Assembly: GCA_023920165.1 (NCBI GenBank)
Contig: CP089277.1
Location: 2,108,001-2,172,000, forward strand
Reading direction: 5' to 3'
Origin: Curvularia clavata
Taxonomy: Eukaryota
Length of the DNA stretch: 64,000 bases
The translations under genes and the position numbers were made by a program. A model generated the notes under the pieces. The model ran no database searches. It saw only the letters and a list, made by a program, of their open reading frames with translations, and was not told the origin of the DNA. Positions 1-64,000 of the stretch are shown here, in pieces. Each line of letters begins with the position of its first letter. Position 1 is the first letter of the stretch.

Positions 1-90
1 ATCTAGTCGCGTGAGATTTCTGCCTTCTCGTACTAGGCAGATAGATAATATTTGCTAGTAAAGATTGAAATAGTGGGATAGACTAGCTAG

Positions 91-361
91 TGTAACCATA
101 CATAGACCAAAACATACCCCAGCCAGGGCAGCTTATTAAGATCCGATCAAGAGCCAGGTTAGACCTAATAAAGACCCGCACCTAGATATAAGTACTAGAT
201 ACTTTCTATAAATATTTAGTAGATTTTTAATATCCTTTTATACTAGGCCTATAAGTATCTATTAAATCTAAAATATTTCTATTATTCTACGCACTTCTAT
301 ATACATTTAAGTAACACTTCCTACTAAAATTAATTCGACTAGTCTTACTTACGCTATTACA
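91..361 (+). repeat. 5' LTR of Gypsy element
   Basis: TG...CA termini; direct repeat with 7536-7806 and inverted copy at 21716-21986. Confidence 0.93.
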
Positions 362-2566
362 TTATATTAAAAATTTTATTCTAGCTAGTAACAGCCTTTA
401 AAATAATATTATAGCTTATTTATTAAAACTGCGTCTAAGCCTAAATCCTTTTAGAACTACTCTAGATACTTTATACTATTACATTCTATATTTATATATA
501 GATAGAATCCTTTTAATCTCCTACTAACTAAAGCCTTTAGATTTAGATCTTCTATACTAATTATAGTTAGATTAACTTTAGAGAAGTCGCATAAATTGCG
601 CTAGAATAGAGACTTAGAGACTACTAAAAATCTATTAGCTATAAAAATAACTATTAATAGCTAACTAAACTCTATCTAGCTTAGAAAGGTTTTCTAGAAA
701 GTTACTATACTTCTAAAATTTAAAGTTAAGAGAGAAGACGTCTAGTAAACTGCCAGCTATTAAAGAGGAAGAGAATTTAGAAAAGGATAAGATTAGCCTC
801 TTTTAAATAGAGATTAATAGGCTAAATAAATAAATTATATAGCTATTCTACTAAAATACTATAGCTCTAGATTAATCTCTTTCTTTTACTAAATTACTAC
901 TAACTATTACTAAACTAACTAAAACTTAATTTAGAAAGTACTAGTTAGTAATTCTAAATTTACTATATATTAAATTTATAGAATATACCTTTTCTATTAA
1001 TAATTTTAGTAATAGAATAGAAATTATGTTCTACTAATAATAAGCGTTAATAGAGTACTATTTAATAATTAATATAGACTATTATTAGAGTAAATGCGTA
1101 TATATAGCTCTAGTCTAGGGATATACTATAGATATTGCTAAGAGATATCTAGAACTATAGTATCTAGCTAATTTAATAGAGTACTAATTTTAAAATACTA
1201 AAAATATAATAGCTATTCTAGAATTATATTTTATATCTAGTAATAAGTAAGTAGAAAGCTATACTACTTTCTACTACTTACTTATAGATAAAAAAAAATT
1301 TTTTACTAAATTTAAGATAAAATTTATGAGTACTACTATTAAAAAATCTATATTAAAGTTAGAGTGGTTTTTCTATTTATAGGAAAAAATTACCTCTATC
1401 TTATATATTCTAAACTTAGAATTTAAATACTAGTAGAATAACTTCTTTAATAAAATAATATAATATCTTACTACTTTTAATACTAAGTAAAGGAATACTT
1501 TTTTTAGGAATAGTTTAGAATCTACTTCTAATAATTCTTATACTCTACTAATAAAGTCTTATATTAGTTAATACTAAAACTACTATCTAAATACTTATAG
1601 AGTTTAATCTAAACTAACTCTAACTTAATTTTATACTTATTCTAATACTTTAAGATTCTTTTTAAAGAGCCTTATACTAGATAATAAACTAACTACTAAT
1701 AATTACTATAACTATAGAAAATCTAGATATTATACAAATAAGTGCCCTATTTCTTAAGTTTAAGAAATTAAAGTAGAGAAGAAAGAATTCGAAAAAGTAT
1801 ACAAATATTTATTAAAGGAGGACTAGATAGGAAATTACTAGATTTAATAAAACTCTTTATTTTAGATATAAATAAATATAATCTAGCTAAAATTAATTTA
1901 TTCTACTTATTTAGAGGAAAATACCTTCTAGTACTTACTATTCTTTATTTAAAAGAATTTAGTATTAGCTTATATTTTTTAGTTAATACTAGAGTTAAAA
2001 GCTTTTTATTTTTAAATTCTATTATTACTTATACTCTTTCTAGATCTTTTTAAGTCTCTATCTAAAGACTTTTCTTTAAGATTATAGTTGAAAGATTTTT
2101 AAAACGAAATTTAAATTAGAGTAAATAAATATATTTAGTTATATATCTAAATTAATAGAAGAAAAATTTATAACTATTTTTTAATAATTATAGATTTAGA
2201 GATATAGAACTATATAATTAGAATTAAGTAGTTAAAATATTTTTAGCTTAGACTTAATATAAGCTAGAACTAGATTATATAGCTAGCTAAATACTCTTTG
2301 ATATATAATTCTACACTTTTTATTCTTATATAGTTAAAATAATCTTCTATAAATACTAATATAGAATAGGATATATAGAGATAAAACGTACTATAAGAAA
2401 AAAATAACTACTATAAGTAAAATAGTCCTCATAAAGCTTTTATACGAAGAATTAGAGAATATTTTAAACTTTCTAAAGTTTATTTACTACTATCCATCCC
2501 TAATTCTACTCTAAACTCTATCTAACTAATATCTTTACTCTATATTACTATTATTTTAGTAAATAC

Positions 2567-3081
2567 TGTAAATTATAATATAATTATTATATTATATTTT
2601 AGTATTATTCTATAAAAGATTAGCTATTCAAATTAGTTGTTTTTGTTCTTGTAGCTCTACATTTGATGTAGCTATTAACTGCCGAGTATTTTAAGTATTT
2701 CTCCGCTTTCTTATCTAGATGTAAGACGTCATTATTCTATATTTTAGCTCTAGCTTGCTTAGCAAGCTAGATTATAAAGATTTTAGTCTATAATAAAATC
2801 TTATAAATCATAAAAAAGATAAAAAACTAATCTAATTATACTTTAGTCTAGTAGTTGGTTTGAAATCAAGATAGGAAATAGACGCAGCGCCTATCTCCGT
2901 TAGTTGTCTATAAAAGACGCTGACTGTCTATAGTTATTTGATAACCTAGCTCCAATATATCTACTTATTACCTACATTTTGACCACTTACTAGATATTTT
3001 ATATCTATTTCTCACCTCTTAATAAGCTATTTTAGTTAATTAAGAAAGTTATCCTATTTACCTACCTGCAACTTTCTTACA
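2567..3081. mobile_element. Solo LTR of a second LTR family inserted in the Gypsy pol region
   Basis: 515 bp, TGTA...TACA termini, perfect 5-bp TSD AATAC (2562-2566 and 3082-3086). Absent from the second Gypsy copy (empty site near 9057-9063). Inverted homologue at about 18827-19330. Confidence 0.9.
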
Positions 3082-6000
3082 AATACTTTCTATTATTCTA
3101 TAAAGTATAAAAAAAATAAGTTTTTTATAATAAGTATCTATAAGATTAATTATATTTTAGAGAAATATATAAAGCTAGATAATCTTAAAAATACTAAATT
3201 TATCTAGAACTAACTTCTATCTATTTACTATTTATACCGCGTTATCTTTAGTAAGATAGTAGTAGAGCTACTATCTAAATATCATCTATATAATTATAAG
3301 ATTATACTAACTAAATTTTTTCTAAATTAATCTAGTCCTCTATATAAGTAGAGTACTAAAGAACTTAAAACTACTAAAATATTTATAATAGAAAACTTTA
3401 GAAAAAGATATATTAATTTAAGCTACTATTTTTTTATCTCTCTAGTTTTTTATATTTAAAAGCTAAATAGAGATATTCATATCTATATAGATTACTACTA
3501 ACTTAATATAATTACTAGAAAAGATATGTATCTAATATTATATATTAATTAGCTTCTAGCCTATATCTATAAGGCGAAAATCTTTACTAAGCTTACTATA
3601 TATACAGCATTTAATAAGATCTGAATATACTCTGACTTAGAGAAGTATACTACATTCCATACTAGATATAGAACCTATAAGTCTAAAGTATTACCTTTTA
3701 GATTATATACCGGCCCTATAATATATTAACGCTATATAAATAATATATTAATTGATTATTTAGATAGCTTCTATATAGTCTATCTAGACGATATTGTAAT
3801 CTACTCTAAATTATAACTAGACTATCTTTGCTATATACAATAAATTCTAGAAAGGCTTAGATAAGTAGGTCTCTAAGTTAATATTAAAAAAAACGAATTC
3901 TATATTACTTAGACTAAATATCTAGAGTATGTTTTAACTAACTAAAATTTAGAGATAGACTTTAATAAAATAGAAGCCCTTTAAAATTAGGTCTAACCTA
4001 CTACTATTACTAGTATAAAGTTATCTTTAGAATCTACTAAATTCTATAAATAGTTTATTTCTAAATACTCGCGAATTGCGAAATCTTTTCTTATTTTTTA
4101 GAGTCTTTTAAAACTATTTATACAGAATTTAGAGTATAACTAAGCTTTTAAAAAATTAAAATCTATACTACTAGCAATTCCTATTTTATACTACTACTAT
4201 TTAGAGTATAATACTAAAGTAGAGACTAACGCGTCTGATAGTATTATAGTAGACGTTCTTTCTTAAAAATAGCTAAATAGAAATTAGTATTCTATAGTAT
4301 TCTTTAGTAAGGTCCTATCTAGATCTAAGCTAAACTAGGAAATATATAATAAAGAACTATTTACTATTATAATAGTATTTAGTAAGTAGTAATCTAAACT
4401 ATTATTAATACGCTTTTGTATTAATATATATTGAGACTACTATTTTTTGAAATACTTTACAACTACTAAAGTTTTAAATATCTACTAGATATGATAGATA
4501 GAAGAGTTAGTATTTTTTAATTTCTATATCTAATATATCTCTAGAAAGAATAATATTTATACTAATATTTTTTTTAATAGAAGTAAGATATAGAGAATTT
4601 AAAAATATTCTAAATTAATAATTATTCGTGGGTCTTTCTAAGACTATACTAATTTAATAACTAAATTAACTTTAAACTTACTAAGATCTATATAGCCTAA
4701 CTTTAAGTAGAATTTTTTTTTTTACTTATAGTTAAGCCTATATTAGAGCTAATATCTTTTAATTTACTAGAGCTAATTAAGTTTATTCTATAAGAGAACT
4801 AAGCTGTATTTAAAATAGAGTAAAGATTCTTTTTAGATAGATACTAGATTAAAAATAGACTTCTACTCTATTCTAACTATTTATATATTTCTTCTATTTT
4901 TACTTTTATAACTCGCCTTATTTAGAAAGTATATAACTAGATATCTTTAGCGTACTCTAGTGCGAAGAAGACCTACTAACTACTATTCTAGAAATACTAC
5001 TAGAAAAGTATAGAATCTATTTATAAAAAGTATATGCGGAATTATATAGTCTATAAGAAGGCTTATTCTAAATAGATCTAAATTCTAAAAATAATTTATT
5101 CTCTACTAATTTCTAACTAGCTAATATAGTATCTATATATTAACTTTAAAAAATTTCTCTAAGACTAATTTAGTTACGATATAATTATAGTTATAATTGA
5201 CTAGTTATCTAAATAGACTATCTCTATCCCCTACTATAAAACTATTAATATAAGGGGACTAGCTAATCTATTTATATAATAGATATACTAATTTAGCTAT
5301 ATATCTAAAACTATAGTCTCTAACTAAGGACTATAGTTTATTTTAAGCTTTTAGTTGGAATTCTACTAAATTCTAGACGTTAAAATTAAGCTATTAACCG
5401 CCTATTATAAAGAAATAGATAGTTAGATAAAGATTATAAATAAGTATATTAATTAGAGATTATGTCTATTTATATTCTACTACTAAAATAACTAGAGTAT
5501 ATTTCTATCTTTAATTAATTATATCTAAATTTCCCTACTATATTCTTATATTAGTATGTCTCTATACTATATTCTATATAGTTCTAAACTCTAGTGGAGT
5601 TAGAACTAGGAATATCCTATTAGTTTTCTTACCTCTACTAATAAATTTAACTATAAAAATATATTAGAAATGGCTATCTATATATATAACGTATAGAAAG
5701 TAGTTAAAAAATAAATAGAGAAAGTCTAGAATAAGATATAAACTATAGTTAATTACTATTATTATTCTATTAACTAGAATATAGGAGATATAGTTTTTCT
5801 AAGTATTTAGAATTTTATATTAGACTATCTAAATAGGAAGCTATTCTCTAAATAGAAAGGATTCTTTAGGATACTTAAGAAGATAGAATATTTATACTAT
5901 TTAAACTTTTTAAAAAAAATTTAGATTTATAATATTTTTACTCTAGAATTATTATATAAGAATTTTTAAAATCTCTTTCTAGAATAAGAATTTCTAAAGT

Positions 6001-6299
6001 TTCTAATAATTTCTATCTAAAGTATAGAAGAATAGAAGATAGAAGAAATTCTAGTAAGTAAGTTATACTACTTAAATCTAAAATACTAAATATAGTAGGT
6101 TAGATATAATCTAGATTTTATTTAGTATTTAGTTTTACATTTTATAGAAGCTCTATATAAGTTTAAACTCTTCTATAAATAATATTCTACTAAACTAAGA
6201 CTCTTATATTCTTTTAGTAAGTAGATTATAGTATAGAAATAAGGTATAGAGAATATAATTTTACTATAGAATAATTAAATTTAAAGAAAAGAAAAAATA

Positions 6300-7000
6300 G
6301 AAACTTTATTAGATATCAGTAATAAAAGAAACTTAGATTTAAACTTTATAACTACTAATAAATTTCTAAAATATTATTTTATTTAAAGTTTAATATTAGA
6401 CTATTTCTACTTAGTATTAGCTATCTTCTAGTTTATTATATCTTTATCTTCTTTAGAGGAGGAGGATAAACTAGACTATTCTTTTAACTCTTTAATCTAA
6501 CGGCTAATCTAGATACTACCCTAAGCTAATCTAGCTTTAAGACGCGAAAGGCGTCTTTCTATACTATTAACTATATTAACTAACTCTAAAATGCTGTTTT
6601 AGATATTCTTTAGGATCTGGTTCTAGATAATAAAAAGCTAATTAACTAAAAGCTCTTTCTTCTAGGATCTAATAACTTAGATCTTATAGATAATATTTAA
6701 AGTAGTAGTAGTAATTTAATTAAATAATATCTCTATATTAGTATTAACTATAGGGCTATACTAAGCGATAGTATATAATTTAATAGTATTAATTAAATTG
6801 TAAAACTCTTTTAAAATATACTTAGAAATCTATCTAGATTAGCTAAGCTATAAATAGTAAAGAAAAAGAGAAATAAACTTATAGAATTATATTTCTTTTT
6901 CTACTAGATATAATAAAGATACTTTTTAAAGAAATTAGATGGATAGGCGTAAGTAATATTAAACTAATAGCGCGCCAAGATGTGAATAGCTTACAGATAG
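6300..7000 (-). pseudogene. RIP-degenerated antisense cargo gene in the Gypsy 3' region (Zn2Cys6-like motif plus coiled coil); limits approximate
   Basis: Minus strand 6921-6889 reads YLYYI**KKKY, which de-RIPs to C-x2-C-x6-C. A 53-bp intron-like segment follows (6882-6830), then one continuous frame with only TAA/TAG stops (...NSILELVNIVNSIERRLSRLKARLA...). Confidence 0.55.
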
Positions 7001-7535
7001 ATGAATTGATATGTATTTAGTAGCGTACTAGATAGATAATAAAGAGATATAGTAAAAATCAGTACGTTAAATTATAACTAACTTATTTTAATTAAAAAGT
7101 GTAGAGGAGAAAACTTGATAGTAATACTATATTGTTGTTAATATATATACTAAGGGAGTAAATAGTTTTAGTATATATAATCTAGATAGCTATTAGACCC
7201 TAACTATAAATGAATTGCTGGCGACTTAAAGCTCTGATTGAAGCGTCTAGGCCTGTTTAGTAGGTGAAGATAAATGGCCTAGCGGCTAGGTAGTAAGATA
7301 GCAGCGCTATGTAAGTACTAGAATAGTTACTAAGACTTAGATATAGAGGTTTAAGTAAAGGATATATATAGCTATAGAAGCTATATTAGAACTAGAGTAT
7401 TCTATTATCTAGAGTAGTATAGTATAGGGAAAATCTAGAGGAAATTAGGAACGAGAGACTCTATAGTATAAGGAAGAAAAATAATAACTAGAATAGATAG
7501 CTATAGAACTAGCTATCTACTAGGAGGGGGGGTAA

Positions 7536-7806
7536 TATAACTATATATAGACTAAAATATACTCTAGCTAGGGCAGCTTATTAAGATCTAATTAAGAGCT
7601 AGGTTAGACCTAATAAAGACTTGTACTTAGATATAAGTACTAGATACTTTCTATAGATATTTAGTAGATTTTTAATATCTTTTTATACTAGGCCTATAAG
7701 TATCTACTAAATCTAAGGTATTTCTATTGTTTTACGTACTTCTATATATATTTAGGTGACACTTCCTACTGGAATTGATTCGACTAGTCTTGCTCGCGCT
7801 GTTATA
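7536..7806 (+). repeat. 3' LTR of Gypsy element
   Basis: RIP-mutated copy of 91-361, preceded by a polypurine tract at 7522-7532. Confidence 0.93.
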
Positions 7807-10800
7807 ATATAAAGTAAAATTTATAAGTGCTGCTATTAAAAGATCTATATTAAAGTTAGAGTAGTTTTTCTACTTATAGAAAAAGAATATTTCTATTTTA
7901 TATATTCTAAACTTAGGATTTAAGTACTAGTAGAATAACTTCTTTAATAATATAATATAACACTTTACTACTTTTAATACTAAGCAAAGGAATACTTTTT
8001 TTAGATATAGTTTAGAATCTACTTCTAATAATTCTTATACTCTACTAATAAAGTCTTATATTAGTTAATACTAGAACTACTATCTAAATACTTATAAAGT
8101 CTAATCTAAACTAGCTCTAATCTAATCTTATACTTATTCTAATACTTCTAAGTTTTCTTTAAAGACTTCTATATTAGATAGTAAACTAACTACTAGTAAT
8201 TACTATAACTATAAAAAATCTAGATATTATACGAATAAGTACTCTATTCCTTAAGTTTAAGAAATCGAAGTAGAAAAGAAAAAATTTAAAGAAATATATA
8301 AATACTTATTAGAAAAGGACTAGATAGAAAACTATTAGATCTAGAAAAACTCTCTACTCTAGATATAAATAAGTATAATCTAGCTAAAATTAATTTATTC
8401 TACTTATTTAGAGGAAAATACTTTCTAGTACTTACTATTCTTTATTTAAAAGAGTTTAGTATTAGCTAATATTTTTTAGTTAATACTAGAGTCTAAAGCT
8501 TTTTATTCTTAAATTCTGCTATTACTCGTACTCTCTCTAGCTCCCTTTAAGTCTCTATCTAAAAACTTCCTTTTAAAATTATAGTTAAAGGATTTTGAAA
8601 CTAAGTCTAAATTAGAGTAGATAAATATATTTAGTTATATATCTAAATTAATAGAAAAAAGCTTTATAACTATTTTTTTATAATTATAGATCTAGAGATA
8701 TAAGACTATATAGTTAGAATTAAGTAGTTAAGACGTTTCTAGCTAAGACTTAATATAAGCTAAAACTAGATTGTATAGCCAGCTAAGTACTTTCTAATAT
8801 ATAATCCCGCGCCTTTTATTCTTATATAGTTAATATAATCTTCTATTAATACTAATATAGAATAAAATATATAAAGGTAAGACACACTATAGAAAAAAAA
8901 TAACTACTATAGGTAAAACAGTCCTTATAAAGCTTTTATACGAAGAATTAGAGAATATTTTAAACTTTCTAAAGTTTATCTACTACTATCTATTTCTAAC
9001 CCTACTCTAGACCCTATCTAACTAATATCTTTACTCTATATTACTATTATTTTAGTAAATATTTTCTATTATTCTATAAAGTATAAAGAAAATAAGTTCT
9101 TTATAATAAGTATCTATAAAATTAATTATATTTTAGAAGGGCGTATAAAGCTAGATAATTCTAAAAATACTTAACTTATTTAGAACTAACTTCTATCTAC
9201 TTACTATTTATATTACGATATCTTTAGTAAAATAGCAGTAGAGCTACTATTTGAATATCGCCTATATAATCATAAGATTATACTAACTAAACTTTTTCTA
9301 AATTAATCTAGCTCTCTATATAAATAGAGTACTAAAGAACTTAAAACTACTAAGATATTTATAATAGAAAACTTTAGAAAAGGATATATTGACTTAAGTA
9401 ATTATCTCTTTATCTCCCTAGTCCTTTATATTTAGAAGCTAAATAGAGATGTTCGTATCTATATAGATTACCGCCAATTTAACACAATTACTAGAAAGGA
9501 TATATATCTAATACTATGTATTAATAAGCTTCTAGCCTATATCTATAAGATAAAAATCTTTACTAAGCTTAATATATATATAGCGTTCAATAAGATCTAA
9601 ATACACCCCAACTTAGAAGAGTATACTACGTTTCATACTAGATACTAGACTGGTAAATCGGGTATTTAGCTAGGGCTATCGATTATCTTGGCCAATACTA
9701 GTCCAAATCAAGTAATTCTGACGTCATTAGAGAGCTAGCACTCTAGTCTAAATATTACTAATATATTATTTTAGCTTAACACTAATAGTACTAGTGCTAG
9801 AGCTAAAAAAGGAGTAAAAATAGGGGTATACCCGACTCATAACCCAGCCCTAGGGCTCACAAACGGGCTATTAAATAACATTTGAACTAAGCTAGATACG
9901 GCTTAGCTTTATACTACATGATAGAATGCGCTAGCTTAGGGCATTAAAATGACGTCAGAATTACTCGATTTGGACTAGTCTTTGATGAGATATTGATGAA
10001 AGAAGAAAAGTGGGTCAATACCCGTTTACCAGTCTACTAGATACAGAACTTATAAGTCTAAAGTATTACCTTTTAGATTATATAATAGCCCTATAATATA
10101 TCAACGCTATATAAATAATATATTAATTAATTATCTAGATAGCTTCTATATAGTCTATCTAGACAATATTTTAATCTACTCTAAATCAGAACTAGACCAC
10201 CCCTACTACGTATAATAAATTCTAGAAAGGCTTAGGTAAGCAGGTCTCTAAGTTAATATTAAGAAAAGCGAATTCTATATTATTTAGACTAAATATCTAG
10301 AGTATATTTTAACTAACTAAGATTTAGAAATAGACTCTAATTAGATAGAAGCTCTTTAAGATTAGATCTAATCTACTATTATTACTAGTATAAAGTTGTT
10401 TCTAGAGTTTACTAGATTCTATAGATAGTTTATTCCTAAATACTTATAAATTATAAAACTTCTTCTTATCTTTTAAAGCCCTTTAAGACTATTTATATAG
10501 AATTTAAAGTATAACTAAGCTTTTAAAAAATTAAAATCTATACAATTAGTAATTCCTATCTTATACTACTACTATCTAGAGTATAATACTAAGATAGAGA
10601 CTAACACATCTAATAATATTGTAGTAGGCGTTCTTTTCTAAAAGTAGCTAAATAGAAATTAGTATTCTATAGTATTCTTTAGTAAGGTCCTATCTAGATC
10701 TAAGCTAAACTAAGAAATATATAATAAAGAACTATTCGCCATTATAATAGTATTTAGTAAATAGTAATCTAAACTACTATTAGTATACTTTTATACTAAT

Positions 10801-11893
10801 ATATACTTAGACTACTATTCTTTTAAATACTTTATAACTACTAAAGTTCTAAATACCTACTAGATATAATAGATAGAAGAGTTAGTATTTTTGAATTTCT
10901 ATATCTAATATACTTCTAAAAAGAATAATATTTATACTAATATTCTCTTCTAATAAAAATAAGATATAGAGAATCTAAAAATAATCTAAATTAATAACTA
11001 TTCGCGGGTCTTTCTAAGACTATACTAATTTAATAACTAAATTAACTTTAAACTTACTAAAATCTATATAGTCTAATTCTAAATAGAATTTTTCTTCTTA
11101 CTTATAGTTAAGCTTATATTAGAGCTAATATCCCTTAATTTCCTGGAGCTAATTAAGTCTATTCTATAAGAGAACTAAGTCTTATTTAGGGTAGAGCAAA
11201 GGTCCTTTCTAGATAGATACTAGATTAAAAATAGATTTCTATTCTATTCTAACTATCTATATATTTCTTCTATCTCTATCTTTATAACCTGTTTTATTTA
11301 GGAAGTATATAACTAGATTTTCTTAGTATACTCTAGTATGAAGAAGACCTACTAGCTACTATTCTAGAAGTACTACTAGAAGGGCATAGAATCTACCTAT
11401 AATAGATCTATATAGAATTATATAGTCTATAGAAAGATATATTCTAGATAGATCTAAATTCTAAAGATAATTCATTCTCTACTAATTTCTAACTAGCTAA
11501 TATAGTATCTATATATTAACTCTAAGAAATTTCCCTAAGATTAATCTAGTTACGATATAATTATAGTTGTGATTAACTAGTAATCTAAATAGACTATCTC
11601 TATCCTCTACTATAAGACTATTAATATAAGAGAAATAGCTAATCTATTTATATAATAGATATACTAATTTAGCTATATATTCAAAACTATAATCTCTAAC
11701 TAAAAACTATAGTTTATTTTAAGCTTCTAGTTAGAATTCTGCCAAATCCTAAGTATTAAGATTAAGCTATTAACTGTTTACTATAAAAAAACAGATAGTT
11801 AGATAGAAATTATAAATAAATATATTAATTATAGATTACGCCCTTTTATATCCTACTACTAAGATAACTAGAATAGACTTCTACCTTTAATTA
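7807..11893 (+). mobile_element. Second, truncated copy of the same Gypsy element (gag end to integrase)
   Basis: Colinear with about 1316-5516 of the first copy, lacking the solo LTR. RT motif YLD(D>N)ILIYS near 10155. Ends at the TA target of the Tc1 element. Confidence 0.9.
9646..10036. mobile_element. Non-autonomous hAT-like MITE
   Basis: 391 bp. TIRs TAGACTGGTAAATCGGGTATT / AATACCCGTTTACCAGTCTA. 8-bp TSD CTAGATAC (9638-9645, 10037-10044). Subterminal inverted repeat of about 32 bp. Empty site in the first Gypsy copy near 3662. Confidence 0.9.
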
Positions 11894-14002
11894 CAGTGGG
11901 GTGACACGAAAGAAGATCACAAGGAAAAATAGCATTTTTCACTAGGCTATATCTTAGCTAATAAAATAGCTAAAAATATAAAAGCTTAAGATTTGTATAG
12001 AGATTTACTAGCTCTTCTAGTCTATAATCTAAAAAAAAGTTTAGTAAGTAAATAGCTCTTATAAAACAAAGCTAAACTAGTGAGAAAAAAAAACGTCAAC
12101 TTTACACGTATTTTTCGCGCTGAGATCTTGCAATTTATATAGCTATCTATATATAGATATATACTATTAGTATATATATATAATATATATTTTGTATAGC
12201 TATAGTTATTTATCTAAATTAGAAGATATATATATAACTTATATTTTAGTAAATATATAAGATAATAATAGTAAATTACTATCTAATATTTTGTATACCA
12301 GCCCTTAGCTTCCACTACTCTATTATAGCGTTTGGGCATAGATAAAATACAGCTATCTATGTCTTTTTGTGGTATTTTCTGCCACTCTTGGTGAATAGGT
12401 GTAATAAACGTATTTATACTAGTCTCACTAGCGCCAGTGCCAAGACTAGAGCTTGGCAGCTTAGTAAGCCGATTTTTAAGCAAGCTCCATACGTTTTCTA
12501 TTGGATTTAGATCTGGGCTATACGCTGGATGGTCGAAAAGTGTAATTTTATGGCGCTTAAACCAGTCTAAAACGTTTCTAGCTTTATGGATTGTTGCGTT
12601 ATCTTGTTGGAATTTCCAGCCTAAATAGATATAGATTAGCTAACTATAACTGTATAGTTAGACTTATATATATATATTTATATATTTAGATATATATATA
12701 TATATAAGTAAAAATATATAGCAGAACTTACCGCGTTTTATATTCGGTTTTATATATGGTATTAGACATTTTCTAATATAGTGGTGATTTCGATGTTTTA
12801 CTACGCTATTTGGCGTCTTAATAACCACTAGATTGGATCTGCCACCTATCCAAATAGCTCCCCAAACTTGGATAGTTATATCATGGGCTAAAAATTGGCT
12901 TAGTCAGCTAGATATATAAAATACAAAATATATATATAGTTATATATATATATAACTATAATTTGGCTTATTAGAAATATTTTTAAACGTACTTGTATTC
13001 TTTGTAGAGTATATTTTTTGATTTTGGTGATACTTTGGCCTATTTCGAGAAAATTCGGCTCGAGATCCATATCCACGCTGGATTCCAGACTCGTCAGAAA
13101 ATATAACTTTTTCAAAGTTAATATTACTAAGCTTTTTAAGCTTATTTTTAGCGTAGAGTAGCCGTTTTTTAGCTTTTTTCTCGTTTAAAATTGGCTTTTT
13201 TTAACTAGTTGTTATAGTCCAGCCCTCTGCTTTTAAAACTCTTTGAAGAGTTCTACTAGATATTTCTAGATTATTTTCGTTTAATAATCTATGTTTTGTT
13301 TTTTTTGGACTGCGTAGTATGTCTCTATTTAGAGCTCTTATAGCTCTAGAAGTTGTCTTAGAAATTCCGCCTAAACTAGCTCTTTTTAGCTGACTAATAG
13401 CTTTATGTTTTCGTTTTATTCGAGCTATAGCGTTATATATAGACCGTGGATTTTTTTGAAAGTAATTAATTATATTTTTTATAGGTGTATTGGCGTCTAA
13501 AAACGCTTTGATTTGGCGTTCAAAATTCGATAGTTGTGGCTCCATTGTGTGGGGAATATAGTTTTAAGTTACTAGAGATAGAAAGCTATAGCTATATACT
13601 AGTTGATTACTAATAGCTGACTAAGCTAGTGCTTATGTAAGCTAGTGCTAAAATTCGAAATCTTATATAGCTATTTAACTAGATAGATAACTATAGCTTA
13701 AATTTATATATATTTCATATATAGACTAGTAGTGTCTATATATATATAGATAGCTGTATAAAATATAAAATCTCAGCGCGAAAAATACGTACAAAGTTGA
13801 CGTTTTTTTTTCTCTCTAGTTTAAGCTTATTTTATAAGAGCTATATACTTATTAAGTTTTTTTTTAAGTTATAGACTATAAGAGCTAGTAAATCTCTACA
13901 TAAATCTTAAACCTTTATATTTTCAGCTATTTTATTAGCTAAGATATAGCTTAGTGAAAAATGCTATTTTTCCTTGTGATCTTTTTTCGTGTCACCCCAC
14001 TG
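11894..14002 (-). mobile_element. Tc1/mariner DNA transposon (DD34E) with about 330-bp TIRs
   Basis: Ends CAGTGGGGTGACACGAAA / TTTCGTGTCACCCCACTG flanked by TA. Inverted homology extends about 11894-12220 vs 13675-14002. Transposase on the minus strand. Confidence 0.95.
12283..13545 (-). pseudogene. Tc1-family DD34E transposase, 3 exons, one premature stop
   Basis: Exons 13545-12993, 12887-12732 and 12620-12283 join to 1047 nt in frame. Motifs VIFSDES, QVWGAI, FQQDNATIH, HPAYSPDLNPIENVW with 34 residues between D and E. One in-frame TAA at 13203-13201. Confidence 0.9.
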
Positions 14003-14497
14003 TATTATTATTCTAATTTAGATCTATACTATAATTTGGATTCGACATATAAAGCTAAAGGTACTAGAGCCTAAAATATAGAAGCTTAAGGCCTCGCGTT
14101 TAAATCCCCCCTTAGATATAGTCCTTTTTTAAATTTTTAAATTTTAGTAGGCTAAAAGGCGGCCTGCCTTTATTTTAAGACTACTTTTTAATGTTGGCCA
14201 ATCGCCACAGGCGAGCTAGTTATGAGAAACAAAAACAGAAATAAATAAATAAATAATTTCCAAAATCTCAGCGCGAAAAATACGTGTAAAGTTGACGTTT
14301 TTTTTTCTCTCTAGTTTAGCATTTTCTTACAAGAGCTACATACTTACTAAGCTTTATTTTAAACTTTAGACTAAAAGAGCTAGTAAATCTCTATACAGAT
14401 CTTAAGCTTTTATATTTTTAGCTACTTTATTAGCTAAGATATAGCTTAGTGAAAAGTGCTAGTTTTTCTTGTGATCTTTTTTCGTGTCACCCCACTG
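14003..14497. mobile_element. Right-hand fragment of a related Tc1-like TIR element
   Basis: 14003-14255 is a direct repeat of about 21333-21583. About 14262-14497 is another right TIR ending ...GTGTCACCCCACTG followed by TA. Confidence 0.85.
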
Positions 14498-15130
14498 TAA
14501 TAGAAAAACTAGGCAAAAAGTAGATTATTTAATCGATCATGTTAGTAGATAGTTTAAATTTTATACCTCTATAAAACAACTATAGTAGAATTATATTAAG
14601 TTTCATATTAGAAATTTTTTTCTAGCTAGTCTAATTATCAAGTTATTAATATAGTTAAATAACTAAAATCTACTTTATAAAAGATTTATTATTTTACTCT
14701 AGTTTTTTGAATATTTTATAAAGTACTCTCATATTTGTATATTTCGTTCTTTAAAATATAGATAATATCAAAATATAATAAGATTATCATTATATATATT
14801 AGTTAAATTTTGATACTAACTAAAAGTTTGCTTTAGGCCAAAATTTGAAGGACTTCGAAAAATTGCGAGAATTTAGAAGATTTAGCTTTTATTAATTACA
14901 ACAGTATATATTAAGAAGAAATCAGATTTGATAGAATATAGTAGACATTAAGTAACTTTCTAAGCTATACTAAGATCATAGACTTGTAGCTTATTTCTAC
15001 TAATGGAAATATAAGAAATATAAAATAATAGATTTCTTTGAAAATATTTATACTTGGATGGATAATAATAGCTAGAACATCTATATATGATATCAATCTA
15101 AAGACACTGTAAATATATAACTATACTACA

Positions 15131-16092
15131 TAATAACTCTAATAGGTAGAAGTCTATCAGATGGCTAATAATAGGTAGAGAAAATTATAAAATTGTTAAA
15201 CTATAGTTATAATAAAGATATATAGTATTAGAGTAGCGTATACTGTCTATAAATATCTACTCTTCTACTTTTATAAACTTAATCTTTGATTTAGTAAAAT
15301 CTATTGATAGTATCGCACACTTAGCTTATTCTATCTCTTTCTTCAGTCTTCTTTAAATTTAGATTAACCATGTCTAATCTCTCTAAATAATAGGTAGTCC
15401 CCGTCACTCTTTTTTTAGACGCCCGGCCTACTTTCTATAAGCTGCTTTTAAGTAAAGTTACTATAGAGCTATAGAAGTGGCTCTTTAAATAGCTTAACTT
15501 TCTAGATACGACTATACCCAACAATAACGACTATATTCTATACCATATATGCCAAGTAGATATAATATAGCTGTAACAGTCGTAAGGCTAGAAGATCGCG
15601 CTTATTACATAATAAGTAAGACGCATTAAGAATTTACGACTTCAGCTACTAGTTGATTAAGAAGAATATAGTAAGGCTGCCTACTCTAGACATTTAGTTA
15701 TAGCTAGGATATAATACCTATAAGATTAGGAAGACTATTATAGATAGATATATAGATATAGAGGCAGCGTTATAGTATCTAAAAAGCGTAGCTTGGATAG
15801 ATACAACGCTCTATTTTATCCGGTCGAGACTACGCCAGTCGAACAACGACACGGACACGGACGCGGAGGTAGACATAGACGGCGATAGCGACGACGATAG
15901 TAACGTGGATAGGGACAGCGATATAGAGATAGAGGATATTAAAATGGTAGACGTAAGGGAGAGGTTAGACGACATACTAATATAGCGTTGCGGAGGCTAG
16001 GTCTAAACTATATTCGTTAAGTTTAATTCAAATATAAAAAATAAAACCTAAAGTATTTCTCAAAATGTTTCGCAAAAGGCCGAAGCCGGATT
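15131..16092. repeat. Inverted copy of the interior of the TIR element at 20362-21334, with a RIPed non-transposase ORF (ATG 15370)
   Basis: CGCAAAAGGCCGAAGCCGGA (16071-16090) is the reverse complement of sequence near 20363-20382, and homology continues to about 15131/21334. Confidence 0.8.
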
Positions 16093-18826
16093 GAAATATA
16101 TATATATATATATAAATTACAATAATATAAATAGATATTTAGTATTAATCTAGAAGATTTAATAATTATAATAGAATAGATATAGTATAAAAATGAAAAA
16201 ATGAAAAAAGCTAATAGATAATATCTAATTAATAATGAGGATATTTTAGATATATGGTGGATAGTTAGCTTTAGTCTTCTATAGAATATTTTATAAAATA
16301 TTTCATATATTATATCTTAATTTCTAAACTAATATTTATAACTTATCTAGCTCTATAAAGCTAGACTAATATATGATCAACTTATTCTCTTACAAAAATA
16401 ATATTGATGTGCTTCTTTTTACATTTTTTATTTTCTTTACTTTTTTTAACTCTATATAGATAAAATATAGTAATATATCTATGTAAAACTAATTTAAGTT
16501 ACTTTAAAAATAATTTGTAATAGTCTACTACTTAGATATTAGTATATAAATAGTAATAATTTTCTAAATATTAGCTATATCATTTCATATATATTCTATA
16601 GTTTTTAAACTAGATAGTAGTCTAGTCTATCTAATTAACTTCTAGCTAAATTTATATATTTTTTAAGCTTTTTAGTTACTTACTAAAGTTATATAACTAT
16701 GACTTATTCTTTTTATCGAAATATTTTAAATATTATGTTATTTTTAAGAATGTTTAGAGTTATCTATATTAGCGTTGATAGAAGTAATATATTAGATCTA
16801 AATAAATAGCTACTTTTATAGATTTAGAGCTATTATAAAAGAAGATAGATTAAAATAGATAAAGTTATAGATTAAAGTGATATAGATAGATATTGAGTAT
16901 TAGTCTAGAAGATTTAGTAATCATAATAAAATAGATATAGTAATAAAATTTTAAAAATTACAAAAACTAATAGATAATATCTGATTAATGAAAAAGATTT
17001 TAGAAATTTTAGATATATAGTAGATAGGAATTAATTAGAAAATAATATTAATCAAATTACTAGACTAGAGATTAAGTTTATAAAGATAGAATATTTAATG
17101 TTCAAAATTATATTCTATATTACTACCTTACGATTTATATTTTTGTTATAACTACAGTTTATTAAATATTGACTTTGCTATGTCTACTTACTATAAGTTC
17201 TATGTTATCATTATATTAGAAAACTAAATAAGTAACAAAAATGAGGAAAAGGTTTATTTTATTTTAATAGCTCTGGTGTTAACTTAGCTATTAATTACTA
17301 AACATGTCTAGTATTTCTCTACTTCCTTATCTAAATATGAGTAGGATAGTATTTAGATCAAAGTTAGAGTAAGATTAGATTTTATATAAGCTGATCTAGT
17401 CTAACTCTAGTTTTAATCTATATGTTAGAAAACTATCTAGATTAAAGTAGAGCTGCTAAAACTAAATTATAGACTAAGATAAGATTGGATAAAATATAGA
17501 CTAGAGAAGACTAGACTAGCTAAAATATAAATAGAAAGTAGACTAGACTAACTAGAATAAAGAAGTAGATAGAACTAGACTATGAATTATAGACTCTAAT
17601 ACATTTAAGTTAGTATATATCTATTCTATATATTTATATTAGTAGATAAAATCTTATAGTAAAATACCCTATAGTACAGAATATAGTAAAATTATTATAG
17701 TGAATCTTAAATCTAATAGTAGCTTAGTATATATATAAAACTATTATAGATACTAGAGTATAGTTTTATAAAGTTAAAATTATATCTACTTTTATAATAG
17801 CTATAGACTATAGTTTATATAGTACTCTAGAGTCTTTTCAAGTAATCTATAAGTATCTATCTATCTATTAGATACAAAAAAATTAAAAAAACTATTAAAT
17901 AAGTTATTAGATATTTCTAGAGTTACTACTACTATTAGTAGTATAGAATTTAAATATTCAAGTAAATATCTATATTCTATTATCTACTTATTTATCTAAC
18001 TATATCTATATTCTAACTGATATTTATATTTTTTCTCTACTTTTAGCAGTAGATACGCTTACTTTTATAAAACTTAGTTATTTGACTAATTAACTTTATT
18101 CGCGTATATATAGTCTATATAGTCTATTTGTAAAATAAAAACTTAGTTTAGCTAAGTATAATAGAGCGAGTATATAGATAAGAATAAAAAAAAATAATAG
18201 TCTTAATAGTCAAACTTCTACTCTTACTGTTATTATTATTACTATTATTCTAGCTGTTTCTAAATATTTTATCTAGTCTAGCTTACATATCTACTTTTAT
18301 ATTTAACATATTAAATAGAGCTTATAGTCTATGTTTCTAGATAATATTTCCATTCTAGTTAGTCTAAATATCATTTCTCTAGTTTAGATACTTTCTATAA
18401 ATACTAAAGTAGAAGTAGTTAGATATATTCTATTCTGAGATAGTGTAGAAATCGTTCTATTTTAACTTTTTAACTATAGAAAATAGCTATTCCAGCTTTA
18501 TAGTAATATACTATCTTTAAAGCTATATATACTAATTAATATATCTAGAATTATAAGTTTTAAAGAAGATATATAGCTCTCGAAATACCAGAAAATCTTT
18601 TTATTTGATTTAGTAGAGTAGAGCGTTTGAAACTATAGATTTAAAGTTAATATAGATATCTATGGAAAAGACTTAGTAAATCTCTCTATATTTATTTAGA
18701 TAGCTAGAGAGTATTTATAGTACTACTAGTAGATTTCTATATACTCTTATTAGTTTATTATAGATATTTATGATTGGATTTTCTATCTTTCTCTACTAAA
18801 CTATAATAAATCATAAGAGAAAAATC

Positions 18827-19330
18827 TTTAAAAAGGTTATAGGTAGATAGATAAAATAACTTTCTTAATAACTAAAATAGCTTATTAAGATATAAGTAAT
18901 AGATATAAAATATCTAGTAAATAGTTAAAATATAGATAATAAGTAGATATATTAGAGCTAGGTAACTAAATAACTATAGATAGCTAGCATCTTTTATAGA
19001 TAGCTAACGGAGATAGACGTTATATCTATCTCCTATCTTAATTAAAAATTAACTACTAGACTTGAGTAAAATCAGATTAGTTTTTTATATTTTTTTTAAT
19101 TTATAAAGTCTTACTATAGACTAATATCTTTATAATATAGCTTATTAAGTAAGCTAATACTAATATATAATATAACAACGTCTTATATATAGATAAGAAA
19201 GTAGAGAAATACTTAAAATATTTAGTAGTTAGTAGCTAAGTTAAAACTAGATCTATTAGAATAAAATAAACTATTTTATAATTCTTATCACTTATAGATT
19301 TTTATAGTATAATAATTATATATATATTAC
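18827..19330. repeat. LTR homologous (inverted) to the solo LTR at 2567-3081
   Basis: For example CTTTTATAGATAGCTAACGGAGATAGACG matches the reverse complement of CGCCTATCTCCGTTAGTTGTCTATAAAAG near 2888-2916. Confidence 0.75.
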
Positions 19331-19628
19331 GTTTTTCTAAGCTGAAGCTATATTTATATATATTTATTTCAATAAAACGTTATAGAAATTATGAAATGAT
19401 TTTTTATTAATACTTACTATCAGTCAAATTTAAATTCTATTCTATTACTAAAATTATTAAAAGAAGAAGTATACTCTATAAATCCAATATATAGTAAGTT
19501 TAAATTACTAACTAGTGTTTTCTAAATTAAGTTTTATTTGGTTTAGTAACAGTTAGTAGTACTTTGATAGAAAAAACAATCAGTCTGGAGCTATAGGATT
19601 TTAATAGAATAGCTATATAATTAACTTA

Positions 19629-21585
19629 CAGTGGGGTGACATAAAAAAAAGAACTTGAAAACGTAGTACTTATTGAATTACTATAATTCAGCTAATAAAA
19701 TAGCTAAGAATATAAAAGTTACTATTTTAGATCGAGGTTAGCCAGCTGTTTGAATCTTATATTTAAAATATAGGTTAGTCAGCATATATATAATACAGTA
19801 AATTGTCAAAGTAGAGTAATGAAAAAAGCAAAATAAAAGCTATCTTTTCGCGCTCAAATATTATAGCATTTATTTTTTTTAGTATATATATATGGCATAC
19901 TTACTTGGTGGATTTTTATATTTTATAGATTTTGTTTCGAAAAATATATTGAATAAATTAATAAAAGAAGTAGAGAAAAGTAACATATTTATAGATAAAA
20001 TTGATAGAAATCTAAATTTATAGCTATATTAAAGAACTAAAATAAAATTTAATAAAGTTCAATATCACAAATTTTCTTTTACCCCTGCTCGTTATCCAGT
20101 TATTAATATAGATATATAACTAAAATCTCCTTTATAAAAGTTGATTATTTTACCCTAGTTTATTAATATTTTATGAAATACTCTAATTTTTGAATCTATT
20201 ATTCTTTAAAATATATATATATTAAAATTTTAATTCTTTTACTGTTATATATATTACTTAAAGATTGATACTAACTCACAGTTTACTATACGCCAAAATT
20301 CGATAGACTTAGAAAATTAAGAAAATTTAGAAAATCTAGATTTTATTAATTATACTAGTATATCCGGCTTCGGCCTTTTGCGATATATTCCAAAAAACAC
20401 TTCAGATATTATTTTTTATATATTACTTAAATTTCATAAATATAGTTCAGATCTAGCCTCTATAGTACTATATCGGCATATTATCTAATTTCTCTCTTAT
20501 ATCTACTATTTTAATATTCTCTATTTCTATATTACTATCTCTATTTATATTACTATTGTTATTACTATTATTATCTATATCTATATCTATATCTATATCT
20601 ATATCTATATTTATATCATTATGTAATTAGTATAATTTTAACTAGATAAAATAAAGTATTATATCTATCTAAACTATACTTTTTAAATATTTTAATACCA
20701 TTTCTATATCTATATATCTATTTATAATAGTCTTTCGAATTTTATAGATATTATACTCTAGTTATAACTAAATATCTAAAATAGATAGTCTTACTATATT
20801 TTATTTAATCAACTAGTAGCTAAAGTTATGATTTTGTAATATATCTTATTTATTAATAAGCGTAAGTTTCTAGTTTTATAACTATTATAGCTATATAATA
20901 TCTATCTAGTATATATAATATAGATTATAGTTATTATGATTAGATATAGTTATTTTTAGAAATTTAAGCTATCTCAAGTACTATTTCTATAGCTCTATAG
21001 TAACTTTACTTAAGAGTAGCTTATAGAGAGTAGGCTAGATATTTAAAAAAAAGAGTAATAGAAACTATTTATCATCTAGAGATATTAGATATAGTTAATT
21101 TAGATTTAAAAAAAAAGTCTAAAAAAAGAAATAAGATAAGCTAAGTATATAATACTATTAATAGATTTTACTAAACTATAGATTAAATTTATTAGAGTAG
21201 AAAAGTAGATATTCATAAATAGCATATACTATTTTGATACTATATATCTTTATTATAACTATAGTTTAATAACTTTAGAATTTCCTCTATCTTTTATTAG
21301 CTATCTAATAGATAGAAGTTTATTAGAGTAATTATTATTATTCTAATTTAGATCTATACTATATTTTAGATTTAATATATAAAGCTAAAAGTACTAAAAT
21401 CTAAAATATGGAAGTGTAAAATCTTACGTTTAAACCCCTCTCTTAGATATAGTTCTATTTTAAATTTTTGAATTTTAGTAGGCTAAAAGGCGGCCTATTT
21501 TCATTTTAAGACCACTTTTTAATATTAGTTACTTGCTATAGACGAGCTAATTATAAGAAATACAAATAGAAATAAATAAATATAC
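19629..21585. mobile_element. Tc1-like TIR element (non-autonomous, cargo-carrying), right TIR missing
   Basis: Begins TA|CAGTGGGGTGACATAAAA with diverged TIR homology to 11894 onward. Its interior matches 14499-14910, 15131-16092 (inverted) and 14003-14255. Confidence 0.75.
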
Positions 21586-21589
21586 ATAA

Positions 21590-21986
21590 GAAATATTATA
21601 GTATGATGTATCTAGAGTAGTTCTAAAGAAACGTAGACTTAGATATAATTTTAATAAATAAGCTATAATATCATTCTAAAGACTATTATTAGCTCAAATA
21701 AAATATTTAATTTAATATAATAGCGGAAGTAAAATTGATTAGATTAGTTTTAATAGAATATACTACTTAAATATATCAAGAAGTATATAGAATAATAATA
21801 GAATTATAAATTAAGTAGACACTTATAGATCTAGTATAAAAAGATATTAAAAATTTACTAAATATCTATAGAAGATATCTAGTACTTATATCTAGATGCG
21901 GGTTTTTATTAGATTTAAACCGGCCCTTAATTGGATCTTAATAAGCTGCCCTGGCTGGGGTATGTTTTGGTCTATGCATGGTTACA
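21590..21986 (-). mobile_element. Inverted 5' LTR (21716-21986) plus about 125 bp of leader of the Gypsy family, at the isochore border
   Basis: Reverse complement of 91-361 (ends ...TATGCATGGTTACA) and of the leader 362-480. Confidence 0.9.
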
Positions 21987-22525
21987 CGTACTTCTCTAGC
22001 CTAAATACTCATAGCGCTCTGTACGTGATTCTACCTTTTCTAGTCTCTCTAGGGTAGGCTACGCATACCCCGTCACACTTGTCACCTTGTTGCCCAAGTT
22101 GAACGAGTGATCCTATTACTCTAGCGTAGACGGCTAATCTAGACGGGCGGTTAACCTATAAGATATGTTGAATAGTTCATTAAATCTATAAAAGTTGTAA
22201 TGGTAAGAAATAGAAAAAAGTGAACAGCCAAGAGCAAACAAAGAATTCAGATGTAAGATAGTAAGCCTAGAGTGGCGTAGATAGCAATCGGGATAGCCCA
22301 AGCGTGGTATATGCATATGTTGATTGAGGCTTTCGAGCTTGGATGCCTACACTTGCCAACCCTGCCGGGTACCTTATACAAAGTAAGATCAAAGAAGGAC
22401 CAAGCAAGACATTGGCATGTGAATATGCTTTCATATGCATTTTGACTACAAATGGAAACGAAAATTGTTCTAGAAAATCATCTAGATCTTCTCCTTACGA
22501 TGCCAGTCCTACAGCAGAGACACAA

Positions 22526-24165
22526 TTAATCCTGCTTTCCAGCCTCGGTAGCTGGTGCGTTTTGGCTGCTCGAGCTGCTCGCATTCGCCTCGTAGTGGTT
22601 TTGATCCATTATACTCCAATCACCAATCTGCTCATCACCAAATTGGTCAAGATCCAGACCCATCATCTCCGCCTCAGAGGTAACACGGAGATGCATGCCC
22701 GGAATGAACTTGAGAATGTACAAAAGGATGCAGGAGACGATGAACGAGTAAGACGCGATAGCCGTAATCTCTGCGAGCTGACGACCGACCTGAACGCCAA
22801 CACCGTCCATGGCACCAAGAGGATCGTAAGGGCCCATGCCGTCGAGATCGTAGACCCAGGATTGCGCAAAGATACCGGTGAGGAAGGACCCAACCATACC
22901 ACCAATTCCGTGGAGCTTGAATACGTCCATACCTTCGTCAATTCGGATCCACTTGTCGACGTTTTGGCAAAGCGAGCAAATCGCACCAGTAAGGAAACCG
23001 ATGAGTGCGGCAATCCAAAGAGAGACATATCCCGCGGCGGGTGTGATGCCGACCAGACCGGCAATTGCACCTGAGCAAGCGCCGACGACAGAAAAGTGTC
23101 CCTTGGTGCGGACGTACTCTACCATGACCCAACCAAGTACACCGAAAGAGGCTGCAGTGTTCGTGTTGAAGGCAGCCACCATGGAGCGGATGGTACCGTT
23201 AAGTGCGCTGCCGCCGTTGAAGCCGAACCAGCCGAACCAGATGAAAACGGTACCGATAAAGACTAATGTAGGGTTGTGGGCTTTGCCATGGATCTTGTCG
23301 CCTTTGTGGAGACGCTTGCCGAGAACAAAAGCATACGCAAGGGCAGACCATCCAGACGCGATATGGACAGGGCCTCCTCCGGCGAAATCGAGGGAAGGGA
23401 GGTTAAACAGCCAACCGTTCCTGTCACGTCGTTAGCTGTTGTTTGTAATTTATTTTAGTCGGGCCGACATACGCGTTCCAGGTCCAGCAAGCAATCGGGC
23501 AGTAGACAATGGTGGCCCAGCAAAACGCAAAGACCATAGATGGTAGAATGCGCCCACGCTCAAAAGACCCGCCGATGACAAGCTGTACAGTACAAGCGCA
23601 GAACAACAACTGATACAAGCCTGTTTATTCAGTCAGTTTGTTACATATGAGCTGATTGAATATGTTTGCTTACAGAAGACGATTTCAGGCAACAGGGCCG
23701 ATCCAGGCGAAGGTGCAGACATGACATCCTTGAGACCAAAGTTTGCCATATTTCCGATGAAAGGGCCAGCAGTGCGGGAGTAGGCGAGGGAGTAGCCCCA
23801 GAACATCCACTGGAACGTTACACTTTACAGCGTCAGCAAGTCCAGCCGCCCTTATGCGACTTGTTGTTAGACTTACACACCCATCACGGCGAAGGACTGG
23901 AAAAGCAATGATAGTGCGGACTTGCGACGGGCAAGACCGGAGTACAAGAAGCCAATTCCTGGTATAATCAAGAAGACCAGGAAGGCCATTATCATCAAGT
24001 AGATGTAATGGAACTCCAGACCAGTGTATTGAAGGTTGACATTCTCCTCGTTTGGGTTGCCACCGTTCGGCTTGGCCGCATTAAATTCTGGCTATCTCTA
24101 TGTTAGACCGCCTCACGACTGAGCAAGTTCGTGTTGACTTTACTTACGGCAGTAGCTGGTTCCAT
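22526..24165 (-). CDS. Ammonium transporter (Amt/Mep family), 5 exons
   Basis: ATG at 24165 (MEPATA), four GT-AG introns. Motifs PGIGFLYSGLARRKS, DFAGGGPVHIASG, FIWFGWFGFNGGS, GAIAGLVGITPAAG, VFKLHGIGG. Both pore histidines present. Confidence 0.96.
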
Positions 24166-24278
24166 GGTGAAGAGGCTTCGAGACGTCACGTAGAACTCAA
24201 GAGCGGATGTGCCGTAGGGAACGAGTCAATCAGGTGTGCAAGGGAGTACCCAAGCTCATATATGTCTGATCCTCCTAC

Positions 24279-25057
24279 CGGATATCTTTCCGCATTCTCC
24301 AAGAGACCGTTATTAATACGCTGCCTAACCCGGCATATGTCCTATTTCCACACACACACCCGAGGGTACTGTGCCTCAAAAGTCGAGTTGGATACCGTCT
24401 TGGCAAAGATAAGCAAAGTCATCCTGAATCCAATGTCAAAAGAGCCGAGCGAATCTTGTGGAGCGTGTGGCTTACGCCGCTGGATTCGGTCTCTGGAATC
24501 AGGCTGTGATAGTAGACAAAGTAGCTAAGCGCGCCGAAGTGCATATCCCAAGTTCCCAAGCCCCGGAAGCGAGTGTTGGCCTGAACAGAGCGTGTACAAA
24601 GTAGTGGATGCAGGGTCTTGGTGGTTGATAAGGCACCGGACGAAAATAGTCTAGCGTCACCCCAAATGATAAGGTGTTCGGAATCAGGGGCGATTGGATG
24701 ACTCTTCTCAGCCTCGCCATGAATTCTGGAATATTTACCTGATGCTCATGTGTCACATATCTGAGATAGGAACGAATGGGACTTTGTCTCACGAAATCCT
24801 ATCCGTGGGCTTGCCATGAGGTTTTACGTTCAGTTATCCGGGGCGGTTGATTCGCTCTCCAGTGGTCCGTGTATCCGAACACCAGGTCTATGCTCATTGC
24901 ATGGCGCTGATACATTATCCGGGAGGCATTATCTCTCGCAACGCCATTGACACATATATTGCCGGAGGGATGCTGTCTCCCGACTGACTTCGTCGCATGG
25001 AGAGTGAAATCTCAGAAACAGGCACTGACGGCCTGCGCGAGTAGGTCGTGTGATAAG
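24279..25057. promoter_or_regulatory. GATA (AreA/NIT2-type) site cluster upstream of the ammonium transporter
   Basis: GATAAG at 24408, 24627, 24668 and 25052; TGATAG at 24507; TTATCT at 24929; plus repeated TATCCG. Confidence 0.6.
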
Positions 25058-25209
25058 CCATGCTGTACAGCTTTAGTCATTAACTGTGTTCCGTACATGT
25101 AGGTATTAAGTGCAGGCCAATCTTCGTTTTCGAAACATGACTAGATCCCATGAGGTTGCTGTCGCGCTCTATCGTGCTCTGTGCTACAGCAACACGTTCC
25201 ATACTACGT

Positions 25210-26411
25210 CTACGTGCTAACGGCCCAATCCACTATAATCTTCGCGACTACATGACTTTTCGGGGTTTGGAGTATTAAAGCCTTGTCAGCAATCGCAGTA
25301 TTTGTAGGTCTGGCTTGTTGTTTTTGCGCATCAATGTCGGCCGGTAATCTGGACATGGTCGTACACTGACTTGAAACTTCGGCACATCTTGTGTATCGGC
25401 CATCAACTCAATCTCATTGGGATGATCAAATCTACGCAGGATCGATGCCACCAGCTCATAAGAAATATTTTCGCAATCTGTGAAGTGCCGCGCAAAAATT
25501 CCATAAAATCGATGCCAACGATTATCATCAACCCTTTGTTGGCCCCGGTTTGGCTTTGAAAGTATTCTTTTGTACAGAACGCTTCTTACATACTGGACCT
25601 AGAATTCATATTCCAATCATGCGTTCCTGGCAGCCAACACCTTGCGACCAACTGGACGCCACTGTCTCATTCGGTGAGGGCTTAAGACAAGAACATATGT
25701 CCTTTCAAGTACTTCCGCTTCTGGAACTACTAGATCTTGCTTTTGGGCCCTTCAAGCTCACTTGATTTGAGCCGAATGAGGAGCTGCAGTTAATTTTCGA
25801 ATGGCATTGAACACGCTTCTGCCCATCTTTTTGGAAATGTACCCGACCCCTTCTTTGCTCCTGCCCTTAGACGTGTTTGCTGCTGGTTGGTCGCGATTGC
25901 TGGAATCGACAAAAAATAAAGGGTAGGGATCGAGAGTTGCGTACTGGGGAGGAGGTCCATCGATATCACCACTTTCAGAACTGCATGTGACCCGAGAAAG
26001 GGGAAGACTTGATTCGAGCACTCGCGTCTTGTGGATAAGCGCTTGTGCCTCTTCTTTTCGTACGCAATGTACTGGCGTCGGCTCATTGGAACAAGGTTGA
26101 GCAGGGGATGATCTGGGGATGGGTGAATGAACATCGTAAATTACCGTGGACCTTGATGACATTTTTATTTTCTTTGACAGTTTTGACATTCCAAGAATCT
26201 GGCGCCACATTCTCCGCCCACTGCTTTTGCGTGGTGAATGCGTGACCGGACCTGAAGCTAAGATACGGCCAGAAGTTCTCCTTGGCGTTGTTGGAGCTGC
26301 TTGATGGGTGCGAGCCCTTCTTGTCGAGTGTGTTTTCCACCTATATCGTATCCGTATAGGAGTATTTCCGAACGAGGGAACTGTACCTCCTGGCGACATG
26401 TAGTGTAACAT
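25210..26411 (-). CDS. Hypothetical protein (multi-exon, or degenerate)
   Basis: 217-aa ORF at 25758-26411, plus a further open minus-strand stretch at about 25560-25210 (RWHRFYGIFARHFTDCENISYELVASILRRFDHP). Exon structure unresolved. Confidence 0.35.
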
Positions 26412-27509
26412 GACAGGGTGGTCGCTCAGCCGATCAATTCTTAGTGGAGATTAACGAAACACGACGAGTACAAAGAGGGAATTGCTGGGAAGAATAAGAT
26501 CGAGAAGGAGTAATGTGTGTTCTGCCATAGCGCCAGCTTTGACTGCGCCGAAAAGGTCGCATACTTATAGCGCATGCACTTGTTGCTCATTCAGAGCGAG
26601 AGATATTGTATGGTTCTGGTTCGGTACCAGTAGCCACTGTATCGTTACTGCTGCGGCTTGCGCCTCATGCTTTTGCGGTTCACACATTGCATTTGCAGAT
26701 TCGACCACTCTTGCGAAGCTATGATTGTCGAGACTCGTGCCGTTCTGTACATGCATACTGTACATGAATGATAGACGAATGGTAAGCGAAAGACCGGTGC
26801 TGACTGGTTGAACAGGATGAGGGAATTGAGCAAAGGTCATAGCGTCGAAGAAGTGATCATGCTGGGCCTGTGGGTTGGCTCTCCCACAACCGATGAAAGC
26901 CGAAAATGGCAAAAACACCGCTTTTCAAGTAGCCGTAGGTGTCACAATTACTTGTTGTCTACTATAACTTAGCACTTACGAATGTACTATTCAAAGTAAC
27001 TGTAGTTGTCACCGTTGTGTTTGGCTGTGTTGGCAGCGTAGGTAAGCTTGTTTGTAATTCCCGGTTTTACTGGTGGTGGGAGTATGGGAGAACCGGTATT
27101 TCCAAGAAGAGTAACGCTTAATACTAGATTGTGCCGAGGTTGGGTGGACGCGTTTCCGATCGCGTCGCTGATCGACTCCATTTGCAATCCCGCGGGCCGT
27201 CCGACGTATTTCGTATGTTGGTTGGCCATGGAACCTGTCGCCTGGCGGGCGCACCCACGGTTGATTCGACGTGTGTGCTACAAAGGATCCTACCAGCAGG
27301 CGCAGGCGGGGCTGGGCTGAGCGGGTCGCGTGATCCAAGGCAGGATTTCCAGTGACGTAGGTCTGTGCGATACTTCAAACAGTGCAACCCCCGCCCCGTC
27401 ACCGTGGCATATACAACAGGCAGCACCTGTCACCTTGCCTTCGTCCTTACACTCTACATTTCCTTCACCTACATTCCGCATCAACCAAAAAGAAACAAAC
27501 ACTGCAATC

Positions 27510-27906
27510 ATGTTCAACCTAGTCCTGTCCCTGCTACTCCAGCTCTCCATGTTCATGCTTGCTGAGGCAGCTCCCGTTACCGCTCAAGGCGCAGAGCCAT
27601 GGCAGGCTGGCACTGGAGGAGGCATTGTTGGATTTATCGTCCTTGTTCTCGACATAATCGCCTGGAGTAAGTACTTGTCGTTGTTCTCGAATCATATGCC
27701 ATTGCTCTGGATATGACACCATGATACTGCCAGAATCAGGCTGACCTACCCGTTCTGCAGTTGAGATCTTCAAGTCCAACCGCCCCGTACCCAACAAGGT
27801 TATCTGGGCTCTCGTCGTATTCCTCTTCCCTGTTGTCGGCATGTTCATCTACTACCTCTTCTCCAACCGCCACGCCCACAACACTTACGAGCCCATCCCC
27901 GCCTAG
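27510..27906 (+). CDS. Small membrane protein, PLDc_N (cardiolipin synthase N-terminal)-like hairpin, about 100 aa
   Basis: Signal-like N terminus; intron 27667-27760; GFIVLVLDIIAWIEIFKSNRPVPNKVIWALVVFLFPVVGMFIYYLF. Confidence 0.8.
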
Positions 27907-28199
27907 ACCATCTCGAGACCCGGTTTGTCTCGGTGTTTCTTGGCGATTGCAAAGGCGAACCAAACGTGTGCTTTTCGGGGTATTCGTACGAATTAATACT
28001 TGTAATGAGCCCTTGGGTCATGTTTCGATGTTAGCTTGGTCCTTGGTGAAGCGAAGTTTGTAATTATCAATAGAGATATGACTTGCTATTACCATTATTC
28101 AGTCCGTCTCCCTATCCAACCCTGGAGATCTCAAAAATCTAACCACCATTGCACTGCCGGGCGCCTCTTGAGTAAGCTGGATTGAGCTCCAGGTTCCGT

Positions 28200-29400
28200 T
28201 CACACTCTGCCGAAGAGCTCCTCGCTAGTGACAAATTTACCAACCAGCACAACAACACCCCCTACCAGACTGACGACACCGCTAAAAGTCGAAACTTCTC
28301 GAAAGCCACCATACGTTTCCAGCAGTGCGCCGTTGATCGGCGGGTCAACCAAGACAACAAAATCAGAAACACCCAAACCCATGCCCATATGTGCCAATCT
28401 TGCGTGGATATATCGTACATATCGAGAGTGCTGCAGAGCCAGCTGAGATGGTTGTTCCAGACGCAAAACCAAAAAAAAAAGAAAAAAAAAAGACAGATAA
28501 ACGATGATAGCCGCATTAGTATGTGCCTCCTTTAGACAGAGCACAATGATCCCTGTCGAGATACCTGCAAAAGCAAACACGTTGAGTCGCCCAAGTTTGT
28601 CTGCCAGTATACCGGGGATGATGCGTCCAAAGGTCGATGATCCGTGGATGACTGCTAGGAGATACGATGCTAGAAGCGGACTCATCCCCCTCCTAACGGT
28701 GTAGACGGGAATGTAAAAGAGAGGTATCAACATGCCCATCATCATGAAGAATAATGCTGCTACAAGAAAGATGTACTTTTTGATAGTCCACGCCTCTTTA
28801 ATGAAAACAGTGGCTTTGCGCGAGGATGAAGCGGCAGTAATCTTTGCACAAACTGACCATCGTCAGCCCAAAGACATAGGCTATAGTCGCTGAGCGAAGC
28901 ATCGAACATGTTTGTAAGCACAAGAATTGAAAACATCCCATCCCTAACGTCTACAATCAAGATGAACAAACGTACCTAAATACTTTAACAGTCGAACAGT
29001 AGCCCACACACTGCACCGCCTGCCAGCTGTGAAAACGCTGCCAATCTACATATCCATGCAATTTCATTCGTGGCGTGATGTGCCAACTGGTGTGTAGAAT
29101 AGTACTGCTGCAAGACGCCAAAGTAGGATGTGAAGCCGAGGGCAGGAAAACAAGATACAAATGCCGCCGAGGACATTCAGTCAGGCTATCAGTCCTTCGT
29201 CCAGGGCAGGTTCAAGAGTTTCTATTTCCCTCTACACTGTTGAAATCACTGGATCTGAGGTCTTTTCGGGGTTGGACACGGGTTTGCGAAAAGAGGATGT
29301 TTGAGGTGTAGCTTCAGAAGCTACTGTGGAGGAGTTTTGTCGAATGGATGTTCGATAGCCGTGTCTCTGCCGTGAAGCCCCGAAAAGACAAAAGCCATCA
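28200..29400 (-). pseudogene. MFS monocarboxylate-type (Mch-like) transporter pseudogene
   Basis: DEGLIA*LNVLGG (expected W is a stop), GFTSYFGVLQQYY and GRIIPGILADKLGRLN lie in different frames. Homopolymer tract at 28471-28491. The middle helices appear deleted. Confidence 0.8.
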
Positions 29401-29662
29401 CGTCGAGTTGCCCGAGTTGGTATATACAAATCTTAAACTAGCTGTGATACTGTTGTGTAGCAGCAGCGTAAGATGTGCTGGGTCGGAGATATGAGTCCAT
29501 CGTGACATGATTGGCCACTATCTCCGAACCGCCAGAGCATCCGTCGACAACCGCCACGTTACGTATCTCCGCTTCAGCGCTTCTACTCCACCCACTTTCC
29601 TTCACAACACTTGAATGTCACTGGTGGACATTGAGATTTCGATTCAGCCATTTTTCGGAGAC

Positions 29663-31995
29663 ATGGTCGAAGTCACTCGTGCGCGTAAGAGAGCCACTGT
29701 GTAAGCCACTCGTTTTCCTCACCTACACCCGGCGCTAATTACGTACAGCTCCTGCGCCCTCTGCCGCAGAAAGAAGATTCGATGTAATAGAGAGACGCCA
29801 TGCAGCAACTGCATAAGATCAAAGACAGAATCTTGTACATATGAAACCCAAATATATTCAGAGACGAGGCCATGTACACAACGACCGACAAATATCCAAC
29901 CACGGCATGATACAACAAGTTCGACTCTCGCGGCAAATGTGCCTTCAAGAGCCTCTGTCCAAAGTGACACCTCTTTCACGAGCATTCGCACAGATGGCAA
30001 TAGCCATGCTGCGTTTGAACTGGAAGCTATGCGAGCTCGGATCACTGAGCTCGAAGCCAAACTGGCCCGGGCAAATAGTAGTGCTGGCTCGCCACACTCG
30101 GTCGCCACTTCTACTCCAGTCTCAACACATTCGGTGCGAACCGTTAGCTGTTTTTCATCTACCATAGACGTTCTCCAAGACGTTCGAACACCCGGAGGTG
30201 CAGCCATCTCTCGGGCTATCGCACATAAAAATCGTTTATTTGGACAAACCCATTGGATGAATGGCTTCCTCATAGTATGAACCCTATGGACCGTGATGAA
30301 ACAAAATCAGCCGCTAAAACCCCCGCTTAGTTTCGTGAGATTCTTGAACTGATTGAGCCTCATCTCCGGACTGAAACCTCAGGTATCTTAGCTAGCCTGC
30401 AGCGAGCCAAGATGCTGGCTCGGGTTATCAAAAGGCAGCGTTCTCCAGCTTGGCCTGTTCAACCGAACAGAGATCTACCGGCGAAATCAACCTGTGACCA
30501 ACTCGTTGCTGCGTACCTTCGCACTATAGAGACAGTCTATCGGATACTGCACGTCCCAAGCTTCCAGCGCACCTATGAGAGCATATGGGAGAATGACGCT
30601 GAGCCTAACATGGCCTTTGTGGTAACGCTCAAGCTGGTTTTAGCCATCGGCGCCACAGTATATGATGAAAACATGTCCCTGCGAGCCGAAGCAATACACT
30701 GGATATATGAAGCACACGTATGGCTGTCCATGCCCACGTTCAAATCACAGCTTGGCATCCAATATATACAGAATAGCATCCTACTACTCCTTGCGCGCGA
30801 ACTGGTCAACGTAGGCGCAGATCTTGTATGGATTTCAGCTGGCGCCGTATATCGTGCAGCGATATATATTGGCTTACACAAAGACCCTTCGGAGCTTCCT
30901 ACGATGCCATTATTGGAGGCAGAAATGCGTCGACGTGTCTGGAATACGTTGCTTGAATTATCGATGCAGACGAGCCTGCTGTCTGGCGGCCCGGTGCTAT
31001 TTTCTCAAGAGGGATTCAACACTGCACCTCCCAGAAATTTCGACGATGAGCAGCTTTTGGATGCACACGCCGTCCCAAAAGACGAAGGAGTCTTTACACA
31101 AACGTCAATCGCGATTGCACTTCGGAAAACGCTGCCAATCCGACTGGCAATACTTAAGTTCTTGAATGAAATTGCTCCAAGTGGGACGTACGAAGAAACT
31201 CTACGCATCGATACAGAGCTCAAGACTGCACACAAAGCTATGCGCCGCACACTGCATGGCTACACGGCACATGCCAATTGCTCCCCGTCGCAATTTGCTT
31301 TGCAAGTAACTGATTTCATAATGCAGCGCTACCTCTTCTGTCTCCACACCCCATTTTACGCTCCCGCCCTTAAGGACCCTATGTTCGCTTACTCGAGAAA
31401 AGCAGCGGTGGAATCATCGCTCAGGGCTTGGAGCTTGGCGTATCCAAAATTGACAGACGCTATTTATGCCATGGGCGAGCCAGATCTAGCTCGTATGTGT
31501 CGGTGCACGATGGGCTTCTTTAGGATGCATGCCTTCCAGGCTTCGTCACTATTGGCTAGCGAGTGGCGCATGCGACTGGAGGACGAGGAAGACGACACAG
31601 ATGTCATGTCGAGTTTGCTTAGCGTCGTGGCTGAAGATGCTTCGACTTGGTATTTAGGATGCGTTCAAGCGGGTGAGACAGGCATCAAGGGCTACCTCCT
31701 ATTGCGCCTCCTTGAAGCATGGAACGATGCCATAAAACGTCGTGTCGAGACATCACATGTACCTACACTCTTGGTCGAGGCCTTGCGACAGGCCACTGAG
31801 ATTTGCATACCAATACTAGAAAGGGCAGCAGGTGCTCAAGAGCAATGGTCGAATTCTTCTGGGGTGGATGGGCTGCGGGATATGGGGGGGTTTGACTATC
31901 AGCCCTTCACGGAAACTGCTGCGGATTGGGACATGATAATGTTGGAGACGTTTAATCTGGACGGGCTTGAGAGCTTTGACGCGTTCGCGTCATGA
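29663..31995 (+). CDS. Zn(II)2Cys6 transcription factor with fungal middle homology region
   Basis: Spliced N terminus (intron 29701-29748) gives CALCRRKKIRCNRETPCSNCIRSKTESC. Second intron about 30275-30330. Motifs YRILHVPSF, GLHKDP, EMRRRVWNT. Confidence 0.93.
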
Positions 31996-32777
31996 ACGAA
32001 GAGGAGACCAAAGGTCAGACAGTTTTGATCTCGTGACACGATAGCGGCTGTTATGGTCCCGAGAGGGCTCTCTCGCTTAAGCTCCTGTCCTGTTGTTGTG
32101 CATGACGCGCACCCCTAGAACGGATGCCTGTTGTTCCGCACCCCAGTCGACCCACCCACACCCATCCAACCGCCCCTACCTCACCATGGCGCCACGCTAA
32201 ACTCTCCCCATCCACGGCGTCACGATCAAGTGAGCAAATTCGGCGCCTCTTCACGCAACGATTGGCTCTGGTTGCAATACTCGAACAAGAGTTGTACGCT
32301 CTATACAAGATTCGCCACGTCGTGAGCTAACTGTCCCAGTGCCTGGCTACCGACCCCGATCCGTAAGGCTCCGAACATCCTGACACACTTAAGGCCTCAT
32401 GCACACCCCAACATCCGGCGCTCCACGTCGCAGCGCTGTAAGAACGGTTCCCCAGCATAGTCATTGTAGCCTCATAAATCACGTCGAAGTGGCCTGATTT
32501 TTTTTTCCTTTCTTCGCTTCTTTCCTTGTCGCGTTTCTTGGTATACCTCAGGCAGTGGAACCAAAACTACATCCAACTACGTAGTATCTTTCTTCTTTCT
32601 TTTGGTTATTCACTTCTGCGAGGCGTGCCGGTCACCATCTTTTCATTACTATTTTCATAATACCAAGGTCCCATTCACTCGCTATCCTCAACCGCTCGTT
32701 GTCAACGACAAAACAAGAACAAAAAAAAAGAAGAGACTATTACCACACCACCATACCACCACACCACCACCACCACC

Positions 32778-33281
32778 ATGCACGCCTCCATCGTCACGCC
32801 GTTGCTTCTTCTCCTATCCATCCTCAACTTGGCCGTTGCCTCTCCCTCGGCCAGGAATGTCATGACTCCAGGCCACCTAGACACCGGTCTGGAAGTCCGT
32901 CAAGTGTCCGTCACTCCCTCCCAGCAAGATCTCTGTCTGGACTATGAGCGCACAGCCAACATATCGACTGTCGGCAAGAATGGATCATACCGCACCGTGG
33001 TCATGCAAAAGGCCAACGTGGGCACTCTGACCAGTGCGGCCATGATGAATGCTGCCATAGCTAAACTGCCTGCCCTTACTGCGAACAAGGACTTGAACGA
33101 CCGTTGCGGAAACTGGACACAGATTGCCCTGGTGGAGGCCGAGAAGAATTTTACACAGGGCATCGTGCTGCAGTTTACAACCGAGGGCTTGCCTGTGGGC
33201 ATCGAGGCTGGCCCCTTGGTACTGGTAGTTGTGGGTCTTATCAGTACTCTGCTCAGTGTTGTCTGGGTTTTCGCCGAGTAA
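32778..33281 (+). CDS. Small secreted/membrane-anchored protein, 167 aa
   Basis: Kozak-like ACCATG, signal peptide, two Cys, C-terminal hydrophobic segment (TM or GPI signal). Confidence 0.8.
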   Translation: MHASIVTPLLLLLSILNLAVASPSARNVMTPGHLDTGLEVRQVSVTPSQQDLCLDYERTANISTVGKNGSYRTVVMQKANVGTLTSAAMMNAAIAKLPALTANKDLNDRCGNWTQIALVEAEKNFTQGIVLQFTTEGLPVGIEAGPLVLVVVGLISTLLSVVWVFAE

Positions 33282-33745
33282 ACCATGCTACAAGGTAGAA
33301 TGCGGAATAAAGGGGATGTCTTGTGGTGGGTAAATATGTCGGTTGTTGGAGAATATGGCATATGGCCATGCAGCTGTTGATAAAGAAGACGAAGGAGCAA
33401 GTCAAGGATACCCGGTCGTGCAATGCTTTCAAGTTTGATGATGTCGGCATATCATCTCAGAATACGCCTATCGTCTTTGTCGCGTCTGTTGTTATCTAAA
33501 GTCGTTTCCTGTAGTTTGGTCACATGAGGCCATGTCTGCTCATGTTTCACTGTGTGTAGTTTTTGGCTGTTGTTGCACAAGTGCACTAGCATAGGTGTGA
33601 ATCACAGCGAGGGTAGAAATACATGAAGAAGCGAGTGTATGTACAAATTAAATCATGCCACCCTAACGTCCAACCAATGTCGGTCACAAATGTTAGCAAC
33701 CACACACCACCCCGACCACCACTTCAATCAGCTCAATTCAAAAGC

Positions 33746-34758
33746 CTAAAAAGTAACGACGCCAACACCAGCGCTCTTCGCAACGATGCTGCAGACGTTG
33801 GCCGCTGGATCAGTCGTGTACTTGTAGGTTGGTACAAAGGAGCCCTGCTTAGTAATTTGCGTAGGACTGTTATTGAAAATGTTGTTTTTCGCCGTCGCAA
33901 AGCCCTCCTCATCCGAGTCCAGGTTCGTAACGATAGACTTGGCGACATTAGTGAAGGCGTTTTCTTCGACCAGCACCTGGGCACCCATGCGCGAGTTGAT
34001 ACCGGAAATACCGCCGTTGTAGCATGAGCTATAAATGTGGCCGGTCCCAAAACGAATAGAAGGGAGACGCGAGTTGACGTTGGTGAAGGAGTTGTGATGG
34101 TAGGTCACGTGCAGCTTGCCCTTGTCTTCAGCCCCGTTGTTGTCGGAGTGGCCGATGAGAGAGCCCTTCCACTAATTGTTTTATTAGCATGACTGGTACT
34201 TAAAAGCTTTTTTCATGATGGTGGTCTCACGTGGTCGTGGAATTTGTTCCATGAGATGGTGATGAAGTCGGATCCGGCCTTAGCATCCAAGAGACCGTCA
34301 TAATAGTCTTTATCTCCAGTAATACCAACGCTGGAAAAGTCATTGTGATCGATCCAGATCTTCGTAGAAGATTCAATATCAATGAGGTCCTTGCCCTTGG
34401 GTGCTCGATAAAGCTTCAAGTTGCGAACAATGACATTCGACGTCTTGTAGAAACGGAAACCAGTGTCAGTGATTCCGGCATCATTGCCAACACCCAGGAT
34501 AGAGGTGCCTGGAACATCGAAGCGGATGACACCGCAGCCAGTGAGTGTGCCCTTGATTTTTATGACGCCTCCGGTCTTTGCTGCAGCGGTCAAACCGGCG
34601 CAGGAGGTGACGGTAGTGCCAGCTCCACTCCCTCCACCAGTGGTGCCGGCACCAAAACCAACAAGTTCGTTGACAGCGGCAGCCCGTTTCTCCACGGGCA
34701 CCCCATATGCAGTAGAGGCGGCTGTCAAGGCTACAGTGGCAGTTTCGAGAAACTTCAT
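33746..34758 (-). CDS. Secreted pectate lyase, family PL1
   Basis: Signal peptide and KR propeptide. Motifs GFGAGTTGGG, NVIVRNL, KIWIDH, DGLLD, ITISWNKFHDHWKGSLIGHSD, RLPSIRFG. Intron 34230-34172. Confidence 0.96.
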
Positions 34759-36595
34759 CGTGATATTTGAAGAAAGGTGTTAAAAATGGGTGATACAAAC
34801 ACAAAAGTCGAGTTTGAAGCAAGATTGAAGGATGAGTAAGAACTTGCCTGCGAAGTAATGAACTGATGTTCTGAAGATTGTAGGAACAGTGAAGATGTTC
34901 ACGAATTTATAGACGTTGTTCCATTTCACTAAAGCTCTATGTAGTTTCAAATTGCCCAACTAGTTAGTGGTAAGTTTCTCCGCCCATATACAACTCCACT
35001 CTTGGCTCCCAAGCGTCGTCATACACCATTTCCAATATCCACCAAGCAAAACCAGCCATGGCAATTGCATGGTATCCGCTTAACCAAGACCCAGGAGCCC
35101 GGGTCACATGTCAAATCTGGGGTATGGGGTATGGGGTATGGGGCATATGCTCAAACGCCGACATTTCTCTAGCTCCAGGCATTCTGCTAGCTTATTACCG
35201 AATGAAACAAAAAAAGAAAGCTAGGCTCGGGTGTTGTAAGTGTTGCTGGCGGACTATGCTTTTCAGAAAGTCTTGGCTACGCTTTGAAGGAAAAAACCAC
35301 CAATGGGAGAAATTGTTGGAGATGAAGATCGCCAATCCAGACCCATGTGCGAGATGCGATGGTAGGACTTCTGAGCGTTTAGTCCGCGGCCTATAGTGGA
35401 TGGAACAATGCGTTAGCGTCACCGTGCTCTCATGCTGGTAACATCGTTGCACAGTTCACATAGTTTGACGGGCACTGCTTGATCGCTTCCGTCGCCTGGA
35501 TTTGATGCATGGAGCTATGAGTCATCTCGAGCATCTTGCAATAATATCTCGCTTGCTCATAATCGATACAATTATCAATTGATTGTCCAAAGAATAGGTT
35601 GATGACCAATGCTGGCTTGTTGCATTGAAGGCACAAATTGATAACTTCAGAAAGCACTCGAAACATCTGCAGAGCTAATCATTCAGCCAAGAGAAACTTG
35701 GTATTGGGCTGCTCAGCGCTGTGAGAATAGCTTGCGCTCCTTTACGGTGTACTGACCATCAGACCTGCGTCGTCTTTTATTTGAGTCGAAGTAGTGAAGG
35801 ATGGCTGCGTACAACTTGGTACCCTTTATACAGATACAGCTTATTTTCTCGTAGGTATAAAATGAGACAACTGCCACGATCTACAAAGATAAATGTAGTC
35901 TTTGTGTCTTGATTTTAGAAACGCCTTTACGGACTACCTAACAAAGACGAAGTATTTCGATGCACGCGGACTTGCTCTACCTTTCCATGGTTTCTTTCGA
36001 ATACGGTTAAAGTGTAATAGGTTTGTAATCAGAAGCTTCGGTCGAAAGGATATTGCATGAGTTTGGTAGGTGATGGCCCAAAGAAAAGAAGGCAGGCGTG
36101 AGAAGATCATACAGTGTACGCGACGCTCTCCACAATCCTGAATAGATGGATGGGCTCGTAAAATCAGAAGCAGGATAAAATGAGCGAATTGAAATGTGGT
36201 TTTTCATATGTAGTGAGATCATTCAGACGTTTGGATAACGCAGAAACTCTGAAAGTTCGTAATAGTTTACGGACAATAAGTTCTACCCCTTGCATCATTT
36301 TTCATTAGAGAAACTTCATTCTACATACTTTTCATCCTTATCTTCAAATACAATTTTGCGGAGATTGTGATTACGAGTGGTGCGATAGCCTTCTTCTCCC
36401 ACACTGCAAAATCTTTTAGTCTGTTCTTTCGATTGGGTTTGTCGTCGCCATTACATTCCATTATAGAAATGGACCCTGATTCTGATCTTGGACTCATTAC
36501 TGAGCTATCCGATCTTCCCCATTTCCGGAAGAATCAGTGCGAGGAAGTATCGCTTATGCATTTGTTGGATAATGTGGACTTCTTGCTGCTGGTTA

Positions 36596-37873
36596 CTATT
36601 GTTGGTCCTCCTCAACATCACGGGATGTCATTCCCCCGAAAGAGCCGACTGCTGGTGGAGTTTCCCCACCGTCCACAAACCCCGATTGTTGCAGCTCGTC
36701 ATCGAGATTGAGTGACTTCTCAATAGGGGACTGCTTTAACGAATAAATCGAAGGGGAACCAGCAGGAGATGACATTGTATCCTTTTCAACTCCAGCGTCT
36801 TCTTCTTCTTCTTCTTCTTCTTCTTCTTCAGTTTCGCCCTGGTCATTTTTGCTGATGTTATCCTCTTCCGCAGTTGAGATGCCACGGAGAATATAGAACC
36901 ATTCGTTTGCATTGAGCGTTCTGCGGAAGCTACTCTTACCATCAGGCATAGAGAGCCTCTTCCGAATCATTGGTATTTCATGTTTCCAAAGCTTGCGTAC
37001 TTTTTGACCATCTTTGGGCAGGAAAACATTTGTTCGTATGCCGGCTTTGCTGTTGTTCTCTACCTGTTGCTTAGTGACACAGTCCCCGAGGTTACCGTTC
37101 GGCGTCCAAAGATGATCTTTCATGTCTTTCCAACCAGCTTCTTTTGAGTCTTCCTCGTCTTGGCTCTTCTGGATTTTCTTTGTCCTAAGCGTCCATTCGT
37201 TGTGGCGCTGCTTGGCATCCTGCAGCAAAAACCCCACGTCCTCTTTCTCATGCGGAAGAAGACCTTCAAAGTGGGATATCGGATGTTTTGAATTGCCGTG
37301 GGATGAGTCGAGTCTGGTTGCATTCGTGAAGTGCATAATGGCAGCTCGCCAATCTTGTAACCCCCTATAGCCACGTCCAGCCCAGTACTCACAACGCGCT
37401 TCCAATGCGACACTTTCCAAACTTTCTGCGATCTTCATGGCTTCTTGGGTAAAGATAACGATCCTGGAATAGGACTTTTGGGTATCAAGGATAGACTTTT
37501 GTGTCTGTGGCTTGCACTCCGAGGCATTCACAATGCACTGTATTGCTTGACAACGAGACAATAGCAAATGAAATAGTGACATGCCCATGGTTCTTTTGTA
37601 CGTCCTGGGTCTATCGAAACAAGTGGCTCGAATATTGGCAGTTGCTCCATGGGTAGAGTCCTGAGGTGTACAAGGTGATGGGTTGCTGTCTTCTCGAAGA
37701 GTTGCGTCTAGGACCAAGCCGTAGTTGTATGACAGATGTTGCCCATTTGACGAAGTGGAGACGTTTGTGTCAACGCGCATGTAAGCACCTACTTTTTGCT
37801 TGTATGTGGGAATGTATTGAGGAACATTTTGTAGCTTAGGAGCGGCGTATTGTGGCGTCAAATCGTGTGACAT
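36596..37873 (-). CDS. Hypothetical protein, 425 aa, TPR-like helix pair and poly-Glu tract
   Basis: Long ATG-initiated ORF; ARCEYWAGRGY...AAIMHFTNA resembles a TPR unit. Confidence 0.65.
   Translation of the reverse strand: MSHDLTPQYAAPKLQNVPQYIPTYKQKVGAYMRVDTNVSTSSNGQHLSYNYGLVLDATLREDSNPSPCTPQDSTHGATANIRATCFDRPRTYKRTMGMSLFHLLLSRCQAIQCIVNASECKPQTQKSILDTQKSYSRIVIFTQEAMKIAESLESVALEARCEYWAGRGYRGLQDWRAAIMHFTNATRLDSSHGNSKHPISHFEGLLPHEKEDVGFLLQDAKQRHNEWTLRTKKIQKSQDEEDSKEAGWKDMKDHLWTPNGNLGDCVTKQQVENNSKAGIRTNVFLPKDGQKVRKLWKHEIPMIRKRLSMPDGKSSFRRTLNANEWFYILRGISTAEEDNISKNDQGETEEEEEEEEEEDAGVEKDTMSSPAGSPSIYSLKQSPIEKSLNLDDELQQSGFVDGGETPPAVGSFGGMTSRDVEEDQQ
36798..36829. repeat. (TTC)n microsatellite encoding poly-Glu
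   Basis: About 10 perfect TTC units. Confidence 0.95.
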
Positions 37874-38307
37874 GTTGATATCTCGAGTGAGCTTGAATAT
37901 CGAGCTTGCGGTGAGTGAGTGAAGTGTGATGAATGGCTAGCAGCCCCGAGACTGATGCGAAACAACAGCAAGGCTTTCTATGATTGACAGAGTCTAGCTA
38001 GGCTGTGTCTCACATTGTGTCTCTTTGTTGATAGAAATGACGCTAGTGCGAAAGTGCCCCTTGAGTGACAAAGAGCACGTTTTCATTGACAAGATGTTTT
38101 TACCGAACACGAATATCATAAATAAAGCTGATACGTTGAGCCTGTCGCCGTTGGTACACCGGTCTGGCCACTGACAGCATCTATATACCATCCTTCGCTC
38201 CTCGACACTGTCGCCTGGCTATGACACATTCTCTATTGTATTGTAGTAAGATCACTCGCTTCTTGCCTTGGCCCAATGGTAGGGCAAAGACAATCGTCTT
38301 GCCTTTG

Positions 38308-39192
38308 CTACAGCGCGTTGCTTGAATTGCGAGCTTGTACGACGGCATTTGTTCTGGACATTGTCAGCACAAGCTCACATGTTGCAAGAACCAGTAAGAT
38401 AGCGCGCACATCTTTTGATTTCTCCTCTAGTTGCGCGAGTAGGCCTTCCATAGTGCGGCTTTCGTCAAAGCCTGACCGACGCTTGGCACAACCTGGCTCA
38501 TCGCTTTCAGAATTGTAGAACTCGCTAGCTTTGGGCGGAAGCATGTGGTCATGACTGTTAGGGGTTCCGAAAGCGTCGCGGCCTTTATGAAGCACCTGAA
38601 GCTCTTGGTAGAGTGAATTGCGCTGATTCCGTATCTGGGGCAGGAAACCGTCGAGTTCGGAGTGGCGGTTGCATAGTTCTACCGCTTCACTACAGGCAGC
38701 AAGCGCGTCGAGTACATCCTCAGGGCCTGAAGCTTGTAGAATGACGCTCTTCAGCAAGAGGCCCTCAGCCCGAGCCCTGGAGCTAAGAGGACCGTGGAGT
38801 AATCGCTCGACGTGAGCAAGAGCACTGCCATAGTTCTTCTGATCGACACACTCACGCGCTCTGTCGAACAAGGGATTTGTGCAGCCATAAAAGGGCCGTC
38901 GCGAGCAGGCGGCATCAGTTCGAGGCGGAGAATAAATAGTGGCAATACCAAAGCAGTGCTCAAGGCCATCAGAGTGGCTCTCCGTCAACACCGTGGTGCT
39001 ATGTACTCGGTGGTTTTGGGCCCGCTCATTTTCCAGCTCCGCCTGCGTGGCGAAGCAAATACCTTGGAGCTCTTGTAGGCGGGCAGTCTGGGCCTCGAAT
39101 GCTGCCTTGAATTGGAGCGCGACTGCCTGCCACGTGTCTCTGTCCACCTTGAGGTTGCGGATTAGCTGTTCAATGGGGCGGATGCTATCCAT
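38308..39192 (-). CDS. Hypothetical protein, N-terminal coiled coil and TPR-like helices
   Basis: Long ORF with probable ATG at 39192 (MDSIRPIEQL). The 3' end may be spliced. Confidence 0.65.
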   Translation of the reverse strand: MDSIRPIEQLIRNLKVDRDTWQAVALQFKAAFEAQTARLQELQGICFATQAELENERAQNHRVHSTTVLTESHSDGLEHCFGIATIYSPPRTDAACSRRPFYGCTNPLFDRARECVDQKNYGSALAHVERLLHGPLSSRARAEGLLLKSVILQASGPEDVLDALAACSEAVELCNRHSELDGFLPQIRNQRNSLYQELQVLHKGRDAFGTPNSHDHMLPPKASEFYNSESDEPGCAKRRSGFDESRTMEGLLAQLEEKSKDVRAILLVLATCELVLTMSRTNAVVQARNSSNAL

Positions 39193-39313
39193 GTCGAGGG
39201 TTGAGGTTGTAGCAGAGTGCACAGCTATGTTTTGCTGTGAAGAATGGGTGGCGTGTTGTTGACTCAACAGTCAACAGCAGCGTGGTGTTGCGGCAAGCAC
39301 AATGGCGCCTCGG

Positions 39314-40497
39314 TCAGATGTTGAAGCCGCCATGGCGGGATGCTTCGACAAACCTCCACAGGCCCGCCTCTTGCGCTGCCTTCTTCACAACCGCCACGTC
39401 ATCTAGATCAACTGGGCGGTTGATGTCTGCGTACCGGACTTGTTCACCATCTTTTGAAGACATTTCCGTATCGCCTAGCCCGCTGCCATCTCGGCTTGGA
39501 CGACTACGCCGTGGCTTACCTACATGAGCCCTGGGAAAGTATTGTTCCATGATGTGCACCATCAGGTCTTTGCTAACGTTTTCTGCAAGCCACTTGACAA
39601 TATGCTTCCCTTCCTCTTGCATGCCGGGCATGACCAAATGTCGTACGAATATTCCTTGCTTAGCTATTCCATCGCTCGTGAAGCAAAGATCGCCAACCTG
39701 CTCGTGCATAGCCTTGATACTCTCCATAGCCACTTCCGCATAGTTGTCTGCCTTGAGCAGTCGTTTGCTCGTCCTGTCACTCCATACCTTGAAATCAGGC
39801 ATGTAAATGTCGACCAATCCTTCAAGCAGGCTGATACTCTCGAGCGAATCGAATGCCGATGTGTTGTAAATGATGGGCAGACGCAGGCCGAGCTCGCGCG
39901 CATGTAGTATGCTCAGCACCACTTGTGGCACAACGTGCTCTGGTGTGACGAGGTTGATATTATGGACGCGTCCGACAGTCTGCAGCTTCATGTACCATTC
40001 GGCAAGCTCTTCCGGCGTCAGGTCAAACCCGTTACGCGTATGGGAGATGTCGTGGTTCTTTGTTCAAAATCAGCAGATGCTGGTAATGCGTATCTGGTAT
40101 GCCGGCAGCACCTTACCTGACAAAATACACAGCGCAGGTTGCAGCCACTAAAAAACACACTGCCCGAGCCGTTGTGGCCTTGGATGAACGGCTCCTCGCC
40201 AAAATGCGGTGCTATGGTTCCCACCTTGACTGTCTCTGCCCCGATCAAGCACACACCAGTCTTCTCGTAGCGATTAACGCCGCACAAGCGAGGGCAGAGG
40301 TTGCATTCACGCAAATGAGCATAGGCCAGCGACCGCTTCTTGGAGGCATCTACCGACGAAAGCCGCTGATAGCGCGGAATGTAATCATCGAGGAGGTAGG
40401 GTGGCGCAAGGTATAGATTGCGACGCATCGAGGGGCGCATTGGCTGTAGCCATGCTACCGACTTCGAACAGGGCCGTATTTTGGCTAGCAGCGCCAT
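39314..40497 (-). CDS. Radical SAM protein, PflX (pyruvate formate-lyase activating enzyme-like) family
   Basis: CNLCPRLCGVNR, PHFGEEP, GSGSVFFSGCNLRCVFCQNHDIS (CxxxCxxC across intron 40116-40058), NINLVTPEH, DIYMPDFK, VRHLVMPG. Basic N-terminal presequence. Confidence 0.93.
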
Positions 40498-41016
40498 GTT
40501 GACAAGATGAGTTTGTGCTCCTTGATACAAGCCCGGGATGGTGGTAAAGGAAGAAGAGCTTTGGCTTTGGCTGTAGCAATGACAGGTCCAGCCCCACCTG
40601 GCGACCCCAGCGCTGTTCCTGTGTCAACGTCACACAAGCTCGAGCAAGAAAGTACATTGTATCCCATCTCTCCTCACACAGGAGCTATTACCCAGTAAAA
40701 GTCTCTTCCTGTGGTACGGAAGGTGGTTTATTTCATCGGCAAACGCTTCGCGGTCTGCATACGTGCGAACGACCGTTCCACTGTACCCTGTGACATCATC
40801 ACCGCGAGCAACACTAGGCATACCGCATCACGATGGAGCTGAAATGTGCTGTACAGGACAAGTATCACAAGTGCGACTATGCACATGTCGCCTCAATCAA
40901 CTTACCCGATTTCTCATCTAGAGTATCGTCACCGGCAAGCTCATAAATGCTTTGCATCAGCAGTCTCAACATTGCAGTCTTTTGCCTTTGCAATACCTTT
41001 TCTCTCCAAGATCAAT

Positions 41017-41648
41017 ATGCGTCTCCTTGCTGTTCTCCCATCTCTCCTCGGGATGCCCACATTTGCAGCACTCGTACACACGCAGTATCCAGAATTGTTG
41101 ATCCCTTTGAAAAAAGCCCAACTGGACAATGCTATCTTTACTCAAAAAGATGCAATTGTAAGCTACACCGTACGCCACTCTCCCGCAATCACCCATGCGG
41201 CTTAACCCTGAGTATCTAACAATGAACAAAGAACAAGACGGGTGATGAACAGTGGACGGCCGTGAGCTTCTATGTGCCTGACAACAATGCCAATATCTGC
41301 CGCCTTCAGTTCTTGATCAATACCAATTCCATTAAAACCCCTCCGTTCGGTCTTAGGGGCGAAGCTCCTTTTTCCATTGACGTCTCGCGCGTGGAGCCAA
41401 AGCTTGTGAATGGCCGTACCACGTGGAACACCAAACCAGCCATCATCGAGCGCTACGATACGTACGTCTTGTCCACGACTGGTTCAAGCGAGATTGTGAA
41501 TAGATGGTTTCCGTGCCCTAAACGAAATTTCGCCCAATTCTTCGTTCATCCGGCCAACACGAAGGATATTGAGGTGTACTGGTTTGAGCTCAACTACAGC
41601 GTCGAGGACGGTGGTCCACATGGACTTGTACTCGAAATGCATACTTGA
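41017..41648 (+). CDS. Secreted protein, But2 C-terminal-like domain
   Basis: Signal peptide MRLLAVLPSLL; intron 41170-41231 joins frames; VSFYVP...CRLQF...TTWNTKP...FPCP...GLVLEM pattern. Confidence 0.7.
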
Positions 41649-42420
41649 GGATTCGTGCGCTGAACATTGCACTCCGAATGTGCGGGGAGCTTTTGCCACC
41701 GAAGAAGAAAAATCCAAAAGGGGAATATGCAAAAAGCCAGAGAAGATTTGCAATTGTGCCTTCCATCTACAATGTAGCATTAGTACCAGTGCAATAATAA
41801 CACTGAATTCAAGTTTTGATACATTGTTTCGCTTTTCGAAACGTCACGTGCCTCTCAAAGAAGCATATCCTGCTCTTCTGGGATATATCGCTAGATTCAC
41901 AGACGTCTGGTCGAGAATTTCAACGTTGTAGACGAGAATTTCACTCGTTACTTCTCTCGTGAGACTTGAATGTTTGATCCTATCCACGACACGAAAGCAG
42001 TCGACCATTCCGCCTCACGGCCGCCCATCCTTGCCAATGAAGAAAAAAAACTGCAATCTTATCATACACTGCGTAATAGGAAATGACTTCTCTCAAGATA
42101 ATGAATGTCTGCCTTTTGGCACAGGAATGATACCAGCGCAGCGACCAATGACAGTATGCCTCGTTTGCCGTCAACGTGTCATTGGTGCGCTTCCAGAACT
42201 CGATGAGCGACAGTCTATTCCCAAAGTGGAAATATTCTCTAGCGCGCTTTAGCCATATATGCATTTGTAATGGGCAAGGTCAAGGAAAGCCACGGCAGCA
42301 GAGTATAAAGGGAGGCGGAGAATTAGATGAAGGATGCAGAATCAGACACATAATACCTACTTAGAACACAGTTTCATTCTAACATTCTGTTGAAGAAATT
42401 GCATCGCCTTACATTTCATC

Positions 42421-43604
42421 ATGTCTACACACCTGGCTGTCGCAACTGTGGGCATCAAATCCCCCCTTGAGATCATTGAGGTACCTACTGTTACTCCTAC
42501 TGGAGGTCAAGTTCGGGTCCGAGTCGAGTGGACAGCATCCACACCGCTTGACTTACATCAGAACGATGGCGGTCTGCTTGTCAACCACCCTCAAGTTCTG
42601 GGCGACGGTACCGCTGGGACGGTCATAGAGACTGGGCCCGATACAAAGCGCTTAAAAGTCGGTGATAAAGTATTTGGATTTACCTGGCGAAGCCAAGCGG
42701 AAAAGTCGCATCAGGAATTCTGCACCGCAGAGGAATGGCAGTTTGCAAAGGTACGTCCTTGATGTTCTTCAAGGCTGGATGACGCTGATGATCAGGACCA
42801 GTTGCCCGATAACTTCAGTCTTGCCGAAGCTGTCACTTTACCAAACAATTTTGTGACTGTCTTCCACTCGATCACCAAAGACTTAGGTCTCGAGACGCCA
42901 TGGCCGAAGCCTGTCGACTATGAGCCGCCACATGCTGATGCTGCTATCCTGGTATGGGGAGGTTCTTCGTCAGTGGGCCAGTTTGCTATCCAGATACTGA
43001 AATATTATGGATATGAGAATGTCCTTGTGACAGCATCGACTAAGCATCATGAGAAGCTGCAAAGTCTGGGTGCAAAAGCCACCTTTGACTACAAACACCC
43101 TGAGGTAGTGGCATCGATCCAAGCCACGGGCAGCGACATTGCGCTTATCTTGGATTGCATTGGCAGCAAGAGCGGCAGTATCCGGCCCCTATCTCGCATC
43201 GCCAAAAGAGGTGCAAAAGTCGCCGTTCTACTACCAGTCATTGTACGCGACTCAAGCGAAACCGAAGACCCGATATACGACATGGACGTGACAAGAGCAG
43301 CTGAATGGGAAGACGGGGTGGATGCAAGAGGTGTAAGGACACACTTCTATCCTGACGTAAGTATCATACGGTCTGTTGCTATCTACTCTAACGCTTTTCT
43401 AATGCGAAAAAGAACGAGTTTTTCAAGCAGCACTTGCAACCCGACATCATGTATAGCCTGCTAAGGGATGGTATCGTCACACCACAGAAGCAAAGAATTG
43501 TACAAGGAGCAACGCTGTTGGAAAGGGCTCAAAAGGCAATGGATATGCTGAGACGGAAGGAGGCTAGTATGGAGCGGCTTGTTTGGCGAGTTTGCGAGGA
43601 CTAA
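42421..43604 (+). CDS. MDR-superfamily NAD(P)H-dependent enoyl reductase-like protein (LovC/ToxD-like)
   Basis: VLGDGTAGTV, EAVTLPNNFVT, ILVWGGSSSVGQFAIQ, LILDCIGS. Introns 42751-42801 and 43357-43412. Confidence 0.92.
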
Positions 43605-45135
43605 GGCTGGAAATGGAAGCATAAGCTGTCAGCAAACTATTGTTTCTAATGTTCCTAGGTTGGAAAAAGTTATGTATGTGAAACAGGCACGGGAACCATT
43701 GTCATGAACAAGCCCCACTATGTCACCGACGTCATACACCCCTGTGCCATGGGTGTGCTTGTTTCGTGCTTAACATGTCTGGAAATTTGCATGTACGCGA
43801 CTGTGAGCCTGAAGACGCTCAATGCTTGGTTATGCTTGAATGTTTCCGCATATAACCAAACATATTTGGTGGATGCGGTTCTTGTGGCTGCCTTGCCTAT
43901 CCACCGAGATCAGCCTTGGTGTGCCAGTCCGCAAAGCTTGTACCTTTTCCCGAAAAAATCATTTCCAGAAGACTCTGTGGGGCCTTTGCCGTGAATCATG
44001 GCCATCTTGATTCATACAAAAAGTACAATGTATAGATTAGGACCCGACGATTGAACCCATCACCGTGAACATGTGATAGCAATACACTTATTGTCCAATT
44101 TGGGCTTTTTCCCCTAAGATGCCAGCCAGAACATGTCGGCAATGCCACCTTTCAATATTGCCCAGGCTGTTCCATGGGTTCTCGAAGGGAGACGGCGTTG
44201 ACGTCTCATGCAGGATTTGAGTGGCTCCACCAATCTCCGAGGTATCTGCAAGCGCCAAGAGATCATGCTTTCCACTTTCACGCTTGATACCCCGGTATCA
44301 CCGAGTCTGCCAAAAAATCCGTATCAAGGTCACCTTGATAAGGACACAGACACATGAGGCCGAGCAAGCGCGAGGAGCTGCTACAGACGGTGCGAGGTCG
44401 TGACTAGCTGGTGAAGGCGAGAGCCGTGCTTGTGATGAAGGAATCGAGCAGAGCCACAAATACTAATAGGCGACTGGCTCCTTGCATAAAGATTGGGCGA
44501 CTTGAAACTAGCCGCACGTTCACAACCGTTTCAACCCAGGTACGCGGGCGCTTCGACTTGATGAGACGACTCGCTTGCTTTCCCTCTTGCGGCTAGCGGC
44601 ACCCAAGGCCCCGGTCGTGAGACTGTCAATATGCATGGTGTCCGCGGTCGTGGGAACGCCTCTGTTCATCTTATGGAAACCTCCGATCATACCAGCCCGT
44701 TACTGGTGGAAAAAGCAGCCAAACATGACAGCAGCGCTCACGCCAAGTCCGACTCGACGGGAGCCAGCACGGCGCCTCGCTGCGAAGCGAAGACCACTGC
44801 CGTGCCGTCTTCAATCCTAGTACCGACGCGACATCATGTTTCGCACGTTTAATTAACTCTCGAGCTCCACATGCGATCCTGCAAAGGGCTGTAGCGCCTC
44901 GCTGCCCCGTCTTACCAACTATATAGGCGTCACCAGCATTCCATTCTGGACCTGTCCCATCAAACTTGCAGTTTCTTCACTTCCAACTCACAGCTCCTTT
45001 GTCCGTCTTGGGTCTGAGACCTGTCATTCGTTCTTCAATCAACCAACTTGTTCACTCTCCTTTACAGAAGCTAGGCTTCCGCTTGTCTCGACTTACTTTT
45101 CGCTCATCTCCAGCAAAACCAGAATTACCACCACA

Positions 45136-46050
<915 letters not shown>

Positions 46051-46770
46051 GCTCTAGCTGGAAACGTTTGGCGAGTGCGTTAAACCATGCGTCATAAAAT
46101 TCTTCGAAGCAAGGCATTGCTGTTCCATTCTGTTGTAGATATATACTTCAATGATACATTTGTTCACACTTTGTGGGAGCTGTACATTTCTATTGCCCCT
46201 GTTCAAAAATTGTTATTAGGTGTGCTCACTCTTGTCGTGGAAGGAACCAACATTTTGGATTCTCATACCTGTAATTAAAATATCAGTAGCGGTGGTCTGA
46301 ACAGAGCTTGATGTCCTTATTCGTGCTAGCCATATGTAGGCTTCCTACTTTCGGCAACGTATACGAGGCTTCGTATTTGAATCTTCTGAACTGTCGAAGT
46401 GGGCGATAATTATTCACCTGTAAACATTGCACGGTAGATCTTTCGGGTTCTATAGTGAATTGAGCATTGGCACGAGGATATAATACAGCTCCAAAGACAG
46501 TACTAAGATGACATCCGAATTATCCAGTGCCACTGGTCAGCCAAGATCCCTCTGCTGACACGCTCACTATAGCTTTCTCTACGCCCGAGTCCCAAGAAGC
46601 ACGATAGTACAACACAAACAAAAGGAGCATTAGTAGCCCCCGACACACCAAAGAGCTAAGAAAAAACCTGCCTAATAGTTCGCTCAGGAAGCCAACTCAA
46701 AGGTAACCAAGACAAAACATAAAAATCATAGAGCATGCACTGCAAATAACGTGCCTGTAGGAATGCCGAG

Positions 46771-48574
46771 TCAGAGATACTCCTGCTGCTGTGTAGTGTC
46801 TGGGATCTGCTGCACATCTGTCTGTTGCAGGTCCCAAAACTCATTGAAGAAATTGTCTTCCAGACCTTCATTTATTCCACTTAACGGAACTAGTTCCACA
46901 TCGAACAGGTTTCCTCCCCTGTCCGCAAGACCATCAAAGAGGTTGGTATAGCCAACAGCATCACAAGGGGGGAAGTGGTGGATATCTTGTTGCGGCTCCC
47001 CAGAGACGGCTTTAGCGGTAAATTCTAATGGTGAAGAAGTGCTGGGTAAAAAGTTAAGGGGAGGCTCAATGGGCCAGCCTAAGACGTTGTGGCCCATACT
47101 TGCCGTTGTTGTCGTATCGGGAGTGCTGCATTTAGGGAGGTTGCCATACGGACTGGGTGGTGGTAATGCCCGTCGCTGCTGTACGGGGGGAGTCAATATA
47201 CCGAGCTCGGAATTGTGCTGCGGAGACGTATGGAGAACTGGCAGTGACAAATTCGGTGACGGTAAGGCGCCATTAGCTTGTTCGCCGAAGTAACTCGCGC
47301 TTGGAACGGGAGACAGACCCATGGAAGGCATTTTAGACATCGCATTCGTGCTTGCAGAACCATTGCTAGCCGACCGAAGCGGCCGTTTCTGCTGTCTCTG
47401 AATAGTTGTGGTTGCCGGTAATCGAGATTGAGGAGTCTTTGAACCACCTCCCACAGTTTTGCTTTGTGTTGTGGCCGCGTTTCTTGCTTTCTTTGACGAA
47501 CGTGGCTCACTTTCCGCCCCTTCACTGCTCTTCACATTTGGTCGCTTGCTATTGCCCACGCGATTCTGATCTTTACGCTTGGCATACGCCTTGGGTGCAT
47601 TCACGAACATGCGTATCTGCCACGCCGAACTCATGACATTTTCGCATATAGACTTCTCTTGCTGTAGGGCAGTGATGATGTTGTCTAAGAGTTGTTGGAT
47701 TAGCTCGTGTTTTTTTATTTATCCGACCATTTGACTACCTACCTAAACGGCCTGCGCAGTCGATATCCTTGTCGTCATCGTCGCCCTTGCGATCATCGTT
47801 TACATAGTCATTCTGGTGCCAGCCGCGAAACCCTTTCTTAACTTGCTCAAGCAAGCAGTCAAACACCTTGTGAGCATACGCCTCCACAAGGTCTGACGTG
47901 TAGTGTGCTCCGTAGACCCATCTCTTCATTGCAGTAGAGTTGGCATTATCCCTAGCAGAATCCCCGCAAACCATGGCATTGTAGATACGCTCGACATGGA
48001 AGTCACGGTTGTTTTCAGTTTCGGCGATAGTTGGGTCGCTCTCTGGGTCTCTCCAAGGCATTCTGCCAAATCGCATTTTGTCACGGCGGTAGATCTTTGC
48101 GTGTTCTGAGTTCAAAAACCGACCAAGGAATGGTCCATAATGCTGGTTTAATGCTTGTGGAGGTGCGCTGTTGGGCCGTGATGTGGGGGGCTGACTGGGT
48201 GGCCTAGGAGCTACTGGCGGTTCCTCGACAGTGAAGGCACGACCAGTATTAAGTATCTGGATGTCATTTTTCCTTCGTGTCGGCTGCAATGCATATCCTA
48301 GAGGCGGAGGATCAAGCGCTGTGACTTCGGTAAAACCGAAGCCGATGCCCGGCATGTTAATGTGCACGATCTCATGTGCGTCACCAAAATGCAGGCTAGG
48401 AGGATCAAGGCGTCTATGCAAAGGTTCCCAATCTTTGAACTTGTGTGTTGCACCCTCGGAATAAATCTGGCTATCATCGAAGTTCGAAGCGTAGAGTGGT
48501 TCTTCGGTGAGCTCCCCTCTTGGGCCAGGATCATTCTCAAGGAACGGTTTCTTAGAGCGCAAAGATTCGGTCAT
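46771..48574 (-). CDS. Hypothetical protein (2 exons, Pro/Ser-rich C terminus)
   Basis: ATG at 48574 (MTESLRSKK). An intron at about 47742-47687 joins the 389-aa and 287-aa ORFs (CAGRL-DNIITALQQEKSICENVM). Confidence 0.7.
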
Positions 48575-49937
48575 GGAGAGTCTGGTACCCTGTTCAGACT
48601 TAAGGCACCACTTGCAATATGGAACCAGAATGAATTTACGGAAAGGAAGCTGGAGACTGCGGTTTCGTGAATGACTGGGCATGCAAGAGAAGCAATTTAT
48701 ATCGGGTAGACAAACGACTAGAGTGACTCCTGTATTGGTTCTATGTCCTCGGAATTGGTCACTCTTGAAGTCGTTGGTGATTACTCGTGATCTATCCACG
48801 CGTTCGCATCGGCCGCCTTTGGGCCTATATACACAGCGTTTGGTACTTACATCACGCGCAATTGTCCAGGTATGCAGATGTGTCATTAGTCGTTGGAGCC
48901 TCATGGGCTGCGATGCTGCTATCCAGGTTGATCGTGCCCCCTGTTATCTGGTTGGAAAACATGACATATCCGAGTTGACGATAGCATTAAGCCGGACATG
49001 ACTATGTCGCTCATGCACTTAACTAACGATGTGCTCCGTCATTCACGTACAATGCATCTATCTAATCACAAAGTAATGAAGCGAGTGAGAGCAACTCTTG
49101 TCTCAGTATCCTGATGGGGTACGCTTGAGGACACGGATGGGGTGAACTTGGCATCTTGATGCTACGTCCTAAAAGACAAAATTGCTGTACTAGTCGAAGT
49201 GGCTGCCGAACTTAGGTGAATAGAAGAATGTAATTCAATTGCTCGACAGACGTATCGGAAGTATCTTCAGGGATCCACGGCAGATAGATTCTGGGCAGAT
49301 CGGTTATTGGTGAGTGGAAGATACGTTTCCATGCGCCAGCAATCTTGATATGCTTTCTCCCATGCAAGTCCTTCTGTACTGGAACTGCGCATAGGGCTAT
49401 AAAGTCCCTTGATAGTTGAATTTTCTCATATTAGAAGCATCCAATATGCATCAAGTACGTCAGCTCCTGCAAGAGGTCCAGCTCAGGTACAGGACCTACG
49501 TCCATGTGGAGAATCGTCGCGGAAAAGGGTGATCTGGCTACCTCCGCGCCTGGCCGTTAGGTACGGCTGCCCCACATGTCCGCCATTAGGAACCGAGAAA
49601 CTAACATGGGAGTATGGTTTTACACGGGGTTCGTAATCTTTGCTACAGTGGCAAGAGGCTCGACCCGACTGGATGGTGCATAGCGTGTCGTTAGGTCATT
49701 CCGCTCCTTGTCACTAATTCCGCGCTCTGGGAAGACGGTTCGTTTTCCCCGCACCAGCCGGCATCATCACATAGGACTGCTGTGCTATTATCCCTGTGCA
49801 ACGAGTAGTGTATGGATGAAGTGGCCTGCCTTTTAATACCTACCTGCGCCTGCTAGAGAGAGAATTTTGTCGTGAATCAAATTTATCGTTCTCATGTCAG
49901 TTGCTACTCGCATCAACCCGCTACGCCAGTAATCATC

Positions 49938-51642
49938 ATGATCTCCACCATTCTTGATGTGCTATCTTCACAGTTAGCTAGCCATCCGTTCCAATCTTTC
50001 CTGCTTTTGACAATTTTTGCCCCCGTCCTATACATCTTGAGCAACGAGTATGTACGGTATTCGCGGCGCATCAAAGGATTTCCAGGACCAAGAAACTGGC
50101 CCTTGGTGGGCAACATCCCAGATATCAAATACAATGCAGCAGAAAAGTATCGAGAATGGAGCAAGACTTATGGTGCAGTGTACCAAATCCAGCTCGGGAA
50201 TGAGCCTGTGATTGTGGTAAACAGTGCAGAGGCTGCAAGAAAACTGTTTGGTGGCAACAGTCAAGCACTGAGCTCAAGGCCGGTTTTCTGGACTTTCCAC
50301 AAGGTGAGGTTTGCTGGTCGATGAATTGGGATGCATGGCTGAGTATAGCATAGGTGCTTTCGAACACTGCTGGTACGACAATCGGCACCTCGCCATTCAG
50401 TGAGTCGCTTAAGCGTCGGAGGAAGGGTGCTGCCTCTGCGTTGAACAAGCCTTCTATCGCGACATACGTAGATCATCTCGACCTCGAGACGAAGGAATTT
50501 ATCAAAGACGCTTTCGAATCAGGAAACGCTGGAACTGCGAGCGTGGATCCGATGCCGATGATAGAGCGTCTCTCTCTCTCACTCGCGTTGACACTCAACT
50601 GGGGGACGCGCATGAGTAGCCGCCATGACCCCATGTTCCACGAGATATGTGAAGTTGAGGCTGCGATATCAAAATTTCGCAGCACCACTGGAAATTTGCA
50701 GGATTACATTCCCATACTGAGACTGAACCCCTTCAGCTTGGGTACCAGATCAGCAAAAGAGTATCGTAATCGCAGAGACGTCTACTTGACCAAGTTGAAT
50801 CGTGATTTAGACGAACGTATGGAGAAGGGCGTTCACAAGCCATGCATCCAAGCGAACATCATCCAAGACAAAGATGCGGCGCTAAACAAAGAAGAGCTGA
50901 CATCAATTAGCTTGACGATGTTGTCAGGAGGACTGGACACAATTACGACGTTGGTCCAATGGAGCGTGGCCCTGCTCGCTCAAAGACCGGATATTCAAGC
51001 CAAGGCAATTCAGGAGATTAGGAAATTCCATTCGGAGAAGGAGCCGCTGGCCGATGCCTACGATGACCAGAAGTGTGGATATATTGCGGCGTTGGTTCGA
51101 GAGTGTCTGCGGTACTATACCGTTCTACGACTGGCCCTTCCGCGGGCAACAGTCAAGGATGTGATGTACGACGGCAAGCTCATCCCAGCCGGGAGCACGA
51201 TATACTTGAATGCATGGGCGTGCAACATGGGTAAGCAGTGTTGTGGTTTCGACAGTACAACAGTACACTTGGTGGTGCAATGCTGATTCTTGCGTGTCTA
51301 GACCCTGAGGTTTGGAGCGATCCAGATGAGTTCCGGCCAGAGCGCTGGCTCGAACAGCCTGATGCGCCACTGCACAGCTATGGGCTAGGATACAGGATGT
51401 GTGCTGGCTCGCTGTTGGCTAACCGGGAGCTGTACCTGGTATTTCTGAGGATGTTGAACAGCTTCGAGCTCGTTCCGGATTCGGATGTGGACGTGCATCC
51501 TGTGCGAGGCAGCTCCGATCCTACCAGCCTTGTGACCATGTGCCGAGCTTACAAGGTCATCTTCAAGCCGCGGAACGAGCGGATACTGCGTGAGGCATTG
51601 AGGGCGGCGGATGAGCGATTGGCCGGGCATGAGAAGACATGA
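49938..51642 (+). CDS. Cytochrome P450, CYP504 family (phenylacetate/3-hydroxyphenylacetate hydroxylase, PhacA/PhacB-like)
   Basis: N-terminal anchor, GTTIGTSPFSESLKRRRKGAASALNKP, I-helix SGGLDT, ECLR, PERW, heme motif YGLGYRMCAG. Introns 50304-50353 and 51231-51301. Confidence 0.9.
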
Positions 51643-52025
51643 GTTGAGCTGTGGGTGGTGTTGAGTGCATGCATGGCTTGGCGGGCGGAATCATTGCGGT
51701 TGCAGTTGTAATGCGGGACGCTGGCCGTCTGTCTACCACTCGGTCCTCGCCTGCCATCGCCCAATCATCTTGAGCATGTTCCGCTGAGCTTTGTCGCATA
51801 GTTTTCCTTTGTCAATGATAGCGAAGGCAGTCTCGTCCCAATTTTCTTGTGTATATGACACGCGTTGTGATCTGCGCCGCCCCGTCGCCCGAAACTTGTT
51901 CGCACTCGCGCATGGCTCACCTACCTATGCCTAGGTAGCTGTTGTCGAATCGGCCACTAGAGTACACGCGACACGTTCCCCTCCAACACCATGACCGGCG
52001 TCTCTGCGAGATAGAAGGCGAAATC

Positions 52026-54309
52026 ATGTTCAGAAAGACAATGCTCTCAGGCGACGAGGAACTGGGCAAGAAAGACGACGATCACCGATTCAAGCCAATA
52101 CGGCAGTCGAGTTGGTCCATATGGGGCCACTCTTTTCGCTGGCGCCGGCGGAGGATAGTGCTTGCCATGGTTGGCCTGTTGCTGGTATATTATCTGCTCC
52201 ATGGCACTGCAGATGACGTCGACAGCTTCACCCCCCAGCAATATCCGTCAACTCTGGGGCGACCGACAACCTCCACGTATACGAACCCGAGCGCAGACCA
52301 AGACGAGCCTACTGGGGCACCCGAGGGCATACAGAGATCGGTCCGGGGAGAGCCCACGCCCCATGGATATGATGGGCAGGTACGCTTCTTTCGCCTCGCC
52401 AGCAGTTTGCGGTCGTCGGCCTCGACGACGGGCGGCTACGACAAGAAGAACAGAAACATACTCTTTGCCATATCGGCCCTTCAGAGTGCTTCTGTGCTAT
52501 TGTCCATGGCATGCGACATGTCCAAATGGAACAGGAACCATGTCCATGTAGCTTTCATGGGAAGGGATGGGATACCTTTGGAAGATCTGCTCGAGATCAA
52601 TGGCATAGACAAGACCGAGTGCCCTGCTATGTGGCACGATGCACGGCCAGACTATGCAGAGTACGTCCGTCCAGCTTGTATGACCACTTGAGGCGGTTGC
52701 CACTCTGGGCTGACATGCTGTCTACAGATACAGCACTGATTCACGCGCCGAGTCCGCAGTAAAAGGCGCCTTGTCGCACATCGATTACTTCCTCCATCCC
52801 CAGGCCGTTATCATTCATGACACGCTGTCGGAAGACGGATTTTTTGTTCGAGGCATGCGGAGCAAGACAGATACACTACATATGGCTCTCATCGAGGTAC
52901 CCAAGGATAGGCTCGATGATTTTACATGGGTTACCCGGCTTGACGCAGGATCACTAAAGCGCTGGCACGACCCTACTATAGACATCCTGATTCAGGTACC
53001 ACCATACTCTTCGAGTGTCCTGCAGTTACTCAAGTCAATCAAAGATGCAGATTACAGTGGCCTAAGGCCGCCACACATTACCCTTGAGTTACCGGCCCAG
53101 CTCGATAGGTCGGTGGAAGAATACATTACGAAATTCAAGTGGCCACCCAGCAGCAACGAGCACTATGTGGGGAGCGGACTTACTGTCAGACGGCGTATTG
53201 CGAACCACGGGTCCAATCAGGAGGAATCAGCTATACGCTTCCTTGAGCTCTTCTATCCGGCGAGCTCCACTAATTCGCATGTGCTTCTGCTTTCTTCGCA
53301 AACGCACGTCGCCCGGCAGTACTTCCACTTTGTCAAGTATGCGCTGCTGGAATACAAGTACTCTGCATTTGGCACTCATGATAGTGGGGATCTGATGGGC
53401 GTGAGCCTTGAGCTGCCGACAAAGCTCTTAGATAATCAAGCGAAGCTCAAACTCCCATCAACCAGCGACATGCATACAGATCGGTACAAAAAGCTATACC
53501 CCGAGGCTAAGAGTGCGCCGTTCCTGTGGCAGGCTCCCAACAGTCACGCAACGTTATTCTTTGGAGGAAAATGGGCAGAGTTCCACTCCTTCTTGAGCAA
53601 CCGGGTAGTCAAGCGTCAAGATTCAGTCAAGTGGACGCCGCGAGCGAAACTTGTGTCGGAGACACTGCCAGCGTGGTCCGAGTATATGCTTGAATTCATG
53701 CGAGCCCGGGGTTACTCGCTATTATATCCTGCGATAATGCCTAGTGAGATTGTCACCATACACAAGGAGCTATATCAGACCCCCGAGGAGTTTAGTGCGT
53801 CACTCGAAGATGCCAATGGAGAAGCACAGGCGGTAAGAAAGAATGAAGCTTTTCAACGTGCAGGGACACGGCCAGGCGTGCCCAATGGGGCAGAAACAAA
53901 GGCGACGACGGATGCACAACCTCTTCATCTGGTACTCCCCTTTGACGGCGATCTCCCCGAGATTCCTCACTTGCCTTTGTTGCTTTACAACGGCCAACAG
54001 ATGGATGCTGCCAACGTGTCAACCATTGCACAAGCGTACGCTGAGCAATTCCGCAAGGAGGTGGGCGGGTGTGAGACAATCAAAGGAAAGCACAGGAAGA
54101 GGGTCGAGGGACAGGCGGGCGATTTGTTTTGTTTCGGTAGCGAGGGCAGGGAGGATTGGGAAGAAGACGAGACGAGGGAGACGGAGCTGTTTGATGCACC
54201 GATTGACGACCAGTTGGAGAAGCTGCTTGTGGATGGGCTGCCAACAACGACGGCATTGGCAAAGGATGGGAAGCCTACGAGGACAGCGACAGGGGCTGAT
54301 AGTGCATAG
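52026..54309 (+). CDS. Type II membrane glycosyltransferase-2-like protein
   Basis: DEELGKKDDD N terminus, RRRR followed by a TM helix, WHDARPDY, FLELFYP, PFLWQAPNS. Intron 52661-52727. Confidence 0.75.
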
Positions 54310-54714
54310 GCAAAGAGGAGAAGAGATGCATATTTGTGTTGTTCAAATCTAAGGTTCGTTTCTAGTATTGACATGAGGCTACTGTATCGCGTGCGTGTGG
54401 CGCAGGTGGCGCAGGTGATGGTGGCGGCGGGGCTCGGAAAGGCTCGGCGCCATGCCGCATTCGCTATGACGCCGACAGGGCGGGAGATTTTTTGGGTCGA
54501 GAATCTTCATCCACAGCGGCCACGCCTGCCTGCCCATTTCTTGCCCTTTCTCTGCGTGCGCGATCCCCTCAATTCATCTTCTGGCGTTGAAGCATATTTG
54601 GGGTTCCTTTTCCTTCTCTTGTTGTTCTTGTTCTTCTTTCTTCCTTCATACTGTTTAGATACCCCCCCAAATTCGTCGAGACACGCAGCAAGAAGACGGC
54701 AGGCATTGGGCACG

Positions 54715-57700
54715 ATGCTTGCACGAGCAGCCGGACGGAAACTGCGCAGGAATGCCTTTACCACGCCCACCACTCTTTCACACCAACTGGCCTTGCCATG
54801 GCTGTGCCCTGCGCTGTCGCGTGCAAACTCACACACGCCTTCGATAGCTGCACGCCGCAGCGCACACGACTCAACACCCCGGCGGCGACAACGGCGCTCA
54901 TCGCTCTCTCTTTCCCTCTCCCCATCCGCACGCCATGAGACACGCTCCCTCGCCACGACGGCCGAACTACAGCCCCCGCCTCCCTCGCCGCTGCCATTCA
55001 ATCCCTTCTCCCAAGCCTTTGGTCGCCAATTACCCGACTCCGACCTCGCCCATCTCCCCACCTGGGATGCTCTCAATCCCCTGGTTGTACACGATTCTCT
55101 AACCTCCGCGCCGCAACTTCGCGCCGTTCCAGGTGTTGGCAGCGACCCCACAGAACTCCATCAAAACCTATACGCATGTCTACGGGTCGGCCGTACAGAT
55201 CGTGCTGCTATAATCATCAATCGCCTCATGTCTTTGTACCGACCGGACGCTCCCGAAGTCATCGATGCTCACAACGTATACCTTCAGACCCTGTTGGACT
55301 TGGGCCAAATGGATACCAAAACCTCTGCAATGGAGAAAATCCGGACTTGGTATGAAACAAAAATGTTGCGAAAAGCCGTCCAACCCAATGCTCAGACATT
55401 TGTCACTCTGATACGCTCTGCCATGCACTTCCTCGAACCTGGTGCAGCAGAAGACGCTGTCCGACAGTACATCAAAGCTGCCCGTGAGCATGGCGAGCAT
55501 GTTGTCGACAGCATCAATGCCTCGCCCGACTTCTCCGATGAAGAGTGGGACCTTTTGATCCGTCTCCAGCCAGAATCGTTTAATGAGCCCCCGCCAGTCG
55601 ACCAAGTTCAACATCTTCATGTCAGTACACCCACCGGTCGCAACAACCTAATCGCGCACGGCTTGCTATCGCATCCTGCTCAAGAAATCAAGCCAGTCAA
55701 GCAGAAAGGCATGGGCTTGGACTCATTGAAAGAAGCTCTCAGCATCTTTGACCATGGCGAGCGCGTCCCTTATCCGCACGATATGGATGGCACCCAAGAG
55801 GAGAAAGATCAGGCCTATGCTTACGCAAGACAATTGCAAATGGAACAAGATGGCATTGACGCGGCTGTCAAAAGATGGAAGGCTGAAGACGAGAAGCTAC
55901 AAGAAATGGGCATCCATGGCGTCATGAACAAGAAGCCAATCCAAGCCATGATGTATGGTTGGTATACTGCTCTTGTACCACTCTTCAAAAAGCGAATCGA
56001 GCATGCCAAGCAGGTCCTACTTGAGCCTCCAAAGGCTACAAATCGAGATGATGCCCATGAATACGGAGTCTGGCTCGAGCGATGCAGCCCTGAGAAACTA
56101 GCAGCTATCACTGTTGCTCGTACCACCCAGGCTGCAGTCAAAGGCAAAGGCGAGGATAGCTCCGCCCTTAAAATATCGGCCTTGTCCATTGCTGTGGGGA
56201 ATGACATCGAGGACTACCTCAATAGTGAATCTCAAACTCGCCGAGATGCCTTTCTCAAAAAGCAACGGAAACAAACACGCCTCGATCTGGTCAACACACT
56301 CTCCAAATCGGGCCCTACACTATCTTCTGAAACAGCAACCCAACCTGGGGAAAACAACCTTTTTAGGTTTGAGAAGGCCGACATGCCTCTTTCGGCCCGG
56401 ACAAAGCTTGGTGCTATGTGCATAGAACAGTTACTCCAGTCTGCCACCCTCATTGTCACCGCCAATGACCCAAGAACTGGCAAGCTTGTGTCTCGTAGCA
56501 TGGCTGCTTTCCATCACCAAGTCGGTTTTCACCAAGGAAAGAAGCTCGGCTTCATAGTACCACATCATGAGCTTTTGGCCAAAATGCGCACAGATTCTGT
56601 TCATAGCATTCAGACTGTCCGCCTGCCAATGGTTATCGAACCAAAGCCGTGGTCGAGTTTCGAAGACGGTGGATACTACACTGTGCCGCAAAAGATTGTT
56701 CGACAGAAAGGTGGTGACAGTGCTCAGCGGGCTTATGCCCAGCTGGCTATAGAGAACGGCGACATGTCCAAAGTCATGGCTGGGTTGGATGTGCTTGGAC
56801 GAGTCCCCTGGCAAATCAATGCCCCTGTTTTCGACGTCATGGCCCGTGCTTGGAACGCTGGTGAGAGTATTGGTTCGCTCGTTGGTGAAGATGCCCTCGC
56901 AAGTCATGAGCGTCCTATAGAGCCTCCTGCGGATGCATCATTCCAAGAACGATTGCGATGGAACAAGGCTCTTCAAGAGTACGAAAACACTATCGGTGGT
57001 CTTCATTCCCAACGCTGCTTCCAGAACTTTCAACTCGAGACTGCCCGAGCATACGTTAATGAGAAAAGGATATACTTCCCGCACAGTGTGGATTTCCGAG
57101 GTCGAGCATACCCGATACCCCCTATCCTCAACCACATTGGTTCCGATGTCGCAAGAGGACTTCTTAAATTTGCGCACGGTAAAGAGCTTGGTGTTGTTGG
57201 ACTGCAGTGGCTCAAGATCCACCTTGCCAACTTGTACGGTTTTGACAAGGCCAGCCTGCGAGAGAGGGAACAGTTCGCAATGGATAATATGAATGAGATC
57301 TACGATTCAGCAAGCAACCCACTCGGAGGCCGGCGGTGGTGGACTAAAGCCGAAGATCCATGGCAATGTTTGGCATGTTGCATGGAGTTGAAGAATGCTT
57401 TCGACCTGCCCGATCCAACTCGCTTTGTATCACAACTGCCCGTCCACCAAGACGGGACCTGTAATGGGCTCCAGCATTATGCCGCTTTGGGTGGCGATCA
57501 TGCAGGTGCTCGTCAAGTCAATCTCGAACCTTCGGATAGACCACAGGACATTTACACGGGAGTGGCGGAGCTAGTGAAGGAGATGGTCGCCAAAGATGCC
57601 AGCAAAGGAGTACCCGTTGCCGTCTTCATAAACGGTCATATCTCTCGAAAGGTTGTGAAGCGAACTGTCATGACCAACGTTTACGGTGTCACGTTCATGG

Positions 57701-59007
57701 GTGCGAAACAGCAAGTCCAAGATGAGCTGCGCAATATCTTCCCTCATTTCCAGCGTTCAGACAAGATCAAATCGCTGGGAAGTGTTGCTTTGTATGTTGC
57801 GCAAAAAATCTTCGAGGCATTGGGAAAAATCTTCAATGGCGCGCAAGAGATCCAATACTGGCTGGGCGAATGTGGCGATCGTATCACAACATCAATTTCG
57901 GCTGAACAGATCAAACGAATCCAAGAACGATCCGAGGGAATGGACCCCGCGGAAGCGCTATACGATTCAAAGTTCGCTGCACCTAAAAAAGTCACTGCAC
58001 TCCAAATCAACAAGCTAAACAAGAACCTTGAGAAGTTCAAGACTAGCATCATCTGGACCACGCCCCTCAAGATGCCCATTGTGCAACCTTACAGAAAAGA
58101 CAGCGTCCAGAAGATTAGAACAAAGATACAGGATATCACTGTCTCAAAGAGATCGCAACAGGACGAGGTCGACAAGCGCAAGCAGTTGCAAGCGTTTCCT
58201 CCGAATTTCATTCATTCCCTTGACGCCACACACATGACTCTATCAGCTCTGAAGGCCAATGAAATGGGCCTTGATTTCGCAGCAGTGCACGACAGTTTCT
58301 GGACGCACGCGTCCGATATCCCCAATCTGAATGTCATTCTTCGTGATGCATTCGTGCGTATGCACACTGAAGACATCGTCGGCCGCCTAGCTGCCGAGTT
58401 CTCGGCGCGCTATGCAGGAGCCATGTATCGCGCCACCATTATCAGTACATCCGAGGCGGGTCGAAAGATTACCAAATGGAGACTAGAGCGCCGGAAGAAC
58501 GAAGGCAAGGCGCTGAAAGCTGGAGGATTGACGAGAGGAGAGGCTACATTCGAAGAGGTTGCGCTTGAGGCTAAGCGGCAAGAACTGTTACAGAGCGAAG
58601 ACCCAAATGAAAGGAAAAAGGGCGAGGAAATGGAAACACCAACCAGCATTTGGCTTGCGAACCAGGATCCACAGGCGCTACATTCGTTCCGTCTTCAACT
58701 GCTCGGTGAAACCAAAGAGAAGAAATCTGCAGAACGGCAGACGGAAATCAGGGACAAGGTCCTAGGTGGGGAAGCAGAGGCCATTACTACCACCGAATCC
58801 ACCATTGATGTTGTCGAGGATGATGCGGAAGACCTTGCAAAAGACCCTCAGAGTGGCGGTCTTCATGGCAAGAAGAAGCCAGTCTCCCGTGTTGCTGCTG
58901 ACATAAGCACAATCCAGGTCTGGGTTCCCTTGACCTTCCCTCAAATCCCCAAAAAAGGTGGCTGGGATGTTTCTCGTCTCCGGGAATCGAAGTACTTTTT
59001 CTCATGA
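54715..59007 (+). CDS. RPO41: Mitochondrial DNA-directed RNA polymerase (T7-like)
   Basis: Presequence MLARAAGRKLRR; DFRGRAYP; motif A PVHQDGTCNGLQHY; motif B RKVVKRTVMTNVYG; FPPNFIHSLDA; motif C AVHDSFWTH; C-terminal SKYFFS. Confidence 0.98.
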   Translation: MLARAAGRKLRRNAFTTPTTLSHQLALPWLCPALSRANSHTPSIAARRSAHDSTPRRRQRRSSLSLSLSPSARHETRSLATTAELQPPPPSPLPFNPFSQAFGRQLPDSDLAHLPTWDALNPLVVHDSLTSAPQLRAVPGVGSDPTELHQNLYACLRVGRTDRAAIIINRLMSLYRPDAPEVIDAHNVYLQTLLDLGQMDTKTSAMEKIRTWYETKMLRKAVQPNAQTFVTLIRSAMHFLEPGAAEDAVRQYIKAAREHGEHVVDSINASPDFSDEEWDLLIRLQPESFNEPPPVDQVQHLHVSTPTGRNNLIAHGLLSHPAQEIKPVKQKGMGLDSLKEALSIFDHGERVPYPHDMDGTQEEKDQAYAYARQLQMEQDGIDAAVKRWKAEDEKLQEMGIHGVMNKKPIQAMMYGWYTALVPLFKKRIEHAKQVLLEPPKATNRDDAHEYGVWLERCSPEKLAAITVARTTQAAVKGKGEDSSALKISALSIAVGNDIEDYLNSESQTRRDAFLKKQRKQTRLDLVNTLSKSGPTLSSETATQPGENNLFRFEKADMPLSARTKLGAMCIEQLLQSATLIVTANDPRTGKLVSRSMAAFHHQVGFHQGKKLGFIVPHHELLAKMRTDSVHSIQTVRLPMVIEPKPWSSFEDGGYYTVPQKIVRQKGGDSAQRAYAQLAIENGDMSKVMAGLDVLGRVPWQINAPVFDVMARAWNAGESIGSLVGEDALASHERPIEPPADASFQERLRWNKALQEYENTIGGLHSQRCFQNFQLETARAYVNEKRIYFPHSVDFRGRAYPIPPILNHIGSDVARGLLKFAHGKELGVVGLQWLKIHLANLYGFDKASLREREQFAMDNMNEIYDSASNPLGGRRWWTKAEDPWQCLACCMELKNAFDLPDPTRFVSQLPVHQDGTCNGLQHYAALGGDHAGARQVNLEPSDRPQDIYTGVAELVKEMVAKDASKGVPVAVFINGHISRKVVKRTVMTNVYGVTFMGAKQQVQDELRNIFPHFQRSDKIKSLGSVALYVAQKIFEALGKIFNGAQEIQYWLGECGDRITTSISAEQIKRIQERSEGMDPAEALYDSKFAAPKKVTALQINKLNKNLEKFKTSIIWTTPLKMPIVQPYRKDSVQKIRTKIQDITVSKRSQQDEVDKRKQLQAFPPNFIHSLDATHMTLSALKANEMGLDFAAVHDSFWTHASDIPNLNVILRDAFVRMHTEDIVGRLAAEFSARYAGAMYRATIISTSEAGRKITKWRLERRKNEGKALKAGGLTRGEATFEEVALEAKRQELLQSEDPNERKKGEEMETPTSIWLANQDPQALHSFRLQLLGETKEKKSAERQTEIRDKVLGGEAEAITTTESTIDVVEDDAEDLAKDPQSGGLHGKKKPVSRVAADISTIQVWVPLTFPQIPKKGGWDVSRLRESKYFFS

Positions 59008-59621
59008 CTCAGTCCTGCACTTCGAGGCGACTCTGAACGCGAGTTTTTTGCGCCCGATAACTACACGCCCATCACAGCAACAGAACAGATTCGCAGAATT
59101 AGCAGGATGTTCAGATTGCAGGACGAGTGTGGATGGCATGTCAATATCAGTCCTCTGGCCTGGTGGAGAGAGGCGCATCCGGGCAGCTCAACAACTCAAG
59201 GGAGGAGGAGGAAAGCTGGCGAGACGAGAGGCAGGAAAAAACTTGTATCTTCTATGTAATGATAGTAACCCCTCTTATCTTTTATGAATGAATGTATGTA
59301 ATATGTTTCACAGCAATCGACACGTACGAGAAATAAGTCTATGTTCTTCTCATGGACATTATGGACTAGTCTCTCAATTGCGATAGAACGACTGCTCTGG
59401 CCTTGTAGCTGCAGATTGCCAGCCCTCGCAGGCAATCGATCGGACAAATGAGAATTATGAAGGTTTTTCGTCTGTACTTTGAACGCTAGGTATTTTGACA
59501 AGCTTATACAGGGTCCGGGTGCTACGCGGATGCTTGTATGTACGGAAGTATGTGATTTGGGATCTACCGTGTGGAATGGAAAGATAGCGATCGGAGACAA
59601 GCGCTTGCGAGCGATAACAGA

Positions 59622-60956
59622 TCAGAGAGAGACCCTTTGCTCAGGGATGGATTCAACCGTATTAATATCGACCACACTGGGCATCTCTACAGCCGGTGCA
59701 TCATTCCAGCGAAGGCTAGGAGAGTTCAAAAGATCCATTCTTTCCTCGGCTCTCATACGGTCTGCGGTGATTCTCTTTGGGTAGTTGCGCATGAACATGT
59801 TCGTGAAGTGGGTACCATAGTGAATTCCTTCTTTAGGTTCTTGACCGGCTTGGAATCCTGACAATGGCTTCATAACGGCGGAGAAGTTGGGTTCGTGGAA
59901 GTAAGCAAATGCGAAGCGCTCGCGGGTGTTGAGGCCAACTTTGTGGGGCGTGGATGGGAGGTATGAGTTTGTGATGTATTGCATCATGTCGCCCTGTAAT
60001 GGTGGTCAGAATAGGTGTCTCCCCAAGAATACCGTGAGACAGTGACTTACAGGGAAAACAGTAAATACATCAGGCACAGGAGGGACGTAAACCCAGCCTT
60101 CGGCATCCTCGTGCTTACCAGCCGCACTCTCTTTCCAGTTGGCGTAAGTCTCACCCTCAATAGGAGGACGGATGAACAGACCGCCAACATCATCTTGAGC
60201 GGCAATTACTAGAAGACCATAGTCGGTATGGGAGCCAATACCGCGACCAGCTTTGCCCTTTCCATTAACGTTGTTAGCCTCTGGGAAGCGCAGAATACGC
60301 ATATGGTGCCAGCCATCCTGCGTACACCGGGTCAGGGCGTTGCCGTCTCTCAAACCAAGCCCCCAAGCAATGAGTTGCAGCATCTTTTCACCGCTCTCGC
60401 CAAGGTAGTCCATGTACGCCTGCATGACCGTCTTCATCTGACTAAAGGGCCAGGGGCACGGGCCATGACACGGCCACCTTTGCTGAACGCGCGGATCAGA
60501 AAGTGCAAGATCCTTGGTGACGGTGAAAATCTCACTGTAATCAGCGATATTGTCGGTTATTTCCTCTCCCGAAGCGATGTACCCGGCGAAAGACTGATCG
60601 TCTAGGCAAGCTGCTTTCTTCTTGTAGTCAAGGCCGAAGAACTTCTTGCTGCAGAGAAAGGCTGCATCCGCAAGCTTCCGATTGATAGGATCCATGGAAA
60701 TTTGGAGAATACCATCTCTCCTCCAAGCATCAATCATGCTTTTGCCCAGAGCCTTGTCGGCCGCACTACCGCTTAGGGTCTCGGGAAGCTCGAATGTCTG
60801 GAGTTGGCCAACAGTCGCTTTATGACCAGGTGGCATAGTAGAAGTCCTATGATCAGCCACAGTTGCCAACCCTCGGAATAAGCTAGCTTGTGGGAATACT
60901 CGGTAAGGTGGTGTGCGGATCATTTTTTGTGTATGAATTATAGCACGGTTTGCCAT
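59622..60956 (-). CDS. efe: 2-oxoglutarate/Fe(II)-dependent ethylene/succinate-forming enzyme (EFE) homologue, 425 aa
   Basis: LQTFELPE, AWRRDGILQI, GYIASGEEIT, DYSEIFTV, WPCHGP, GWHHMRILRFP, GIGSHTDYGLLVIAAQDDVGGLFIRPP, FTVFPGD, STPHKV, RERFAFAYFHEPNF, HYGTHFTNMFMR. Intron 60050-59994. Confidence 0.95.
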
Positions 60957-63339
60957 ATTTTCGTGGTCAAGAAGCAAGTTGAGATAAGAAAATAAGGAGC
61001 AATCAGGTAAGTAATTGGAGAATTGAGAAGATTCAGTGAGAAAAGAATAGAGACTGGATGTGATGCTTCTGATCTCTACATATCCCTTTCTCTTTATATA
61101 TAATTTGACTTCGATTGCTCTAATCCCAATTCCAGCAGCTGTTGCAATTACAGTTTCTATTTCCACCAGGATTTGGAAGTCAGTCTATCCAAGCCACCCA
61201 ACGTGGAATCAAGCGGATGTACAACCTTGTCTAACTGTAGTTCTCAATTGCACATACACAGATCAATACTAATGAGGTTAAGAGGCAGGTCTAGCCCCAG
61301 CGGTACTAGGGGCCCTGGCTCCAAGGATGACATCAACCAGCAATTCTGGAACATCTAGACAAGGTATTTCGGGATATCTGGTTTATTGTCCCTAGTGATT
61401 ATGTCGGTGAAGCTGACAGCAAGAGATGGCCAATAACAACTATCACTAATCATTATCATTCTTCGCAGAATAGGGGGTTGTGCTCTTGTCACCGCTACCC
61501 TGTGAGGCTTGTCACTGACGAGCATGAACACCATGTAGCTCCGGAAGTCCAAAGTGATGTCAAGCTGATGGTAGTACATATAATAGATACAGGTACTGTC
61601 AGTGAAGGATAGTCAGGTCCATCCAATCTGTATGTCAGCACGGAGACAATACATATCTTGCTAGCTTAACTTCATTAGGAATGGGTGTCTATTTGTCTGT
61701 TTATTTGATTGAATTAACATCCTATCTAAAACCTCGCATGGGATATGTAGACGAATATGCCTAGGGCTTACATACTTGGGAATGGATGTCGGTAGTTAGA
61801 ATAGCCAACCAGATTGCTTCAAAGTATTGATTGTCACTCTGAGAATCTCATGCAAGTCGGTCAAACAATGAATCGCAACTGCCGAGTGGAACTGGCTTTA
61901 CAATAGTTCGCGGCATGCATTATGGGATACCAAATGTGAGAATGCTGAACAGGGCGTGCAGAGTATAGTTTACTTCAGGTAATCCAAGGGACCAAGAGGA
62001 CAGTGATTGGTGTTGAAAATGACTTGATCAGGTATTGAATCAAAACCATCACATCTGAAGTTAGTCGATCGGGGCCTAGACCACGCCTGCAAGGTCACTT
62101 TTACATCTTCTCAAGACTCTAAATTATATGTACATATGTGTGGCAACAATAGGGGTCGCAGAAACCTCGGTCAAGTAGCTGTTCTAAACTGTCAGAAGGT
62201 CTAGATCTCATGTCGGATCATATTCAGCTGCCGGAGATATGCGGACTATTTTCGGAGAGATACCCCTGGATCGAGGCGGAAACCTTACGGAGTGACCTCC
62301 GTACCACGTAGGTCGCAACGGAGGATCTGATCTCATATTTCCAACCGCCACTTAGCAGGGATCAACGGCGGTTACGCGGGCAGATGTCAGTTTTGGAAGG
62401 TAGGCCTTACCAAATGCGAAACCCGGGGCTAATTCTGTCTTCGCCGCAAGGCGGAATAGCTAGTATGAATTTCTTTAGCGTGGTGTTCTTACATTCTCCC
62501 ATGTCAAGTCCCGTGATGACTTTGTGCGATGCAGAGTTCCGTGATTGACTTGGGCTTAGAACGGGCAAAAAATTGATCTTGAAACCCACATAATTGCTGT
62601 GCTGCTTGTCTGAAAACAAGAGATAACCAAGGGGGGGTTAATTTTTCGGTCCTCCCGATGATGTACACTCCCATCAGGGCTGACATCGCTTTAGCCTTTA
62701 ATAATACAACCGAGGATTATTACGCGACACCTTGACGAGAGTAGTATATGGGTATGTCCGTGATTGCTGACTAGAGTCTTACGATGAGAAACGAATCCAA
62801 GGTTTCAGAATGTATCTCAGATAACATGGTGATACTCTAAGCGGTGAGGATGTCAAGGCGAGATGAAAATCGAGTGGGTCCACAAGAATTGCCCGGCACG
62901 AAGAGTGTATTCAGACAAGGAAAGGCCGAGTTTTGTACTACGCTTTGAGATGCCGATGCGTGAGAAAGCTGAATATCGCTAAGCAGATCTTGGCTCGGCG
63001 TCCTCCATTTACATGATACGTGGATGTCAGAGGGTTTACTTCTGGTGCAATAAAAACACGCTCTTTCAAGGTGCATTTTCAATGAAACAAGCACCAGGTA
63101 AAGCAGAGCTTCTATAAAGGATGCAGAAGGGAGCGTCAACAGGCTCGTGGGCGTACACTCCTACTGAAGGAAGATCGAAATTGAAAAGGACTTACTCTTA
63201 ACTCGACTACCTACAAGCAATTAAGTGCTGTTCCTTAAGATTCCACGCAGCACTCAGTAACATTAGGTCAATTTAGTGGACCTATAAGTGGTGTGTATAC
63301 TGAAATGCCTCCCATCGAAAGATTCAATTCTGTCCACTA

Positions 63340-63920
63340 AGAACTTTTCATGTTCAGCCAGAAGTTTTGAAGTGACTGAGAGGCTGCCATCCTCTCCTCG
63401 GGCAACCATTTTAACATGGACGTGATGGAGCTCAGTGACAAACGCCTGTTCTTCTCTATCAACAGCATGGATTATGTCGCCGAGGGATAGCCGAGGCAAA
63501 AGCACTCCACCAGTTTCCTTCCATTAGGCTGATATAAATTAGCTAGATCTCCGGGATTCGGGGTAGATGTTACTGACCATCGTCGTCAAAACTCTTGCGC
63601 GTAGTTTCACTTCCGTAAATGTACTCGGATGGTCCCAATCTAAGACAGACAACCATCTCGGCGACTTGGTGAGTTTCGGGAGGCTCTTTAGTCTCATCGA
63701 CAGCGTTAGACATATAGTTGTTTTCAAACATATCCCATGTCTTTATTGGCTTAGTAAATCGAGCACGTCCAGAATCGCATAGAACCGGCTGGCCCCAAAG
63801 TGAATCATTGGGAAGACCAAGCTTGTGAGTGCTTCATATCGTGCGAGTGCTGTCCACAACCTTTCTTTGGGTAACATATCTTTGCTTCAGCGTTCGCCCC
63901 ACTCCCAAGATCGGACTCAT
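63340..63920 (-). pseudogene. SRPK-like (CMGC) protein kinase remnant
   Basis: RKVVDSTRTI*STHKLGLP..WGQPVLCDSGRAR (DFG-equivalent), TWDMFEN, HQVAEMV, WKETGGV and SMLKWLPEERMAASQ lie in several frames with a stop. Subdomains VIII-IX missing. Confidence 0.75.
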
Positions 63921-64000
63921 TGGCTTTCGCCAATGTCCTAGATGCTTCAAGCGAGCTATTTATGCATGCAAGTAACAATGTAATACACTATAACATATAG

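Follow-up and report, generated by a model that had tools for sequence, protein, structure and literature searches.

The Curvularia clavata gene for an ethylene-forming enzyme (EFE) that we describe here, in a window taken as the whole 64,000-nucleotide stretch of contig CP089277.1 that was analysed, is a real, ordinary and already annotated gene, and the features that had been claimed as new for it have been described for the Penicillium enzyme. By sequence, its product is an orthologue of the Penicillium digitatum EFE and a member of the EC 1.13.12.19 / 1.14.20.7 family. We consider it probable that the protein is a mitochondrial Pleosporales orthologue of this enzyme, with a presequence of ~30 residues, running both EFE reactions. 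The useful yield of the analysis is a proposed annotation correction (a start at 60956, not 60836) together with family-wide regularities. Across the family, the fungal members fall in one clade, have the intron at a fixed site, carry Asn universally and nearly all have a basic leader, which provides comparative support for proposals that had been made on one Penicillium enzyme. In a leaf-spot fungus, the gene is a sensible candidate for the source of fungal ethylene, and it raises no new question on EFE mechanism. No dedicated study of EFE in the Pleosporales (Curvularia, Cochliobolus, Alternaria, Bipolaris, Pyrenophora) was found in the open-access text searched, which is not a claim of absence from print.

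Gene structure and family membership

Open reading frame and splice analysis of the window gives a two-exon minus-strand gene with a 425-aa spliced product (Table 1). When the exons were compared one by one with P. digitatum EFE chain 9eir using phmmer, the splice junction fell gap-free between residues 310 and 311, with E-values (1e-120 for exon 1, 4.5e-42 for exon 2) that discount a chance match. Among the 120 best database relatives, 77 are continuous across the intron site and at least 19 stop a few residues past TVFP(G) (P0002, P0012, P0045, P0061, P0071, P0092, P0040, P0055, P0066, P0067, P0077, P0080, P0082, P0084, P0086, P0095, P0097, P0111, P0119), the latter being called without splicing and mostly from metagenome or Logan contigs. 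That so many unspliced relatives stop just at this point indicates an intron at the same site in them. For Fusarium homologues, an intron before the last exon has been described (PMC6746940).

Read cover of the gene in four of ten runs whose RNA status is guessed consists of contigs of depth 2-3 scattered between 59691 and 60585. No contig from the same four presumed-RNA runs covers 60586-61300, where the transcript start is thus unreadable. A single contig (59862-60052, depth 2.8) spans the intron and retains it, and no contig joins the exons across the 57 nt at the low depth of these four runs, so that splicing is neither shown nor excluded by them.

The gene stands tail-to-tail with a plus-strand frame, 614 nt away, whose RPOL_N and RNA_pol domains identify it as the mitochondrial RNA polymerase gene RPO41. 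The original prediction of an intact 425-aa gene with a 57-bp GT-AG intron agrees with both the ORF model and the gap-free 9eir junction, the domain matches bear out RPO41 as its neighbor, and every motif that had been quoted was found (SHTDY, STPHKV, HMRILRF, RERFAFAYF, GEEIT, DYSEIF, WPCHGP, HEPNF, FTNMFMR, MRNYP and RGLA).

Table 1. Positions in the window of the EFE gene, its parts and the neighboring gene
Feature	Position	Strand	Details
Exon 1	60051..60956	minus	codons 1-302; presequence, DIOX_N, first half of 2OG-Fe(II) oxygenase core, H243-T-D245
Putative mitochondrial presequence	60867..60956	minus	codons 1-30; 4 Arg, 1 Lys, no acidic residue
Met41 codon	60834..60836	minus	third in-frame ATG after Met1 and Met12; start of deposited 385-aa model
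Iron-ligand codons H243-T244-D245	60222..60230	minus	equivalent to PsEFE H189 and D191, two of three ligands
Intron	59994..60050	minus	57 nt, GTAAGT...CAG, phase 0, between ...VFTVFP and GDMMQY...
Exon 2	59622..59993	minus	123 codons (303-425) and TGA at 59624..59622; H319, R328, F334, E336, Y361, R371-N372-Y373, C-terminal tail
Asn372 codon	59784..59786	minus	equivalent to PsEFE Cys317 and P. digitatum EFE Asn380
C-terminal tail codons 402-425	59625..59696	minus	without counterpart in Penicillium and Pseudomonas enzymes; predicted disordered
RPO41	54310..59007	plus	1565-codon frame; RPOL_N E 1.7e-85, RNA_pol E 4.7e-192

The product matches Pfam DIOX_N (PF14226, E 3.2e-17), with sub-threshold 2OG-FeII_Oxy halves on either side of the intron. 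When solved structures were searched with phmmer, EFE accounted for every one of the first ten distinct sequences, the two exons matching the P. savastanoi enzyme at E 2e-78 and 3.5e-26; the next family after the EFE chains (6jyv, 'Probable iron/ascorbate oxidoreductase') comes at E 7e-19. The closest solved structure is that of the P. digitatum EFE (9EIR, 67.6% identity over 358 aligned residues).

Numbering of the Pseudomonas enzyme (PsEFE) was mapped from HMMER alignments, and the window residues were checked by script. The iron triad H243/D245/H319 (PsEFE H189/D191/H268) is kept, as are the 2-oxoglutarate (2OG)-binding arginines R328 and R220 (R277, R171), the L-Arg site residues E132, T134, Y246, R371 and Y373 (E84, T86, Y192, R316, Y318) and the hydrophobic pocket residues F301 and A332 (F250, A281). 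The same holds for A253, E269, I359 and Y361 (A199, E215, I304, Y306), and for the ethylene-critical residues D245, A252, F334 and E336 (D191, A198, F283, E285). E269 and Y361 correspond to positions listed as either critical for ethylene or lining the pocket (PMC10467617). According to a review, D191E, A198V and variants at F283 and E285 lose ethylene formation, and changes at these four PsEFE positions remove ethylene formation, not hydroxylation (PMC10467617).

An AlphaFold model built on the 385-aa form has a mean pLDDT of 86.8 and a pTM of 0.87, with pLDDT below 50 only in the last 24 residues (362-385 of that form). Foldseek ranks 1-34 are all EFE chains (TM by target 0.91-0.96, E 2e-51 to 2e-38) and later entries have E 5e-25 or weaker; the double-stranded beta-helix is matched together with the EFE-specific helices surrounding it. 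The claimed EFE-family identity is thereby borne out by phmmer, with the alignment to the P. digitatum and Pseudomonas enzymes run, by the residue table and by the fold, and also by the tree described below.

Comparison with named enzymes places the protein closest to the P. digitatum Pd1 EFE (efeA; 9EIR, 9EIS). The two have the same fold (TM by target 0.93), a longer loop between the metal ligands (the NGKGK insert), Asn in place of PsEFE Cys317, Phe in place of Cys280 and a basic N-terminal extension before MPP(G/N). They differ in a C-terminal tail of about 25-30 residues, predicted disordered, which the window protein alone carries, and at PsEFE positions 254 (Met in the window, Ile in P. 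digitatum) and 212/213 (Ile/Glu in the window, Ala/Asp in P. digitatum). Their presequences are not alignable in detail.

The P. savastanoi pv. phaseolicola PK2 EFE (5V2Y, 5LUN, 6VP4 and others) is 50-53% identical in the alignment of the predicted model, with an identical iron triad, identical 2OG and L-Arg contacts, an identical hydrophobic pocket and the same fold (TM by target 0.93-0.96). It differs by having no presequence (48 fewer N-terminal residues), no intron and no C-terminal tail, by Cys at both 280 and 317, and by a shorter loop after residue 180. The best plasmid tblastn match, a homologue on a Ralstonia solanacearum megaplasmid (53.8% identity over 92% of the query), is bacterial and carries neither intron nor extension. 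The Ralstonia solanacearum EFE homologue makes ethylene.

Proposed reactions and ethylene output

The 425-aa precursor encoded by this two-exon nuclear gene most likely carries a mitochondrial presequence of ~30 residues, which would be cut near R28-G-L|A31 to leave a matrix enzyme of ~395 aa. The mature enzyme would use Fe(II), O2, 2OG and L-arginine. In one reaction, 2OG would be fragmented to ethylene and CO2 with bound L-Arg as the effector; in the other, the oxidative decarboxylation of 2OG would be coupled to the C5 hydroxylation of L-Arg, yielding guanidine and P5C.

From its residues, we infer that the Curvularia protein probably forms ethylene. Homology alone is no proof of such an output, since the P. 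rubens protein P0094 (Pc18g05950), which carries all ten substitutions of a non-producer, shares 86.3% identity with the active P. digitatum enzyme and is its neighbor in the tree, while the window protein is only 67.6% identical to that enzyme. The non-producer state was reported for the P. chrysogenum homologue, from which no ethylene was obtained on expression in yeast ('data not shown' in that paper; PMC4202696).

Johansson et al. (2014) listed ten positions that separate this P. chrysogenum non-producer from two producers (PMC4202696). At these positions the window protein reads L, I, A, I, E, E, M, F, I and I, of which seven agree with PsEFE (L, A, E, E, F, I, I). Two more show conservative changes (V172 to I, as in P. 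digitatum, and V212 to I) and one, Met305 at the place of PsEFE I254, is in the non-producer state. By the authors' own results, the ten positions do not suffice to account for activity (PMC4202696). In PsEFE, the I254M mutant was described as not significantly affected, and mutation at A199, V212/E213 and I304 clearly lowered ethylene (PMC4202696). The window protein is in the producer or a conservative state at each of A199, V212/E213 and I304. It shares with P0094 the fungal clade, a presequence-like extension and the Asn at position 317, and I254M is the only state among the ten that both have; L22M, V172T, A199G, V212Y/E213S, E235D, F278Y, I304N and I322V are found in P0094 and not in the window protein.

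An EFE-family enzyme with no or marginal ethylene release, comparable to the P. chrysogenum homologue and serving chiefly in the 2OG-dependent C5 hydroxylation of L-arginine or in 2OG decarboxylation, is an unlikely reading. The non-producer P0094 lies inside the Penicillium clade, so near to the active enzyme that ethylene output can evidently be lost with few changes, and swapping the ten residues back is reported not to have rescued the P. chrysogenum protein (PMC4202696). The Met at the I254 position is the non-producer's residue, and the family occurs in numerous fungi that are not plant dwellers. Against this reading, D191, A198, F283, E285, A199, E213 and I304 are all kept, and the non-producer changes A199G, V212Y/E213S, F278Y and I304N are absent from the window protein. 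Cochliobolus miyabeanus, moreover, is a close relative of Curvularia. Ethylene production by that species has been reported (Van Bockhaven 2015, as cited in PMC7558865). A protein that forms ethylene remains our preferred reading.

The N-terminal leader and the start codon

The window protein has 48 more N-terminal residues than the PsEFE chains, because its residue 51 aligns with PsEFE residue 3. The first 50 residues contain 5 Arg, 2 Lys, 1 Asp and no Glu. Residues 1-34 have no Asp or Glu and a positive net charge, 4 Arg and 1 Lys fall within residues 1-29, and an amphipathic stretch runs over residues 4-14 (maximum hydrophobic moment 0.63). R28-G-L30|A31 fits an R-3 type cleavage site. These assessments come from simple composition and motif measures, as opposed to a trained targeting predictor, and they uphold the original prediction of an Arg-rich, nearly acid-free extension of about 50 residues containing RGLA that looks like a mitochondrial presequence.

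The leader was surveyed in 121 sequences, namely the window protein and its 120 best database matches. An MPP(G/N) anchor is present in 101 of the 121, and 71 of these 101 have at least 25 residues before it. Leaving aside the last 12 residues of the extension, 49 of the 71 extended sequences are free of acidic residues and a further 17 have one; many relatives show an Rx[LFYMI][AST] motif at a distance of 12-22 residues from the anchor, on its N-terminal side. The other 30 anchored sequences begin at or near the anchor, as do the deposited models P0001 and P0044.

The idea of a presequence is not new, as it is already in print for the P. digitatum EFE. It was proposed in 2014 on the basis of a MitoProt score of 0.95 with cleavage after residue 33, and the purified enzyme was described as being without the extension, its N-terminus falling just after the predicted cleavage (PMC4202696). 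Chatterjee et al. (2025) expressed the P. digitatum EFE from Leu37 in what they call a 'mitochondrial targeting sequence-removed' form (PMC12060275). If the alignment is extended without gaps, Leu37 falls opposite window residue 28, beside RGL|A. PsEFE directed to yeast mitochondria is reported to have been inactive (PMC4202696). We regard a mitochondrial location of the Curvularia EFE as likely; its import and the cleavage of its presequence would follow the pattern to which the P. digitatum data point indirectly.

Residues 41-425 are identical to P0001, a 385-aa NCBI protein of Curvularia clavata that is named 2-oxoglutarate-dependent ethylene/succinate-forming enzyme and whose model starts at Met41. 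Upstream of Met41, the first in-frame ATG, at 60956, stands in a good context (GAAAATATGG), and the frame is open for another 76 codons above it without a further ATG. Translation would presumably begin at this first ATG, and the deposited model appears to miss the first 40 codons. The error is the same as that made earlier for the P. digitatum EFE, whose start was moved 147 bp upstream by Johansson et al. (2014; PMC4202696). On that reading, automated localization calls made on the deposited model would be wrong.

A protein made from Met41 and located in the cytosol, or the use of both starts to give mitochondrial and cytosolic forms, seems to us improbable. Such a start is the one chosen in P0001 and has an A at -3, and the conservation of the MPP(G/N) motif beginning there (in 101 of 121 sequences) makes an internal start available throughout the family. 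Yet the same truncated start proved wrong for the P. digitatum EFE, whose purified form has its N-terminus upstream of that point (PMC4202696; PMC6746940). In Curvularia, the 40 upstream codons are open and headed by an ATG in a strong context, and the length and the basic, acid-free character of the leader are kept in Alternaria, Plenodomus, Diplodia, Elsinoe, Colletotrichum and others. A start at the first ATG, with the leader included, is the model that we retain.

Fungal clade, distribution and the conserved asparagine

A database search returned 1164 proteins at E <=1e-3, the weaker of which will include other oxygenases. The best 120 of these 1164 all have E <=5e-108, and the named matches among them span at least five Pezizomycotina classes; we take the named genera to belong to the Dothideomycetes, Sordariomycetes, Eurotiomycetes, Leotiomycetes and Geoglossomycetes. 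After the Curvularia protein itself, the next best named matches are those of Pyrenophora tritici-repentis (92%), Plenodomus lindquistii (88%) and Alternaria alternata (84%). The family is also found in Neurospora, Metarhizium, Beauveria and Elaphomyces, which are fungi that do not live on plants. Bacterial relatives number 188 confirmed in a genome scan (Lentzea, Myxococcus, Streptomyces, Frankia, cyanobacteria, Pseudomonas), and 334 plasmid records were matched, Ralstonia megaplasmids among them.

A tree of 81 rows was built from the window protein, 52 named fungal proteins, 20 bacterial loci taken from 80, and 8 distant representatives. The 52 fungal rows were chosen from the 120 best matches, leaving out unnamed, truncated and near-duplicate sequences. 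The tree is a quick IQ-TREE run under LG+C20 with SH-aLRT support only; Pseudomonas homologues (L016, L066, L076) stand in for PsEFE PK2, which is absent from the rows, and the outgroup rows have very long branches and are not monophyletic. Together the 53 fungal rows make up a single clade (SH-aLRT 99, stem length 0.67) amid bacterial EFE-type rows, and this clade includes the P. digitatum PHI26 protein. Two lineages of Pleosporales type can be seen in the tree. The window protein clusters with Pyrenophora, Alternaria and Plenodomus (98), next with Botryosphaeriales (96) and then with Elsinoe (95), while the Eurotiomycetes and the Sordariomycetes each fall into groups of their own, so that the fungal clade broadly follows classes. 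Placement within the EFE clade, on which the initial identification depended, is what the tree gives: the protein is inside the fungal EFE clade, among the Pleosporales.

The family had been described as patchily distributed in fungi. This stands insofar as losses exist, Fusarium graminearum being reported to be without an EFE homologue (PMC6746940), but it understates a spread over at least five classes. A single old acquisition from bacteria may underlie all the EFE homologues of fungi, with the intron, the presequence and a Cys-to-Asn change gained by the ancestral gene and the gene then kept across at least five Pezizomycotina classes, including saprobes and insect pathogens. The selected role would in that case be mitochondrial arginine/2OG turnover (guanidine and P5C), and ethylene would be a by-product exploited only by some plant-associated lineages, perhaps Curvularia and Cochliobolus. 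We put this scenario forward tentatively, as a possibility that we doubt more than we believe.

Contamination with bacterial DNA, or an insertion from bacteria of very recent date, which the abundance of the family in bacterial genomes and plasmids might bring to mind, can be rejected with near certainty, given a spliceosomal-type intron at a position common to the fungal clade (the intron had been offered as an argument against contamination, and this shared position bears it out), the adjacent fungal RPO41 gene, the nesting in Pleosporales within a class-following fungal clade and a best bacterial identity of only about 57%.

The alignment sets FMRCYP of PsEFE against FMRNYP of the window protein, so the Cys that had been given for the Pseudomonas motif, against Asn here, was correct. 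Asn is present in all 83 fungal matches with a matchable motif, the region being absent or unmatched in the other 37 of the 120, and the bacterial loci have Cys (17 of 20) or Ser (3 of 20) at this position. It had been suggested that the Asn could shift the ratio of ethylene formation to Arg hydroxylation. This is not supported: Asn is the fungal norm, and the P. digitatum N380C variant has an ethylene/P5C partition of 6.1 +/- 1.7, against 6.6 +/- 0.7 for the wild type, with similar L-Arg kinetics (PMC12060275). On these published data we rejected Asn372 as a specificity switch. Being universal in the matchable fungal sequences and leaving the ratio unchanged when reverted in N380C, the Cys-to-Asn change is a clade marker and not a lead.

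The start codon of the EFE gene and its RPO41 neighbour

The NCBI deposit of the ethylene-forming enzyme (EFE), P0001, comprises 385 aa and begins at Met41. The 40 codons that it leaves out are kept in the relatives in both length and character, and the same mis-start is found in print for the P. digitatum EFE (PMC4202696).

The EFE gene converges with RPO41, which codes for the mitochondrial RNA polymerase, and 614 nt separate the two stop codons. Read from Met at 54715, its likely start, RPO41 has an Arg-rich, presequence-like N-terminus. Three sequencing runs whose RNA origin is a guess contain contigs about 5.1 kb long (depth 49-260) that arrive from the RPO41 side and end at 59644, 59682 and 59691 (region 59300..59691), thus reaching 22-69 nt beyond the EFE stop codon. 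RPO41 and the EFE gene may therefore overlap at their 3' ends. Coverage of the EFE gene itself in the guessed-RNA runs has a depth of 2-3 only.

Coordinates of the features discussed in this section and the following ones
Feature	Position	Strand	Remark
Cytochrome P450 pieces	49857..51642	+	several neighbouring open frames
Frame with PF00067 match	50354..51283	+	E 2.7e-31
Open frame	52714..54309	+	531 codons
RPO41	54310..59007, likely start 54715	+	convergent with EFE gene
EFE gene	60956..60051 + 59993..59622	-	425 aa
Skipped stretch in EFE exon 1	60405..60453	+	49 nt
Codons omitted from P0001, plus Met41 codon	60834..60956	-	40 codons omitted
Upstream of EFE gene	61200..64000		about 2.8 kb

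A possible antisense transcript

One low-depth contig (run X3, one of the guessed-RNA runs; depth 2) lacks a short stretch of EFE exon 1. On the plus strand this stretch runs GT..AG, with a CTGAC-like branch site ahead of the AG. The skip suggests a spliced antisense transcript, because in the EFE sense the ends would be CT..AC and removal would shift the frame.

Further placements in the EFE tree

A second group of Pleosporales proteins (P0024, P0035, P0046 and P0083, from Corynespora, Ascochyta (two proteins) and Polyplosphaeria; support 99) stands apart from the Pleosporales group that holds the window protein. This separation points to old paralogy or to transfer within Dothideomycetes. 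P0036, labelled as coming from the rust Austropuccinia psidii (Basidiomycota), clusters with Diaporthe and Discula (support 98) and sits on a contig of 8.7 kb; it is likely to reflect a contaminant contig or a transfer.

Other stretches of the window

Upstream of the EFE gene, a search of both strands found no open frame of at least 110 codons, and the G+C content there is 0.43-0.48, lower than in the genes (0.50-0.54). The 531-codon frame had zero matches in a Pfam search at E 1e-3. The neighbouring frames with cytochrome P450 pieces (PF00067) are presumably a single P450 gene split by introns.
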